Shown: positions 1 to 64,000 of the stretch, piece by piece | Layout: each line of letters starts with the position of its first letter | How positions within the stretch are numbered: position 1 is the first letter of the stretch | Source: Spirochaetia bacterium | Lineage (GTDB): Bacteria; Spirochaetota; Spirochaetia; UBA9216 | DNA length: 64,000 nt | Reading direction: 5' to 3' | NCBI GenBank assembly: GCA_963675665.1 | Contig: OY776510.1 | Coordinates: 2,464,001 to 2,528,000, forward strand | Notes under the pieces: generated by a model | Database searches by the model: none | Told to the model about the DNA's origin: nothing | The model's input: the letters and a program-made list of their open reading frames with translations, nothing else | Made by a program: the position numbers and the translations under genes

Positions 1-1
1 A

Positions 2-493
2 GAAATTTTTATCACTGCTGAAAACAGGGTTCAATCCATGGCTTTGATACACGAACAGCTATATAAAAATGATACATTCGGAGATATCAACCTGCAGGAC
101 TATTTTAAGGATCTGATAAACAATTTGGTACAGAGTTATAAACTTGCATGTGTGCTGGATCTTAAAATGAATATTCAGAAGCTGAGTCTTGACCTGGACA
201 AGCTGATACCTATAGGAATTATTACCAATGAAATAATCTCCAACTCGATGAAGCATGCATTCAATTGCGAAAAGAAGCCCGCGCTTGAAATTCAACTGAA
301 AGCTCTGGAACATTCGAGATGTATTCTTGAAATAACAGACAACGGGCCCGGTTTTCCGCTGGAAATTTTAACGGATAAAAAAGACTCTATCGGAATAATT
401 ATTATTAAATCCCTGGTTGAACAGCTGAACGGCAAGATAGAATTATCAACTGTAGAAGGGGTTAATTATAAAATTTCTTTTCCAATGCATTAA
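2..493 (+). CDS. Sensor histidine kinase (HisKA_2/HWE-like + HATPase_c), 5'-truncated by the window
   Basis: Frame is open from base 2 (EIFITAENRVQSMALIHEQLY); N-box NEIISNSMKHAF, G1 DNGPG, G2 SIGIII. Confidence 0.9.
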   Translation, partial: EIFITAENRVQSMALIHEQLYKNDTFGDINLQDYFKDLINNLVQSYKLACVLDLKMNIQKLSLDLDKLIPIGIITNEIISNSMKHAFNCEKKPALEIQLKALEHSRCILEITDNGPGFPLEILTDKKDSIGIIIIKSLVEQLNGKIELSTVEGVNYKISFPMH

Positions 494-565
494 CCGGTAT
501 TTCAGGAACACAGAAGGACGGCGCCTCTTGATTATTTTGTATACGATTTATAAAATGTCTTTAAA

Positions 566-1711
566 TTGAAAAATAATCAGCTATTATCATTTTTATCTTT
601 TCTTCGTTCCCCGAAAATAAACGATGACATCAAATTGGATTATCTATTTTATAAATTCAATACAAATAATTTCAGGATAATCATTCTCGCAAGTGTTCTT
701 TTTTTTGAACAGCTGCTGCTTGGAATTCTTGTTGCCGGAAAAGAATCAGTATTAAGGTATGTTTATTTTATTTCAGCTATAATAATGTTGCTCTATATTA
801 TGGCGGGAATATTTTTCTACAATAAAAGACCGGGAAAAATAAGGGGGCATCACCAGATTTATGAAATAAGTTTCGCATTTATCGGAATATATATTGCTGT
901 TTTTCGGATTCTGGTGGTAGAAAACGGAAATCCTGGAGTGCCTGCTGTTTATATGGCCGTACTTTACGGAGTTGCCGTTATTTTTGTTTTCAATCTATGG
1001 CAGGGTGTTGTATTATATGGATCTGTTACTATTGCAGCTGTAATTCTAATGCCTTACTTTAATTCCGGAATTACTGTTTCAAATTACAGATCTGATATTA
1101 TTACTAACGGAATAATTGCCTGGGTTGTTTTGTTTATAAATTATCGCAGATTCCAGAATGCTTTTATTGATAAGAAACATATTGAAGAAATTAATCTCGA
1201 ATTGCATGAAAAATCAATTCGGGACGGACTGACCGGACTATATAACAGGCGTAAGCTGGACGAAGTATTTCAGGAAGTGTGTCTTAAAGCTGAACGGTAT
1301 AAAAATGATTTTGCGGTAATAATGATGGATATAGATCATTTCAAGGATATAAACGATCGGTTTGGTCATAGTTTCGGTGATGTGGTTCTGACAAAAATCG
1401 CCAGAATTCTTGAGAACAATATACGGGAAGTAGATGTTTGTGGCAGGTGGGGCGGTGAAGAATTTCAGATCATCTGCCATGAAACTGAAATGGAAGCAGC
1501 AGGACAACTGGCTGAACGGCTTCGGCTGATGATAGAAGAACAGTTGTTTCGGGACGGAATTCATATCACTGCCAGTTTCGGGGTATCGTCATGGAGCGAA
1601 TGCGGTAATGATTCGGAAAAACTGATCGAAACGGCTGATTCAAGACTTTATCAGGCCAAGGCTGACGGCCGGAACCGGGTTAATGCCGGCCAATGGATGA
1701 AATCAACCTGA
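566..1711 (+). CDS. Membrane-bound diguanylate cyclase (GGDEF)
   Basis: About 6 hydrophobic segments, then DGLTGLYNRR, DIDHFKDINDRFGH, I-site REVD five residues before GGEEF. Confidence 0.93.
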   Translation: MKNNQLLSFLSFLRSPKINDDIKLDYLFYKFNTNNFRIIILASVLFFEQLLLGILVAGKESVLRYVYFISAIIMLLYIMAGIFFYNKRPGKIRGHHQIYEISFAFIGIYIAVFRILVVENGNPGVPAVYMAVLYGVAVIFVFNLWQGVVLYGSVTIAAVILMPYFNSGITVSNYRSDIITNGIIAWVVLFINYRRFQNAFIDKKHIEEINLELHEKSIRDGLTGLYNRRKLDEVFQEVCLKAERYKNDFAVIMMDIDHFKDINDRFGHSFGDVVLTKIARILENNIREVDVCGRWGGEEFQIICHETEMEAAGQLAERLRLMIEEQLFRDGIHITASFGVSSWSECGNDSEKLIETADSRLYQAKADGRNRVNAGQWMKST

Positions 1712-1746
1712 TCTTGCAGATGTAAGAAACAGAATATGGAGAAATC

Positions 1747-3033
1747 ATGAGGAAAAACGTTATTGTTGCCCAGTCCGGCGGGCCTTCGCCTGTAATAAAT
1801 GCGTCTCTTTTGGGAGTGATAGAAGAATGCCGGAACAGACCCGATGTCTTCGGTAAAATCTATGCTGCATGGCACGGAGTTGAAGGCATACTGAAAGAAG
1901 AGCTTATCGATATAGATAAAGAGGATGATGCCGAGATTGAATTGCTGCAATATACGCCTGCAAGCGGGGCGATAGGCACCTGCCGATATAAACTGAAAGA
2001 GAACAATGCGGAGGATTTTGAACGCATTATTGAAGTATTCAAAGCCCAGAACGTAGGCTGGTTTTTTTATATCGGCGGAAATGACTCCATGGATACTGCA
2101 ATGAAAGTTTCAGCGCTTGCCGAAAAGCATGGAATTGAACTGGTTGCGGCCGGTGTTCCTAAAACAATCGACAACGATATAGGAGATGAGCAGTTTACAA
2201 TTATTGATCATACTCCGGGTTACGGCAGTGCGGCACGTTACTGGTCTCATATTATTCAGCAGACGGAAGAAGAGAACCGGGCCATAGGGGTTTCGGAGCC
2301 AGTTGCCGTTCTTCAGGCAATGGGAAGAACCAGCGGGTATATTCCGGCTGCCGCCCGCCTTGCAGATCCAAAGCGGGAAATGCCGCTTCAGCTTTACCTT
2401 GCTGAAGCTGATCATAATCTTGAATCGTTGACTGAGAACGTCAACCGTTTACTGAAAGAGCGGGGCCGCTGTATTGTTGTTGCGAGCGAAGGGTTTAATG
2501 CCGGCAGTCTCGGCGAAGCCCGGGACGGGTTTGGTCATATTGAATACGGTGCAAGCCGAACAACAGTTGCGCAGAAGATTGTGAACCACCTCAATGAAGC
2601 CGGGCTTAACGCACACGGACAGGCTACAGGACAGGTTCCGGGAATCCTTCAGCGCAGTACAAGCCTTTTTGCTTCAACAGTTGATATAGAAGAGGCGCGG
2701 TTTGTCGGCCGAAAGGCGGTAGATATTGCCGTAAAAGACGGTTCAGGATGGATGGCGACCATACTTCGCGACAGAAGCAAAACAGAATACAGCATCTATT
2801 ACGATAAAGTTAAACTGGAAAAGGCGGCAAATGTAGCGCGGCAGCTTCCTGCCGGCTGGATAACTGCGGACGGGCTTGATGTGACTGATGATTTTATCGA
2901 TTATGCGCTGCCGCTTATAGGAAACGGACCTCCTCCGGTTCCGTTTGAAAACGGTCTGATGCGTTTTGCCAGGTTTAAAAGAATTTTCATTGAAAAGAAA
3001 GCCTCGTCGTACGTTCCTGTTAATCTGCGCTAA
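1747..3033 (+). CDS. pfp: Phosphofructokinase family, likely PPi-dependent (diphosphate--fructose-6-phosphate 1-phosphotransferase)
   Basis: AQSGGPSPVINAS, GGNDSMD (Asp typical of PPi specificity), PKTIDND, MGR motifs. Confidence 0.85.
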   Translation: MRKNVIVAQSGGPSPVINASLLGVIEECRNRPDVFGKIYAAWHGVEGILKEELIDIDKEDDAEIELLQYTPASGAIGTCRYKLKENNAEDFERIIEVFKAQNVGWFFYIGGNDSMDTAMKVSALAEKHGIELVAAGVPKTIDNDIGDEQFTIIDHTPGYGSAARYWSHIIQQTEEENRAIGVSEPVAVLQAMGRTSGYIPAAARLADPKREMPLQLYLAEADHNLESLTENVNRLLKERGRCIVVASEGFNAGSLGEARDGFGHIEYGASRTTVAQKIVNHLNEAGLNAHGQATGQVPGILQRSTSLFASTVDIEEARFVGRKAVDIAVKDGSGWMATILRDRSKTEYSIYYDKVKLEKAANVARQLPAGWITADGLDVTDDFIDYALPLIGNGPPPVPFENGLMRFARFKRIFIEKKASSYVPVNLR

Positions 3034-3737
3034 TCGGATGTAATTGTAAAAAGAAGCCGGTTTCCGTCTTTGCCGTAGTTTTCAATCAGATCAAGTTTGC
3101 GAAGAAGGTATGTGATTTGTCCCGCAAGTTTCATTTGCCCGCGGCGGCCGGTGCCGAGAGGAGGAAGTTTTTCAGCCACCTCGCGGTTTCCGAAAGGGAA
3201 GGAAAGTCCGGAAGGCAGCAGCTTAAGGTAATCTGTTTTTTCATAAAATTGTTTACAGTCGATTACTTCCGTCAGAAGCCGGTCTTCAATTGATATTCCT
3301 CCGCGCCGCCATGAACCTTTTCCGTTGTCGCACCTGATTTCTTCCTGTTTTACAAGCAGGATTTCAACTGTAAGGTTGATATTGTCAAGGATGTCAGGAA
3401 TGTACAGGAGCTCCGAAGCTGCTGTGCATGTTGTTGCGCGTTTAGGCGAACGGCGACGTGATCGAAGACTTCCGTCGTTGTTATAAACCGAGATTATTGT
3501 TTCGGCAGCAAGCGGATAAACAAGACGAACCGGGTGCTTCTGCAGCAGCACTTTCAGTTTTTTCCTTATTCCCGAGAAATTTCCGGTTTGAATCTCTATG
3601 AGTTCTTCAGGATTTACGACATCAACGACATAGCCGGACACCGATTGTTCGGTAACTGATTTTACCGATGAATACCTCTCTTTCAGCTGCCGGTGAAGGC
3701 TTTTTTCGTTTAATCCGCCTATTATCGAAGAACTCAT
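3030..3737 (-). CDS. Conserved hypothetical protein, possible PD-(D/E)XK-like nuclease fold
   Basis: EKSLH..LK, VDV...IEIQT spacing, basic RRRSPKR segment, short C-terminal wHTH-like region. Confidence 0.55.
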   Translation of the reverse strand: MSSSIIGGLNEKSLHRQLKERYSSVKSVTEQSVSGYVVDVVNPEELIEIQTGNFSGIRKKLKVLLQKHPVRLVYPLAAETIISVYNNDGSLRSRRRSPKRATTCTAASELLYIPDILDNINLTVEILLVKQEEIRCDNGKGSWRRGGISIEDRLLTEVIDCKQFYEKTDYLKLLPSGLSFPFGNREVAEKLPPLGTGRRGQMKLAGQITYLLRKLDLIENYGKDGNRLLFTITSD

Positions 3738-3743
3738 ATTTTA

Positions 3744-4547
3744 TTATCGGTTCCTTCGTCTTAAAGAGATTTCCCGGTATTCGGCACAAATTTCAAATCC
3801 GACCTTCCTGTAACAGGCAACCGCGGAGAGGTTTTCCTTTTTTACATTCAGCCCGACACGCAGCCCTTCCGAGACTAATGCCCTGCACAGGGCCGCTGTC
3901 ACTTTTGTGCCGTAACCTTTCCCCCTGTAATCAGGATGGGTTGTGATGTTCCCTGCAGCTGAAGCTGCGTATTCAGGTGAAAACACGTGCGTGCCTGCAA
4001 TGCTGATAAGCCGGCCGTTTACGCTGATTCCGTAGTATCGGTTTAGTTCAAGCATATCAGGATCAAACCAGTTGCCCGGATAACTTTCGCGGTACAGTTC
4101 AAGCATCTGTGGGATATTTTCACGGCCGAGACGGACGGCATTACCGGTGTCCGGTGATTCAGGCCCGGGGAACTGTTTTAACGCCATTTTATAGTGAGGA
4201 ACCGACGATTTAAAATCATGAGTATCTGCGAACAGTTCTTCAAGTCCGGGACTCAGATGCGCAACAAAGCATTCGGGCAACAGAGCTGAAGTGCCTGATA
4301 TTAATTCTTTCATATACGCGAATTCGGTTTCGGTATTGCCTGTTAACGCCATGACGGCCGGAAGCCCGCCTCCCCGGTAAATACAGATTATTGCGGAAAG
4401 ATTTCCTCCTGCAGTCGTCAATCCATGCCATGTTATAAATGGCTTGAAACGTTCGTCGAGATCGCCTATCGAATAAATATGAAGGTAAGGCTGTTCTTCT
4501 AGCAGCTGAAGAATTTCAGAAGTATCTGTAGGGGTAACGATCGGCAC
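3744..4547 (-). CDS. GNAT family N-acetyltransferase (FR47-like)
   Basis: GNITTHPDYRGKGYG acetyl-CoA motif; NLSAVACYRKVGF. Confidence 0.88.
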   Translation of the reverse strand: MPIVTPTDTSEILQLLEEQPYLHIYSIGDLDERFKPFITWHGLTTAGGNLSAIICIYRGGGLPAVMALTGNTETEFAYMKELISGTSALLPECFVAHLSPGLEELFADTHDFKSSVPHYKMALKQFPGPESPDTGNAVRLGRENIPQMLELYRESYPGNWFDPDMLELNRYYGISVNGRLISIAGTHVFSPEYAASAAGNITTHPDYRGKGYGTKVTAALCRALVSEGLRVGLNVKKENLSAVACYRKVGFEICAEYREISLRRRNR

Positions 4548-4564
4548 GGCTCGGCGCTCCCGTA

Positions 4565-5308
4565 TTAAAGCCTTCCGGCTTCGATTATTCTCTGTAGAAA
4601 TTGCCGCGTTCGGGGGTTTTCAGGCGATGAAAAAAGCTGCTCCGGCGGAGCTTCTTCAAGAATCCTGCCGCCGTCGAGAAAACAGACGCGATCGGCAACA
4701 TCACGGGCAAAACCCATCTCGTGGGTTACAATCAGCATGGTCATCCCCTGGTCTCTGAGACTTTTTATTACGGAAAGTACATCGCCAATAAGCTCGGGAT
4801 CGAGCGCGGCAGTTACCTCGTCGAGCAATAGCAGTTCGGGTTTTGTAGCCATGGCCCTGACAATAGCAACGCGCTGCTGCTGCCCTCCCGAAAGCTGTTC
4901 GGGGTATGATGTTGCAAACGTTTCAAGTCCGAACAAACCGAGAAGTTCAAGCGCGTAAGCCTCGCTTTCATTTTTTGAGATCCCGTGGACTTTTCGGGGA
5001 GCAAGGGTAATGTTGTCGAGCACCGTCATTGTAGGAAACAGGTTGTATGCCTGGAACACAATGCCGATCCTTTTGTACAGCTCTATTGAAGGCAGCGCCG
5101 GGTCGTGAATCGATACGCCGTCGATTTTTATTTCGCCGCTGTCGAAATCAACAAGATCATTAACACACCGTAGAAGCGTAGATTTTCCCGAACCCGAAGC
5201 ACCTATAAGACATACAACTTCGTGTTCCTTTACTTTGAGGTCCACGTCGTCAAGGACAAGTTTTTCTCCATAATATTTTGTCAGATTTTTTATTTCTATA
5301 CGGTACAT
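4565..5308 (-). CDS. Polar amino-acid ABC transporter ATP-binding protein
   Basis: GASGSGKS, LSGGQQQRVAI, LLLLDEVTAALDPEL, VTHEMGFA. Confidence 0.95.
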   Translation of the reverse strand: MYRIEIKNLTKYYGEKLVLDDVDLKVKEHEVVCLIGASGSGKSTLLRCVNDLVDFDSGEIKIDGVSIHDPALPSIELYKRIGIVFQAYNLFPTMTVLDNITLAPRKVHGISKNESEAYALELLGLFGLETFATSYPEQLSGGQQQRVAIVRAMATKPELLLLDEVTAALDPELIGDVLSVIKSLRDQGMTMLIVTHEMGFARDVADRVCFLDGGRILEEAPPEQLFSSPENPRTRQFLQRIIEAGRL

Positions 5309-6157
5309 CTATGTTGTCCTTTGCAAACGCCTTTCACGGTCTTTTGTCGTTACGTAATCGGTAAGCCTTGCCATTGGAATTGTTGCCGCAAGAAAAAGCA
5401 GCGCGGCGGCGATCAGGGTTGAATAGTTAAAGGTTCTTGCGGTGTATATCTGTGCTTCGCGCACGGCGTCCCGAATTCCCAGAACCGAAAGCAGCGCAAC
5501 GTCTTTCTGAAGCGCAACTGCAAGGTTCAGCAGCGACGGTATGACGTTTCTGATTGCCTGCGGCAGGATTGCATAACGCAGGGTCTGGCCCTGGTTGAGG
5601 CCCAGGGCTTTGGCTGCCGCGCGCTGACCGTCATGGACCGAATCCATTCCCGACCGGTATACTTCAGCGGCATAGGCTGAATAGCTTGAAATCATTGCAA
5701 GCGCTCCCCAGAACAAACTGCTTCTCGGCAGCCCCGGGATATTCAGCGCCGGCATGCCGAAACCGAAAAGAAGTACAAGCAGCAGTGAAGGAAGGCCGCG
5801 CAGAAGGTCTATATAAACTATTGAAAAAACCCTCAGCGGAGCGAACCATGGACCGTGAAGCGAACGGAATATCGCAAGCACAAGCGCCCAGACAGCAATG
5901 ACTACAAGGGCCACAGCCCAGACAGCCATATTTATGCCGAAACCGTGAAGTACCTTCGGAAAGACGTCGATAATTACATCCAGATTAAAAAATTGCGCTT
6001 TTATACGGGGCCATTGTTCAGCGCGGATTATAATTGATCTTAAAATAAAAAAAGCCGCCAGAACGGTAGCTGTACTTATAAGATGGGGAAGAATCCTTTC
6101 GCGCATTGGAAGGTTATGCCCCCTCCGCCTTTGCGGACGGGGACTTTTTAAACTCAC
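5309..6157 (-). CDS. Polar amino-acid ABC transporter permease
   Basis: YIDLLRGLP, SAYAAEVYRSG, GQRAAAKALGL EAA-like loop, ILPQAIR. Confidence 0.93.
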   Translation of the reverse strand: MSLKSPRPQRRRGHNLPMRERILPHLISTATVLAAFFILRSIIIRAEQWPRIKAQFFNLDVIIDVFPKVLHGFGINMAVWAVALVVIAVWALVLAIFRSLHGPWFAPLRVFSIVYIDLLRGLPSLLLVLLFGFGMPALNIPGLPRSSLFWGALAMISSYSAYAAEVYRSGMDSVHDGQRAAAKALGLNQGQTLRYAILPQAIRNVIPSLLNLAVALQKDVALLSVLGIRDAVREAQIYTARTFNYSTLIAAALLFLAATIPMARLTDYVTTKDRERRLQRTT

Positions 6158-7038
6158 TCCGAAATCTCCGGGATGGATTCATCGCCTATAAGATACTCGG
6201 ATGTCAGGTCGGCAACTACGCCTTTCGCAATTATTGCTTTAAGACCTTCGTTAATCCATTCTGCAAGCGGATTGCCTTTTTCAAAAATCAGTCCGTGCCC
6301 AAGGTCCTTGGGATCATGGGGCAGAATGGCCGCTACGGTTGCCTCGGGGACCTGAACGGCTGTTACAAAAAGGGCTGTAGGAAGCTCGATACAGGTCACA
6401 TCAATCTGACCGCCGAGTAATGCCTGAAAGGTGCCTATCTGATCGTTGAATACTGCAACATCGTCAACACCTATCATGTTTTCGATATAATCCAGGTCGG
6501 CTGTCCCGATGGTTGCTCCCCATTTCAGGCCCTGCAGATCCTTGAAGCTTTTGGCATTGGACGCGCCGCTTCCGGGAAGGGCTACAACTGCCTTTTCCGG
6601 TTTGTAATAAACCATGGAAAAGTCCACGAATTCCTTACGTTCCTCGGTAACGGTATACTGCTGAATATTGAAATCATAAGGTTTTGCTCCCGGAGCAATG
6701 CCCTGATCGAAGGTCTGTCTTACCCATACAACGTCTTCACTCGCAAAACCAAGCTCTTCTGCGAGTGCATAAACAAGACCGTTCTCGAATCCGATACCTG
6801 CCGCCGGATCATCATCCATCATCCACGGCGGATAAGCGGGATCTCCGGTTGCAACGGTGAGCTTGCCGGGTGTATAAAGCCTCGGATCGTTCGGTGTTTT
6901 TTCAAGTGATACTGTTTTTTCTTCTACAGATGGGGTTTCTGCAGGCGCTTTTTTCTGACAACCGGTTAGAACAAACAATGTAAGAAGGCTTGCCGCAAGC
7001 AGAATTAAAAGAATGCGTCGAGTCATGTTTTCCTCCAT
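6154..7038 (-). CDS. Amino-acid ABC transporter substrate-binding lipoprotein (SBP family 3)
   Basis: Lipobox LTGC; GKLTVAT...YPPW; TVTEERKEFVDFSMVYY; overlaps the permease start. Confidence 0.9.
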   Translation of the reverse strand: MEENMTRRILLILLAASLLTLFVLTGCQKKAPAETPSVEEKTVSLEKTPNDPRLYTPGKLTVATGDPAYPPWMMDDDPAAGIGFENGLVYALAEELGFASEDVVWVRQTFDQGIAPGAKPYDFNIQQYTVTEERKEFVDFSMVYYKPEKAVVALPGSGASNAKSFKDLQGLKWGATIGTADLDYIENMIGVDDVAVFNDQIGTFQALLGGQIDVTCIELPTALFVTAVQVPEATVAAILPHDPKDLGHGLIFEKGNPLAEWINEGLKAIIAKGVVADLTSEYLIGDESIPEISE

Positions 7039-7251
7039 AGGACTTTTTTCACAGTTTGAATAAACTGTCTGTTAAAAACAGATTAGGGGCAAATTGCGAA
7101 TTGGTCAATGATTATACTTATCAAAAAATATAAACTCCGAATAAATTTATATAGCTGTTAAAATATAAAAAAAAATTAAATTATTGTTATAATCTCAATC
7201 CTGGCTTAAAATAAATGTTGGTGTAAAATATACTTAAAAAAGGAGAAAAAA

Positions 7252-8889
7252 ATGAAAAAAGCACTAAGTATCCTTATTGTGATGCTGCTTCTGGTTACAG
7301 TAGCCGGAAACGTTTTTGCCGGCGGTAAACAGGAAGAACCTGCAGCCGGCGCCGACGCTGCAGCCCCGGCCCCCGCCGCTGTGGAGAAAGATAAAAACGG
7401 AGGTGTTCTTGTTTTCGGAAGATCCGGCGATTCAGTAGGTCTCGACCCTGCACGGGAAACTGACGGAGAATCGTATTACGGCTGTACTCAGGTATATGAC
7501 AACCTGGTAGAATTCAAGGAAGGCACAACAGAGGTTCAGCCCGCATTGGCCAAAAGCTGGGATATTTCTGCCGACGGCCTCGAGGTAATGTTTCACCTCA
7601 GAAGCGGAGTTAAATTCCACGACGGCACAGCCTTCAATGCTGATGCAGTTGTCTTTTCACTGGGCAGACAACTTTATGAAGATCATCCTTATCATGATTA
7701 CGGCCCATGGAAATACTGGGGTTACATGGATATGAGCAACATTATTCAGGATATTATCGCTGTTGACGATATGACTGTAAAATTTGTTCTGAAAAAGAAA
7801 GAAGCTCCTTTCATTGCAAACCTGGCAATGGATTTTGCCGGTATTGTTTCTCCTGCGGCAGTTGAGAAATGGGGAGAAGATTTTCCGAACCATCCTGTAG
7901 GTACCGGACCGTTCAAGTTCGTATCCTGGAAGAAGGAAGATTCGATTGTATTTGAGAAAAATGCAGATTACTGGAGGCGCCCTGCCTATCTGGACAGAGT
8001 AATCCTTAAAGTCATACCTGATGCAACAGCCAGGTACCTTGCCCTGCAGAAGGGCGAAGTTGACCTTATCGACTTTCCGTCTCCTGAAGATCTTGCCGAC
8101 ATGAAGGCTAATGCAGATATCAAGGTTATTCAGCAGGAAGGTCTTAATGTCGGTTATCTTGCATTCAACTGTGACAGGGAACCTTTCGGAGACAAACGTG
8201 TAAGGCAGGCCCTGAATTATGCGGTTAACAAAGCCGAAATAATCACAGGCGTATACGGAACAGCCGGAACTCCTGCAAAAAACCCGCTTCCGCCGACAAT
8301 GTGGTCATACAATGATTCTATTGTTGACTATGAATATAATCCTGCGAAAGCAAAAGCCCTGCTTGCCGAAGCCGGTTACCCGGACGGTTTCTCCACAACC
8401 CTATGGGCAATGCCTGTAGCAAGACCTTATAATCCTAACGGAAGAAAAGTAGCCGAGATTATGCAGGCGCATCTTGCGGAAATCGGGGTAGAAGCTGAAA
8501 TAGTTTCATACGACTGGGGAACATACCTTGAGAAAACCGATCACGGCGAACATGATATGGCCCTGCTTGGCTGGACCGGCGATAATGGTGATCCCGACAA
8601 CTTCCTATGGGTTCTTCTTTCAATTCCTGCAGCCGAAGTTCCGGCAGGAAATATTTCATTCTGGAGAAACGAAGAATTCAATAGTCTTATTAAAGATGCA
8701 AAAGAAACAATGGATGTTGCAAAACGTGAAGATCTGTATAAAAAAGCACAGGTAATTTTTCATGAAGAAGCTCCCTGGCTTCCTGTTGCACATTCTGTTG
8801 TATCGGAACCCATGCTCAATCATGTAATGGACTTTAAGCTTTCTCCTGTAGGAAAGCGTCAGTTCTATAATGTCTGGCTTGACGACTAG
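7252..8889 (+). CDS. dppA: Dipeptide ABC transporter substrate-binding protein (SBP family 5)
   Basis: Signal ending VFA-GGKQE; LAKSWDIS, FHDGTAFNADAV, PVGTGPFKF, WAMPVARPYNPN, GWTGDNGDPDNF; SD AAAGGAG. Confidence 0.93.
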   Translation: MKKALSILIVMLLLVTVAGNVFAGGKQEEPAAGADAAAPAPAAVEKDKNGGVLVFGRSGDSVGLDPARETDGESYYGCTQVYDNLVEFKEGTTEVQPALAKSWDISADGLEVMFHLRSGVKFHDGTAFNADAVVFSLGRQLYEDHPYHDYGPWKYWGYMDMSNIIQDIIAVDDMTVKFVLKKKEAPFIANLAMDFAGIVSPAAVEKWGEDFPNHPVGTGPFKFVSWKKEDSIVFEKNADYWRRPAYLDRVILKVIPDATARYLALQKGEVDLIDFPSPEDLADMKANADIKVIQQEGLNVGYLAFNCDREPFGDKRVRQALNYAVNKAEIITGVYGTAGTPAKNPLPPTMWSYNDSIVDYEYNPAKAKALLAEAGYPDGFSTTLWAMPVARPYNPNGRKVAEIMQAHLAEIGVEAEIVSYDWGTYLEKTDHGEHDMALLGWTGDNGDPDNFLWVLLSIPAAEVPAGNISFWRNEEFNSLIKDAKETMDVAKREDLYKKAQVIFHEEAPWLPVAHSVVSEPMLNHVMDFKLSPVGKRQFYNVWLDD

Positions 8890-8922
8890 GGGATTCAACT
8901 TTATATTTGTATATCCAATCAG

Positions 8923-8948
8923 GGGCGGCTTCGGCCGCCCTGTAATTT
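8923..8948 (+). terminator. GC hairpin (GGGCGGC-TTCG-GCCGCCC) after dppA; terminator or mRNA-stabilising stem
   Basis: Perfect 7-bp stem with cUUCGg tetraloop; weak U-tract. Confidence 0.65.
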
Positions 8949-8964
8949 ATGGACATGTCTTGGA

Positions 8965-8998
8965 GTTTATTTATTTCCTTATCCGGAAATAAATAAAC
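8965..8998. repeat. Perfect 14-bp inverted repeat in the dppA-dppB spacer
   Basis: GTTTATTTATTTCC-ttatcc-GGAAATAAATAAAC. Confidence 0.8.
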
Positions 8999-9003
8999 AT
9001 CCG

Positions 9004-9065
9004 GTAAATCTAAGGTAAATCTCTAAAAACTGCAGTTGAAAACTGAAGTTTTTAGAGATTCCTTA
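9004..9065. repeat. Palindromic dispersed repeat, family A copy 1 (REP/MITE-like)
   Basis: TAAGG..AATCTCTAAAAACTGCAGTT-gaa-AACTGAAGTTTTTAGAGATT-CCTTA; similar copy at 59265-59325. Confidence 0.75.
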
Positions 9066-9078
9066 TTAAGGTACACTA

Positions 9079-10095
9079 ATGGGAAGATTTCTTATAAAGA
9101 GGCTATCGCTTCTTATTCCGACATTACTCGGAGTGGTAACGCTTGTTTTTTTCATGATTGCGTTGTCGCCCGGAGACCCTGCAAGGGTAATGCTCGGAGA
9201 ACGTGCAAATGCACAGCAGCTTGAGGCTTTAAGGGCTGAACTGGGTCTGGACGAACCTCTCGGAGTTCAGTATGGACTTTATCTTAAAAGGGTTATCAGA
9301 CTGGATTTCGGAAAATCGATTAAATCCGGCCGGCCTGTAATGGACGAAATAAAAGACCTGTTTCCGGCAACAATTGAACTGGCTTTTTTTGCAATGATTT
9401 TTGCATCGGTTGTGGGAATAATCATAGGAGTATTATCTGCTACAAGGAAAAATACATGGATAGATTATACTTCCATGGTCGGGGCCCTGTTTGGTGTTTC
9501 CATGCCGGTCTTCTGGCTGGCTCTTGTTCTTATAATGGTTTTTTCTGTAGGGCTTGACCTGCTTCCTACAGGCGGGCGAATGAATGTCCGCTTTTATTTT
9601 GAACCGATAACGAATTTCTACATTATCGACGCAATTATTCTTCTGATAAGGGAAGGGGATCCAAAGTATCTCAGTTCCGCTTTAAAACATCTCATACTTC
9701 CGGCGGTTGCCCTGGGCACAATTCCTCTCGCAATTATAGCAAGAGTTACCCGCAGCAGCATGCTTGAGGTATTGAAACAGGACTATATAAAGACAGCACG
9801 GTCGGCGGGCATCAAGGAACGCCGGGTTGTATACCGCTATGCGCTGAAAAATGCGCTGCTGCCCGTAATCACAATAATAGGCCTTCAGTTCGGCCTTCTT
9901 TTATCCGGAGCAATTCTTACCGAAACGATCTTTGCCTGGCCGGGAATAGGGAAGTGGCTTTACCATGCGATAGAAGCAAGGGATTACCCTGCTGTCCAGG
10001 GCGGTGTTGTGATTATCTCTACAACTTTTGTTTTAATTAACCTGATAGTTGATATTCTTTACACAATAGTTAATCCAAAGATCAGGCTGCAATAG
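9079..10095 (+). CDS. dppB: Dipeptide/oligopeptide ABC permease
   Basis: PGDPA, LGLDEPL, SMPVFWL, RSSMLEVLKQDYIKTARSAG. Confidence 0.93.
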   Translation: MGRFLIKRLSLLIPTLLGVVTLVFFMIALSPGDPARVMLGERANAQQLEALRAELGLDEPLGVQYGLYLKRVIRLDFGKSIKSGRPVMDEIKDLFPATIELAFFAMIFASVVGIIIGVLSATRKNTWIDYTSMVGALFGVSMPVFWLALVLIMVFSVGLDLLPTGGRMNVRFYFEPITNFYIIDAIILLIREGDPKYLSSALKHLILPAVALGTIPLAIIARVTRSSMLEVLKQDYIKTARSAGIKERRVVYRYALKNALLPVITIIGLQFGLLLSGAILTETIFAWPGIGKWLYHAIEARDYPAVQGGVVIISTTFVLINLIVDILYTIVNPKIRLQ

Positions 10096-10104
10096 GATTA
10101 TTAT

Positions 10105-11001
10105 ATGAGTGAACATACAATTCAGATTACAAATATTGATGAACAGCCTGAAAAAGAGCCCGGACGCATTCAGGAGGCTTTCCATCAGCTGAAGAAGAAC
10201 AAGGGCGCCATAGCCGGGCTGATTATTATCGTCCTTTTCCTGCTTATGGCTGTATTTGCGCCTCTTATCGCGCCGCATGACCCGCTGGAACAGACAATAG
10301 ATTTGCGTAAATCACCGCCGCTGACAGAAAATTATATTTTGGGGACTGATGACCTCGGCCGTGATCTGCTTAGCCGTATCATATACGGCGGCAGAATCTC
10401 AATGATTATCGGGGTCGTCAGCGTCGGCATAGCCCTTGTTTTCGGGCTTCTGATAGGTGTGATTTCAGGCTATTACGGCGGTTGGCTTGATAAAATTATA
10501 ATGCGTTTGATTGATATCATGCTGGCTTTCCCGTATGTGCTTCTTACGATAGTCATTGTGGCGATCCTGGGGCCCTCGCTTATAAACGCCATGATAGCAA
10601 TCGGAATAAGCCAGATTCCGCGTTATGTGCGTATGGTCCGCGCAAGTGTTCTGGCCGAAAAAGAAGCCGATTATGTTGCGGCTGAACGTTCGCTGGGGGC
10701 TTCTGATTTTGAGCTGATGTTTCGGTCAATCCTTCCCAACTGCCTGGCGCCGATTTCCGTGCAGGCAACCCTCGGAGTCGGAGAAGCTATATTGAGCTCG
10801 GCCGCGCTTTCGTTTCTGGGGCTGGGTGCCCAGCCGCCTGCTCCCGAGTGGGGGCTTATGATCGCCAGCTCGCGCGAGTTTATTACAAGCGCCTGGTGGA
10901 TTGTAACCTTTCCGGGCATTGCCACGCTTCTGGCGGTTCTCGGTTTTAATCTCTTCGGAGACGGTCTGCGCGATATGCTGGATCCGAAATTAAGAGATTA
11001 G
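10105..11001 (+). CDS. dppC: Dipeptide/oligopeptide ABC permease
   Basis: LGTDDLGRDLLSRIIYGGRIS, LSFLGLGAQPP.PEWG, FNLFGDGLRD.LDP. Confidence 0.93.
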   Translation: MSEHTIQITNIDEQPEKEPGRIQEAFHQLKKNKGAIAGLIIIVLFLLMAVFAPLIAPHDPLEQTIDLRKSPPLTENYILGTDDLGRDLLSRIIYGGRISMIIGVVSVGIALVFGLLIGVISGYYGGWLDKIIMRLIDIMLAFPYVLLTIVIVAILGPSLINAMIAIGISQIPRYVRMVRASVLAEKEADYVAAERSLGASDFELMFRSILPNCLAPISVQATLGVGEAILSSAALSFLGLGAQPPAPEWGLMIASSREFITSAWWIVTFPGIATLLAVLGFNLFGDGLRDMLDPKLRD

Positions 11002-11009
11002 GGGGTAAT

Positions 11010-12011
11010 ATGACTGAAAACATGAACAACGGAGAAGTCCTCCTGTCAATAAGAAATCTGGATGTTAATTTTTATACATACCGTGGAATAGTAAGGGCTG
11101 TCAGGTCGGTTTCGTTTGATATCAGAAAGGGTGAAACCCTGGCGCTTGTAGGCGAATCCGGATGCGGAAAATCTGTAACAGCCCATTCAATCAACCAGCT
11201 TATACCGATGCCGCCCGGCAGAATAGACAACGGGGAGATTTTCTTTGAAGGCAGGGACTTGCTCAAGCTATCCGAGAAAGAAATAAGGGATTACAGGGGC
11301 GACAAAATCAGCATGATTTTCCAGGAGCCGATGACCAGCCTGAATCCGGTTTTCAGAATCGGGGATCAGATAGCTGATGTTTTCAGAACTCATCACGGGC
11401 TGAAAAATGAAGAAGCCCAACAGAGAGCGGTCAAACTGCTGGAGCTGGTTAAGATCCCGTCGCCCGCGCAGCGCGCCCGTTCATATCCTCACCAGCTGTC
11501 CGGAGGAATGAGGCAGAGGGCAATGATTGCAATGGCCCTGGCTTCACCAAACCCGGGGCTGATGATAGCCGACGAGCCGACAACGGCTCTGGACGTTACC
11601 ATCCAGGCGCAGATCCTGAGACTGCTTGCCGAACTGAAGAGCGAGATAGAAATGAGCGTTCTTCTGATTACTCATGATATGGGTGTCGTTGCTGAAACAG
11701 CCGACAGGGTTGTCGTCATGTATGCCGGCCGAAAGGTGGAAGAAGCTGAAGTTCATGAGCTTTTTGAGAATCCCAGGCACCCGTATACACTGGGGCTTTT
11801 AAATTCTCTTCCGTCGAATGAAAAGTATAAGGGGCAAAAAAGGCTCGAAGCCATAAGAGGGCAGGTCCCGGACCTGCTGAAAATAGGCGACGGGTGTCCT
11901 TTTGAGAATCGTTGTGATCTTGCAACGGAAATATGCAGAAAAAAGTTTCCTGAAAGAACGGAAATCGCTTCAGAGCATTCAATATGGTGTCATCCAGGTG
12001 GTAAACAATGA
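11010..12011 (+). CDS. dppD: Dipeptide/oligopeptide ABC ATP-binding protein
   Basis: GESGCGKS, YPHQLSGGMRQR, DEPTTALDVTIQAQ, C-terminal Cys cluster. Confidence 0.93.
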   Translation: MTENMNNGEVLLSIRNLDVNFYTYRGIVRAVRSVSFDIRKGETLALVGESGCGKSVTAHSINQLIPMPPGRIDNGEIFFEGRDLLKLSEKEIRDYRGDKISMIFQEPMTSLNPVFRIGDQIADVFRTHHGLKNEEAQQRAVKLLELVKIPSPAQRARSYPHQLSGGMRQRAMIAMALASPNPGLMIADEPTTALDVTIQAQILRLLAELKSEIEMSVLLITHDMGVVAETADRVVVMYAGRKVEEAEVHELFENPRHPYTLGLLNSLPSNEKYKGQKRLEAIRGQVPDLLKIGDGCPFENRCDLATEICRKKFPERTEIASEHSIWCHPGGKQ

Positions 12012-12973
12012 AAAAGCTTCTTGAAGTAAATAATCTTAAAACCTATTTTACAATTAAGCCCGAGAACCTCCAGGAAAAGAAAGCAATTTTAAAAGCAGTG
12101 GACGGCGTCAGTTTTGAAGTTTTTGAAGGCGAAGTTCTCGGTATTGTAGGTGAATCCGGTTGCGGGAAATCTACGCTCGGCCGTACAATCCTCAGACTGG
12201 AAGAAAAAACGGAAGGCGAAGTTCTATACCGCGGCAGGGATATATATGCAATGCCTGACAACGAGCTGAAGAAAGCAAGGACATCCATGCAGATGATATT
12301 TCAGGATCCGTACAGCTCGCTGAATCCCAGAAAAAAGATCAGTTCGCTTCTTGAGCAGCCCCTCCGGATTCATAATGTCTGTGCAAAGGAGGAAAGACCT
12401 TCAAGAATTGACGATCTGCTTGAAGAGATCGGGCTTGCGCCGAAGTACAAAAACCGGTTTCCGCACCAGTTTTCAGGAGGTCAAAGGCAACGAATCGGTA
12501 TTGCGCGCGCACTTGCGCTTAATCCTGAATTTATTGTCTGTGATGAGGCTGTTTCCGCCCTTGATGTGTCGGTTCAGGCGCAGATAATAAATCTTCTGCT
12601 GGACCTTCAGGACAAATACGGGTTCACTTACCTGTTTATCGCCCATGATTTATCCGTAGTTGAATTTATCTCCAACCGGATAATGGTTATGTACCTGGGG
12701 CGGATTGTCGAATACACCGGGAAAGAGGAATTATTGAAAAACCATCTTCATCCTTATACAAAGGCCCTGTTTTCAGCTTTCCCTAGTAATACTCCCCGGG
12801 GCAGGGAAAACCGCAAGCCGATTGTTATGGGTGATGTTCCGTCTCCGATTAACCCGCCGACGGGGTGTCATTTTCATCCCCGATGTCCTTTTAAAAAGGA
12901 CATCTGTATGAAAGAGTATCCCCAAATGAAGGAAGCCTCACCGGGACATTTTACAGCCTGTCATTTGTATTGA
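12008..12973 (+). CDS. dppF: Dipeptide/oligopeptide ABC ATP-binding protein
   Basis: GESGCGKST, FSGGQRQRIGIARAL, GCHFHPRCP...ACHL. Confidence 0.93.
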   Translation: MKKLLEVNNLKTYFTIKPENLQEKKAILKAVDGVSFEVFEGEVLGIVGESGCGKSTLGRTILRLEEKTEGEVLYRGRDIYAMPDNELKKARTSMQMIFQDPYSSLNPRKKISSLLEQPLRIHNVCAKEERPSRIDDLLEEIGLAPKYKNRFPHQFSGGQRQRIGIARALALNPEFIVCDEAVSALDVSVQAQIINLLLDLQDKYGFTYLFIAHDLSVVEFISNRIMVMYLGRIVEYTGKEELLKNHLHPYTKALFSAFPSNTPRGRENRKPIVMGDVPSPINPPTGCHFHPRCPFKKDICMKEYPQMKEASPGHFTACHLY

Positions 12974-12983
12974 CGAAGCAGAC

Positions 12984-14174
12984 CTATTCGGTTAACCCTT
13001 CTTCCCTGTGCAGCCCCTGATAGACGTCGTTTCGCCAGAGATCCCAGTCGGCTTCAATTCTGTTGCGGTACCGGCACGACAGTTCGATTCCGAGCCTGAT
13101 TAAACCTATATCGCGTTCAAGCTCAACCGCTTCTCCGGGGCGGCATTGAAGGTCGAAAACATGCCTTTCGGTATTATATATAAGCATTGCCTGGGCCGTT
13201 ACCCCTCCGACTTCGGTAGGCGTCAGAAGTACTGTTAAACTGCCGGTTACCGGATTGCCTTTTCGATCAGTGAAACTGAAGTCATACTCGCTGTTAAAAG
13301 GCTTGGAATCCGGCAGGTAGAATGTTTTATCGTCCCGGATAATTTTCTGCAGGTCGTAAAGCCTGTCGTTGAAATGACGGCTTGGGTCTTCCAGAACAAC
13401 CGATTTACCCGATTTGATCTCAAATTCCGTTTCCCATTTTTTAAAAAGAATTTCTGGTTCCTTGACAATACCGAAGTCATGACCTACATCAGTTTTTATA
13501 GTGTGCAGTCCCGGCTGAAGTTCAACTTCAACAGGTATCGTTGCATTTCCGGTGGTATAACCGTAAAACTCGCCGTCAATATAGATCCTGGCTCTTATCA
13601 TGGGTGAGAAAAACTTCAGAGTCCCCGGTGGCATCAGCGTCTCTTTTATGATAGGCCTGTCGCTCTCGGCAGTGCGAAATATGTGCCGCTTCCCGGTAAG
13701 TTCGCGAACGATTTTTTCAGCTACAAGGTGGATAATGTCTTCAGAGTTGCCCCGGCTTGAGAACGAAACAACCGCGCCGGTTTCAACATCAATCAGGGTT
13801 ATGTCGACCAGTACTTCAGTATCCATTACTATATAACCGCCGCCGGCCAGGTAATCGCTACCCAGCAGTTTTCCGGCTTCAACCGCATTCTGATCGTCAA
13901 AAAGTCCCGAGATCTGCATTTTCTGTTCATCAAGGACTTTATTCATAAGGCTTCGTTCCAGGAGGATTATTCCCTCGGTTCCTGAAATGTCCTCGCGAAT
14001 GACTGCAGTTATCAGAGCAGTCAGGTAATCATGCTCATCGTTTTCGTCCATGTTATCAAACCCGATAAGCGCCAGCCGTTTCTCCGGCTGTGCTTCCTGG
14101 CCGGTAACAGAGAGTGTAATAACAAGCAGAAGAAGCAGGAACAGGAGGGTTGTCTTTTTAATTGCAGTTTTCAT
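12984..14174 (-). CDS. Secreted protein with CsgG/FlgO/TolB-N-like domain and PEGA-like domain
   Basis: Signal peptide; LLERSLMNKVLDEQKMQISGLFD..AVEAGKLLG; ARIYIDGEFYG.T...LQPGLHTI. Confidence 0.7.
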   Translation of the reverse strand: MKTAIKKTTLLFLLLLLVITLSVTGQEAQPEKRLALIGFDNMDENDEHDYLTALITAVIREDISGTEGIILLERSLMNKVLDEQKMQISGLFDDQNAVEAGKLLGSDYLAGGGYIVMDTEVLVDITLIDVETGAVVSFSSRGNSEDIIHLVAEKIVRELTGKRHIFRTAESDRPIIKETLMPPGTLKFFSPMIRARIYIDGEFYGYTTGNATIPVEVELQPGLHTIKTDVGHDFGIVKEPEILFKKWETEFEIKSGKSVVLEDPSRHFNDRLYDLQKIIRDDKTFYLPDSKPFNSEYDFSFTDRKGNPVTGSLTVLLTPTEVGGVTAQAMLIYNTERHVFDLQCRPGEAVELERDIGLIRLGIELSCRYRNRIEADWDLWRNDVYQGLHREEGLTE

Positions 14175-15775
14175 TTTTTATTTCCCCTTATATCTGATTT
14201 CAGATCTTCAACAGGGACGGGCTTCCATCCTTCTGAAGAATCCTTCATTCCGTACACTTTATTAAGGCTTGATTTTAGACCCTCAAAAAGATTTTCAGCA
14301 GTTTGCTTGAAATCCTGTGAGGGATCAGTATCTGTCGGAAAGCGGCTGTCTTCAAGCATCAGACCGCTTGTCATAAACGATTCTATCAGCAGCTTTGCGG
14401 CAAGGTAGCGTTCATATTTATTAACGCCTATAATTAACGGATCATCAAGCATCCCGATGATTTCCCAGGTGACCTGTTCAGCCTGTGAATACGCCCCGGC
14501 GTCTTTATTCTGGTCGGTTATGCGCATCGGAAGGTTGCGGATAATGTTATCCAGATTTTCGGTAAGGTATTTTAGATTGAATAGTCCGGTTGCGCAGTTG
14601 TAAAGAATCTTTTTCCCTGCTGCTTCGTGGCTGTCCACTGTTTCACGTGATACTGCCGGACCGATGTCGGCGCAATTGAGTTTGCCGTACTGGTCGATTA
14701 TAAGAATACCGCCCTTGATATCTACAGGTGTTTTAAAGGAAAACTCGAAAGACGCCTGTTTGCCGGACAGCGCGGTTATTGCTACAGCAACCGGATCCGG
14801 CATGTTTCCAATATTATCAACATTGCTGATGTATATAAAACGCTTTCCGGGTTCTTTATACATATAACGGTAAATTTCGGAAAGAATAAGAAAGTTCTGT
14901 CCGTGACCTCCGGGTATCGGAAGCATTTCGCCGTCGCGTCCGTAAGCATTTGTAAAGATCTGTTTGGGCCTGCCGACATCAGAATGGGTAAATGCCGCAA
15001 TCATGGGCTGAATTCCGGTTAAAACATTTGTGATATCTATTCCTGTTTCCGCTATCAGATCTTTAAGAAGCGGGCTTGATTTGTATTCTTCAAGAGCTTC
15101 TGATATCCGGGCGTCTGTATGAACACTGGTCATCTGAAACATTGGGTTAAGGGCTGCACTTGCTTTATGGGCGGAGTCGCCTGAGAACAGTTCATTATCT
15201 GCATCGATCGTAAGCCTGTACCTGAGATTTTCTATCATCAGGGCGCGGAGTTTCAGTTCGATAAAAGTCGGGCCTTTTTCCCCGTTTGTATTTGTAAAAG
15301 CAGGTGTAATTCCCTTGGGCTTTCCTTCAGCGTGTCTTGATGATTTTTCAAACAGGCTTTTATAAAGCACCATCAGTTCCGGGTGTAGCGCGCTGTTTTT
15401 TTTGCTATCGATATAACTTGTTGCGGAACCGCCGTTTAGAATACCGTATGCAACATAGGGATAGAGCTGTACGCCTATACTGTGCAGATCTTCAACGGAA
15501 AAGCGTATGCTTTTTTGACTGTTTTGTTCGGATATCTTTCCGTACAGTGTTCCGAACAGGTATTCCCTGAGTTCCGGGTTGATTTCGCGAAGGTTGTCGC
15601 ATGCAGTATTAAAGTCACAGCTCCATGATGTTAAGCCTGCCCGGTCTATGATTCTGATTCCGTCTATTCCGGGGATACCGTTAACTTCAACCGGAACAAC
15701 ATTATCGTACAGACCGTTATTAATATTTTGTAAAATCTCGTTAGTCAGAGCCAGATCTATATATTTATTGTTCAT
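14171..15775 (-). CDS. UDPGP-type (eukaryote-like) UTP--sugar-1-phosphate uridylyltransferase
   Basis: LNGGSATSY, PKG, PGGHG, ISNVDN, KGG motifs. Confidence 0.8.
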   Translation of the reverse strand: MNNKYIDLALTNEILQNINNGLYDNVVPVEVNGIPGIDGIRIIDRAGLTSWSCDFNTACDNLREINPELREYLFGTLYGKISEQNSQKSIRFSVEDLHSIGVQLYPYVAYGILNGGSATSYIDSKKNSALHPELMVLYKSLFEKSSRHAEGKPKGITPAFTNTNGEKGPTFIELKLRALMIENLRYRLTIDADNELFSGDSAHKASAALNPMFQMTSVHTDARISEALEEYKSSPLLKDLIAETGIDITNVLTGIQPMIAAFTHSDVGRPKQIFTNAYGRDGEMLPIPGGHGQNFLILSEIYRYMYKEPGKRFIYISNVDNIGNMPDPVAVAITALSGKQASFEFSFKTPVDIKGGILIIDQYGKLNCADIGPAVSRETVDSHEAAGKKILYNCATGLFNLKYLTENLDNIIRNLPMRITDQNKDAGAYSQAEQVTWEIIGMLDDPLIIGVNKYERYLAAKLLIESFMTSGLMLEDSRFPTDTDPSQDFKQTAENLFEGLKSSLNKVYGMKDSSEGWKPVPVEDLKSDIRGNKK

Positions 15776-15824
15776 AGCATGATAATATCATATTATTACA
15801 ACATAAGCATTAATGGAGTTTTAA

Positions 15825-16790
15825 ATGGCAGCAAGAGTTTTCAGAATATTCTTTGCAACGGTTCTGCTTGTTTCTACAGCCGGATTGGTTTTTGCAGATG
15901 CGGAACAGTCTTCAACGGTAGCCGAAGTAAACGGCGCAGCGATAAGTTCGTTTGATGTAAGACGCGAAATGAATCTGATGTATCAGCAGGCGGTCACACA
16001 GGGCTATATGCCTGATCAATCGGAGCTTGATGTATACTGGAACCAGGCGCTTCAATCGCTTATCGGTCGCGAACTTCTTATGCAGGATGCTGATTCAAAA
16101 AACTATAAAGCTGATCCCGTCGAAGTTGACTCCTATATAAATGCTCTGACCATGAACTACGGTGGATCGGAAGGGCTTGAAGCTGCGCTTGACCAACAGG
16201 GCATGACGCTGGAAAAGCTTAGAAACGATACGATGCGCTATCAGGTGATAAGCGAATTTGTAGAGAAAGAGCTGAGACCCGGAGTCGTTGTAACGATGGA
16301 AGAAGCCGAAAAGTATTATTCTGAAAATAAAGAGTATTTTAATACTGAAGAAACTGTCACTGCCAGCCATATACTTCTGACTGTGCCGGAAGACGCCGAT
16401 GAAGAACAGCGCAGGGAAATATATGAAAAGATCAGCGGAATCAGAGAGCGTATTACAGCTGGTGAATCGTTCGAAGATCTTGCCAGAGAATTTTCCGACT
16501 GTCCCAGCGCAGAAAGGGGAGGAGATCTCGGCGAGTTCGGTCATGGCATGATGGTGCCCCCTTTTGATAAAGCTGCATTCGAACTTGAGCCGGGAGAATT
16601 GAGCGAACCGGTTTTGACACAGTTCGGGTATCATCTGATTAAGCTGACCGAAAAAAACGTAAGCCAGACTATTCAGTTCAGCGAATGCAATAATCAGATT
16701 ATTGATTATCTGACAGACGTGAAAATTGAGGAAGAGGTTAATCGGCTTGTGGCTGAATTATGGGAGAAAGCTGAAATTAACTTTTTTTAA
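15825..16790 (+). CDS. SurA/PrsA-like parvulin peptidyl-prolyl isomerase
   Basis: Signal peptide; VAEVNG; ASHILL, FEDLAREFSDCPS, GGDLGEF, PVLTQFGYHLIK. Confidence 0.92.
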   Translation: MAARVFRIFFATVLLVSTAGLVFADAEQSSTVAEVNGAAISSFDVRREMNLMYQQAVTQGYMPDQSELDVYWNQALQSLIGRELLMQDADSKNYKADPVEVDSYINALTMNYGGSEGLEAALDQQGMTLEKLRNDTMRYQVISEFVEKELRPGVVVTMEEAEKYYSENKEYFNTEETVTASHILLTVPEDADEEQRREIYEKISGIRERITAGESFEDLAREFSDCPSAERGGDLGEFGHGMMVPPFDKAAFELEPGELSEPVLTQFGYHLIKLTEKNVSQTIQFSECNNQIIDYLTDVKIEEEVNRLVAELWEKAEINFF

Positions 16791-16891
16791 TAGATGCCGG
16801 TGGCAACTGATTAAAAAGTTATCGATTTAGCTTGACTTATAAAACCTTATATATTATTTTAGATATATAAGAGTAATAAAGGAGGGCCGGT

Positions 16892-17242
16892 ATGGCTGAA
16901 GTAATAACATCGGAAGAATTTAAAGCAAAGGTTTTCGATTACGAAAATAACAAGGAATGGAAATATGAAGGCGACACACCCGCAGTAATAGATTTTTATG
17001 CTGACTGGTGTATGCCCTGTAAAATGCTTGCCCCGACAATAGAGAAATTGTCGAAGGAATATGAAGGGAAGGTTAATTTCTATAAGGTAAACACTGAAGA
17101 TGAACCGGAACTTTCCGGAGCATTCGGAATACAAAGTATTCCTTCACTTCTTTTTATTCCCATGGAAGGTCAGCCGCAGATGGCTGCGGGAGCGCTTCCG
17201 GAAGGGCAGCTTAAAAAAATAATCGATGAAAATCTGTTATAG
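16892..17242 (+). CDS. trxA: Thioredoxin
   Basis: IDFYADWCMPCK, GIQSIPSL; SD GGAGG. Confidence 0.92.
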   Translation: MAEVITSEEFKAKVFDYENNKEWKYEGDTPAVIDFYADWCMPCKMLAPTIEKLSKEYEGKVNFYKVNTEDEPELSGAFGIQSIPSLLFIPMEGQPQMAAGALPEGQLKKIIDENLL

Positions 17243-17266
17243 ATTTCTCATTTTCTCCTCCGACAG

Positions 17267-17306
17267 TAAAGCCTGATCTGCTGATGCAGACAGGCTTTTA
17301 TTTTAT
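17267..17306. terminator. Probable intrinsic terminator between convergent genes
   Basis: AAAGCCTG-a-TCTGC-tgat-GCAGA-CAGGCTTT followed by TATTTTATT. Confidence 0.65.
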
Positions 17307-18452
17307 TCACGCAGATAAATCAGCGTTGCAGACAAGCGGGTTCAGTTCCCCTGTTTTTTTTACTCCGCTCAGTAGATTTATGGAATCAAAAATATAATCA
17401 AGTTTGTCACTTCGCAATACCACCTTGTGTATTGTGGTATTTTTTTCAAGGGGTTCGGGAACAGGTTCGGAATTGAACAGAAATCTGTTGCTTACTCTGG
17501 AATCAAACCAGTGGACAAGAGAAATAGTATCCGAAGTGACTTCAATTCCGGTTATTCCGCGTTTCCCGATTGTGCACCCTGTATTGAAAAGACAGGGGAC
17601 AGGTATCCCTTTGCTGTACAAAAGCGACGCGGGTTCATATTCCGGTTTTGAATCGATGCAGATGTCATATTTGCGCTTCAGCTCCAATATTTGTAATTCA
17701 ATGTTCTTTCTGTTCTGAAAATCAGCTTTTCGGTACATTCGCAAAAGCGTTTCGATTGAGAAATGAAGAGAATCAGCTCTTGAAAGAGATTCAAAAAGGG
17801 GACGGTGGGTATGTCCGATGATTGATATAATCCGGTTTGTTCTTGAAAAATTGTAGGATCGTTTCTCAATCCTCATTTTTTTCATATGCCTGTGTTTTTT
17901 GGAGAAATTCCTGATCCCTACCGGATTTACAATATATCTCAGTAAAAAACTGTTTAACCTGTTAAGATACCTGTAGTAAACAGAAGCCTGATGGCCGTGA
18001 AAAATAAAAATTGGCGTGGCATTATTCTTGCCGATAAGTTTTACGGCCTGTTGTTCATTGTAGCGCTGGTCGTTCAGTTCCGAGAGTATATTATCATCAT
18101 GATTGCCGGTTATTTTAATCAATCTGTCTTCAAAAGCAAAATTGTCGAAAAGCCTGTAGGTATCGGCCCACCTGCTTCGTATCGAACTCATATTGAATTT
18201 CTGAAGTTCTTCAATATCACCGTTCAGAACAAGAGTGTAGTTTCTGTTAAAATAATATTCCTGCAGGGCCGAATTGAAGATTTCTGCATTCTTTTTAAAA
18301 TCGTCATTTTTCCTGCCGTTACCCATGTGAAGGTCGCTGAAGATAATAAAACCAGAACCCTTCTGAACTGTTATTTCGGCAGCTTCGTTGTAAAGCCTGG
18401 TCAGGTAAGAATTTATGGTTTTTTCGTAGTTTTCGAGTAATTTGTTTAACAT
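17307..18452 (-). CDS. Calcineurin-like metallophosphoesterase (LpxH-like fold)
   Basis: SDLH, NGDIEE, GNHD, FHGH, GHTH motifs. Confidence 0.85.
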   Translation of the reverse strand: MLNKLLENYEKTINSYLTRLYNEAAEITVQKGSGFIIFSDLHMGNGRKNDDFKKNAEIFNSALQEYYFNRNYTLVLNGDIEELQKFNMSSIRSRWADTYRLFDNFAFEDRLIKITGNHDDNILSELNDQRYNEQQAVKLIGKNNATPIFIFHGHQASVYYRYLNRLNSFLLRYIVNPVGIRNFSKKHRHMKKMRIEKRSYNFSRTNRIISIIGHTHRPLFESLSRADSLHFSIETLLRMYRKADFQNRKNIELQILELKRKYDICIDSKPEYEPASLLYSKGIPVPCLFNTGCTIGKRGITGIEVTSDTISLVHWFDSRVSNRFLFNSEPVPEPLEKNTTIHKVVLRSDKLDYIFDSINLLSGVKKTGELNPLVCNADLSA

Positions 18453-18605
18453 TCAATATTTATATAAGATTTCTGAATAAGGCTATTGTTAAATAATCAT
18501 TAAATTACTATGAAATAATCGCAGACCTTGCCGAATTCCCGATTTTTCTATATATTGTATAGATATAAAAACTACTCGAACAACTCTTGAACACAGGGGA
18601 AAGCC

Positions 18606-18920
18606 ATGAAACGTACTGATCTTGCACGTAAAGAAAGAGAAATAAAAAGAGCTATCAAGAAGGAGGAACGCATTGCCAAGGGTGAGAAAGTTGAACGAAC
18701 CATTGGTGATTATATAAATGAATTACATTCCTTCCTGTTTCATGATGAAACAAAAATCTACAATATTGCTGTTGATGAGCGGATTCCCGATCTTCTTGAA
18801 GAGATGATGATTGAAATGCCCGACAAACAATGGGAGAACATCATACGAAAAGCTGTTAGAAAAACAGGTGTGAAAGAAAAAGAGCCCGCAGTAAAGGAGC
18901 TCCTCGATTTTATTCAATAG
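18606..18920 (+). CDS. Hypothetical protein (104 aa, highly charged)
   Basis: SD-like AGGGGA upstream, terminator downstream, plausible composition. Confidence 0.75.
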   Translation: MKRTDLARKEREIKRAIKKEERIAKGEKVERTIGDYINELHSFLFHDETKIYNIAVDERIPDLLEEMMIEMPDKQWENIIRKAVRKTGVKEKEPAVKELLDFIQ

Positions 18921-18943
18921 AAAAATCAATAATTACAGAAAAA

Positions 18944-18974
18944 TATGGAGTTTTGATCATATCAAAACTCCATA
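18944..18974. terminator. Probable bidirectional terminator
   Basis: Perfect 14-bp stem TATGGAGTTTTGAT-cat-ATCAAAACTCCATA between convergent genes. Confidence 0.7.
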
Positions 18975-18986
18975 AAATTATAAATA

Positions 18987-19511
18987 TTAATAGTTGGTAT
19001 CAGCAAATTCCACCCAACCGCCTGCTTTGACAAGAGACTCATCGAAACCTGAAATACTGAAATCAAGAACTGTTTCTTCTCCGTCGGCTGAGATAATGAA
19101 TTTCCTGGCATCGAAATCGGTTTTGACGTCTGCTGACTTGGCTGAAAACTTTTTAAACAGCTGATCGATTGTATCGGCATCGATCTCTACAGCCATCATT
19201 CCGCAATTATACATGTTCTGTCTGAAAATACGGGCGAAATTCGGCGCAATCACGAGGTTTATGTCGTTAACCTCAAGTGCCCAGGGCGCGTGTTCCCGGG
19301 ACGAGCCGCATCCGAAATTTTCCCTTGTAATAATCACCTTTATATCTTTCAGATCCGTTGCCGGATCGAAACCGTCCATTTTCAGATCTTCCAGCAGGTG
19401 AGGGCCCATTGCTTTTTTTGTAATCTCGGTCAGGTACTTTGCCGGTATTATTTCATCGGTATTTATATCACTTCTGTCCAAAAAGAGCGCTTTTCCTGAA
19501 AAATTCTTCAT
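18987..19511 (-). CDS. leuD: 3-isopropylmalate dehydratase small subunit
   Basis: DINTDEIIPAKYL, NFGCGSSREHAPWAL, FARIFRQN. Confidence 0.92.
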   Translation of the reverse strand: MKNFSGKALFLDRSDINTDEIIPAKYLTEITKKAMGPHLLEDLKMDGFDPATDLKDIKVIITRENFGCGSSREHAPWALEVNDINLVIAPNFARIFRQNMYNCGMMAVEIDADTIDQLFKKFSAKSADVKTDFDARKFIISADGEETVLDFSISGFDESLVKAGGWVEFADTNY

Positions 19512-19520
19512 TTATTCCTC

Positions 19521-20801
19521 CTAAAGCTGGTCTGCAGTTGTGATTTCGCCTTTTACAGCTGTAGCCGCCGCGGTTGCCGGGCTTGCAAGATGGACCATTC
19601 CGCCTTTACCCATTCTCCCGTTAAAATTCCTGTTGGTTGTAGAAACACAGACTTCGCCCGCGGCGAGTACGCCGTTGCTCATGCCCAGACAGGCGCCGCA
19701 GGTTGGATTTGTAAGACAGCATCCGGCGTTCATGAATATTTCAATCAAACCTTCGGCCAAAGCCTGTTTGTAAACATCCGGAGTCGCCGGTGAAACTATA
19801 ACTCTTACGGAATCAGCAATCTTTCTTCCTTTCAGAACAGCTGCTGCGGCTCTCAGGTCTTCAATTCGCCCGTTTGTACAGGATCCTATATAAACCTGAT
19901 TGACTTTTTCTCCCGTCATTTCCCTGACGGTTTTAACATGATCCGGTTTGTATCCGTATGTGATAAGCGGAGTAAGGCTGCTTAAATCCATTTCGAGATC
20001 CCTGGCATAAGCAGCATCGGTATCAGGAAGGAATTCCGAGTATGATTCAAGGGCTTTTTCCTTACTATCAAATTCATCCTTGATGAAGGGCCACAGGTAG
20101 TTTACTGTTGTCATATCAGGATAACAGATGCCGCATGTAGCGCCGGCTTCGATAGCCATATTACATACCGTCATTCTGCCTTCCATCGACATGGCGCCGA
20201 TTACCGGACCGGTAAATTCAATTACATGATCGGTTGCACCGTTAACCCCCAGGTTGCCGATAATATGGAGAATTATATCTTTAGGCGTAACCTCTTTGCC
20301 TGGATTTCCTGTAAGCCTGATTCTGATGGTTTTTGGTGATTTGAAAGAGCAGATGCCTTTAAGAATGCCGACTTCAAGGTCTGTAGTTCCTACCCCGGCT
20401 GCAAAAGCACCAAATGCTCCATGCGTACATGTATGCGAATCACCCATAATTATTGTGTACCCCGGACGCGCGAATCCCTTTTCGGGAAAAATTGCGTGGC
20501 AAACGCCGTTTCGTCCGATATCGAAAAAATCTTTAATACCGTGGCGGTTTGCCCAGTCGCGGAGAACCTTTCCCTGTTCCGCTGTCAGGGAATCCTTTGC
20601 CGGTGTAACATGATCAATTACAGCCTTGATTTTTGTCGGATCAAAAACACGATCCTTGCCGCGTTCGACAAGATCCACTATAGCTGTGGGTGTTGTGATT
20701 TCATGACAGAAAACAGCGTCCAATTTAATGACTTCTATACCTTTTGAAGGTTCGTCCAGCCTGTGAGCGTCAAATATTTTTTGTGCTGTTGTTTTTCCCA
20801 T
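19521..20801 (-). CDS. leuC: 3-isopropylmalate dehydratase large subunit (short LeuC type)
   Basis: GVCH, DSHTCTHGAFG, GSCTNGR, CGACLG, STTNRNFNGRMG. Confidence 0.92.
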   Translation of the reverse strand: MGKTTAQKIFDAHRLDEPSKGIEVIKLDAVFCHEITTPTAIVDLVERGKDRVFDPTKIKAVIDHVTPAKDSLTAEQGKVLRDWANRHGIKDFFDIGRNGVCHAIFPEKGFARPGYTIIMGDSHTCTHGAFGAFAAGVGTTDLEVGILKGICSFKSPKTIRIRLTGNPGKEVTPKDIILHIIGNLGVNGATDHVIEFTGPVIGAMSMEGRMTVCNMAIEAGATCGICYPDMTTVNYLWPFIKDEFDSKEKALESYSEFLPDTDAAYARDLEMDLSSLTPLITYGYKPDHVKTVREMTGEKVNQVYIGSCTNGRIEDLRAAAAVLKGRKIADSVRVIVSPATPDVYKQALAEGLIEIFMNAGCCLTNPTCGACLGMSNGVLAAGEVCVSTTNRNFNGRMGKGGMVHLASPATAAATAVKGEITTADQL

Positions 20802-20813
20802 ATATTACTCCTG

Positions 20814-21392
20814 TTAATTCCGTACGAATATTCTGCCCGGGGTGATTATCCACATTGCCTTGAGTGTTACATTCCCGGTATTCCTTACTATATGAGGTAT
20901 ATCCGACGGAAACGATATAGTGTCTCCGGCTTCAAGTTTATAAGTTGAAGTTCCGTAGATCAGTTCGCCTTCACCCTGAATAATTGTACCAAGCTCCCGT
21001 CCGGGATGGCCGAATTCAATATCGCCCTTTTCTTTTCCGGGCGGGATGTCAATATAAAATGCTTCTACAGACGGATTAATCTCGGTCTCGGGGATGAATG
21101 AAAGCTGCTGGTAATCGACTCCGTTCATTAAAAGCTTGTTGCGATCTTCAGGTTTTATTATCGAAACAACCTTGTCATGCTTGAGATCTTTGAACAGGTA
21201 TTCAAGATCAATGTTAAGGGTGTTTGCAATTGCTATCAGTGTGTCGATCGAGGGAGAAACCCTGTTCCGCTCTATCTGACTTATCAGGCTTTCGCTTACC
21301 CCTGCTTTTGCCGCTACATCTTTAAGAGTCATATTTTTGCGTTCGCGTACGAGTCTTAATTTATTACCAAACTCAACATTCTTCTTTATCAA
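20814..21392 (-). CDS. XRE-family HTH + cupin transcriptional regulator
   Basis: TLKDVAAKAGVSESLISQIERNRVSPSIDTL; HPGRE...GDTISFPSDIPH; TTG start. Confidence 0.92.
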   Translation of the reverse strand: MIKKNVEFGNKLRLVRERKNMTLKDVAAKAGVSESLISQIERNRVSPSIDTLIAIANTLNIDLEYLFKDLKHDKVVSIIKPEDRNKLLMNGVDYQQLSFIPETEINPSVEAFYIDIPPGKEKGDIEFGHPGRELGTIIQGEGELIYGTSTYKLEAGDTISFPSDIPHIVRNTGNVTLKAMWIITPGRIFVRN

Positions 21393-21412
21393 TACTTAAA
21401 CCTCTTAAGTAT
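21392..21412. promoter_or_regulatory. Candidate operator (8-bp inverted repeat) over the XRE-cupin RBS
   Basis: ATACTTAA-acctc-TTAAGTAT. Confidence 0.45.
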
Positions 21413-21496
21413 AGTTTAAATCGAAAAGGGTGATTTGTCAAGCTGACTTGCAAAACAGTTATATTTACTGTATTTTATAGCCTGACGGAGGGTTCT

Positions 21497-22684
21497 ATGG
21501 CAATATCAAAGCATATCAATGATCTGATGGCAGGGTCATCCTTTATCCGTAAAATGTTTGAAACAGGTTCCCGGCTGAAAGCGGAATACGGAGCCGAAAA
21601 TGTGTATGATTTCAGCCTCGGCAATCCCGACATTGCCCCTATAGATGATTTCAGCAGGATCGTAAACCGGATAATAAACGAGGATATTCCCGGAAAACAC
21701 GGTTATATGCCGAATGCCGGATACCCTTTTGTTCGGGAAGCAGTCGCCGGTTATGTATCAAAAGAACAGAACACTCCTCTTGACGGGAATAGTATTATTA
21801 TGACTTGCGGGGCCGGCGGCGGAATGAACGCTGTTTTAAAGTCAGTTTTGAATGCAGGCGACAGGGTTCTGGTCAGCGCTCCGTGTTTTATGGAATACAG
21901 GTTTTACGCGGATAACCACGGCGGAAAGCTGGAAATTATCAGGCCGACAGCAACCCTTGATCTTGATCCTGACGCATTTGAAGCGGCTATTGATGATGAT
22001 GTTGCCGCGGTTATCATCAACTCTCCAAATAATCCTTCAGGCAGGATATATTCCGAAGAAAACCTCCGGGAGCTTTGCAGGGTCCTGGAAAAAGCCTCGG
22101 AGCGGACGGGCAGGAGCATATATTTGATTTTTGACGAGCCTTACAGAAAGATTGTATTCGACGGCAATACAGTGCCTGCGGTTTTTCCGCTGTACCGTAA
22201 TTCCATTGTAATAACCTCCTATTCGAAAGATCTTTCGGTTCCCGGTGAACGAATCGGGTTTGCCGCAGTAAATCCGGCATCTGACGATTACAATAAACTC
22301 ATAAATGCGATTATTCTCTGTAACCGCATACTCGGTTTTGTTAATGCTCCGGCCCTGATGCAGCGGGTTGTTGCCGAGCTGCAGGGAAGAAGTGTAGACA
22401 TAAACGAATATCAAAGGAAACGTGAACTTTTGTGCGACGGCTTGTCCGAAATAGGATATGAATTTAAAAAACCCGAAGGAACATTCTATCTGTTTCCCAA
22501 AGCCCCCGGAGGCGATGATGCCGGAGTAGTTGATCTTCTGTTAAAAGAAAGAGTTCTGGTTGTTCCCGGAAGCGGTTTTGCAATGCCCGGCTATTTCAGA
22601 ATTGTTTTCTGTGTAGAGGACAGTGTAATCAGCGGTTCCTTGGACGGATTCCGGAATGTATTTGAAAAGGTCAGGCAGGGATAA
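21497..22684 (+). CDS. Class I/II PLP-dependent aminotransferase (aspartate/aromatic)
   Basis: FSLGNP, INSPNNPSG, DEPY, SYSKDLSVPGERIG. Confidence 0.93.
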   Translation: MAISKHINDLMAGSSFIRKMFETGSRLKAEYGAENVYDFSLGNPDIAPIDDFSRIVNRIINEDIPGKHGYMPNAGYPFVREAVAGYVSKEQNTPLDGNSIIMTCGAGGGMNAVLKSVLNAGDRVLVSAPCFMEYRFYADNHGGKLEIIRPTATLDLDPDAFEAAIDDDVAAVIINSPNNPSGRIYSEENLRELCRVLEKASERTGRSIYLIFDEPYRKIVFDGNTVPAVFPLYRNSIVITSYSKDLSVPGERIGFAAVNPASDDYNKLINAIILCNRILGFVNAPALMQRVVAELQGRSVDINEYQRKRELLCDGLSEIGYEFKKPEGTFYLFPKAPGGDDAGVVDLLLKERVLVVPGSGFAMPGYFRIVFCVEDSVISGSLDGFRNVFEKVRQG

Positions 22685-22690
22685 ACTCTA

Positions 22691-22945
22691 ATGGGATTAA
22701 TGGATAAATCGCTTGACGCCCGGCGGGTATTTGCGGCGACCAATAAACGTATGCTTGACGCAATAAATGCGGCCTCTGAAACAGGGGATACAAAGCTGCT
22801 CGAAGAGATTGAATTCGTAATGACCGTCGGCGCTTATGAACAACTCATAGACAGCGGACTATATACATCACTTAAAAGGAAGAACCCCGACAGGCGTTCG
22901 GTTGACCGGAGGACCAATGACCGCCGGAAATCCGGTAAACGTTGA
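22691..22945 (+). CDS. Small hypothetical protein with C-terminal DRR repeats
   Basis: Starts 6 nt after the aminotransferase stop; ends DRRSVDRRTNDRRK. Confidence 0.7.
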   Translation: MGLMDKSLDARRVFAATNKRMLDAINAASETGDTKLLEEIEFVMTVGAYEQLIDSGLYTSLKRKNPDRRSVDRRTNDRRKSGKR

Positions 22946-23051
22946 TATCCTGTGGAGTATCTGTGGATAATTATTCGATTTATAATTGGATAATTTAAAA
23001 TTATATGTTAAAATACCGATATTAAAAATAAATCATACCGGGAGTAGTTAA

Positions 23052-23192
23052 ATGGGTGTAGCAGCATACGCTTTCCTTTTTGTATCGATAATCGGATGTA
23101 TCGCTTACGGGCTGATAAACTGGAGCAAAGAAAGTACTGTGCCGCCGGTCACTGAAGCGGGCGACGGCGACCGGGATAAGGCTGCTGTATAA
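23052..23192 (+). CDS. 46-aa membrane peptide resembling sodium:solute symporter small accessory proteins (not in ORF track)
   Basis: SD GGGAG 7 nt upstream; MGVAAYAFLFVSIIGCIAYGLINWSKE...; terminator at stop. Confidence 0.75.
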   Translation: MGVAAYAFLFVSIIGCIAYGLINWSKESTVPPVTEAGDGDRDKAAV

Positions 23193-23208
23193 CAGCGGCT
23201 TTTTTTTA
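23179..23208 (+). terminator. Intrinsic terminator
   Basis: GCTGCTGT-ata-ACAGCGGC then T-run. Confidence 0.75.
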
Positions 23209-23292
23209 TCTTTATTTTTTACCTGTCATCTTTATCAACTTTTCAAAGACTTTTTAAACCGACTGATTTTAAACACCACGCTTGCACTCGAA

Positions 23293-23331
23293 GAAGGAAT
23301 TTTAAAAATCTCTGTTTTTTGAAATTCCTTC
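23293..23331. repeat. Palindromic dispersed repeat, family B copy 1
   Basis: GAAGGAATTTTAAAAA...TTTTTGAAATTCCTTC; 15-mer TTTTGAAATTCCTTC recurs at 59417-59431. Confidence 0.6.
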
Positions 23332-23364
23332 CATTGTATAAAAAACGATACATGGGTATTATAT

Positions 23365-23393
23365 AGAAACCGAAATTATTCTTTTCGGTTTCT
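23365..23393. promoter_or_regulatory. Perfect 11-bp inverted repeat in the iorA leader (operator or 5' hairpin)
   Basis: AGAAACCGAAA-ttattct-TTTCGGTTTCT just downstream of a TTGTAT..TATTAT promoter-like pair. Confidence 0.55.
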
Positions 23394-23424
23394 GTAATTA
23401 TTAACCAAATCAGAGGAGAATGGA

Positions 23425-25029
23425 ATGGGCGAAATGGTCCTTTTGGGAGACGAAGCTCTTGCTCTAGGCGCAATTGATGCCGGCATATCATCAGCATACG
23501 GATATCCCGGAACTCCCTCAAGCGAGATAATGGAATATCTTCTGGATTATTCAGAAAAGAACGAAGGTCTGTTTGCGACATGGTCTTCCAATGAAAAGAC
23601 TGCGTATGAAGAAGCCTTGGGCGCTTCATTTGTCGGGAAAAGGGTCCTCGTGACGATGAAACATGTCGGACTCAACGTGGCTGCGGATCCGTTTATGAAT
23701 TCAGCGCTGCTTGATATAAAAGGCGGACTTGTTCTGGCTGTTGCCGATGATCCCGGAATGCATTCCTCCCAGGGCGAGCAGGATTCACGCTATTTCTCCG
23801 CATTTGCCAGAATCATGTGTTTTGAACCGCGTAATCAACAGGAATGTTATGAGATGACGCGCGAAGCATTTGATATATCCGAGATGTTTCATATTCCTGT
23901 AATGATTAGAATGGTAACGCGGCTTGCTCATTCAAGGGCCGTTGTCGTCCCCTCGACACCGCGGGAGCGAAATCCCCTTGCGAAGACGGACAATCCCAAA
24001 GGCTGGATGCTTTTACCCGCCCTGGCCAGAAGAAACTGGTCGTCTCTGCTTGCGCGGCAGGCTGATTTTGAAAAGTACACAACGGAAACCCGTTATAATC
24101 CGCTTACGATAAACAGGGACTTTCGGAAGTTCGGCGTGATTACCAGCGGTCTTGGAAAAAACTACTATGATGAAGCAAAAAAAGAACTTGGCAGCCAGCC
24201 TTCGCATCTGCATATAAGCGCTTATCCGGTCCCGGTCGTAAAGGTCAGGGAGCTTGCCGCTGCAGTTGATAAAATTGTTGTGATTGAAGAAGGCTGTACC
24301 TTTATTGAAGATTACCTGTGTGGATACCTTCCGCAACCGGTTGAAATAACAGGCAAGAAGGACGGCGCAGTTCCTTTAACCGGAGAACTCAATCCCGACA
24401 ATATCCGGGGTGCGCTTGGATTGGCTCCCCGCGAAGGACTCGGTACCGATATGGAAATCCCGGGCAGGCCGCCGCAGCTTTGTCAGGGATGTCCACATGC
24501 CGACACCTACGCGGCATTGAACGAAGCCCGTGAATCATTTGATAATTCCATAGTAACCTCGGACATAGGCTGTTATTCTCTGGGCGCGTTGCCGCCGTAC
24601 AATGCCATTGAGACAATCATCTGCATGGGGGCTTCCGTCGGTACTGCAAAAGGCGCTGCTGAAGCGGGTTTTGAACCTGTAGTTGCGGTGATTGGCGACA
24701 GCACATTCCTTCATTCGGGAATTTCACCGCTTATAGACGCAGTTTCATGCCGCACTCCGATGACGCTTGTGATCCTGGACAACGGAACCGTTGCAATGAC
24801 AGGCGGTCAGAAAACAATCCTGCCGTCGTCAAGACTGCAGACGCTGCTTGAAGGAATAGGCGTAGAACCGGAACATATACGTACAATAACTCCGCTGAAA
24901 AAGCACCATGAGGAAAATGTAGGGATATTTAAAACTGAAATGAATTACAAGGGCCTCTCGGTAATAATTGCATTACGGGAATGTCTTGAGACAGCCAGAA
25001 AACAAAAAAAAGCCGGAGGCCAGAAATGA
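23425..25029 (+). CDS. iorA: Indolepyruvate:ferredoxin oxidoreductase alpha subunit
   Basis: GYPGTPSSEI, MKHVGLNVAADP, DDPGMHSSQ.EQDSR, CQGCPH, GDSTFLHSG...LDN TPP motif. Confidence 0.93.
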   Translation: MGEMVLLGDEALALGAIDAGISSAYGYPGTPSSEIMEYLLDYSEKNEGLFATWSSNEKTAYEEALGASFVGKRVLVTMKHVGLNVAADPFMNSALLDIKGGLVLAVADDPGMHSSQGEQDSRYFSAFARIMCFEPRNQQECYEMTREAFDISEMFHIPVMIRMVTRLAHSRAVVVPSTPRERNPLAKTDNPKGWMLLPALARRNWSSLLARQADFEKYTTETRYNPLTINRDFRKFGVITSGLGKNYYDEAKKELGSQPSHLHISAYPVPVVKVRELAAAVDKIVVIEEGCTFIEDYLCGYLPQPVEITGKKDGAVPLTGELNPDNIRGALGLAPREGLGTDMEIPGRPPQLCQGCPHADTYAALNEARESFDNSIVTSDIGCYSLGALPPYNAIETIICMGASVGTAKGAAEAGFEPVVAVIGDSTFLHSGISPLIDAVSCRTPMTLVILDNGTVAMTGGQKTILPSSRLQTLLEGIGVEPEHIRTITPLKKHHEENVGIFKTEMNYKGLSVIIALRECLETARKQKKAGGQK

Positions 25030-25589
25030 AATACGACATTATCCTTGCAGGAGTAGGCGGGCAGGGAGTTCTTTCCGTTGCCGCCGGAATTGCTACCGGA
25101 GCAATGCTTCAGGGGCTTAAGGTCAGGCAGTCGGAGGTTCATGGAATGGCCCAGCGCGGCGGCGCGGTAATGTCGCACCTGCGCCTTTCAGATGAAGAAA
25201 TCCCGGGCGACCTTGTCGGCAAGGGCAATGCCGACATGATTCTGAGCATGGAACCGCTTGAAGCTCTCAGGTATCTGGAATATTTAAAACCCGACGGGAA
25301 ATTGATTACTGCTTCCGAACCGGTTGTCAATATTCCGAATTATCCCGATGAGGCCGATATAATGTCAGGAGTTGAAGCGACCGGGGCAGCTGTTATCGTC
25401 GATGCGAAAACCATTGCCAGGGAGTCCGGAAACATGAAAGCTGCCAATATGGCCATGGTAGGAGCGGCGTCCGCATATCTGCCTGTTGAGCAATCCAGAA
25501 TTGAAGAAGCTATCAGAAATATGTTTGCTTCAAAGGGCGACAAAATAATTGAGCAGAATATTAACGCATTTAAAGCCGGACGAGGCTGA
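25026..25589 (+). CDS. iorB: Indolepyruvate:ferredoxin oxidoreductase beta subunit
   Basis: GVGGQGV, SEVHGMAQRGGAV.SHLR, EPLEALRY; ATGA overlap with iorA. Confidence 0.93.
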   Translation: MKYDIILAGVGGQGVLSVAAGIATGAMLQGLKVRQSEVHGMAQRGGAVMSHLRLSDEEIPGDLVGKGNADMILSMEPLEALRYLEYLKPDGKLITASEPVVNIPNYPDEADIMSGVEATGAAVIVDAKTIARESGNMKAANMAMVGAASAYLPVEQSRIEEAIRNMFASKGDKIIEQNINAFKAGRG

Positions 25590-25607
25590 TAAACGGGGTA
25601 AGGCATT

Positions 25608-26918
25608 ATGGAGATTAAATACTGGAACAGGGAACTTGAAACAATCAGCAGGGACAAACTTGAAGAACTCCAGCTTGCAAAGCTTAGAAAGACCGTATCC
25701 CAGGCATTAAAAACCGAATATTACGGTAAAAAAATTCCCGAGGCTGGGATCAAAAGCCCTGAAGATATCAGGAGCCTGGATGATCTGCAAAGGCTGCCTT
25801 TTACAACGAAGCTGGATCTCCGCGAAGCTTACCCTTTCGGAATGCTGGCCGTCGATCTCGACGATGTAGTGCGTATGCATGCTTCCAGCGGGACTACCGG
25901 AAAGCCTACAACAATTTACCTGACGGCGGATGACCTCGACCGTTCAACTGACATTACAATACGTTCGATAGTTGCCACGGGGACCGGCAGGGGCGATGTG
26001 TTTCAGAACATGATGACTTACGGTCTTTTTACCGGAGGGATTGTTCTCCATTACGGCGCGGAAAAGCTTGGAACCATGGTTATCCCTGCAAGCTCCGGAA
26101 ATACAGCACGACAGTTCCAGTTGATGAAAGATTTTAAAACAACAGTAATTCACGCAACCCCCAGTTATATGCTTTATCTGCACTCCAGAATGGCTGATTT
26201 CGGAATAAAACCCTCAGATTTGCATCTGAAAAAGGCTTTTGTAGGCGCGGAACCCCACTCTGAGGATATTCGAAAAAAGATTGAGAATCTATGGGATATT
26301 GATGTTTACAATTCATATGGATTATCGGAGATGAACGGACCGGGGCTTGCTTTTGAATGTGTTTATAAAGACTGCATGCATGTATGGGAAGATGCGTATA
26401 TCATGGAAATAATTGATCCGGTGACCCTTGAGCCTCTGCCTGAAGGAGAAGAGGGCGAACTGGTATTAACCATTCTGCAGAGAGATGCAATGCCGTTGAT
26501 TCGCTATCGCACGCGGGATCTTACCCGTATAATTCCCGGGCAGTGCAAATGCGGGCGTACTCACAGAAGGGTTGCCAGGATGAAGGGTCGTTCCGATGAT
26601 ATGCTTATAATAAACGGGGTAAATATATTCCCGTCGCAGATTGAAGAAGTAATCATGCGGATGCCGGAAGTTGGAACCAATTACCTGATAGTAGTGGAGA
26701 AATCCGGTCCTCTCGATAAGCTGATAGTAAAAACCGAGGTCACCAGAGACGCTCTTACCGACGATACACGTGATTTATATGCCCTTAAAGCAAAAATTGC
26801 CGAGAACCTGAAAGCCTCGATATTCATAAACCCGGTAGTGGAACTTCATGAGCACGGAGCCCTTCCTGTATCTGAGGGCAAGGCAAAACGGGTATTGGAC
26901 AACCGGGCAGCAGAATGA
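25608..26918 (+). CDS. paaK: Phenylacetate--CoA ligase
   Basis: HASSGTTGKPT, YGLFTGG, YGLSEMNGPG, RYRTRD, GRSDDMLIINGVNIFPSQIE, GKAKRV. Confidence 0.92.
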   Translation: MEIKYWNRELETISRDKLEELQLAKLRKTVSQALKTEYYGKKIPEAGIKSPEDIRSLDDLQRLPFTTKLDLREAYPFGMLAVDLDDVVRMHASSGTTGKPTTIYLTADDLDRSTDITIRSIVATGTGRGDVFQNMMTYGLFTGGIVLHYGAEKLGTMVIPASSGNTARQFQLMKDFKTTVIHATPSYMLYLHSRMADFGIKPSDLHLKKAFVGAEPHSEDIRKKIENLWDIDVYNSYGLSEMNGPGLAFECVYKDCMHVWEDAYIMEIIDPVTLEPLPEGEEGELVLTILQRDAMPLIRYRTRDLTRIIPGQCKCGRTHRRVARMKGRSDDMLIINGVNIFPSQIEEVIMRMPEVGTNYLIVVEKSGPLDKLIVKTEVTRDALTDDTRDLYALKAKIAENLKASIFINPVVELHEHGALPVSEGKAKRVLDNRAAE

Positions 26919-26983
26919 AACCGGCAGGAGTAGTTGAAACAGGTCAGTTATGGATTCTGATATTAAAGAGTCCTAATTGTTTA

Positions 26984-26996
26984 TTTGTCAGACAAA
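26984..26996. promoter_or_regulatory. Candidate FadR-type operator upstream of the GntR gene
   Basis: Perfect palindrome TTTGTC-A-GACAAA (GTCnGAC core) just upstream of TTGTCT-N17-CATAAT. Confidence 0.6.
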
Positions 26997-27034
26997 GGGA
27001 TTGTCTAAACTATACATATAGTACATAATAGGTT

Positions 27035-27793
27035 ATGAGTGATAATAACAGTAAAAAGGTAATTAAGCAGAAAACCGTAGTAGCACAGGTAATGGAGCAG
27101 ATCCGTGAGCTGATTGCCTCCGGTGAATATAATGTAGGTGATAAAATACCTACCGAGGGAGAGCTTGCCGAGATGTTCGGACTCGGCCGATCATCAATAC
27201 GTGAAGCCCTCAAGGTCTTTAATTATCTTGGAATTCTTGAGTCAAAGGCTGCTCTTGGCACTTTTGTATCAGATCGGACAAATGTGTCTTCTGAAGCCCT
27301 TTCCTGGGCGATTCTTCTGGGTAAAAACGAACTTTTTGAAATGGTTGAAATCAGGGGCGCACTTGAGACCTGGACGCTGCTGAAAATTTCCAGGGAAGCT
27401 GAAGATTTCCCTGAATTAGTGCAGAAACTTGCTGATGATCTGGAAGAAGAACTTGAAAATTTTAAAACATCAATTGCCCGCGGTTCGATTGAAGAGTTGA
27501 TAACCGCTGATTATAATTTTCACAGGATACTGATCAAATACTGCAATAACAGTCTTTTTACGACGATATATGACCTTCTTCGTGATTTCATGTTTGAAGA
27601 GATTAAAGCTACCTATGTTATTTTCGACAGCTATGAATTTGCAATAACCGAACACATGGCAATAGTTAACAGCATAAGAACCGGCGATACTGCAAAGATG
27701 CAGCATGCCATGAGAAAACACATCGGGGATATTACCGCCAGGCTCAGAACCTTCAGGGCGGAACAGGAAGCGGGTATTATCACAGAAAATTAA
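27035..27793 (+). CDS. GntR family regulator, FadR subfamily (FCD domain)
   Basis: GDKIPTEGELAEMFGLGRSSIREALKV; ADYNFH, EH..I, MRKHI. Confidence 0.92.
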   Translation: MSDNNSKKVIKQKTVVAQVMEQIRELIASGEYNVGDKIPTEGELAEMFGLGRSSIREALKVFNYLGILESKAALGTFVSDRTNVSSEALSWAILLGKNELFEMVEIRGALETWTLLKISREAEDFPELVQKLADDLEEELENFKTSIARGSIEELITADYNFHRILIKYCNNSLFTTIYDLLRDFMFEEIKATYVIFDSYEFAITEHMAIVNSIRTGDTAKMQHAMRKHIGDITARLRTFRAEQEAGIITEN

Positions 27794-27826
27794 ACCTGAA
27801 TCTTTTTATTAAAATAAACCGGCTGA

Positions 27827-29215
27827 TTATTTGCAGTAGATTTTTTTATCGTTTTTTCCAAACTGATAATTAACCCATTTACCCCTTTGCGCGGGATAGT
27901 TGTAACCGGTATCCGTGTTTTTGGTTCTTGCCCCTGCGGTTTTCCATCCGGCCGGAGAGAGTTCCTCGAACAGCCATTTCTGGGCAGGTAAAAAGGAACT
28001 TTCGCTTTCGGCAAATACGGGGGCGTGTCCGTTAAGTTCAATCCAGCCTGCCGCCCGTTTTGTCCAGGCCCCGCTCTGCTTAAGGGTTTCGATATCGTTA
28101 ATTACACCACAGCGCCTGATCATGATGATTCTTTCAGCGGCCACGGGGCCTATGCCCGGGACATGCAGCAGGGTGTCAAAATCAGCCTTGTTGATCTCAA
28201 CCGGGAAAAAACCCGGATTCATTACGGCCCATGCCGTTTTGGGGTCGGTTTCAAGCGGAATGTCTCCCATACTGTTGAAAACCAGGTCAGGAAAGCGAAA
28301 CCCGTATGCCCGCATAAGAAAATCACATTGGTAAAGGCGGTGTTCCCTTAGCAGCGGAGAACCTTCAAACCCTTTCCCTGATATCTCGTCTTTTTTCTTT
28401 TGTATCGCCGATTTTGTCGCTTCAGAAGTTGACGGGCCATGCTGTTTCTGATATGCGGAAAAATAGGCTCTGAACATGAAATAATCACGGTAAAGCCTGT
28501 CTACGGATCTCATTATATCGAAATCCTTTTCACCGGCGGCTCCTATCACAAACTGGGTGGTCTGACTTGTCGTTTTTATTGCCGTGCCGGATAAACCGTT
28601 CTTCTTTGCCTGAAGCAGACCCGAAACACGGGAAACAGCAGGCAGTATGTCACGCTCCAGTTTTTTATCCGGTGCAATGGCCTCCAGATGTCTTTCGGTA
28701 GGGGCTTCAAGATTAATGGAAAGCCTGTTCGCCAAAGCCGCCGCGGTATCAATAAGGTGTTCTGAGCATCCCGGAATGATTTTTAAGTGGATGTAACCGT
28801 TAAAACGGTATGTGCGGCGAAGAATTACAGCAGTTTTAACCATATCTTCCATGGCCCGGGAAGGGGAACCGCATACGCCTGAAGAAAGAAAAATACCTTC
28901 TACCAGTCCGCTGTATACCATTTCCATAAACGAAGCAGCCAGTTCATCCGGACTCAGGCTGACTCTTTTTACATCATCATTATTTACGGCAAACCGGCAG
29001 TAGGTGCAGTTATTTTTGCAGCTGTTGCTTTGAAGGATTTTCAGAATATGGACTTTCCCCTGTCCGGGAACCGAAGCAGGGTAAATCCATTCATGGAGGG
29101 GGTTTTCGGGCTTGCGGGTTCTTCCCGGTTTCCCGGCTGCACCGCTTGAACAGGAAGCAAGGCAGACATCGTATCGTGCCGACTCGGCAAGCTCGGTTAC
29201 TTTATTACTTAACAT
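27827..29215 (-). CDS. Putative DNA modification/repair radical SAM protein (TIGR03916-like) with HhH motif
   Basis: ARYDVC..SC, CKNNCTYC, FLSSGV, GYIHLKIIPG, QTTQFVIGA, REHRLYQCDFLMR.YGF, LLHVPGIGPVAA. Confidence 0.88.
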   Translation of the reverse strand: MLSNKVTELAESARYDVCLASCSSGAAGKPGRTRKPENPLHEWIYPASVPGQGKVHILKILQSNSCKNNCTYCRFAVNNDDVKRVSLSPDELAASFMEMVYSGLVEGIFLSSGVCGSPSRAMEDMVKTAVILRRTYRFNGYIHLKIIPGCSEHLIDTAAALANRLSINLEAPTERHLEAIAPDKKLERDILPAVSRVSGLLQAKKNGLSGTAIKTTSQTTQFVIGAAGEKDFDIMRSVDRLYRDYFMFRAYFSAYQKQHGPSTSEATKSAIQKKKDEISGKGFEGSPLLREHRLYQCDFLMRAYGFRFPDLVFNSMGDIPLETDPKTAWAVMNPGFFPVEINKADFDTLLHVPGIGPVAAERIIMIRRCGVINDIETLKQSGAWTKRAAGWIELNGHAPVFAESESSFLPAQKWLFEELSPAGWKTAGARTKNTDTGYNYPAQRGKWVNYQFGKNDKKIYCK

Positions 29216-29243
29216 TTGTATAGCATAACATCCGTTAAGTAAT
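29204..29243. promoter_or_regulatory. 10-bp inverted repeat spanning promoter and start codon of the radical SAM gene
   Basis: ATTACTTAAC-N20-GTTAAGTAAT; minus-strand promoter TTGCCA-N17-TATGCT-N6-ATG. Confidence 0.55.
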
Positions 29244-29321
29244 TTGGCAAGATTTATTTTTTCTTTCGCTCACACTATATTGAGTTTATAATAAAAACCA
29301 TAACGACAGACGGAGGACAAT

Positions 29322-31583
29322 TTGACGCAGGATATACTTGCAGGGATTGAGCAGATTCTTGACGAAGCGCATTTATCAAAACGATCACAGTTATATGAAT
29401 ATGAGGTTTACAAGGTTCTTGATCTGATGAAGATCAGGACTCCTGTTCACAGGGTTGTGTCCGACGAAGCCGGGGTAACAAGAGATCTTCTTTCAGGGTT
29501 CGGAAGCAGCCGTATAGTAATCAAGATTATCAGCCCCGAAATTGCGCATAAACAGAAAGCCGGCGGCGTTCAGATACTTTACAAAGATCTTGATTTTGTT
29601 AAATACAGCATCAGGAAGATGATTGACAGTTTTAAAAACCAGGATATTCCTGTTGAAGGTGTTCTGCTTGTGGATTTTATCGAATATTCTCCTGAACTCG
29701 GAAACGAAGTGCTGATAGGATTTCAGGAAAGCGGTGTTTTCGGGCCGGTGCTGTCTTTCAGTAAAGGCGGGTCCGACGCGGAACTGTTCGCAAAACATTT
29801 TTCCGCTCCGAACCTGCTGCTTCCGCCTGTTACACGCGAATGGGCCGGAGCATTGCTTGCGTCCACCGAGATACACAATAAGTATCTGCAGGAAGGAAAA
29901 GGCGATTATATCGACAAGATTCTTGAAATAAAGATAAAGCTCGGCGAACTGGCAATGGCTTTTTCTAATTTTTTCGACAGCTCTTCGACCTATGTTCTTA
30001 ATGAGTTTGAGATTAACCCTTTCGTGTTTAATCCGGACGGTAACCTGATAGCACTTGATGGTTATGCAGTTTTCGGGAGGAAAATGAAAAACGGGGTTCG
30101 AAGGCAGAAGCCTGATAAATCAACCCTCGCGTCGTTTTTCCATCCTGACGGAGTTGCGGTCATCGGCGTCAGCAGTACGGACAGCAGCAGCGCCGGAAGC
30201 GTTATTGCCTCGAATATTCTGAAGCTCGGCCGGAAGGATCTTTATTGTGTTAATCCGAAAGGCGGAAATGCACTGGTAGCAGGTGTTCAGACAAGGCTCT
30301 ATGAAAGCCTGGCGGATCTTCCGCAGCAATGCGAGCTGGTGATAGTAACGGTCCCGGCTGAAGCAAGTTTAAAGGTTGTAAAGGAAGCTGCCTCTTCAGG
30401 CTGCAGGGCGCTGCTTCTTATCCCCGGGGGATTCAGCGAGTCAGGCAGTAACGAGGGACTTGAAGAAGAAATCGGACGCATAGCTGCGGAAGCCGGGATC
30501 AGGGTGATGGGACCGAACTGCCTGGGGATTTTATACGCTTCCGACGGCGGCGGCGGCGGGCTTAATACATTCTTCATACCTGAAGCAAAGTTCAAGCTGG
30601 ATATGAACCGTGAACAGAATATTGCGCTGTTCAGCCAGAGCGGAGCGCTCGGGCTTGTTGAGCTTGCAAACTTAAAAAAATCCGTAAGCCCCAGAGTCGC
30701 TGTCAGTTACGGAAATCAGCTTGATGTAGATCCCGGCGATCTGGTTGAATATTTTCAGGATGAAGAAGGAATCAAGGCTATCGGTATTTATATTGAAGGA
30801 TTCAAACCCGGAGCAGGGCGACGTTTTTTTGAAATTACCAGGCGCAGCAGGATTCCGATTGTTGTTTACAAAGCTGGAAGGACCGCTGCCGGGCAGATGG
30901 CTACCCAGTCGCATACCGCAAGCATGGCTGGTGAGTACGCTGTTGCCCGTGCCGCCCTCAAGCAGGCCGGTCTTGTTGTTGCAGACACCATGGCCGATCA
31001 TCTCGGTTGTCTTAAAATCTTTGCCATGCTGCACGATAAAAAAATCAGCGGCAGGCGCACCGCAGTAATAACCAATGCCGGGTATGAGAAAGCAAATGCA
31101 GCGGATAACCTTAGAGAGCTGGAACTGGCAGAGCTTTCTGAAAAAACCACTGCAATGCTTGCCGGCGTACTTCCGTCGTTTGTAACTGTTGAACCGCTGC
31201 TCGATTTAACTCCCATGGCTGACGATGAAGTTTTTGCCCGATCCGTTGAGATTATGCTTGATGCGCCTGAAGTAGATGCAGTATGTATTTCGATTGTTCC
31301 GCATGCAGGAGCAATACATACTACCGATGATGAAATTGCCGGCTGCAGCAATAATCTCGGCGCGCTGCTTGCCCGCATAGCCGGAAAATCGGACAAACCG
31401 GCGGTTGTTTCGCTTACCGCCGTAAGCGGCGGTGACGACCTGTTCGGCAGGATGATCGGAGTTATGGATTCCGGGGGCCTGCCCACATACCTGAGCGCCG
31501 AACAGGCAATGTCGTATCTGAACGAGTTTATCCGTTACAGGATGATTCGGGAGCTGAATCTTCTGGATGAATGGATGAAATAA
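29322..31583 (+). CDS. ADP-forming acyl-CoA synthetase (acetate--CoA ligase family), fused in beta-alpha order
   Basis: N-terminal ATP-grasp (KIISPEIAHK..GGV, FEINP); then VAVIGVS, VMGPNCLG, SQSGA, SHTASMAG phospho-His; TTG start with SD GGAGG. Confidence 0.88.
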   Translation: MTQDILAGIEQILDEAHLSKRSQLYEYEVYKVLDLMKIRTPVHRVVSDEAGVTRDLLSGFGSSRIVIKIISPEIAHKQKAGGVQILYKDLDFVKYSIRKMIDSFKNQDIPVEGVLLVDFIEYSPELGNEVLIGFQESGVFGPVLSFSKGGSDAELFAKHFSAPNLLLPPVTREWAGALLASTEIHNKYLQEGKGDYIDKILEIKIKLGELAMAFSNFFDSSSTYVLNEFEINPFVFNPDGNLIALDGYAVFGRKMKNGVRRQKPDKSTLASFFHPDGVAVIGVSSTDSSSAGSVIASNILKLGRKDLYCVNPKGGNALVAGVQTRLYESLADLPQQCELVIVTVPAEASLKVVKEAASSGCRALLLIPGGFSESGSNEGLEEEIGRIAAEAGIRVMGPNCLGILYASDGGGGGLNTFFIPEAKFKLDMNREQNIALFSQSGALGLVELANLKKSVSPRVAVSYGNQLDVDPGDLVEYFQDEEGIKAIGIYIEGFKPGAGRRFFEITRRSRIPIVVYKAGRTAAGQMATQSHTASMAGEYAVARAALKQAGLVVADTMADHLGCLKIFAMLHDKKISGRRTAVITNAGYEKANAADNLRELELAELSEKTTAMLAGVLPSFVTVEPLLDLTPMADDEVFARSVEIMLDAPEVDAVCISIVPHAGAIHTTDDEIAGCSNNLGALLARIAGKSDKPAVVSLTAVSGGDDLFGRMIGVMDSGGLPTYLSAEQAMSYLNEFIRYRMIRELNLLDEWMK

Positions 31584-31619
31584 AGCTGAATGTCAACATT
31601 GGTTTTAAAGGTAGATAAA

Positions 31620-32657
31620 ATGAAGAAGTTTTTCAGAATTGTTCTGATTTTTATTATTTTGATTATTCTTATTTTTGCCGCTCTTGTGCTTTCACTCCGG
31701 TTTGTAAGGAATGCAGATAAAACTGCTCAGATGGAACGTATTGAACTGTTGACGGAAACGCCTTTTCCGTCGATGAGTATTCCGGATACGCTGCTTGACG
31801 ATTCGCTCAGGCTAAACCAGATACGATGGCTGGCGACGCATAACAGTTATCACGGCAAGGCCAGTCTGCTGCAGCTTGTTCTGCTGGATCTGTTTCAGCC
31901 CGGCGAGGCTGATAAGCTGAAATATTCGCATTCCGGTTTTTACAGCCAGCTTGAGCTTGGGGTGCGAAGTTTTGAACTGGATCTGCGGCGTTATCGCAGC
32001 GGCAGTTATGAATGTATTCATGTTCCGCTTGTCGACAATCGCGGCCACTCGCCGGTTTTTAAAGGCGCCCTCGAAGAGATGAAATTGTGGTCCGACAGGC
32101 ATCCGGAGCACATACCTGTAATCGTGATAATGGAAACAAAAGACGACTGGAGGTTTCTCGACCCCGGGCTCAGGAAGTGGAGCCCCGAAGCGCTTGCCGG
32201 CGTCGATAAAATAATCTCCGGGGTTCTGGGGCAAAAGCCTATAACTCCCGATACAATCCGAGGGGCTGACGGTACTGTCCGTGGTGGGCTGATTGATAAT
32301 GGCTGGCCGGAGCTTGGAAAATCGCGCGGGAAGTTTATTTTTGTATTTCATGAAAACGATGCGGACTACTTTAACGGGGAATATTTCGACAGCAGCGACC
32401 GCGTCAGTTTTTTTATGGCTGATCGTGATTCGCCGGAAGCTTCTTTTATTCTCAGAAACGAACCGGGATCTGCAGATATTGCCGAATTAGTCAAAGAAGG
32501 TTTTATAGTGCGGACACGGGCTGATGCCGACCTTGAGTATTCGGAAGAAAGAAAACGTCTTGCAATCGCTTCAGGAGCCCAGATTGTCTCGACTGATTTT
32601 CCCAAAGGGTATGCTTCAAATGAGGAGTACAGCCTGGGGTCGGACGAGCTTTTTTAG
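31620..32657 (+). CDS. Membrane-anchored PI-PLC-like phosphodiesterase (Ca-dependent PI-PLC type)
   Basis: N-terminal TM; THNSYH, GVRSFELDL, HP.HIPV, WP.L...RGK, GAQIVSTDF; start moved to ATG after AAGGT. Confidence 0.8.
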   Translation: MKKFFRIVLIFIILIILIFAALVLSLRFVRNADKTAQMERIELLTETPFPSMSIPDTLLDDSLRLNQIRWLATHNSYHGKASLLQLVLLDLFQPGEADKLKYSHSGFYSQLELGVRSFELDLRRYRSGSYECIHVPLVDNRGHSPVFKGALEEMKLWSDRHPEHIPVIVIMETKDDWRFLDPGLRKWSPEALAGVDKIISGVLGQKPITPDTIRGADGTVRGGLIDNGWPELGKSRGKFIFVFHENDADYFNGEYFDSSDRVSFFMADRDSPEASFILRNEPGSADIAELVKEGFIVRTRADADLEYSEERKRLAIASGAQIVSTDFPKGYASNEEYSLGSDELF

Positions 32658-32903
32658 ATGCAGCACAACATATTTTGTTACAGATTCCGGTCTCCCTGAT
32701 ATCTTTTTTCTTGACTCATAATTAAATACCCCGTAACATTAATAATAATATTTAATATTGTGTCGGAGTTATGGCAAAAAGTTATACAAGTTCAACAGAG
32801 CAAAAAGTATATTCCGGTTCCTGAGCATCCTGCTCACCAGGCCTTATACATCTAATCATTTATCAGAGCTGTGCTGCTGACATGGTTATTGAATGGGGCA
32901 ATT

Positions 32904-34958
32904 ATGAAAAAAAATTATCTCTTTTTAACTCTTGTTTTTTATGTTTTGTCAGTTTCAATTATTTATTCTCAACAAAATAACGGCATTCAGTTTCGTTTGA
33001 CTCCGGGCGCCGTTGTGCCTGTAGGGTCCAGCAACGGCAGGTACGGGTTGGGGTTTTCGGCGGATCTTGAATGCGACTATTATATGCCTTTTGCTCCGGT
33101 AGTATTTGCGTCCGGGGGCATCGGGTTTGAACAAAGCACGAACACTATTACCGATTCGGGGCTCTTGCTATTTTCAGCAGGAGCAGGCGGCGGAGTTAAT
33201 GTCTCGCCTGTTAACAGGTTGAATTTAAGAGCTTCCGGCAGCGGGGGATATTACCTGGGTATGTATGAAAACGAGACAGGCGGCAGCGTCTTTTTCAAGG
33301 CCGGGGCAAATTTGTCTTTTAAGTTTAATCCTTCGTTTTCTCTTGGTGTCTCCGGAGCATATCGTCACTATTTTACCGGAACCGAACCTTTTTTCCAGGG
33401 GGTGCAAACCTCTCTTGAAGTAAGTATTAATCCTTCGGGTGCAAAGAAAAAATCCAGAATTGAATATATGGATATTCATTTTGAACAGGTTTTTCCGGTG
33501 TTTCATGCATATTATTCGAAACATCCGGTGGGCACGGTTGTCATAAAAAACGGTGAGAATGCTCCAATAGAGAACGTAACCGTAAGTTTTTTTGCCGAAG
33601 AATACATGGCCAACCCGACAGTTTCAGCTAATTTCGATCGTATCCCCATGAACCGGGAACAAACCATACCACTGTTCGCGCTTTTCGGGAAAAATATTCT
33701 TGAACTGACCGAAGGAACCGAAGCTTCCGCGGAGATTATCATAGAATATGTAGTCTCGGGAACGGACATTTTAACAAGCAAATCCTGTGTCCTGCCGATA
33801 GAACGGCGAAACGCCATGACCTGGGTTGACGACAACAGGGCTGCAAGTTTTGTTACTGCAAACGATCCTGCTGTTCTCCGCTTTTCAAAACCCATAGCAG
33901 CAGCTGTGCGTGAACAAAGCGCAGCCTCGCTCAATGCCAATTTCAGATATGCTTTCGCTGTTTTTCAGGGACTTTCAGAGTACGGGATGGGATATGTAGT
34001 CGATCCGGCGACGCCTTATCAGGACCTTTCCGAAAATCGTTATTCCGTCGATTTTCTTCAGTTTCCGAATGAAACTCTTACCTATCGTTCCGGCGATTGC
34101 GACGATCTTTCAATCATGTACGCGGCGCTGCTGCAGTCGATAAATATCGATACAGCCTTCGTTACCGTTCCCGGCCATATTTTTATTGCTTTTTCGCTTG
34201 ATATCCCTCCCGAAGAAGGACGGAAGATGTTTTCCAACCCCGATAATTTGATTTTCATGAATGATAATACATGGGTGCCTGTTGAAATCACAATGTTCGG
34301 GGACGATTTTATAAAGGCCTGGCATTACGCGGCGCGTGAATGGAGGGCGGATGCCCCGGAAAATGCCGGGTTTTTCCCGGTGCGCGAGGCATGGAATATA
34401 TACCGGCCTGTGGATTCGCCTTTCAATGATGCTGATATAGATTTTCCCGATACAGGCGATGTCCTTTTATCGTATGAAAAGCATCTTGAAGCCTTTATCA
34501 GAAACGATATTGAAGGCAGAAAAGAAGCCCTTGAGAAAAAAATCTCGCAGAGCAATAACAGTCCCCGTCAGGTTAATCGTCTCGGGGTCCTTTATGCGAG
34601 ATACGGGCTGATTGATGATGCGGTGGAAAATTTTCAGCTGGCCGCTGCTGAAGATTATGCCCCCGCAATTATTAACCTGGGCAATATTTTTCTTCTTAAG
34701 GAAGAATATGCGGAAGCCGCAGTTTTTTTTGAAAGAGCGGACAGGCTGTTTCCGGAAAACCCCAATGTCGTTCTCGGGCTTGCCCGCGTGAATTATGAGC
34801 TGGAAGATTACAGTGAAGTAAAAATCAGATACGAAAAGCTGGCAGAGCTCGATCCGCTGCTTGCGGAGGAATATTCCTACCTGACAACAGCTTCAGAATC
34901 AACATCACGAGCCGGATTTAACGAAGAAAGGAGGGCCCCGCTATGGTCCGAAGAATAA
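32904..34958 (+). CDS. Secreted protein: OM beta-barrel-like N-domain + transglutaminase-like Cys-His-Glu domain + TPR repeats
   Basis: Signal MKKNYLF..; alternating aromatic/Gly strands; QFPNETL..SGDCDDLS, PGHIF, WVPVEIT; NRLGVLYARYG, INLGNIFLL TPRs. Confidence 0.78.
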   Translation: MKKNYLFLTLVFYVLSVSIIYSQQNNGIQFRLTPGAVVPVGSSNGRYGLGFSADLECDYYMPFAPVVFASGGIGFEQSTNTITDSGLLLFSAGAGGGVNVSPVNRLNLRASGSGGYYLGMYENETGGSVFFKAGANLSFKFNPSFSLGVSGAYRHYFTGTEPFFQGVQTSLEVSINPSGAKKKSRIEYMDIHFEQVFPVFHAYYSKHPVGTVVIKNGENAPIENVTVSFFAEEYMANPTVSANFDRIPMNREQTIPLFALFGKNILELTEGTEASAEIIIEYVVSGTDILTSKSCVLPIERRNAMTWVDDNRAASFVTANDPAVLRFSKPIAAAVREQSAASLNANFRYAFAVFQGLSEYGMGYVVDPATPYQDLSENRYSVDFLQFPNETLTYRSGDCDDLSIMYAALLQSINIDTAFVTVPGHIFIAFSLDIPPEEGRKMFSNPDNLIFMNDNTWVPVEITMFGDDFIKAWHYAAREWRADAPENAGFFPVREAWNIYRPVDSPFNDADIDFPDTGDVLLSYEKHLEAFIRNDIEGRKEALEKKISQSNNSPRQVNRLGVLYARYGLIDDAVENFQLAAAEDYAPAIINLGNIFLLKEEYAEAAVFFERADRLFPENPNVVLGLARVNYELEDYSEVKIRYEKLAELDPLLAEEYSYLTTASESTSRAGFNEERRAPLWSEE

Positions 34959-36946
34959 TATCAGTAATATTTCCGGTTTTATTTTCTGTCATTATTATTG
35001 TTTCCGCCTGCGATAATCCTCTGGACAGGATTATTAAGGAGGACGAACAGCGTCACCTGGATACGGTTCCTCCCGTTATAACCGAGTTTGCTCTTACGAG
35101 CGAAAACCCGGCAACAAGCCGCAATATAACCTTTACACTGGCCGGCAGCGATGATGTTTCCGGTGTTGCTGGATGGCTTGTAAATGAAACCGGGGCAGCG
35201 CCCGACGCCACAGCCGGCAGCTGGCTTACTGAGCTTCCTTCCGCTTACCAGCTGTCCGACGGCGACGGAGATAAAACCGTATATGCGTGGGCCAAAGACG
35301 GGGCGGGAAACGTAAGCGAGCCCGCATCATTTACGCTTGTGCTTTATACGGCCGGCCCGTCTACAAGCTTTTCACTAACAAGCGCTACCCCGACTGGCAA
35401 CCCGGCAATCACGTTCGATCTCAGCGGCGACGGAAACGTTACGGGATGGTATATCAGCGAAAGCTCCGACGCCCCGGACCCGGGCGGCGCCGGATGGACG
35501 GGAACAGCTCCTTCTGATTACACCTTTTCCGCTGAACAGGGCGTCCGGACACTGTACGCCTGGGCTAAAAACGCTGGAGGCATTCTGAGTGTACGGCGTT
35601 CGATTCAGGTAGAGATATATGTAGCGCCGCCGACTACGGCGATTGCCGCCGATTCGGTTATAACCGGCCATGAAAAAATAATTCTGACCTTTTCCGAAAC
35701 AATGAAGAATACAAGCGAATCCTTCGGCGGCACAATCGGCACGGCGGCAGGTTCATGGGAGACCTCCGTGCATACCGACGACCGGCTTGTGGTTTCCGCT
35801 TCCGGACTATGGATTGCCGGAGACGACATGGTCCTGATCGTAGACTGTGAAAACCAGTACGGCGTACCGATAGACACCTTCAGCATCAGCTATGATGTTT
35901 TTAACGGGACATGCGCCGATTCTTCAGCGGCTCCGGGAGGCGACGGCACGGTGAGCCTGCCTTTTGATGCTATTCAGGATGCCGTAGACGGGGCGGACAG
36001 TCTCTATGTAACGCCTGCCAACGGGATTGATACCGCCGAAGTTCGCGTCGCGGGAGGGACCTATGCGGCAGCCGGGCCTGTTGTAACAATGGCCGACGGA
36101 ATTTCGGTATTGGGACGCTGGTCCGGTGATTTCGGCACCAGAAGCGAAAGCCTGTATACAACAACGATAAGCGACACAAGAACAAGCGGCGGCGGTTATC
36201 ATAATCCTGTTGCCGCGGTACTTTCATCTGTTGTCTATAGTCAGCCGACCGAGCTTTCCCGCTTTACAATTGAGATTCCGGAAGTGACAGGAGGGGCAGA
36301 CTGCGCCGGTGCCGGAATCAGAATAGAGAATGCAGACAGCAACCTGACTCTTGCCGATATTACGGTTACAAACCAGGGTAATTCAACATATCCGGAATGG
36401 TCCTACGGTATTTTTATTGATACCTGCGCGGCAGTCTCGATTACCGGATGCTTCGTCGAACCGGATGATACTAACCAGTCCTCATTCGGACTGCTCTCGC
36501 TGGACTCAACCGCAATTATCCATGATTGTGAGATTTACAGCGGCGATGCCGGGCACAGTTCCTCCGCCAGTTCCTACGCCGTCAGGACGAATTCAAGCCT
36601 TACCGTTACCGGAAACAGCGCCGCTGATCGCGCGTTAATTTATGCCGGAACATCCACTTACAGATCATACGGGATATACAGTACTTCAACCGCTGCTCCT
36701 GTTATACAGTATGTTCTGTTTGATTCGCCGAGCGGTACGGCTTACTATCTGTACGAGAACAGCTCAACCTCAAGCCCGGCGATTTTTTCTGATAATTATT
36801 TCGGTACGCAGGCCGGAGTCTGGTACACCGACAATGATCTCGGCACCGATGTCAGGTACAATACATTCTCTTCAAATAACGTATCGATAGGCGGGGTCAC
36901 CGATAAATTGAGTTACTGGAACAACGATGGTGTAAACGCACAATAA
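34943..36946 (+). CDS. Lipoprotein with tandem Ig-like repeats and DUF1565-like/pectin-lyase-type beta-helix
   Basis: Lipobox VSAC; two repeats ending TVYAWAKDGAGNVS / TLYAWAKNAGG; GDGT..PF.AIQDAV..VRVAGGTY; recurring YGI motifs. Confidence 0.75.
   Translation: MVRRIISVIFPVLFSVIIIVSACDNPLDRIIKEDEQRHLDTVPPVITEFALTSENPATSRNITFTLAGSDDVSGVAGWLVNETGAAPDATAGSWLTELPSAYQLSDGDGDKTVYAWAKDGAGNVSEPASFTLVLYTAGPSTSFSLTSATPTGNPAITFDLSGDGNVTGWYISESSDAPDPGGAGWTGTAPSDYTFSAEQGVRTLYAWAKNAGGILSVRRSIQVEIYVAPPTTAIAADSVITGHEKIILTFSETMKNTSESFGGTIGTAAGSWETSVHTDDRLVVSASGLWIAGDDMVLIVDCENQYGVPIDTFSISYDVFNGTCADSSAAPGGDGTVSLPFDAIQDAVDGADSLYVTPANGIDTAEVRVAGGTYAAAGPVVTMADGISVLGRWSGDFGTRSESLYTTTISDTRTSGGGYHNPVAAVLSSVVYSQPTELSRFTIEIPEVTGGADCAGAGIRIENADSNLTLADITVTNQGNSTYPEWSYGIFIDTCAAVSITGCFVEPDDTNQSSFGLLSLDSTAIIHDCEIYSGDAGHSSSASSYAVRTNSSLTVTGNSAADRALIYAGTSTYRSYGIYSTSTAAPVIQYVLFDSPSGTAYYLYENSSTSSPAIFSDNYFGTQAGVWYTDNDLGTDVRYNTFSSNNVSIGGVTDKLSYWNNDGVNAQ
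35060..35620 (+). repeat. Two tandem ~90-aa Ig-like protein repeats within the lipoprotein
   Basis: F.LTS..P....ITF.L.G....V.GW...E....PD.....W....PS.Y......G..T.YAWAK conserved in both units. Confidence 0.75.
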
Positions 36947-36962
36947 TAAAAAGGGGAAGATA

Positions 36963-39900
36963 ATGAAAACAGGAGAAACATTCGACTATAAAGGAGCCTT
37001 GAAGACCCCGGGTCTATTTAATCCGGATGATACACGGGTGCCGGTGGATTTCAGCGGCAAGGTGGGGCTGCTGCTGTTTACCGACAACAGCATAGGCGAT
37101 TCATGGCAGGGCAGGCTTGATTCGATCTGGTCCGAAATGGAGACATTTCTTATAAATGAAAATATTGCGTCGGATGACGCCGATGTCAAGAACCATTTTC
37201 GTCTGACAGCTGTTGTCACAAACCACGGCGGCTCGTCTTCGATACCAATCTCGGCTGACTACGATGTGCTGCTTGATGCAGACGGGTTGGGTGATCTGTA
37301 CCGGGCGGAATTCCTGAACGCGACCGACGACTCTTTTCCGCTGAACGCTCTTGCCGGTGTCGGCAGCAGCCTGTGGGGTTTTATCATCGACAGCAACGAT
37401 ACCCTGGCCGACAAGTGGCATGACCTGGGAAATACGCAGACTGCCGGAGCCGATACTCCATCTGACCCGACTGATGATGTTTTTTCAAATGAGCCGATTT
37501 CGTTCCATCACCTTTCCCCGGCCGGATACACCGGTTTCGACAGCGCTGATTATGACAATGTTAAAGCCTATGTTCTGGAGCGTCTTAAAAACCTTTTCAG
37601 GGACCCTTATGTTATTTCAGCTGATCCCGCTATAGGCAGCGCGAATATCACCGTCGCTGATCTTTCTACCGTCAGAATCAGGTTTTCGCGTCCTCTGCTG
37701 CCGGCGGAACTCAAAGATTCCGGCAATTATTCAACCGGCGGTGGCGGCGGAACCGGGTTGCAGATCAACAGCGCGGATTACAATAATTCAGGCTTGTCTT
37801 CTGTTGATCAAATTAATGTAGGAGAAATTGAAAATGAAGTGACGCTCGGAATAACCAGGCCGGCCGGGCCTCCCCTCGACGCAGGAACAGTGCGTATTGA
37901 CCTTGATACCGCCGCATTGCTTACTCACGACACAAAAGGAATAACACCCAATATTGACACAAAGTATGCAGTAACTTTCAACGGCCCCGAAATCGTTCAT
38001 TCAGGGATCGTTCCGCCAGGGTCCAGTCCGCTGAATACACACACGTCGAATATGTACGGTAACCTCGAATTCAAGGTTCCTTTTACCGATGAGGTTTTTT
38101 CACAGCCTGTATCCTCTCCGACAGTTCCCGTAACAGGCGCGCTCACGACGGACGATGTCTCCGAGACTGTTTCAGGCGGCATAACCGGGTTTGTTTCAGC
38201 TGCGGCAGCGCCGGCAGCAAGCGGAGAGGCTGCCGCCCCAAATAAGCAGTATACGGTTACCCTGAATTCAGCTGGCTGGGGCGGCACCGGAACATTGCAG
38301 TTTACTTTGGGTACGAATTCGAATGCCGTGATTACCAACCGCTTCGGAAATGAGCTTCGCGGCGTAAAGAATTTCTCTTATACCCTGGACCTTGATCCAC
38401 CCGAGGCATCGATTCTTTATCCGTTAAACGGAGCGGTTGTGAATAACGTGACTGTAAGAGTCAGCGTAACGGGGGCCGCGGAGAAAAGGCTGATAATAAA
38501 CGGCCAGAGTACTGTTTTGGGCGGAGATTCCATAAATCTTTATGGTGTGACGGGTTACGGTTCGGTTGCTGACGGCACGACCTTTACCCTGATCTTGGAA
38601 GCGGTTGACGCGAACGGAAACAAAAAAACGGATTCAATCGAATTGACGAAAAATACCCTCACGGCGGAAGACCAGCAGCCCTACCATATTGTATATGTTG
38701 TAGACAAATCCGGAAGCATGAACTCAAACGCGACATACGGAAACCCGTCGGTAACAAAGCATAAAGCTGTCTGGGTGAGAGAAGCCCTCGACGCTGTTGT
38801 GCCTGATCTTATCGCCGAGTTTGGAACGCCCGGCGATCGCTACGGTGTGGTGCTTTATTCGAAAAATGCAATTACCGCGCTGGCGCTTACCCCGAAGCAG
38901 GATTTGGCCGTTAATCAGAATATTTTCTCCGATGCACTGGATGAAAATCCATTGAGCTCAACAACGGCGATGGGAGCAGGATTGTCAAGAGCCCTGGATT
39001 TGTTGAGTTATACCGTTCCGAACAATAACTACTTCGGCCGCCGGGCAATAGTGTTCTTTGCCGATGGCCAGCAAAACGTGCCGCCGTATGTAACCTTTAA
39101 CAGTACTGATAATCCCGACAGCCTGTCTGTCGAAACGGCAGGTACCGGCTCCGGGTGTCCTTCGAACATGGGAACAATAAATATCCCCGGAGGAGCTGAT
39201 ATCCCGGTACATACAATGGGGATCGGGTTCCAGGGCGACTGGCTGACTACGCTGGAAAATATTTCGTCGGTTTCCGGCGGCAGCGAATACTGCAGCGTTC
39301 AAATCTGGCCTGAAATAAGTGCGTCGTTAAACAGTATTCTTCCTGATCTTTTCCCGTCGTCAAGCCCGCAGATAGTAAGAAATGAATCGGAACATCTCGG
39401 CAGCAACGGCCGCGGAGAAATCCTTTTCCCGCTGAATACTACAGTATCAAAGATTGCATTTTATCTGGAATGGCCGGGGGGGAAGTCGCTTGATTTGACT
39501 CTAAAAAAAGGCAATACCAGGATTAGTTTCGACAGGATTATCAGAAAAGAAAGGTCGGTAATATGTATTGTTGAATTTCCTCATTATCAGCTTAAAACAT
39601 GGAGCGAAGGAGATTTAACTTATACCGATGAACGGGCGGAATCTCCACTTTCCCGGGTAATCAGGAAATCGAAACCGCGGTTTCGAAACAACGGCCGGTT
39701 TGTCGATCCTTCGGATATAGCATCGGCGTTTAAGTATTCGGTTCTACCCAGGGGTGATTGGTCCGTATCGGTTTTTTCGCCGGAGGATGGCGCCGCCGCG
39801 GCCGGCAGATCATATCTTCTGACTGTAATTGCCGATGAGAAAGATTATTATTATCAGCTTCAGTTGGGAGGTTTGCCGGTATTCGCGGGCAACCCCTTTG

Positions 39901-40556
39901 ATATATCGATCCTGCTGGCTAGAAAAAAAGAGCTGCCTCCTGTAGATCCGGATATACAGATCAAGGTTAAATCTCCGGCTGAGGCCCTGACCAATATAAT
40001 TTCGGGTTACAAACCTTTGCATGCGCCCGTAATCCCCGGAGACGCTGTAAGCGGCGGAACCGGAAAAATGAATGCAAAAGTGGAAAAACTGCTTTCGGAA
40101 CCGGGGTTGCTGAAAGGTTTAAAGCTTAAAGAAAGTTTTTCTCTTTCGCTGAAGCAAACCAAAGCGAACCTGATGAGCGGGGTAGTGACCGGGCTGACAA
40201 CTCAGGGGTATCATAAAGCCAGGGTGATAATAAGACATGAAGACAAAAAGAACGGGGTATACGAAAGAGTGGTCGATCGCCCCGTGAAGATTAATGTACG
40301 TCCTGATTATGATCATTCCGATATAAAAATTATAAAAGACGGGAAATACTATAATATTAATGTCCGCCCGGCAGATCAGTACGGAAATTTATTGGGACCC
40401 GGTTTCGGCGGCAGCTTTCCAAAGTACTTTCTTGGGTACAGGATTATAAATGTCAATGACCGCCTGGACGGATCATACACCCTTAAGGCTTCCAGATTTG
40501 TCAAAGATATTGAGAAACCTGATGCAGAGAAGATTTTTCGTTTATTGTTTTCATAA
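36963..40556 (+). CDS. Large Ig-like/VWA domain protein (1197 aa)
   Basis: SD AAGGGG; PYVISADP..IRFSRPL (Big_5-like); MIDAS VVDKSGSM, TAMGAGL, FFADGQQN, VHTMGIG; C-terminal PADQYGNLLGPG..DGSY. Confidence 0.8.
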   Translation: MKTGETFDYKGALKTPGLFNPDDTRVPVDFSGKVGLLLFTDNSIGDSWQGRLDSIWSEMETFLINENIASDDADVKNHFRLTAVVTNHGGSSSIPISADYDVLLDADGLGDLYRAEFLNATDDSFPLNALAGVGSSLWGFIIDSNDTLADKWHDLGNTQTAGADTPSDPTDDVFSNEPISFHHLSPAGYTGFDSADYDNVKAYVLERLKNLFRDPYVISADPAIGSANITVADLSTVRIRFSRPLLPAELKDSGNYSTGGGGGTGLQINSADYNNSGLSSVDQINVGEIENEVTLGITRPAGPPLDAGTVRIDLDTAALLTHDTKGITPNIDTKYAVTFNGPEIVHSGIVPPGSSPLNTHTSNMYGNLEFKVPFTDEVFSQPVSSPTVPVTGALTTDDVSETVSGGITGFVSAAAAPAASGEAAAPNKQYTVTLNSAGWGGTGTLQFTLGTNSNAVITNRFGNELRGVKNFSYTLDLDPPEASILYPLNGAVVNNVTVRVSVTGAAEKRLIINGQSTVLGGDSINLYGVTGYGSVADGTTFTLILEAVDANGNKKTDSIELTKNTLTAEDQQPYHIVYVVDKSGSMNSNATYGNPSVTKHKAVWVREALDAVVPDLIAEFGTPGDRYGVVLYSKNAITALALTPKQDLAVNQNIFSDALDENPLSSTTAMGAGLSRALDLLSYTVPNNNYFGRRAIVFFADGQQNVPPYVTFNSTDNPDSLSVETAGTGSGCPSNMGTINIPGGADIPVHTMGIGFQGDWLTTLENISSVSGGSEYCSVQIWPEISASLNSILPDLFPSSSPQIVRNESEHLGSNGRGEILFPLNTTVSKIAFYLEWPGGKSLDLTLKKGNTRISFDRIIRKERSVICIVEFPHYQLKTWSEGDLTYTDERAESPLSRVIRKSKPRFRNNGRFVDPSDIASAFKYSVLPRGDWSVSVFSPEDGAAAAGRSYLLTVIADEKDYYYQLQLGGLPVFAGNPFDISILLARKKELPPVDPDIQIKVKSPAEALTNIISGYKPLHAPVIPGDAVSGGTGKMNAKVEKLLSEPGLLKGLKLKESFSLSLKQTKANLMSGVVTGLTTQGYHKARVIIRHEDKKNGVYERVVDRPVKINVRPDYDHSDIKIIKDGKYYNINVRPADQYGNLLGPGFGGSFPKYFLGYRIINVNDRLDGSYTLKASRFVKDIEKPDAEKIFRLLFS

Positions 40557-40607
40557 ATTTTTTGTCGACAGGATCGGCCAAAGATTGTTCTTTAAATGAA
40601 ACCCGTA

Positions 40608-40868
40608 TCAGATTCCCATATTGCTGAGGACCGTTGCAATTCGGTTGAGTATTTCGGTTGCTGAAGGATGTTCCGTTTCCAGGTGTTCAATATTTTTTTG
40701 AATTCCTGCAACAAGATCATCGTTATTCGGTTCATCCGAATCGATAGTCTGTTCCATGTTGTCGACCAGTTGCTGCAGCCTTACTGCTGTTTCAGGAGCC
40801 TCGTCCTGAAGTCTGCTGATTTCGTCTTTCAGTTCTTCAATGTTTTTTTTCAGGTTTTCTGTGTCCAT
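40608..40868 (-). CDS. DUF4404-like small helical protein
   Basis: IEHLETEHPSATEILNRIATVLSNMGI C-terminus; start trimmed to MDTENLK. Confidence 0.78.
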   Translation of the reverse strand: MDTENLKKNIEELKDEISRLQDEAPETAVRLQQLVDNMEQTIDSDEPNNDDLVAGIQKNIEHLETEHPSATEILNRIATVLSNMGI

Positions 40869-40951
40869 ACTTATAAGATAATGTAAACATCCTGATATTG
40901 CCAACTTTTTCAGATGATTTTAGCCGAGAAAGATCGCCCGGTTAAATAAAC

Positions 40952-41395
40952 TCAGTTATATGCTTCCATTATTTTTTTATCCTCTTCCATCAATGGACTG
41001 CATATTTCAGCCATATTCATTGAATCCCAGCTTGAGAGCTTTTTATGAGTATCATAATATTTAAGCGGTATGGGATGAGTACCGATTACCACAGGTATTT
41101 TATAACGGGTTTCAACGAAGTCTTTCAGTTCCTTGATATACGGGCAGGGCGGATAGCCGACAACCATACCAGTTGCGAAATGAATTACTTCGGCGCCGTT
41201 TTTAATCATTTCTTCCGGGACGTATTCAATATTTCCGCCGGGGCAGCCTCCGCAGTTTGAATAGCCGACCAGCTCAAGTGTTTCATCGTCAGGATACCTT
41301 GCGAATCCCCCGGTATGTTCTTTCATTGCCCTGAGACATTTTCCGCCGCCGCAGGTTATATAACGGCTGCAAATTATTATTCCGGCTTTTATCAT
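40952..41395 (-). CDS. CGGC domain putative metal-binding protein
   Basis: IIIC...CGGGKC, CGGCPG, YPPCP, VVIGTH; SD AAGGAG. Confidence 0.9.
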   Translation of the reverse strand: MIKAGIIICSRYITCGGGKCLRAMKEHTGGFARYPDDETLELVGYSNCGGCPGGNIEYVPEEMIKNGAEVIHFATGMVVGYPPCPYIKELKDFVETRYKIPVVIGTHPIPLKYYDTHKKLSSWDSMNMAEICSPLMEEDKKIMEAYN

Positions 41396-41575
41396 TATCT
41401 GCTCCTTTTGATGAATGTTTCCGCCATATTGTAGATCCTGTTTTCGTTTCAGTCTACTTAAAAAATAATCCGTTGTGGGTGTAAATATTATGAAATAAAA
41501 GACGGTAATAAAGCAATATATTAATTAATACCGGGTAATATTGACATGTTGAATATTATGGTATAAAATACTGTC

Positions 41576-43606
41576 ATGAAAGATAGCGAAAGATATTCAA
41601 CGTTTTCAGGTTTCAGGAATATAGCAACCGGAGACTTGGAGGAAATTATTGAGAGAACATATGACTTTCTCCACAATAATGAACAGCAATCCGTTCTGAT
41701 TTTTGATAATAAAACAGGAAAGCAGATTGATTTCAATTTTAACGGAACACTGCAGGAAGTTATGCAGAATAACCTGCCGCCTGAACCCAAAAAAGGGCCG
41801 GGCAGGCCCCGTCTGGGAGTAGTTAACGGCGAAATTTCTCTGTTGCCTCGTCACTGGGAATGGCTGCAGCAGCAACCCCAAAATGCTTCCGCCTCTTTGC
41901 GGAGGCTGATTGAATCGGCTGTTAAGAATACCAAACCTGAGGATGAGGAAAAGCAATGCATAGATGCCGCCGGTAAGTTTATGTGGGTGATTGCCGGAAA
42001 CCTGATTGGTTTTGAGGAAGCCTCGCGGGCGTTATACTCCCGGAAATGGATAATCTTTGATATGCTTACAGCCTCCTGGCCTGATGATGTCAGGGAGCAT
42101 CTTGCGCTGATGCTTGAAAGTGTCAGGAACCCGTTTTCCAAAAACAATATTTATCAATTGAAAACTTTGTCGCCGCTTAAAGACAGTTATGAACAGAACC
42201 TGAAAGGCCGGCAGCCCTGGGAGTTGAACGCGGTAAGTCTTGCTTCCGCGATTGCACAAGGCAAGCTGAATGCTGCAGAAGCAGTTGAATCATGTATCAG
42301 CAGAATAAATTCGGTTAACGGCAGCGTCAATGCCGTTACAACGTTGTTTGCTGATCAGGCGCTTGAGGCCGCTGCTGAAATTGATCGCAGGAGAGCAGCC
42401 GGCGAACAGGTCGGGCCGCTGGCAGGAGTCCCCTTTACGGTAAAGGAAAACCTGGACGTCGCCGGGTATCCAACTACGAACGGAATCGCCGCCATGAAGG
42501 ATGCAACAGCTGCAGCCGACTGCCCTGTTGTTAAAAGATTGCGGGCGGCGGGAGCCATTCCCGTAGGGCATACGAACATGCCGGATTTATCGCTGCGTTT
42601 TCATACAAAAAGTCAGTTATACGGAGCTACTGTTAATCCGTGGAGCAGGGCTTTGTCGCCCGGGGGTTCCAGCGGTGGAGAAGGCGTCGCCCTTGCCACT
42701 GGCATGTCGGCGCTGGGACTGGGAAATGATGCCGGCGGTTCGGTAAGAATTCCTGCGCTTTTTAACGGTATCGCCGCGCTTAAACCGGGATTCGGCCGGT
42801 TCCCATCCGACCGAAGCGCAGGCCCGAGGAATTCACCGCTTGCTTCCCAGCAAATTCCGGTAGAGGGGTTTCTGGCGCGTTCTGTTGCCGATCTTCATCT
42901 TGCCTACCAGATCGCGGCAGGCCCCGATTCCTCGGATCCGAGGGCAGTGCCTGCGCCGTTATTTTATGAAAAGCCCGGAAAGCAGATAAAGATAGCTGTT
43001 GTATCCGATCCCGGGAATTCCGGTGTCGCCGGAGAGGCGGAACGGGCTGTTGATAAAGCCGCCGAAATCCTGGCCGGGGCGGGTTATGCCGTTGAAAGGA
43101 AAGATCTGCCCTTTATTTCGGAAATAACCGACGCATACGGAAAAATGATTATGACTGAATTCTATCAGAGTCTTCCGATGCTGAAACGCCTGTTGGGGCC
43201 TGAAGGGCAGAAGTATATTGAGTTTTCAATGGAGGACAGGAAGCCGACGGACCTGGCTGGATATCTTGAACTTACGGCCATGCGCCAGGGGTTTCAGCGG
43301 GAATGGGCGCAATTTTTTGACAGTTATGCTCTTGTACTCGGCCCTGTATTTACAATGACGGCAGTTCCACCGGATTACGACATCAAAGGCTTTGAACAGT
43401 TCCGTGAAGTCACCCATGCAATGAGACTTTGCTCGGCAAGCAGTTTTATAGGGGTACCCGCCGTGACAGTTCCTGTAGGAATTGAAAATGGAATCCCGCA
43501 GGGCGTTCAGTTGATCGCGGGAATGTTCCGTGAAGACCTGTGTCTTGAGGCTGCTGCGATTGTAGAATCTGCAGCAGGCGTCTTTACTCCGATCAATCCC
43601 CGCTGA
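41576..43606 (+). CDS. DUF2239-like domain fused to an amidase-signature enzyme
   Basis: GPGRPRLGVV..EISLLPRHWEWL...ASASLRRL; then GPLAGVPFTVKEN, PGGSSGGE, GNDAGGSVRIPA; no internal stop. Confidence 0.85.
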   Translation: MKDSERYSTFSGFRNIATGDLEEIIERTYDFLHNNEQQSVLIFDNKTGKQIDFNFNGTLQEVMQNNLPPEPKKGPGRPRLGVVNGEISLLPRHWEWLQQQPQNASASLRRLIESAVKNTKPEDEEKQCIDAAGKFMWVIAGNLIGFEEASRALYSRKWIIFDMLTASWPDDVREHLALMLESVRNPFSKNNIYQLKTLSPLKDSYEQNLKGRQPWELNAVSLASAIAQGKLNAAEAVESCISRINSVNGSVNAVTTLFADQALEAAAEIDRRRAAGEQVGPLAGVPFTVKENLDVAGYPTTNGIAAMKDATAAADCPVVKRLRAAGAIPVGHTNMPDLSLRFHTKSQLYGATVNPWSRALSPGGSSGGEGVALATGMSALGLGNDAGGSVRIPALFNGIAALKPGFGRFPSDRSAGPRNSPLASQQIPVEGFLARSVADLHLAYQIAAGPDSSDPRAVPAPLFYEKPGKQIKIAVVSDPGNSGVAGEAERAVDKAAEILAGAGYAVERKDLPFISEITDAYGKMIMTEFYQSLPMLKRLLGPEGQKYIEFSMEDRKPTDLAGYLELTAMRQGFQREWAQFFDSYALVLGPVFTMTAVPPDYDIKGFEQFREVTHAMRLCSASSFIGVPAVTVPVGIENGIPQGVQLIAGMFREDLCLEAAAIVESAAGVFTPINPR

Positions 43607-43665
43607 AAAGCGGGGATGTAATTAGTTATATTGAATAAAAACACAATATAACGTATTGTTTCTAT

Positions 43666-44289
43666 ATGCAGAATCACTGGTTGATCTTCATTACATCGTT
43701 TACTATCGCCTTCTCGGGTGCCATGATGCCGGGACCGTTGTTGAGCGCGACAATTTCGGAGAGTATTCGCCGCGGGCCTTCAGCCGGCCCCCTGTTTATG
43801 CTGGGGCACGGCATACTTGAGATTTTACTGATAGCTGCTCTTTTTCTTGGTCTGGCGCCTTTTCTGAATATTCCTGTTGTGTTCAGGATAATTGCTTTTG
43901 CGGGAGGAGGATTTATTCTGTTTATGGCTGCGGGAATGTTCCGAGATTTGAAAAATTTGCGTATTAATATTGAAAATGCTGCTCCTGTTAAGGGGAATAT
44001 CATTCTCCTGGGGGCAGGTTTAAGCCTTGCCAACCCGTACTGGTTAATCTGGTGGGCAACAATCGGGCTAGGCTATATTCTTTCCGCCGGAAAATCGGGA
44101 TTTCCCGGGGTTGCTGTATTCTTTGCAGGGCATATTATTGCGGATACTGCATGGTATACCTTTGTTTCATTTGGAATTGCCGGAAGTCGCAAACTAATGT
44201 CCGACAGGGTGTACCGGATTCTTATAGGTCTCTGCGCCGGTTTCCTCTCAGTCTATGCGGTTTATCTGATAATTTCAGCATTTATATAA
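43666..44289 (+). CDS. LysE-family translocator
   Basis: FSGAMMPGPL, GHGILE, SLANPYWLIWW, GHIIAD..WY. Confidence 0.88.
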   Translation: MQNHWLIFITSFTIAFSGAMMPGPLLSATISESIRRGPSAGPLFMLGHGILEILLIAALFLGLAPFLNIPVVFRIIAFAGGGFILFMAAGMFRDLKNLRINIENAAPVKGNIILLGAGLSLANPYWLIWWATIGLGYILSAGKSGFPGVAVFFAGHIIADTAWYTFVSFGIAGSRKLMSDRVYRILIGLCAGFLSVYAVYLIISAFI

Positions 44290-44360
44290 TTTCCTGAACG
44301 GTGTACGTTTCTGCGAAATATGTGTAAAATCTCTTCAGCAAACCGGACATTTAAGGGCGT

Positions 44361-45302
44361 ATGGAACAGGCGGCGGCGGGCATTCTTAAAATTATTATAT
44401 TTCTCGTTATCGGCGTATTCTTCAGGAATACGGGAATTCTTAAAGACAGGGAAATGGCCGGGATAAAGAAAATCATCCTTTATGTGGCCATTCCGGCGGT
44501 GCTTTTTCTATCGTTTTCAAGATTGAATTTTAATTTAAGTTTTATTCCGATTACAGCTGCAGTTTTCAGTATAAATTTCATTCTGTTCTGGATTGGAGTC
44601 CTTCTTTTCAAACTGACCGGGTCGAAAAACAGGCTGCTGCCGTTATTTCTGAGTACTATGAACTTCGGACTTATCGGCATACCGCTTTATGAAGCTGTAT
44701 TCGGTCTGGAATATTTACATCACTATACAGTTCTGGGCATCGGGAACGAGATTTTTGTCTGGTTTGTTTTTAATTTTATGTTCAGGTGGTTTTTAAGCCG
44801 CGGTCAGGCAGGCAAAGGAATTAATACGGGATTTATTAAATCGCCGATCGTTTGGAGTATAATTCTCGGGTGTCTGTTCAGCATTCTGAACCTTGATATA
44901 TCGCAAAGCAGCAATTTTATTATCAGGGGGATTTATACAGCTGTTGACGGAGCTTCCGGTATCACTACGCCCCTGATTCTGATTTTTATCGGCTACAATA
45001 TTTCCATCACCACCGCTTATCTGAAACGCAGCGTTATCCTTTTTTTACAGAGATTGACGGCAGCTCTGGCTGTGGGTTATCTGTTAAAATACATCGTCCT
45101 GGATAAGGTGATAGAGGGGTCCGGCTATTATGATTCCGCATTTTTTCTGTTGATAACGCTTCCCCCGATTTTTGCTTTACCGATCCTTGCCGCCGATTAT
45201 CTTGATAATGACGAAAGTGTGCTTTTAAACAACACAATAGTTATTCATGCATTAATAACAATAATAATGTTTTCATTATTTGTTTTTTTTACAGCCGTAT
45301 AA
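44361..45302 (+). CDS. AEC (auxin efflux carrier)-family permease
   Basis: About 10 TM; YVAIPAVLF, NFGLIGIPL...FG, PLILIFIG. Confidence 0.75.
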   Translation: MEQAAAGILKIIIFLVIGVFFRNTGILKDREMAGIKKIILYVAIPAVLFLSFSRLNFNLSFIPITAAVFSINFILFWIGVLLFKLTGSKNRLLPLFLSTMNFGLIGIPLYEAVFGLEYLHHYTVLGIGNEIFVWFVFNFMFRWFLSRGQAGKGINTGFIKSPIVWSIILGCLFSILNLDISQSSNFIIRGIYTAVDGASGITTPLILIFIGYNISITTAYLKRSVILFLQRLTAALAVGYLLKYIVLDKVIEGSGYYDSAFFLLITLPPIFALPILAADYLDNDESVLLNNTIVIHALITIIMFSLFVFFTAV

Positions 45303-45358
45303 AAGCTCCGCTTGAAACGGGGCCGGCTTTGTATATACTTAATTAATAGGAGTGCAGA

Positions 45359-46057
45359 ATGAAAAAGATTGTAATAATAAGTATTTTGCTGCTGCTGCTG
45401 CTGGCAGTGCCGCTTTTTTCAGAAGCTGCCGGTATGGAACTGTCTGTTTTTGTTCCCGAAAGCCTTTATCTTCACAATGAGGGAAGCGTAGCGATAACCT
45501 CAGGTTTAAGCACAAGCCTCGGAATGGGGAAATTTATTGAAATACCGATAGGTTTTGATTACTGCAAGCTTCATGGTCTGATGGTTGAGGGCGCTACCGT
45601 AAACGGTACGGCCGTCACCGCGACAAAGCCGTGGTTTATAGCTGATAATTTTCTGCCGTATGCAAAACTGCAGCTGAATCTGCCGATAGGTCCGGTGATC
45701 CTGTCAGCTTTCGGCGGCGGTGCAGTAAGCTGGAATGCCACCCTGACGCCTTTGGGCAGCTTTGCCGCGGATGATCTTGCAGCAGCCGGCGAATATGCCG
45801 GTTTTTCCCAGCTGTCCGCATCAGCCCGTTTCGGATACGGCTGGCTGGCAGGGGCTTCGTTCGGGGTAAATATCGATCCCGTTACAATCAGCATCTTTGG
45901 CGAATACCGGAGTATTACTTCTCCGCTTGAGATGACCGCAGCCTTTTCAACCGGGCCCGCAGGTGATTTGACGACCCAGAATACGGTGGATTCAACGAAC
46001 GCCTCGCTCAAAATGCGCGGTTTCGCAGCCGGTATAGGGGGAAGCTTCGCGTTTTAA
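45359..46057 (+). CDS. Probable outer-membrane beta-barrel protein
   Basis: Signal peptide, amphipathic strands, C-terminal GIGGSFAF ending in Phe; SD AGGAG. Confidence 0.7.
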   Translation: MKKIVIISILLLLLLAVPLFSEAAGMELSVFVPESLYLHNEGSVAITSGLSTSLGMGKFIEIPIGFDYCKLHGLMVEGATVNGTAVTATKPWFIADNFLPYAKLQLNLPIGPVILSAFGGGAVSWNATLTPLGSFAADDLAAAGEYAGFSQLSASARFGYGWLAGASFGVNIDPVTISIFGEYRSITSPLEMTAAFSTGPAGDLTTQNTVDSTNASLKMRGFAAGIGGSFAF

Positions 46058-46093
46058 TACCGGCTCATTTCAAAACTGCTTGTTTTGCCGGCG

Positions 46094-47188
46094 TCAGATT
46101 TCTCCTTTGGGAAGTCTCATTTTGTCGGCACTGAGGATCCGCTCAAGCATTTCGTCCGATATTGTATGGTTGAAAAAGGTCGTATAAAAGCTTCTGGTAA
46201 TCTGTTCAATGTTTACGTCCCTGAAGCGATCCGGATAAAGCAGTTTTGCAGTCCAGACAAGCGCAAGGGGCGTTTCCATTCCACCGGGGTGCCCCCAGCG
46301 TGATATACCGATGGGTATCTGGTATACCCTGTTGTTCTGAACCGCCTTCAGGCCGGCCCATTTCTCATTTGTAAGGATGTATTCATCAACATCCTCCTGG
46401 TTTGCAATAATTACATCGGCATCCCAGAGATAAATCTGCTCAAGGGACGCAAAATACTTGTTGTCATGAAACCTGAGGGGTTCTCCGACTGAAACATTGA
46501 TAGCACCTGTTAACTCTGTCCACTCGGCAGGGAGGGTCCCCGGTGCGTCGGTCCGGACTGCCTCATTGACTGAATGGTAGACCCGGATTCTGTCTTCCGT
46601 GGGGATATCAATTACCCGGGATTCAACAAAATCAATCTGGCGCTGATAATAATTATTATAAGCCTGTGCTTTTTCCTTTTTCCCGATGACGGTTCCTATC
46701 AATTCGATCGCCTTCATCTGTTCTTCGATTGTATTGTATTCTATTACGACATAAGGCAGGTTGAACCTTTCAATTTTTTCTATTTCAGCAGGCATTTGCG
46801 CAGTGTCGCCTTTCAGAAAAATGATGTCCGGGTTCGTTTTAAGCAGTTCCTCAATATTAATAACACCGTCGTCGGACGGGGTTGCGGCTTCTTTTATAAA
46901 CGGGTTGATTTCATTGAGAAGCCTGTCGCGTTTGGAGCCGTAGACAACTGAAACAATGTCTTCGCCTCGGTCCAGCATGGTTACTACATGAACGGTAAAG
47001 GCATAGATGCATGCTATACGTTCAATCCGTCCGGGAATTTCAACCTCACGGCCGAAGCAATCTGTAACTGTCACGGAGGCAGAGGTTTCGCTCTCTGTCT
47101 CCATTTCGACCGAGCCTGAAGAAAACAGAAAGGGAACAGCAAAAACAAGCAACGCTGAAGCAAGTATCAAGACGACCGGGTTTTTCAT
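46094..47188 (-). CDS. Type II ABC importer substrate-binding protein (BtuF/FepB/MolA class)
   Basis: VTDCFGREVEIP..IERIA, NIEELLKTNPD, LKAVQNNRVY.IP..RWGHP..E..LA.VW.AK.LYPDRF. Confidence 0.88.
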   Translation of the reverse strand: MKNPVVLILASALLVFAVPFLFSSGSVEMETESETSASVTVTDCFGREVEIPGRIERIACIYAFTVHVVTMLDRGEDIVSVVYGSKRDRLLNEINPFIKEAATPSDDGVINIEELLKTNPDIIFLKGDTAQMPAEIEKIERFNLPYVVIEYNTIEEQMKAIELIGTVIGKKEKAQAYNNYYQRQIDFVESRVIDIPTEDRIRVYHSVNEAVRTDAPGTLPAEWTELTGAINVSVGEPLRFHDNKYFASLEQIYLWDADVIIANQEDVDEYILTNEKWAGLKAVQNNRVYQIPIGISRWGHPGGMETPLALVWTAKLLYPDRFRDVNIEQITRSFYTTFFNHTISDEMLERILSADKMRLPKGEI

Positions 47189-48012
47189 TTGTCGGTTTTC
47201 TCCTGTATTGTTTTAATGGGAATAATGCTTTTCAGCGTACTGTTTCCGATAATGTGGTTTGTCATTGCTGTTTCCACGCCGAATACTTTTTTCATGTTTT
47301 CCGGGTTGAGGACCCCGGAGGGCGTGCCGGTTTTGATTAGTCTTCCGTTATCAATGAGCCCGGCAGAAACAGGAATTCCGCTGTTTTCAAGAAAGAAAGC
47401 GATATAAGGGGAATGGGTTGTAAGAACTACGGAGCGTGTTCCTTCCTTGATTATATCAACTATCATTTCCAGCAGAAGCATTTCGTTTCTGAAATCAAGA
47501 TGGCTTGAGGGCTCATCCATCACAAGCAGCGGAGCTTCCTGAACCAGGGCACGCATTATTAATACCAGCTGGCTTTCTCCGCCGGAAATGCGTGTGTAGT
47601 CCCTGTTTTTCAGATGCGTCAGATTCATCTTGTCGATCAAATCCGATACGGTTTCTTTATCCTTCCTGTCGGGTGAATCAAAAAAACCCGTATAAGCTGT
47701 TCTTCCCATAAGCACTACATCAAAAACGGTGAACGGAAAATTTTTCTTGTGGTTCTGGGGAATATATGCAAGTCTCCGGGCTATCCGGGACGGCGGAAGA
47801 CCGGAAATATCGGCGCCGTCGATAACTATTTTTCCTGACCTTGGCTTGTTGATTCCGAGAAAACAATCAAGAAGGGTTGTTTTCCCGCTTCCGTTGGGGC
47901 CCAGCAGGCAGAAAACTTCCCCGCGGCTGATTTTCAGGGACACATCATGAAGCACGTCAGCCGATTCATACCCGAACGAGACGTTTTCAGCATTGAGAAT
48001 GGTCTTACTCAT
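47185..48012 (-). CDS. Type II ABC importer ATP-binding protein
   Basis: Start at MSKTILNAE (ATGA overlap with permease stop); GPNGSGKTT, ISGGESQ, MDEPSSHLD. Confidence 0.9.
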   Translation of the reverse strand: MSKTILNAENVSFGYESADVLHDVSLKISRGEVFCLLGPNGSGKTTLLDCFLGINKPRSGKIVIDGADISGLPPSRIARRLAYIPQNHKKNFPFTVFDVVLMGRTAYTGFFDSPDRKDKETVSDLIDKMNLTHLKNRDYTRISGGESQLVLIMRALVQEAPLLVMDEPSSHLDFRNEMLLLEMIVDIIKEGTRSVVLTTHSPYIAFFLENSGIPVSAGLIDNGRLIKTGTPSGVLNPENMKKVFGVETAMTNHIIGNSTLKSIIPIKTIQEKTDK

Positions 48013-49028
48013 GTCTGCCAGCCCCTGGCTTTTGTCTTTTTTAAAAGGTATATAAAGAACGGCGCACCGATAAAGGCTGTGAGTATTCCCAGGGGCAGTT
48101 CGCTGCCGGAGATCAGCCTCGACAAATCGTCGACCACAAGCAGAAAACAGCCGCCGAGCGAAAAGCTGAACGGAACAAGGTGCCGGTTGTTGCTGCCTGC
48201 AATCATTCTTCCCATATGAGGGACAATCAGCCCGACCCAGCCGATAACTCCGCTGACGCAGACTGCGCCGGCTGTCGCCAGGGTAGCGCATACAATTACA
48301 AATATTCTCGTTATCCTGATATCAACGCCAAGGGTTTGGGCTTCTTTTTCGCCCATTGCAAGGACGTTTATTCTGTACCGTACCGCGAACAGCCCTATAC
48401 AGCCTGCCGCCATCGGAATGCCCGCAAGCAGGATGTCCTTATAACGGGCTGAAGCAAGACTTCCCATAAGCCAGAAAACAATCGCCGGAAGCTGATCGTA
48501 AGGGTCGGCTATATATTTTAAAAACGACAGCGCAGCTGAAAAAAGAGAGCCTATGACTATGCCGCCGAGCACCAGGGTTATATTGGATGCTGTTTTATAG
48601 ATACGCCCGACAAACCAGCTGAACACAACCGCCAGCCCTCCGAAAAGAAATGAAAACGGGTACACTGATGGATTGCTTCCGAAAAGGATTATCGCAAGCG
48701 CCGCACCAAACCCGGAACCGTTGCTCACTCCAAGCATGCCTGAACTTACCAGCGGATTACGGAACAATCCCTGAAAGGCTGTTCCTGAAACAGCAAGACT
48801 TCCGCCGACCATAACAGCCAGAATTGCCCGGGGCAGGCGAATATAGTTGACAATTCCTGCGGTTCTGGCATCGATGCGGGTCCCGGTAAACGGGTTCAGC
48901 AGGGCTGAAAAAACATCCCTTACGGGAATGGGGTACCGCCCGAGACAAAGAGAAATAATAATCAGTATCAGGGGTGCGGCCGGAATCAGAAAATACAGAA
49001 GCCCGGGCCGCTTTTCCGCGAGTCTCAC
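48009..49028 (-). CDS. FecCD/BtuC/MolB-family ABC permease
   Basis: IRLPRA, QGLFRNPLVS..MLGVS.G, FWLMGSL, GVIGWVGLIVPH. Confidence 0.92.
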   Translation of the reverse strand: MRLAEKRPGLLYFLIPAAPLILIIISLCLGRYPIPVRDVFSALLNPFTGTRIDARTAGIVNYIRLPRAILAVMVGGSLAVSGTAFQGLFRNPLVSSGMLGVSNGSGFGAALAIILFGSNPSVYPFSFLFGGLAVVFSWFVGRIYKTASNITLVLGGIVIGSLFSAALSFLKYIADPYDQLPAIVFWLMGSLASARYKDILLAGIPMAAGCIGLFAVRYRINVLAMGEKEAQTLGVDIRITRIFVIVCATLATAGAVCVSGVIGWVGLIVPHMGRMIAGSNNRHLVPFSFSLGGCFLLVVDDLSRLISGSELPLGILTAFIGAPFFIYLLKKTKARGWQT

Positions 49029-49031
49029 TGA

Positions 49032-49451
49032 TTATTCAGCTGTAGAAAAAGATACAGTTTGTTCGGAGCCGAGCAGGCTTCCGTTTTTTGCTGTCAGATC
49101 GGGAGAAATTACTATAATATACCCGGTTCCCGCGGTTAGCGGCCGAACCGGGGTCAACGTTATGGTTCGTTTATTCTCCGGCTCGATCTGATCATCCGGA
49201 AGGTATACGTCAATTTCAATCTCCAGGCCTTCGGGATTAAGCATCCTGAAACAGCCGGAGTTGTTTTCGGCTACCGCCATGTTCACAACATTGTTGCTGA
49301 ATTCAAGCACTACCGCTGTATCTACAGGTATGCCGGCAGCGCCGTCCTGAGGATTTGAAGATTTGAAAGAAAGTGCCTTGTCGCCGGCAAATACATTGCC
49401 CGTGGCTGTAAACAGAATCAGGGCAAGCAACAATGAAATTTTTCTCAGCAT
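49032..49451 (-). CDS. Secreted single Ig-like (Big_5/SbsA-type) domain protein
   Basis: Signal ending VFA; SSNPQDGA.GIPVD...LEFSNNV, DDQI, LTAGTGY, SFST. Confidence 0.82.
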   Translation of the reverse strand: MLRKISLLLALILFTATGNVFAGDKALSFKSSNPQDGAAGIPVDTAVVLEFSNNVVNMAVAENNSGCFRMLNPEGLEIEIDVYLPDDQIEPENKRTITLTPVRPLTAGTGYIIVISPDLTAKNGSLLGSEQTVSFSTAE

Positions 49452-49494
49452 ATAATACTCCGGATTTTAATTATTTCGCAGGATGCGGAAATAA

Positions 49495-49607
49495 ATCTCC
49501 TTTCCTGACGGGAGGCTTTCGGGTTTCCCTTAAGCCCTTGCCGCGGCGACACCGCGGACCGACTGCAAATCATGGAATTAAATCGTTAGATTATGCAGTT
49601 CGGAGAT
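49495..49607 (-). ncRNA. Molybdenum-cofactor (Moco/Tuco) riboswitch
   Basis: Minus strand: ATCTCCGA..CTGCA.AATCTAA..ATGATT.TGCAG.TCGG, CCGCGG-loop-CCGCGG, AGGGCTT..GGGAAACCC..AAGCCT, CCCGTCAGGAAAGGAGAT; P1 ATCTCC/GGAGAT; matches the Moco motif as I recall it. Confidence 0.85.
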
Positions 49608-49637
49608 GATCAAGCTTATCATAGAAATCACCGGCAT

Positions 49638-51188
49638 TCAATTGATATACAAATCTTCCCCGTCAAAATAAATGCTGTAATTTTTGTTTTTACCGGACGG
49701 GTACCGTCTGAGAAATGTTTCCGGATCAGTATTTGACAGTTCGTCAAGTATTTCCGGTTTTCGGCAAAGAACAACCTGAAAGGGTTTCCCGGGATTTTGA
49801 AAGGCCTCTTCCGCAGTTCTGCTCCATCTGATCAGGCTGTCCACAACAGGAAAAAGATGATCGAGCCCTGCCCGGTGGAATTCTCTGCGGAAGAAAACGA
49901 CAGCATCTATATTCGTATTCCCGGTATATTTTTCAAATAACTCTGATGGCGTTAAAGAAAGTGCGGCTGCAGCTGTTCCAAACCATGGGAAAGCCTGCTC
50001 CCGGTTATACAGCATGTCGACGGCGGCTGTGAGTTTTTCTGCCTTTCTCATATCGCTTCGGCTGAAGCTGTTACATTCGATTAACTGGTAGGATGGAAAA
50101 CCCTCATGATGTAATCCCAGGGTTTTTGACTTTTCCGTCAGTTCTGTGCCCGGCAGAACGGATAACGGAAAAATATCAATATTGTTCGGAGAGGTGCTTA
50201 CGGCGAAATCGAGAGATTTCATGAATGATTCATAATTGTCAAACGGCAGGCCGTATATAAGATCCAGGCCGAAGGTCAGGCCGTAACCGGACATCAGTTT
50301 GCATTTTTCGAGAAATTTATTACTGTTGAGGTTTCTGTTTATTTCGGTGAGGGCAGCATTGTTTGTTGTCTGAAGTCCTATCTGGAGCGAAACATCAAGC
50401 TCTGCAAAAAGTCCGCACAGTTTTTCGGTCATCAGCTCGGCCCTGATTTCAAATGTATAATGTGCATCGGGATAATTTTTTGCGATCAATTCAAGTACAG
50501 TTTCTGCATGTTTCCGGTTGTGATTGAATGTAGGATCAAGCACCCAGATTTTTTCTATACCGTTATTTTTGAATAACTGAAGTTCCCGCTCAATCCTTTC
50601 GTTTGTAATAGTCCTTATGGTTTTATTTCCTCTCGATTCATAGCAGAATGCACAATTATACGGGCAGCCCCTTGTGATTTCCCAAAGTACGCCGTCATAT
50701 TGACGGGAGGGTGAAATAACAGCCGGGTAGGGTGATTCACTCTCTGTAAAACCGGCGGGAGGAAAGTGTAGAACGGCGGATTTCTGCCTGGGCGGATTTA
50801 AAAGGGTTTCAGCAATAAGCTTTTCCGCTTCACCGATAACGATGAAATCAAATAAACCGGTTTCGGCAAAGCGGGAGGAATCAGCGCTGGGATGGGGTCC
50901 TCCGGTAAACAGCAGCAATCTTTTATTGCTTTTTCTCAAGCCGGCGGCAATTTTTATTATTTCGGCAGAATTCCAGGTGCAGGCGGAAAAGCCGAATGCG
51001 GAGGCGCCTGTTTTCAGCAGCTCTTCTGCTGCCTTTCCAGTGTTAATCGGAAGATAATATTCTTTCATTATTACATCAAACTCAGCGGTTCCCTGATTGT
51101 GTTTCAACGCGGTTTTAATAACGGCAGCTGCCAGCGGAAACGCCGGCGGAGTTTTTTCGACATGGATGGAAATCAGAACTATAGTCAT
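49638..51188 (-). CDS. B12-binding-domain radical SAM protein
   Basis: GFSACTWN, GGPHPS, GEAE, EITRGCPYNCAFC, DPTFN, DLIYGLP. Confidence 0.9.
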   Translation of the reverse strand: MTIVLISIHVEKTPPAFPLAAAVIKTALKHNQGTAEFDVIMKEYYLPINTGKAAEELLKTGASAFGFSACTWNSAEIIKIAAGLRKSNKRLLLFTGGPHPSADSSRFAETGLFDFIVIGEAEKLIAETLLNPPRQKSAVLHFPPAGFTESESPYPAVISPSRQYDGVLWEITRGCPYNCAFCYESRGNKTIRTITNERIERELQLFKNNGIEKIWVLDPTFNHNRKHAETVLELIAKNYPDAHYTFEIRAELMTEKLCGLFAELDVSLQIGLQTTNNAALTEINRNLNSNKFLEKCKLMSGYGLTFGLDLIYGLPFDNYESFMKSLDFAVSTSPNNIDIFPLSVLPGTELTEKSKTLGLHHEGFPSYQLIECNSFSRSDMRKAEKLTAAVDMLYNREQAFPWFGTAAAALSLTPSELFEKYTGNTNIDAVVFFRREFHRAGLDHLFPVVDSLIRWSRTAEEAFQNPGKPFQVVLCRKPEILDELSNTDPETFLRRYPSGKNKNYSIYFDGEDLYIN

Positions 51189-51260
51189 TTATCCGCCTGA
51201 AAGATTTATCAATAAGCTTTACAGCTTGATTAGTAAAAAAAGTATGATATATTAATTTAT

Positions 51261-51431
51261 ATGAAAAAATACTCTTTATCAATTACGATCCCGATGTTTC
51301 GGAGTCTTGAACAGGAAACGGCTCTGGATGCTCTTCTTTCGAGCAAAAGATTTTGTGCTTATACCAGAACAGTTTATATTGATCAGGCTACACATGCCAA
51401 ATTTGAAAAGTTTATTATCAGATACATCTGA
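51261..51431 (+). CDS. Putative 56-aa leaderless small protein (not in ORF track)
   Basis: MKKYSLSITIPMFRSLEQETALDALLSSKRFCAYTRTVYIDQATHAKFEKFIIRYI; TTGATT-N16-TATATT-N7-ATG. Confidence 0.5.
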   Translation: MKKYSLSITIPMFRSLEQETALDALLSSKRFCAYTRTVYIDQATHAKFEKFIIRYI

Positions 51432-51582
51432 ATCGGCCTGTTTTCCGGTACTTTTATTAGAATTTCGTTAATAAGGGTGAAATCACGAAAATGTCAAGAA
51501 AAAATTTCAGGAATAGCTTGACTTTTTTATTTATAAGTACTATTTTATCGATATAAATAATTCTTGTTAAGAGGAGTATGAA

Positions 51583-52029
51583 ATGACTCATAAAATAAAC
51601 AAAGCACAGGTAATGGAAGTCATGCTGACAAAAGAAGGAATTGACTTCCGGACAAGTGAAGGATGGAACACACTTGCGGAGCATGTTGATGTTCATAATC
51701 AGCTTCTTAATAAAAAGCTCGGCTGGAATGTATCCTGGGATGACGCACTTTTCTCATGGTATGAAAACGTATATACACCGTTAAAAAGGGTAATCAGCGC
51801 AAGAGGATTCAGAAGGACTTTTTCAGAGATGACTTCAGGCGAACTGTATCTTGCAGTTTCGGATCACTGGTATTATCTGAAAGAGAATAATAAGGATATT
51901 AACGCTGAAATTGCCGCAGGTAACTTTGCATATGTAAACCGCCGAAAACCGGTGAACCTGCTTAAAAACTTTTTCAAACCTACCGGAGACGGCAACGACA
52001 CAAAAGCCGCCGGGAAAAGAGCAGCATAA
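51583..52029 (+). CDS. Stand-alone DUF4032-like domain protein
   Basis: EHVDVH..LN, SWDDALFSWYENVYTP, T.GELYLAVSDHWYYLKE; SD AAGAGGAG. Confidence 0.65.
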   Translation: MTHKINKAQVMEVMLTKEGIDFRTSEGWNTLAEHVDVHNQLLNKKLGWNVSWDDALFSWYENVYTPLKRVISARGFRRTFSEMTSGELYLAVSDHWYYLKENNKDINAEIAAGNFAYVNRRKPVNLLKNFFKPTGDGNDTKAAGKRAA

Positions 52030-52060
52030 TAATAAAGTTTAAGTTTACTGTCTGATATAT

Positions 52061-52094
52061 GAAAGGGTTGTGCGGGATTCGTACAACCCTTTTC
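52061..52094. terminator. Probable bidirectional terminator
   Basis: GAAAGGGTTGTGCG-loop-CGTACAACCCTTTTC between convergent genes. Confidence 0.75.
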
Positions 52095-53614
52095 TATTCA
52101 TCAACAAGCTGACGGCTCGCAAACTGCGGATCGCTGGTATGATTTATTCTCAGTTTTCGAAGGCCCGCTTCGTCTCCTGATGACGCAAGATGGGTCAAAT
52201 GCGCTTCACAGCCCTGCAGTTCCTTCAGCTTTTCCATCGCAGTCTGGGCGGCCGGATTTGCTGCAGCTGAAATTGCGAGTGCTATCAGTACCTCGTCTAG
52301 ATCCAGGCTGACCCGTCTGCCGTCAAGAACCTTGTCCTTAAGAAAACGTACCGAGCTTATAATGCTTTCTGGTATCAGATGAATATTGCCTGGAATTCCG
52401 GCAAGATGTTTGGCTGCATTCAGAATTAGAGCGGATGCAGCATGCATTGTTTCAGAATTGGAACTGGTTATTATTGTCCCGTCATTCAGCTGAACGGCTG
52501 CGCCGGATACTATACCGTCCCGGCCTTTTCCCCGTTTGGACCCGTCTTCCATAGCTGCCCTGGCGGCGGGAACTGTAACCCTGTCCCCGGAATGAAGTTC
52601 GAGATTGTCCATAAGCAGCTTTATTCTGTCTATGGCCTGTTTTGAGCCGGACCCCCTGATGTAATCGCATGATGCTCTGAAATATCTTCGAATGATTTCC
52701 TGCTTTGAGGCTTCACGTACGGCATTATCGTCATAGATTCCGAATCCGCAGCGGTTTACCCCCATATCGGTAGGCGACTGATAGAAGGATTTTTCCCCGG
52801 TTATCTTTTCAATTATTCGTTTCAGTACAGGAAAAGCTTCAATGTCGCGGTTATAGTTAACTGCTGTTTCTCCGTAGGCTTCGAGATGAAAGCTGTCTAT
52901 CTGATTGACATCGCCCAAATCGGCTGTTGCGGCTTCGTACGCTACATTTACGGGATGGCTCAACGGAAGATTCCATATCGGAAAGGTTTCAAGTTTTGCA
53001 TAACCGGATCGTATTCCGTTTCTGTAATCGTGATAAAACTGTGAAAGGCAGGTTGCAAGTTTACCGCTTCCGGGACCGGGGGCCGTAACAACAACTACCG
53101 GCCGGCTGGTTTCGATATATTCATTTGCACCGTAACCGTTGTCGCTGACTACAAGATCGACATCGGTAGGATACCCTTTCGTGTATTTGTGCGTGTAAAC
53201 CCTGATACCGCGACGTTCCAGAAGGTTCCGAAACTGAATGGCGCCGGGCTGATCTTCAAAACGGGTGATAACCACCCCTGCGACATTCAGATCCCAGGAT
53301 GTGTAATCATCGATCAGTTTCAAGGTGTCCGTGTCATAGGTTATTCCGAAATCAGCCCGGACTTTTTTCTTTTCGATATCTCCGGCATAAATACAGATTA
53401 TGACATCAATCTTTTCCCTGAACGCCTGAAATACCTGCATTTTGACATTCGGATCAAACCCGGGCAGGACCCGTGACGCGTGGTAATCAAATATCAGTTT
53501 TCCGCCGCATTCAAGATAAAGTTTGTTATCGAATTTCGATACTCTTTCAAGAATAGCGGACGTTTGTTCTTCAAGGTATTTATTGTTGTCGAAACCTGCC
53601 TTCAGTGTTTTCAT
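52094..53614 (-). CDS. DUF1846 (UPF0371) family protein
   Basis: GFDNNKYL, KLYLE.GGKL..DYHASRVLPG, TAPGPGSGKLATCLSQ, SPTDMGVN. Confidence 0.9.
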   Translation of the reverse strand: MKTLKAGFDNNKYLEEQTSAILERVSKFDNKLYLECGGKLIFDYHASRVLPGFDPNVKMQVFQAFREKIDVIICIYAGDIEKKKVRADFGITYDTDTLKLIDDYTSWDLNVAGVVITRFEDQPGAIQFRNLLERRGIRVYTHKYTKGYPTDVDLVVSDNGYGANEYIETSRPVVVVTAPGPGSGKLATCLSQFYHDYRNGIRSGYAKLETFPIWNLPLSHPVNVAYEAATADLGDVNQIDSFHLEAYGETAVNYNRDIEAFPVLKRIIEKITGEKSFYQSPTDMGVNRCGFGIYDDNAVREASKQEIIRRYFRASCDYIRGSGSKQAIDRIKLLMDNLELHSGDRVTVPAARAAMEDGSKRGKGRDGIVSGAAVQLNDGTIITSSNSETMHAASALILNAAKHLAGIPGNIHLIPESIISSVRFLKDKVLDGRRVSLDLDEVLIALAISAAANPAAQTAMEKLKELQGCEAHLTHLASSGDEAGLRKLRINHTSDPQFASRQLVDE

Positions 53615-53690
53615 GATTGTTCCTCTCCCGGCTGTTATTTATATCTCCGGTGATTTTACCATATCCGAATTGCAGTGCACAATTATTAAA

Positions 53691-54713
53691 TTAATGTTTT
53701 AAAAAATGGATTTTATCCGGCTCCGAAGGCTCCTGTCTGATACTGAGATTAAGCTGTGCGGCCAGAGCTTTCAATATAATGAAACTGAATTCCATCCGTC
53801 CTGTGCAGTTTTCCATCTCGATTTTGACCCCGTCGCATCCGAAAATAATTTTTTCAATATTTGAGTCGGTATCATGCAAGATTGACAGACTTATGCCGGG
53901 ATTTCCGGCATCAGAAAAAAGTTTGAACGATACTGTTAACAGTTCATTAACTATAAGTCCTAGCGGAATAGCAACGTCAAGATTGACAAGAGGTTTCGGA
54001 ATATCAAGATCAATATTAATCTTCTCTATTTCAAATGAATATTCCGTTGCCAGATTATGCAATATTGAATGAATCTGATCGGCTATGTCTATTTCATATA
54101 TTTGCCCGGAATAATAAAAATCCTGATGGATATCGGCCAGTATGCGTATACGATCGGCTATCTCGTTCAGTGTTTGAAGCGAATTTGGAGAGATGTACGA
54201 TTTTTGTATCTCAAGAAGCGACATAATCAGCTGCATGTTGTTCTTGACCCGGTGATGGACCTCTGAAAGAAGAATATTTCTTTCGCGCAATGATCTGATG
54301 AGTTCCTGCTCGGTTTTTTTCCGATCTGAAATATCCCTTGTTGTTCCCTGGAGCCCGATCAGTTTACCGTTCTCATCCTTTGCGATCCGGCCTGTAATTT
54401 CAACGTCTACTTCCCTTCTGTTTATATCCAGAACTTTTGTTTCAAAAGTAACTTTATTGAATGTTTTATAATACCTGATTGCTTTCATTGCGTAACCGGC
54501 AGCTTTCAGGAATTCTTTTTTTGAAAAGTGGTCCTTAAGTTTTGTGCCGATCCATTCTTCGGGTTTTGCGCCCACAATCTGTTCAATCGAAGGGCTTAGA
54601 TAAGTAAATTTCAGGTTAAGATCCATAGTCCAAATGCAGTCTATTGAATTTTCAGCAAGCAGTCTGTATTTTCTCTCACTTTCAATAAGCTTTTTGTTAT
54701 AACTTTGATCCAT
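53691..54713 (-). CDS. PAS + HisKA_2 sensor kinase with degenerate ATP-binding domain
   Basis: YRLLAENS.D, GTTRDISDRK, EVHHRVKNNMQ; altered N/G1/G2 boxes; start trimmed to MDQSY. Confidence 0.82.
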   Translation of the reverse strand: MDQSYNKKLIESERKYRLLAENSIDCIWTMDLNLKFTYLSPSIEQIVGAKPEEWIGTKLKDHFSKKEFLKAAGYAMKAIRYYKTFNKVTFETKVLDINRREVDVEITGRIAKDENGKLIGLQGTTRDISDRKKTEQELIRSLRERNILLSEVHHRVKNNMQLIMSLLEIQKSYISPNSLQTLNEIADRIRILADIHQDFYYSGQIYEIDIADQIHSILHNLATEYSFEIEKINIDLDIPKPLVNLDVAIPLGLIVNELLTVSFKLFSDAGNPGISLSILHDTDSNIEKIIFGCDGVKIEMENCTGRMEFSFIILKALAAQLNLSIRQEPSEPDKIHFLKH

Positions 54714-54744
54714 AACTATAATTGTAATGTTTAAGATTTGGAAA

Positions 54745-56994
54745 TCAAGTCTTACGAGGTTTGATTCTCCAACAGCGGTGGATGGTTTTCCGTCGTTCAA
54801 AATCAGGATCAATCGTCCGGTCGCTTATTTCAGTGATATCAAGATCATTCTCGAGTTCCGGGCTCATTTTAAATTTTCTGAAATTGTTACAGAACAGCAG
54901 GAGGCCGTCCGGAGCAAGTCTGGACACGGCCAGTCTTACAAGTTCTTCATGATCTTTTTGCAGATCAAAGATTGTGCGGCTTTTTGAATTCGAAAATGTC
55001 GGCGGATCAAGATATATAAAATCCCACCGGTTAACAGCGGATTTAAGCCATGTCAGGCAGTCGTCGCGAACGAAACTGTTGCCGGTTCTGAAACCGTTAA
55101 GTTTCATATTGGCTTCGGCCCAGTCAAGGTAGGTTTTTGAAGCATCAACGGAAGTTGTGGAAAGAGCGCCCCCGTCTGCAGCGTAGGCTGTGGCGGTTCC
55201 TGTGTAACAGAAAAGATTAAGAAAGCTTTTACCTTTTGCCTCATTTCGGATTAACTTCCGAATCGGACGGCTGTCGAGAAATATCCCGGTATCAAGATAA
55301 CTCGAGGTGTCTATAAAAAACTTCAACCCGTGTTCACTGAGAATGCGCCGTCCGGATATATCCGCTGCGCTGCCGGATTTCTCATACTGGCTGCTCCCGC
55401 GCTGCTTTTTTCGTTTCTTGATTTTTACCATGTCTTCCGGAAGTTCCAACCATGCCTGGACCGCCAGTACTGCTTCCCGCAGCCGGCCGGAGGCAGCTAC
55501 GGGATCAATTGTCTTCGGCGCGGCATATTCCTGAACAACCGCCTCCGGCGGGTAGATATCGACGGCTACGGAGTATTCGGGCATGTCGGCATCATACAGC
55601 CTGTAGCATTCAATCCGTTCCGTTTTCAACCAGCTTTTCAGCCGTTTCGCATTTTTTTTAAGCCTGTTGTATATCATCTGCGCGCCGGGAGACAGTTCCT
55701 CAAAGGAAGGATATCCCCGGCCGGTGAGCGCCATACTGTCGGAATCAGTTGTCTTTTCCCCTTTCTCCCCGTTTTGTACAGAATCGTTGCTTTCTTCCGG
55801 CCGATCGCTGAAAATCCTGAAGTGGGAGAGTGTGCACCGTATGCCGCCGTTGTATACGGTATTGATCTTGTCCGCGCGCATACCTAACGAATCGGAAAGT
55901 TCGCGGTGTCCCGTAAGAAGCGCAATTTTCCATCCGCCGTATACGCGTTTGAAAATCTCGCCCATTTTCCGGTAGAACAGCAGCATATCATCGTCTTTGT
56001 TCAGCCTTTCGCCGTACGGCGGATTTACTGCAAGCAGTCCCGGATTTTCAGGCGGAAGCTGTTTAAAGAAATCGCCCCGTTCAATACTGATAATCCCTGC
56101 CGAATACAGTTCGGCGGCGGCGCTTCCCCGAATGTTTGTACGGGCTGCGGTAACGGCTTTCGGATTGTTGTCGCGTCCTGTAAATAAAGGCACAGCGCCG
56201 TTTTTGTATGCATTTTTCAGTGCCGTTATTCCGGCCGCTTTGCGTTCAGCAGCCTCGGCTGTCAGGCTGTTCCAAAGGGTTTCGCTGTGATGAAGCCATT
56301 TCTCGAAACCGAAACGTCTTCGGTTTATTGCAGGCGCAATGTCGGCTGCAATAAGAGCTGCTTCGGTGACAAGCGTGCCTGAGCCGCACATAGGATCGAG
56401 AAAAAATGATCCGGCCGGCATGTCCGCCCATCCGGCCCGTATCAAAACGGCAGCAGCAGTGTTTTCGCGTATTCCGGCCTTTACCGTCTCAAGGCGGTAT
56501 CCACGTTTGTGCAGGCCTTCGCCCGACATATCAAGCGCTATCCCCCCTCTTTTGAGGGTAACATGAAGATGGAGCCTGATGTCGGGGTTTTTTGTATCAA
56601 TGTCGGGCCTGCGGCCGGATAGATTACGCGCCCGGTCTACTATTCCGTCCTTTACGGACAGCGCGGCATAGTCGGGGGTGCAGACCTTTGTTTTGGTGAG
56701 AGTAGAGTCGACGGCAAGTGTTGAATCAGGAGCGAAATGGTTCTCCCATTCAAAACTCTCAGCTGCTTTCCGGATATCGTCGGGAGATTCAACATCAAAT
56801 GAAACCAGAGGGAAAAGGATCCTGTTTGCAATTCTTGACCACAGGCATGCACGATAAGCGGTTTCTATGCTTCCGCTGAAACCGGCGCCGCCGTGGGCTA
56901 TCTGAATATCGGTTCCGCCTATGCTTTCAAGTTCATCTTTAAGAAGTTCTTCAAGATAAAAAGGGCAGGTTGCAAAAAATGTATAACTGTTCAT
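54745..56994 (-). CDS. rlmKL: Bifunctional 23S rRNA methyltransferase RlmKL
   Basis: CLWSRIANR, THUMP, LHKRGYR, DPMCGSGT, NPPYGER, YRLYDADMPEY, FLNLFCYTG, DPPTFSNSK. Confidence 0.95.
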   Translation of the reverse strand: MNSYTFFATCPFYLEELLKDELESIGGTDIQIAHGGAGFSGSIETAYRACLWSRIANRILFPLVSFDVESPDDIRKAAESFEWENHFAPDSTLAVDSTLTKTKVCTPDYAALSVKDGIVDRARNLSGRRPDIDTKNPDIRLHLHVTLKRGGIALDMSGEGLHKRGYRLETVKAGIRENTAAAVLIRAGWADMPAGSFFLDPMCGSGTLVTEAALIAADIAPAINRRRFGFEKWLHHSETLWNSLTAEAAERKAAGITALKNAYKNGAVPLFTGRDNNPKAVTAARTNIRGSAAAELYSAGIISIERGDFFKQLPPENPGLLAVNPPYGERLNKDDDMLLFYRKMGEIFKRVYGGWKIALLTGHRELSDSLGMRADKINTVYNGGIRCTLSHFRIFSDRPEESNDSVQNGEKGEKTTDSDSMALTGRGYPSFEELSPGAQMIYNRLKKNAKRLKSWLKTERIECYRLYDADMPEYSVAVDIYPPEAVVQEYAAPKTIDPVAASGRLREAVLAVQAWLELPEDMVKIKKRKKQRGSSQYEKSGSAADISGRRILSEHGLKFFIDTSSYLDTGIFLDSRPIRKLIRNEAKGKSFLNLFCYTGTATAYAADGGALSTTSVDASKTYLDWAEANMKLNGFRTGNSFVRDDCLTWLKSAVNRWDFIYLDPPTFSNSKSRTIFDLQKDHEELVRLAVSRLAPDGLLLFCNNFRKFKMSPELENDLDITEISDRTIDPDFERRKTIHRCWRIKPRKT

Positions 56995-57000
56995 TTCGGA

Positions 57001-57612
57001 TCACTTAAGTGTTGTGCGGATAAACGACGTCAGAACCTGGAGGGCCATTTGATTATAGCCGCCTTCCGGAATTATCAGATCCGCAAATGTTTTGGTCGGT
57101 TCGATGAATTCGATGTGCCCGGGGCGCACCACTTCCATATACTGTTTGATTACTGAATCGACTGTACGGCCGCGCTCTTCTATATCGCGTTTCATTCTGC
57201 GTATGAATCGTACGTCTGAGGGTGTGTCTACGAACAACTTCAGATCAACAAGATCGCGGACCCGTTTGTCCGAATAGATCATTATCCCTTCATAGATAAT
57301 AACTTTTCTGGGTTCCACAAGAACTGTTTTATCAGCTCTGCAGTGATGGACAAAATCATATTGAGGCATATCAACAGCTTTGCCGTTTTTTAGGAATGAA
57401 AGCTGCTCGTAAAGCAGTTCGGTATCGAACGCATCGGGATGATCGAAATTGAAGCCGGTGATATTCTGGTTATTTACGTATTTGGCTGATTTATAATAGT
57501 TGTCCTGCGGTACAAAGGCAAAATCGGGTACTATTTCTTCAATCTGGCGCACAATTGTTGTTTTTCCGGAACCGGACCCGCCGCAGATTCCTATGATATA
57601 TGTTCTATCCAT
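57001..57612 (-). CDS. udk: Uridine kinase
   Basis: GGSGSGKTT, QDNYYK, NFDHPDAFD, RR.KRDIEERGR, FIEPTK; start trimmed to MDRTY. Confidence 0.93.
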   Translation of the reverse strand: MDRTYIIGICGGSGSGKTTIVRQIEEIVPDFAFVPQDNYYKSAKYVNNQNITGFNFDHPDAFDTELLYEQLSFLKNGKAVDMPQYDFVHHCRADKTVLVEPRKVIIYEGIMIYSDKRVRDLVDLKLFVDTPSDVRFIRRMKRDIEERGRTVDSVIKQYMEVVRPGHIEFIEPTKTFADLIIPEGGYNQMALQVLTSFIRTTLK

Positions 57613-57674
57613 ATTCCGGATTATATGATTTTTCAAAGCAGATGTCGAGCTGACCTGATTCTGTTTAATAAATA

Positions 57675-58490
57675 TCACCTGAAGGATGAGGCGTTGCTTA
57701 TCGTTACGTGCGGATACGGTATTTCAACGCCGGCTTTTTTGAATTCCTCCAGGATATGTTTCATAATGGAATTTCTTGTTTCTACATACTGATTTTTGTC
57801 AAACCAGATTCCGAATTTCAGTTCAATTCCGGAATTCTCAAATGACTTAATCATAATAAAAGGTCCGGGTTCATCGAGACAGTAAATATTATCCGAAGCG
57901 ACTTTTTTTAATATAGTGATAATTTGATCCAAATCTGAACTGTAGGCAACGGACAGAACAAGGTCCATTCTGCGAACCGGAAACCTGGTAATGTTAATTA
58001 CATCAGTTGTAATAAGTGTTTCATTCGGAATTCGAATCAGCAGGTTGTCGTATGTTTTAAGTTTTATAGATAATAACTCAACTGAATGAACGGTTCCTGT
58101 TTTGTCTCCTACTGTTATTGAGTCTCCAATTTCAAAACTCTTTTCGGTAACCATGAAAAATCCGCTGATAATATTTCCAAGACTTTTTTGTGAAGCAACA
58201 CCCAATGCAATACCCAGAACCCCGGCGGCTCCAAGCAACGCAGTCAGGCTTATCCCCAACTCCGAGAGAACAATAATTAGAATAATCAGGAACCCGGTGT
58301 AATTGATAAGTTTGAGCATCAACATCTGGTTCTGTCTGTTTGAATGTTTGAAAAAAGTTCTGACAAGAAGAATCCTGACCAGTCGAATGATTATCATTCC
58401 GGCAATAATAAACGCAATAATCTTGAAAATCTGGTTATATGATAAATTTGTGAGAAACCCTTTTATTGTATCAAAATTCAAATTTTCCAT
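57675..58490 (-). CDS. mscS: Small-conductance mechanosensitive channel (MscS family)
   Basis: LLGAAGVLGIALGVASQ, GNIISG, FEIGD, IRIPN, EIPYP. Confidence 0.9.
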   Translation of the reverse strand: MENLNFDTIKGFLTNLSYNQIFKIIAFIIAGMIIIRLVRILLVRTFFKHSNRQNQMLMLKLINYTGFLIILIIVLSELGISLTALLGAAGVLGIALGVASQKSLGNIISGFFMVTEKSFEIGDSITVGDKTGTVHSVELLSIKLKTYDNLLIRIPNETLITTDVINITRFPVRRMDLVLSVAYSSDLDQIITILKKVASDNIYCLDEPGPFIMIKSFENSGIELKFGIWFDKNQYVETRNSIMKHILEEFKKAGVEIPYPHVTISNASSFR

Positions 58491-58493
58491 AAT

Positions 58494-59237
58494 TTATCCT
58501 GTATATAAATTTTTAATAAAATAAAAACTTCTTTTAAGGATGTTCTTATCCTTTTCTGATCTCGGCGGAGACAATAATACTGTCTCATTGCCTGAAAGAG
58601 GCGGAGTTTTTTTATATGTAATCTGACTAATCTGCTCCTGGCCGCTGAAAGTAATTATAACCGGGCTTGCGATCAGGGTGTCGCCGTCTTTATAGACTGA
58701 TAAATACGGGGCCCTGAGAATCATCTTCTCAAATTCGAGACTCTGTGATGATTTATTCGATATTGTTACGGGGCAGTAAACGCTGTAATTCTTTTCAGTG
58801 TAGTCTGAAATGCTGGAATGCATCGAGGTTTCCATGTAATACGCGAATTCTCCGTTCTCTGAGTTACCGAAAAAACTTTTGGACAGAGGATCCAGTTCCA
58901 CTTCGCAAAGGAAATTCTTATTTTGCTTCGAACCGTAAAATAATCGTATTACAAACGGTACTTCGATAAACACCTCAAGTTTTTTAGACGGCAGGATGGA
59001 TATCTTCTGTACGGGTTTCAGTATAATCGGTAAAGGGGGCAGGCCCGGTTCGATATAAATATTTTGTCCGTCTCCTGTTATGAACCTGTTTTCACACGGC
59101 TGTACTTCAGTATTACTGATTATCAACAGTTCATTTTTAATTTTACGGATTTCCAGAGACTGGTTCCGGGGCAGTTTCAGTTGAAGAGCGGCGTCGCCTG
59201 TTTCGATTTTTCCCCATGGAATTATATTTTCATCCAC
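58494..59237 (-). CDS. DUF432-like protein
   Basis: P.LP.LPIILKP...I.P....FIEVP, LSKSFFG...GE.AY, CPVTISN, LRAPYLSVY; coupled to mscS. Confidence 0.7.
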   Translation of the reverse strand: MDENIIPWGKIETGDAALQLKLPRNQSLEIRKIKNELLIISNTEVQPCENRFITGDGQNIYIEPGLPPLPIILKPVQKISILPSKKLEVFIEVPFVIRLFYGSKQNKNFLCEVELDPLSKSFFGNSENGEFAYYMETSMHSSISDYTEKNYSVYCPVTISNKSSQSLEFEKMILRAPYLSVYKDGDTLIASPVIITFSGQEQISQITYKKTPPLSGNETVLLSPPRSEKDKNILKRSFYFIKNLYTG

Positions 59238-59264
59238 TGTATAACCTCTTGAAAAATGATAACT

Positions 59265-59325
59265 GTAAATCCAGGGTTAATCACTAAAAACTGCGGTTGA
59301 AAACCAACGTTTTACAGATCCCCTG
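59265..59325. repeat. Palindromic dispersed repeat, family A copy 2
   Basis: GTAAATCCAGGGTTAATCACTAAAAACTGCGGTTGAAAACCAACGTTTTACAGATCCCCTG aligns end to end with 9004-9065. Confidence 0.72.
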
Positions 59326-59390
59326 ATATGAATTATACAAAAAAAACCTGTATGCTACCATTTAATTCTGAATTATAATATATTATATCT

Positions 59391-59431
59391 GAGGTAGAAA
59401 CTTCAAAACCTCCGGGTTTTGAAATTCCTTC
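59391..59431. repeat. Palindromic dispersed repeat, family B copy 2
   Basis: TTCAAAACC-tccg-GGTTTTGAA-ATTCCTTC; right arm identical to 23317-23331. Confidence 0.55.
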
Positions 59432-59471
59432 ATTTTTATAAAAATTATTATAAAGGGTGGTATTATTTAAT

Positions 59472-60530
59472 ATGACCAGATTTCTCAGTAAAAGAGGAGC
59501 TGTCTTGGATAAACGGCCCGGAGAAATGGTCTATATAGGGAAAAATCCTTCCAGAGAAACAAGGATAGATTTGATATCCTATGACGGTAAAAATCTGACG
59601 GAAAAAGAAAATATTAAAACGGATGTTCTGTTATCTTTAGAGGATAATAAATCTTCCTGGATTAATGTAGAAGGTCTTTCCGATCTGAAAGCGATGGAAG
59701 CTGTTAAAACTGCTTTTAATATAAACCCGTTGATAGCCGCTGATATAATCAATACGGGATCAAGGCCGAAATGCCTGGAAACCGGCTCTGCCGTATATGT
59801 TGTTTTAAAGATGCTTGTCTATGATGATGAAAAGGATATTATTGTTTCAGAACACTTAAGCCTGCTGATACATAAAAACATTTTAATTACTTTTCAGGAA
59901 GCCGAAGGTGATGTTTTCAGTCTGATAAGGGAAAGGCTGATTGATGCCGGAACCAGGATCAGGAATGCCGGCGTAGAGTATCTTGCATATTCGTTAATGG
60001 ACTCGGTTGTTGATAATTATTTTAGAATACTTCAGAACCTGGCCGATAGAATTGAAGAAGTTGAAGAGCTGCTGCTGGAAGACCCTGATAAAAAGGTATT
60101 AAAGCAGATTATATTTCTGAAAAAGGAATTACTGTTTCTGTCGAAAGCGGTAAAACCTGCCAGGGAAGCTGTCAAATATCTGATTGACAGCAAACCGGAA
60201 CTTGTCCGGCCCAGCCTGGAATATTTTTCAGACCTTTATTCCAATATTACCCAGGTAGTAGAAGCCATTGATCTGTATAAAGAGATAACTACCCATCAGC
60301 AGAACACATATGATACCCATATGAATCATAAGCTGAATGAAATAATGAAGTTTCTTACAATATTCTCGGTCATCTTTCTTCCTTTGACATTGATTACCGG
60401 AATCTACGGAACAAATTTTGATTTTATTCCCGAACTGCATTTTAAATACGGATACCTGTTTTTATGGGGTTTGCTGGTTTTTTGTGCAGTGTTTATGATT
60501 TTATTATTCAAGAAAAAGAAATGGCTTTAG
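59472..60530 (+). CDS. corA: Magnesium/cobalt transporter CorA
   Basis: WINVEGL, RPK, TFQE, YLAYSLMD.VVDNY, MKFLTI...PLT.ITGIYGTNF..PEL (GTN in place of GMN); alternative GTG start at 59457. Confidence 0.92.
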   Translation: MTRFLSKRGAVLDKRPGEMVYIGKNPSRETRIDLISYDGKNLTEKENIKTDVLLSLEDNKSSWINVEGLSDLKAMEAVKTAFNINPLIAADIINTGSRPKCLETGSAVYVVLKMLVYDDEKDIIVSEHLSLLIHKNILITFQEAEGDVFSLIRERLIDAGTRIRNAGVEYLAYSLMDSVVDNYFRILQNLADRIEEVEELLLEDPDKKVLKQIIFLKKELLFLSKAVKPAREAVKYLIDSKPELVRPSLEYFSDLYSNITQVVEAIDLYKEITTHQQNTYDTHMNHKLNEIMKFLTIFSVIFLPLTLITGIYGTNFDFIPELHFKYGYLFLWGLLVFCAVFMILLFKKKKWL

Positions 60531-60542
60531 CAGTAATTTAGC

Positions 60543-60590
60543 TTGAAATAACAGCTTTTCACCATTATTATATTACGACCGGTCGGTCGT
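60543..60590 (+). promoter_or_regulatory. Sigma70-like promoter plus palindromic operator upstream of the second paaK
   Basis: TTGAAA-N17-TATTAT, then perfect ACGACCG-gt-CGGTCGT (60575-60590) over the predicted +1. Confidence 0.65.
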
Positions 60591-60624
60591 TTCCTGGCCC
60601 CCGGATTTAGTGAAGGAGTAGAAG

Positions 60625-61926
60625 ATGATCTGGAATGAAAAGATAGAAACAATGCCCCAGTCAGATCTTGAAAAGAAGCAGCTTGAGAGCCTGGTGAAGC
60701 TGGCTGAAACGCTGTATACAAAAGTGGAATTCTACCGAAGGAAATTTGACAAGCTCGGTGTTAAACCCTCTGATCTTCAGAGTATGAAGGATATAGCAAA
60801 GTTGCCCTTCACGACAAAGGATGAGCTTCGTGAAACTTATCCGTATGGTCTTCTTGCAATCGATGAATCGGAAATAGTTGAGATTCATCAGTCATCAGGA
60901 ACAACAGGGACCCCTGTAGTAGACGCATATACCCGGAAAGATATTGACATCTGGTCGGAAGCCATGGCCCGCTGTCTTACCATGGCCGGCGCCGGAAAGA
61001 ATGATGTTATACAGAATGCCTACGGGTACGGCCTTTTTACAGGTGGTCTCGGCGTTCATTACGGTGCACGCGCAATAGGCGCCAATGTAATACCCATTTC
61101 GGGCGGGAATACCGAGCGGCAGCTCAAGGTTATGAAAGACTTCGGCTCCACATTTTTAACCTGTACCCCGTCCTATTCGCTTTATATTGCCGAGTTTGCC
61201 GCGGAAAGCGGAATTCCCATGAAGGACATGAAACTGAAAGCCGGTGCATTCGGCGCCGAACCGTGGACGGAAGAAATGCGCAAAGAAATGGAAGCGCAGC
61301 TTCAGCTTGATGCTTTCGACATTTACGGATTAACCGAGATTATAGGACCGGGTGTTGCAAATGAATGTGAATGCAAGGACGGGCTTCATGTTAATGAAGA
61401 CCTTTTCTACCCTGAAATAATTGATCCTGAAACAGGTGAACCGCTGCCGGACGGTGAAAAAGGCGAGCTTGTTTTTACTACGCTGACCAAGGAGGGAACT
61501 CCTATTCTGCGTTACCGGACACGCGATATAACCTATCTTACACGCGGTAAGTGCGCCTGCGGCCGAACCAGCGTAAAAATGCATAGACTTATGGGCAGAA
61601 CCGATGATATGCTTATAATACGCGGGGTAAATGTATTCCCGACCCAGATAGAGGAGATTCTGGTCCAGATGGAAGAGACACAGCCTCACTATCAGATCGT
61701 TGTCGACCGCGGACAGAAACACCTTGACGAAGTTGAGGTTTGGGTTGAGGTTAAAGACGAGTTCTTTTCGGATGAAACCAAGATGATGGAGAGCCTCAGG
61801 GCCCGGATTGATCATGAGATGAAAAGCCGGCTTGGAATTCATGCGAAAATCAAGCTTGTTGAGCCGAAATCAATTGAACGAAGCATAGGGAAGGCAAAAC
61901 GCGTTATCGACAAGCGTAATCTTTAG
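60625..61926 (+). CDS. paaK: Phenylacetate--CoA ligase (second paralog)
   Basis: [64 protein letters not shown]. Confidence 0.93.
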
Positions 61927-62042
61927 GAGGAATGATAAAAACACCTCCGTGTGTTTTTATCATTTTAAAGTTTGATAAGCGTCGCTCATCAAACTTCCGC
62001 TCTTTCAGCCCGCATCCTTGCGGGAATTTTTTATAGGAGGAA
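61924..62042. mobile_element. MITE-like three-hairpin element flanked by 9-bp direct repeats TAGGAGGAA
   Basis: Direct repeats at 61924-61932 and 62034-62042; stems at 61931-61964, 61968-61996, 62009-62024. Confidence 0.55.
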
Positions 62043-62045
62043 ATA

Positions 62046-62462
62046 ATGGCGTTAAAGCAGATTTCAGTTTTTCTTGAAAATAAATCAGGTCGGCTTGCAG
62101 AGGTAAGCGGGCTTATCAGTGATGCGGGAATTAATTTCAGGGCTATAAGTATTGCCGACACCGCTGATTTCGGAATCCTCAGAATGATTGTAGATAAACC
62201 AGATGATGCGCTGAAGTTACTGGAAGATAATGGTTTTACAGCCAAGGAAAATCTTGTGCTGGGGGTTGAGGTTGAAGACCATCCGGGAGGAATGGCCGGA
62301 GTTATGAAACTGTTCGATGAAAACAAGGTCAATATTGAGTATCTTTATTCTTCGCTTGAGAGCGGAACCGAGAAAGCGGTTATCATCTTCAAGGTTGAAG
62401 ATGTAAAACGCGGAATCGAGATCCTTGAAAAATTCAAGATAAACAGAATCTCGCACTTCTAA
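62046..62462 (+). CDS. Tandem ACT domain protein
   Basis: KQISVFLENKSGRL, INFRAISIADT.DFGILR, VEDHPGG, NIEYLY. Confidence 0.92.
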   Translation: MALKQISVFLENKSGRLAEVSGLISDAGINFRAISIADTADFGILRMIVDKPDDALKLLEDNGFTAKENLVLGVEVEDHPGGMAGVMKLFDENKVNIEYLYSSLESGTEKAVIIFKVEDVKRGIEILEKFKINRISHF

Positions 62463-62485
62463 TATTCATATAATACAATAACTGT

Positions 62486-62520
62486 AAGGGCTGTTCAGGA
62501 TATATTGAACAGCCCTTTTT
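62486..62520 (+). terminator. Intrinsic terminator
   Basis: AAGGGCTGTTCA-loop-TGAACAGCCCTT then TTT. Confidence 0.8.
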
Positions 62521-62647
62521 AAATTCCTGTCTATTTATGCATTATTTTCCTTTACAAGCTTCCAATCTGATTCTATAATTTATATATCTTAGAATAAATA
62601 TATATCGATAATACATTATAGATATTGTCAGATATTTTGGAGGAGAA

Positions 62648-64000
62648 ATGACAAAGAAATACGTTATAATCGGCGGTTCGGCCGCGGGTCCGAAAACGGC
62701 CTCAAAGATCAGAAGAATGGCTCCGGAAGCTGAAATAACAATGATTCAGAAAAGTAAATATCTTTCCATGGCGTCATGCGGGTATCCTTATTTTGTAGGC
62801 GGAGTTTTTGACGATCCGAATCAGCTTATCGCTACACCAACAGGTGTTCAGCGGGATCCTACCTTCTTTATGAATGTGAAAAACATCAAGGCAATCAATT
62901 CAACCGAGGTTACATCAATTGATCGTAAGAATAAGAAGGTATTGATGACGAATCTCGACTCCGGAGAGGAATCGGAGATGCCGTACGACAAACTGTTTAT
63001 CGGAACCGGAGCAAATGCAATTGTACCGCCTTTACCGGGTAAAGACCTTGAAGGCGTTAAAACTGTTTCAAGTATGGAAGATGCAATTTATCTTAAAGAC
63101 AGATTGAAAAAGGATGACATCAAGAAAGCTGTTATTGTCGGCGGCGGGCTTATCGGAATAGAGACCTGTGAAGCTCTTGAGCTTGGCGGGGTTGATATAA
63201 CAGTTGTCGAGATGCTTGATCAGATCCTGTCCTTTCTTGACTGGGAGATGGCTAAACATGTTGAGAACTATCTAAAAAGCAAGGGAAGCAAGGTTATTAC
63301 CGGTATCGGAGTAACCGAGTTTCTGGGAAAAGACGGAAAAATCTCCGGAGTGAAACTTTCAGACGGCAGGGTTCTTGATTGTGATCTGGCTGTAGTATCA
63401 ATCGGTGTCCGACCCAATTCAAAGCTTGCTGCAGACGCCGGCCTGATTATCGGTCAGAAAGGCGGAATTGAGGTTAATACTTTCATGCAGACATCTGATC
63501 CCGATATATTTGCCGGAGGCGACTGTGTTGAGGTAACAAATCTCGTAACCCATAATAAAAATCCGTGGCCTATGGGAGATGCTGCTAATCTTCAGGGGCG
63601 TGTTGCGGCGCAGAACATGGTCCTCGGCAATAATGTTGAATATGAGGGAATGATAGGAACCGGTATATGTAAGATTTTTGATTATGTAGCGGGCTCCACA
63701 GGTCTTTCGGAAAAACAGGCGGCAAGGCTCGGCTACACCAATATTATGACTGCAATACAGGCTGCTCCCGACAAACCGGGATTCATGGGCGCAAAGCCTA
63801 TTATTATCAAGCTTGTGGCTGATAAAACTACTTGCAGATTACTCGGAATGCAGGCTGTCGGGCTGGGCGATGTTTCAAAACGTCTTGCAATAGGCGCTAT
63901 GGCCGTACATGCAAAAATGAGGGTATATGATCTTGTAAACCTTGATTTGCCCTATGCTCCACCGTTCTCACCGGCAATAGATAACTTCATTGTAGCCGCA
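62648..64000 (+). CDS. CoA-disulfide reductase/NADH (persulfide) oxidoreductase family flavoprotein, 3'-truncated (not in ORF track)
   Basis: SD GGAGGAG; MTKKYVIIGGSAAG, SMASCGYPY redox Cys, GGGLIGIE, TSDPDIFAGGDC, LDLPYAPPFS; no stop seen before the window end. Confidence 0.9.
   Translation, partial: MTKKYVIIGGSAAGPKTASKIRRMAPEAEITMIQKSKYLSMASCGYPYFVGGVFDDPNQLIATPTGVQRDPTFFMNVKNIKAINSTEVTSIDRKNKKVLMTNLDSGEESEMPYDKLFIGTGANAIVPPLPGKDLEGVKTVSSMEDAIYLKDRLKKDDIKKAVIVGGGLIGIETCEALELGGVDITVVEMLDQILSFLDWEMAKHVENYLKSKGSKVITGIGVTEFLGKDGKISGVKLSDGRVLDCDLAVVSIGVRPNSKLAADAGLIIGQKGGIEVNTFMQTSDPDIFAGGDCVEVTNLVTHNKNPWPMGDAANLQGRVAAQNMVLGNNVEYEGMIGTGICKIFDYVAGSTGLSEKQAARLGYTNIMTAIQAAPDKPGFMGAKPIIIKLVADKTTCRLLGMQAVGLGDVSKRLAIGAMAVHAKMRVYDLVNLDLPYAPPFSPAIDNFIVAA

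Follow-up and report, generated by a model that had tools for sequence, protein, structure and literature searches.

In the window, by which we mean the whole stretch of 64,000 nucleotides that was analysed, four genes follow one another on the reverse strand behind a Moco RNA aptamer. The first gene (49032..49451) encodes a secreted Ig-fold protein of 139 aa with a signal peptide (Big_5, a CopC-like beta-sandwich). It is followed by the genes for a MolB-like type II (FecCD) permease of 339 aa with a GTG start (48009..49028), an ABC ATPase of 275 aa, read from an internal start of a 368-aa ORF (47185..48012), and a periplasmic binding protein (SBP; Peripla_BP_2) of 364 aa from the MolA / 4ovk neighbourhood, having a signal peptide and no lipobox (46094..47188). 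By coordinates, the genes are separated by a 3-nt gap and then by two 4-nt ATGA overlaps, and the Pfam E-values are 1.5e-12 for Big_5, 6.7e-88 for FecCD, 9.5e-31 for ABC_tran and 2e-17 for Peripla_BP_2. Thus, the tight four-gene cluster proposed in an earlier note on this DNA is confirmed by the ORFs, the Pfam domains and the spacing. Directly upstream, on the same strand, lies a B12-binding radical SAM gene (49638..51188). All three loci from the genus keep it in this position, but whether it is connected with the importer system is uncertain.

In the covariance-model check that had been proposed for the leader, the aptamer (49481..49617, reverse strand) matches Rfam family RF01055 with 58.3 bits, above the gathering score of 36 (cmscan, E = 2.2e-11), and the alignment spans the whole model (positions 1-135 of 135). 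A complete Moco-type RNA had been claimed, and every named element is found in this alignment: P1 formed by AUCUCC/GGAGAU, P2 with CUAA...AUG and the receptor bulge, P3 as a 6-bp hairpin, P4 capped by GAAA (a GNRA tetraloop), and the conserved core CCUCCCG...GGAAAGGAG. According to Regulski et al. (2008, PMC2408646), the Moco RNA senses the molybdenum cofactor, and the P3 stem separates the Moco-type subclass from the Tuco-type one; the window RNA, a full-length match with P3, is of the former type. P3 is present in three of the 11 RF01055 RNAs of the window genome (the window, L011 and L018). Since both the window and the orthologous locus L028 have P3, five of the seven orthologous cassettes with a riboswitch carry the P3-less type, and a P3-type RNA precedes a WtpA-type system in the window genome, the P3 rule does not fix the metal, and we rejected it as a guide to Mo versus W.

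The mode of control is less easily read from the leader. A TATGAT hexamer (49618..49623, reverse strand), claimed earlier as a -10 box, is indeed present, but its role as a promoter is unsupported: it was not among the calls of the promoter scan, and no -35 hexamer was found at 16-18 nt from it. The relatives have CATGAT and CATGGT in its place. As the radical SAM gene stops only 20 nt short of the aptamer, transcription by read-through from that gene is as possible as transcription from a promoter at TATGAT. Directly after P1, a hairpin (49471..49494, reverse strand; about -6 kcal/mol, tail UUAAAAU) may act as a weak terminator with an anti-terminator, as its left arm alternatively pairs with the 3' core of the aptamer. 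The two leader hairpins are mutually exclusive (-12.1 kcal/mol for the pairing with the core versus -6.0), the U-tail is weak, and the terminator scan of the leader did not call the 49471..49494 hairpin. The ribosome-binding site of the Ig gene, GGAG (49458..49461, reverse strand), read in the sequence 6 nt before the ATG, differs in its placement from that of the Moco RNA motif as described in PMC2408646, lying outside P1 with the 24-nt hairpin and a second GGAG in between. The leader was folded from three assumed 5' ends, each time either leaving P1 free or enforcing it; in the constrained folds the ribosome-binding site was not clearly masked, and because its exposure was inconsistent among the folds, we did not use them to call ON versus OFF. 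Hence the expression platform in the window is ambiguous. In the orthologous loci L020 and L028, the layout is that of an OFF switch, with the ribosome-binding site within the 3' strand of P1, while true terminators lie 3' of the aptamer, in the position of the window hairpin, in L031 and L034 and, judged by eye, in L032. We infer that the riboswitch is probably an OFF switch.

The best solved relative of the permease is MolB (HI1471; 227.7 bits, 2e-66), whereas the scores against the other solved types (BtuC, HmuU and FhuB) were 176.7 (HmuU), 159.6 and 129 bits (BtuC). A control FecCD paralogue of the same genome, without a riboswitch, was nearest to HmuU (172 bits versus 145 for MolB), and a second Moco-led paralogue was nearest to MolB (248.6 bits). 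Among the FecCD permeases of the window genome (n = 7), the five closest paralogues (44-52% identity) are the five Moco-led ones; two distant paralogues are not among the 11 RF01055 matches of the genome, and the locus of one of them, scanned separately, gave no Rfam match. For the importer, NCBIfam matches to BtuC and FecD exist, all below cut-off: the permease stayed far under every B12 and iron equivalog cut-off (best, BtuC with 212 bits versus 461), and the SBP scored at most 40 bits with the B12, haem and ferric-siderophore equivalogs, the cut-offs of which are 205-450. This bears out the earlier warning that an iron/B12 label would be wrong; the importer belongs to the neighbourhood of MolBC-A (HI1470-72), not to those of the B12, haem or siderophore importers. 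MolBC-A of Haemophilus influenzae (HI1470/HI1471/HI1472; PDB 2nq2, 3psa, 3psh) is a type II ABC importer that takes up molybdate and tungstate with low affinity (Rice et al. 2014, PMC4031551). In the permease tree (18 rows, deep forks left open), no more than 30% of the bootstrap replicates unite the Ig-linked permeases in a single clade, and hence we do not claim monophyly for the Ig-linked importers.

Like the permease, the SBP has its homologue in the Haemophilus system, matching MolA with E = 3.2e-30, or 1.6e-41 with the family profile. Among its solved relatives MolA takes rank 2, behind 4ovk, and by Foldseek MolA takes rank 4; the best of them, 4ovk and 4hn9, are uncharacterised proteins, and the fold neighbourhood also includes two chelate binders, CeuE of H. 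pylori, solved with Ni-histidine, and YiuA, solved with fragments of Fe-catecholate. The ligand contacts of MolA are Y114, K221, R264 and Y301 (bioRxiv 10.64898/2026.10.15.759412), and with the offset of 21 that we infer between the chain and the numbering in the paper, none of these four oxyanion-contact residues is kept in the SBP family. They align with a variable column, T/S, a variable column or insertion, and the invariant H300, respectively.

The Ig protein contains the NNVVN, C and DDQI residues that had been pointed out earlier. A word-indexed search yielded 6 homologues, and an exhaustive HMM search yielded 394 representatives at E <= 1e-30; the former thus underestimates the family, and the latter number is not a family size, as some of the representatives are giant multi-repeat Big_5 proteins. 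The conserved signature is N-V-V-N...C...DDQ...KNG, with N54, N57, N64, D86, D87, Q88 and K122 invariant in all 43 members compared, and C67, which lies alongside an acidic DDQ-E-P-E loop, kept in 40 and replaced in three. The clostridial forms are tethered to the membrane by a C-terminal anchor that follows a linker, and the spirochaete forms are secreted free. By the signature, the proteins define a conserved family, as yet unnamed.

The predicted fold of the Ig protein is a CopC-type beta-sandwich (Foldseek, 2c9r, E = 7.2e-6, TM 0.82 on target). By VIA (Z 12.1-12.5, rmsd 1.7-2.0 over 96-97 residues), CopC is tied with other bacterial Ig domains; further top matches are S-layer and L,D-transpeptidase Ig domains, and all clusters returned from the ESM Atlas were of the Big_5 kind. 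CopC is a small secreted beta-sandwich serving a metal pathway, and its copper site is made of histidine-based ligands. The periplasmic copper chaperones CopC / PcoC are the best or tied-best fold match of the Ig protein, but the Pfam CopC family is not matched, the sequence similarity is insignificant (E = 0.84) and, as the mature protein has no histidine, a CopC-type copper site cannot exist in it.

Of the 14 other loci, which come from two phyla, 13 have the Ig gene adjoining the importer genes found here. In one natural case, seen on two contigs, the order signal-Ig-linker-SBP is fused in frame, and the SBP of this locus has no signal peptide of its own. A fold of the fusion (P0059), computed with a mixed alignment, was confident for the SBP and poor for the Ig part (residues 1-140, pLDDT 28-61), so that the model is uninformative on the Ig-SBP interface. 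Thus, the synteny, the fusion and the context support the earlier proposal that the importer has an undescribed partner in the Ig protein, a literature search having found no description of it; we presume that the Ig domain contacts the binding protein.

Co-occurrence with the riboswitch had also been proposed as a check. RF01055 lies upstream of the cassette in seven of the 15 loci, across Spirochaetota and Bacillota, and is absent in the other eight, including one genome of the same genus. Regulski et al. (2008, PMC2408646) had already listed, in their supplement, Moco RNAs ahead of FecCD-FepC-TroA_e genes in Desulfitobacterium, Moorella and Syntrophomonas, and in the library that we searched no paper joined MolBC with a Moco riboswitch. 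With its 16 AOR-family genes and 11 Moco RNAs, the window genome points to a demand for these metals, and its importer coexists with canonical Mod/Wtp/Tup systems, just as MolBC-A stands beside ModBC-A. In contrast to MolBC-A, the window system lacks the MolA contact residues, has the extra Ig-fold gene and is under Moco riboswitch control, and orthologous cassettes add a gene for a cytoplasmic TiaS-kinase-domain-like protein.

Our main reading, to which we assign a probability of roughly 0.6, is that of a Mo/W supply operon combining a Moco riboswitch, a MolBC-A-type importer and an extra extracytoplasmic Ig subunit. In this operon, the Moco-sensing riboswitch, probably in the OFF mode, would govern the type II ABC importer, and the CopC-fold Ig domain would act together with the SBP, most likely as the first to catch the Mo/W species or as the one to present it for uptake by the SBP. 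Such a capture step, suggested by these data, has no description so far in the uptake of molybdenum or tungsten. The RNA, the homologies of the importer, the metal demand, the kept Ig neighbourhood with its fusion and the OFF layouts of orthologous loci speak for this reading; the loss of the four MolA contacts, the uncharacterised or chelate-binding nature of the nearest solved SBPs, the eight loci lacking a Moco RNA, the ambiguous expression platform and the low bootstrap value for an Ig-linked permease clade speak against it. By our estimate, the cargo is quite likely some Mo or W species; for the free oxyanion in particular, the odds are slightly under even.

The form of the cargo is the point at which the first alternative departs. 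Type II importers usually carry chelates, and thiomolybdate and thiotungstate occur in sulfidic habitats; the cargo could be a metal complex (Mo/W-catecholate or another metallophore) or a thio-form, with the Ig domain as the first receptor of the complex. The loss of all four MolA contacts would fit such a cargo, as would the ligands of the fold neighbours CeuE and YiuA and, on the Ig side, the cysteine with the acidic loop next to it. The SBPs of the five paralogous importers in the window genome are only 23-27% identical, which suggests differing chemical forms of the cargo. However, no metallophore biosynthesis genes were seen in the loci read, and the replacement of the cysteine in three Ig members also counts against this alternative, which we consider a minority possibility with perhaps one chance in a handful.

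A cofactor-sensing riboswitch (Regulski et al. 2008, PMC2408646), an SBP without the oxyanion residues and, in the orthologous cassettes, a TiaS-kinase-domain-like enzyme, to which an organic molecule brought in by the importer could be a substrate, would also agree with salvage from the environment, either of the cofactor itself or of one of its pterin precursors (Moco, Wco, MPT, cPMP). Yet salvage is not required, as MoaC is encoded in all six complete genomes examined (the window genome and five other named genomes with the cassette). MoaA and two MoeA in the window genome, ModA in five of the five cassette genomes and the closeness of the permease to MolB, which handles a small substrate, argue in the same direction, making salvage improbable.

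Big_5 domains are common among surface proteins, and the S-layer and L,D-transpeptidase folds among the best matches could mean that the Ig protein shares the transcript as a mere passenger, such as a protein of the cell surface or wall, and has no role in transport. This is hard to reconcile with the neighbourhood kept in two phyla, the in-frame fusion to an SBP that has lost its own signal peptide, and the polar signature invariant in all 43 members, and we regard it as very improbable. An ordinary iron, haem or B12 importer with an incidental riboswitch, for which the generic names FecCD and Peripla_BP_2 and the sub-cut-off BtuC and FecD matches might speak, can practically be discarded given the recurrence of RF01055 ahead of these loci in two phyla, its confinement to the five closest paralogues as opposed to the two distant ones, and the opposite affinities of the permease (MolB) and the control paralogue (HmuU).

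Within the Mo/W supply reading, a wider scheme is tentative and, in our opinion, rather unlikely: a relay across the cell envelope, where an SLH wall Ig-like protein would hand the metal to the tethered or periplasmic Ig domain and the latter to the binding protein, the TiaS-kinase-domain-like enzyme then using ATP on the cargo. Loci L022 and L034 have three tiers: a protein anchored in the wall by SLH and ending in a weak Big_5 match, an Ig protein anchored in the membrane, and an SBP that is a lipoprotein. In the Isd relay of Staphylococcus, NEAT-domain receptors pass haem to the type II importer IsdE-IsdF, and the tiers, together with Ig-like extracytoplasmic domains encoded with a Peripla_BP_2/FecCD importer, may be seen as analogous. 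However, the cargo is unrelated, and we saw no kinship with NEAT domains in either sequence or fold; none appeared in the fold lists of the Ig protein, although this excludes nothing. An Isd-like transfer between the tiers is pure conjecture by analogy. Such a relay might capture forms of Mo/W missed by plain oxyanion binders, e.g. thio-forms and complexes in sulfidic sediments or guts.

Anaerobes dependent on W- and Mo-enzymes must find these metals at trace levels and, to our knowledge, the described uptake of Mo/W comprises only three oxyanion ABC systems (Mod, Wtp and Tup) and the low-affinity MolBC-A. The loci described here place MolBC-A relatives under the riboswitch of the cofactor itself, five times in one genome, and one MolBC-A-related subfamily comes with an Ig-fold partner of its own that is strongly conserved, joined in other loci by an enzyme that uses ATP. 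For operons of this kind, the routine label 'iron/B12 ABC transporter' is thereby corrected, and a regulatory logic is offered for MolBC-type importers, the control of which in Haemophilus was termed poorly understood (Rice et al. 2014, PMC4031551). The two small soluble proteins, the 139-aa Ig protein and the 364-aa SBP, provide a handle on the form in which Mo/W is taken up. Should the relay hold, the Ig proteins would represent a metal-capture class not seen before, and in anaerobes that need much tungsten, Moco/Wco synthesis would gain a new entry step.

The earlier note had placed a four-gene operon behind a complete Moco-type RNA, with TATGAT as its -10 box. Open reading frames, spacing and Pfam calls agree on the operon, which comprises, on the minus strand, genes for a 139-aa Ig protein (49032-49451; Big_5), a 339-aa permease with a GTG start (48009-49028; FecCD), a 275-aa ATPase read from an internal start of a longer ORF (47185-48012; ABC_tran) and a 364-aa binding protein (46094-47188; Peripla_BP_2); the coordinates give one 3-nt gap and then two ATGA overlaps. 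The RNA (49481-49617, minus strand) is indeed complete, as the Rfam scan matched it to RF01055 over the full model length (58.3 bits, E = 2.2e-11; gathering score 36 bits) and all the named elements were aligned: P1, P2 with the CUAA/AUG receptor, a 6-bp P3 hairpin (the stem marking Moco-type as opposed to Tuco-type RNAs), a GAAA-capped P4 and the conserved core CCUCCC...GGAAAGGAG. As for the promoter, the hexamer was read in the sequence at 49618-49623 (minus strand), but the promoter scan of the window left it uncalled, and no -35 box was seen at the standard spacing.

A gene for a B12-binding radical SAM protein (49638-51188, minus strand) ends 20 nt ahead of the aptamer. In each of the three loci of the genus (the others being L028, 1419-2768, and L029, 6779-8338) such a gene, encoding about 516 aa, immediately precedes the Ig operon, and in two of them its 3' end is about 20 nt before the riboswitch. 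Since this placement is the same in all three loci, read-through from the radical SAM gene is as likely as a separate transcription start. Radical SAM genes also occur in three other Moco-led FecCD operons of the genome (L011, L013, L017). On the 3' side of P1 there is a 24-nt hairpin (-6.0 kcal/mol, tail UUAAAAU), whose left arm alternatively pairs with the aptamer 3' core (-12.1 kcal/mol). The leader has the layout of a terminator and anti-terminator with a poor tail, and its constrained folds give no clear ON or OFF call.

Among solved relatives, the permease is closest to MolB (HI1471, 2nq2; 227.7 bits) of MolBC-A (HI1470-72), the molybdate/tungstate type II importer of Haemophilus influenzae, versus 176.7 bits for HmuU, 159.6 for FhuB and 129 for BtuC. 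The top match of the binding protein is the uncharacterised 4ovk (2e-33), followed by MolA (HI1472; 3e-30), and a six-orthologue profile matches MolA at 1.6e-41. The NCBIfam equivalogs for B12, haem and siderophores all scored far under their cut-offs against the operon proteins; thus, an iron/B12 label would be wrong, as the earlier note had held. The whole genome (G000) has 11 RF01055 matches and seven FecCD permeases, and the five mutually closest permeases (44-52% identity) are exactly the five behind Moco RNAs. A second Moco-led paralogue is also nearest MolB (248.6 bits), while in the control one of the two distant permeases prefers HmuU (172 vs 145 bits for MolB).

A word-indexed search for Ig relatives returned only 6, and an exhaustive HMM search 394 cluster representatives at E <= 1e-30 and 1507 at E <= 1e-10, including some giant multi-repeat proteins. 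In 13 of 14 further Ig loci (five in reference genomes, two in the genus, seven in metagenomes) the Ig gene adjoins genes homologous to the permease, ATPase and binding-protein genes of the window; the one exception, a contig of 2.1 kb, carries the Ig gene alone. The Ig-linked binding proteins are 38-74% identical to that of the window, and those of the other Moco-led paralogues in the same genome 23-27%. The second copy in L031 is a single ORF consisting of a signal peptide, an Ig domain, a six-residue linker and a binding protein lacking a signal peptide of its own; this fusion, the only one among 10 hits, is recorded on two contigs. Both the synteny and the natural fusion argue for the Ig protein being a partner of the importer, as had been proposed. 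In L022 and L034 the riboswitch is followed first by a gene for a wall-anchored SLH protein whose Big_5 tail is weak (under the Pfam cut-off), and the SLH, Ig and binding proteins give three extracytoplasmic tiers there.

Nine loci carry an extra gene whose product is a distant relative of the TiaS kinase domain and of methanogenesis marker 11. Its lone homologue in the window's genome (L024 7480-8379, minus strand; 36-43% identity) is far from the operon and adjoins an IS110-family transposase. The second Ig gene of L032 (6627-7459, plus strand) is split over two ORFs, 6627-6914 and 6989-7459, and is probably a frameshifted or decaying duplicate. Just upstream of the cassette Moco RNA in that locus there is an amino-acid-kinase-family gene (4638-5474, plus strand); the molybdenum storage protein has this fold, and the gene may be related to it. 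Two metagenome contigs with the cassette also carry a NiCo riboswitch (L031 11642-11720, plus strand) and a c-di-AMP riboswitch (L034 2910-3043, plus strand), respectively. The Ig gene was observed in two of the five other genomes of the genus, in none of 35 further relatives and in none of 400 genomes sampled over the spirochaete phylum; this patchy spread fits acquisition from Bacillota.

The Ig protein carries a signal peptide and lacks histidine. Its confidently predicted fold (11-sequence alignment, pLDDT 89.5) is a beta-sandwich with one inserted helix, and Foldseek matched it best to CopC (2c9r; E 7e-6, TM 0.82 on target), with bacterial Ig domains next. In the exhaustive structural search CopC (Z 12.1-12.5) was tied with an amylase N-domain (Z 12.9) and the LdtMt2 and SbsC Ig domains. 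F51, N54, V55, N57, N64, D86, D87, Q88, K122 and F135 are invariant in 43 single-domain members, and C67 is kept in 40; judging by loop alternation in the strand order of the model, the conserved residues would all be placed at the same end of the sandwich. The Clostridia forms are glycine-rich at the start, have a linker of low complexity and are anchored in the membrane at the C-terminus, and the spirochaete forms are free, without an anchor, which is what one would expect of a protein acting outside the membrane.

An RF01055 RNA lies upstream on the same strand in seven of the 15 loci (the window, L020, L022, L028, L031, L032, L034) and is absent from eight, some of which have little upstream sequence. 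One of the eight, L029 (genome G403), belongs to the same genus; the aptamer is missing there, and only a 61-nt spacer (6718-6778) with the 5' flank CATGAT... and a ribosome-binding site is left; thus, this genus has seen either a loss or a gain of the riboswitch. Of the seven RNAs, those of the window and L028 have P3, and the other five lack it. A correlation stated in Regulski et al. 2008 (PMC2408646) associates the P3 type with molybdenum and the P3-less type with tungsten. By this correlation the cassette has the tungsten-type RNA in more cases than the molybdenum-type one, and P3 does not fix the metal. In L020 and L028 the 3' strand of P1 contains the ribosome-binding site, terminators were called after the aptamer in L031 and L034, and one was seen by eye in L032, where the tool made no call. 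By sequence, these orthologous platforms appear to be of the OFF kind.

Cofactor salvage is not required, since MoaC is present in the window's genome and in all five other named carriers of the cassette; AOR and ModA are found in the same five. Of MolA, the pocket description in the 2026 MolBC-A preprint (bioRxiv 10.64898/2026.10.15.759412) names K221 and R264 as coordinating the ligand, and Y114 and Y301 as lying in the same pocket. If the numbering of the chain is assumed to differ by 21 from that of the paper, none of the four is kept in the aligned binding-protein family: Y114 falls on a variable column, K221 on T/S, R264 on a variable column or insertion, and Y301 on the invariant H300. 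Instead, His, Arg and Glu residues are invariant in this family, among them a GISRWGH...ETPLA motif. The structural neighbours of an orthologue's binding-protein part are 4ovk, 4hn9, MolA and 4pag, as well as CeuE (Ni-histidine-binding) and YiuA (Fe-catecholate-binding). With the MolA pocket residues absent and the neighbours mixed, an oxyanion and a small metal complex are both possible cargoes.

Entries in the supplement of Regulski et al. 2008 place Moco RNAs ahead of FecCD-FepC-TroA_e genes in Desulfitobacterium, Moorella and Syntrophomonas; hence the link between RNA and importer is already on record as data. In our literature search we found no paper naming MolBC together with the Moco riboswitch and no description of the Ig partner; a passage of Rice et al. 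2014 (PMC4031551) calls MolBC-A a low-affinity system with poorly understood regulation. The observation in the earlier note is real and its main inference sound; the role of the Ig protein and the form of the cargo are predictions from context.

Apart from the five in front of FecCD permeases, the Moco RNAs of this genome precede a WtpA-type and a TupA-like system, an AOR and its ferredoxin, an aldehyde dehydrogenase, purine genes, and a binding protein together with an Oxidored_molyb protein. In another Moco-led FecCD operon, the first gene (L009 616-1926, plus strand) encodes a 436-aa protein whose C-terminal half matches WtpA / SBP_bac_11 and whose N-terminal 180 residues have no Pfam match; it may be a cytoplasmic Mo/W sensor. 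A TD-2 RNA (RF03162) match at 61927-62025 of the window (minus strand; 50.1 bits, barely above the gathering score of 48.7) directly adjoins, on the opposite strand, the gene for an AMP-binding enzyme (60625-61926, plus strand) at its 3' end, and another (L012 8921-9019, plus strand; 63.6 bits) is antisense to the end of the Moco RNA heading the AOR operon. The 5.15-Mb genome codes for MoaA, MoaC and two MoeA, and has 16 AOR-family (AFOR_N) genes versus one bis-PGD-type enzyme; with its 11 riboswitches, this tungsten/pterin regulon is unusually large. The pterin-cofactor demand of the organism is very large and the operon is part of its Mo/W regulon; it encodes an importer of the MolBC-A type that has its own Ig-fold partner and is probably controlled by Moco/Wco.
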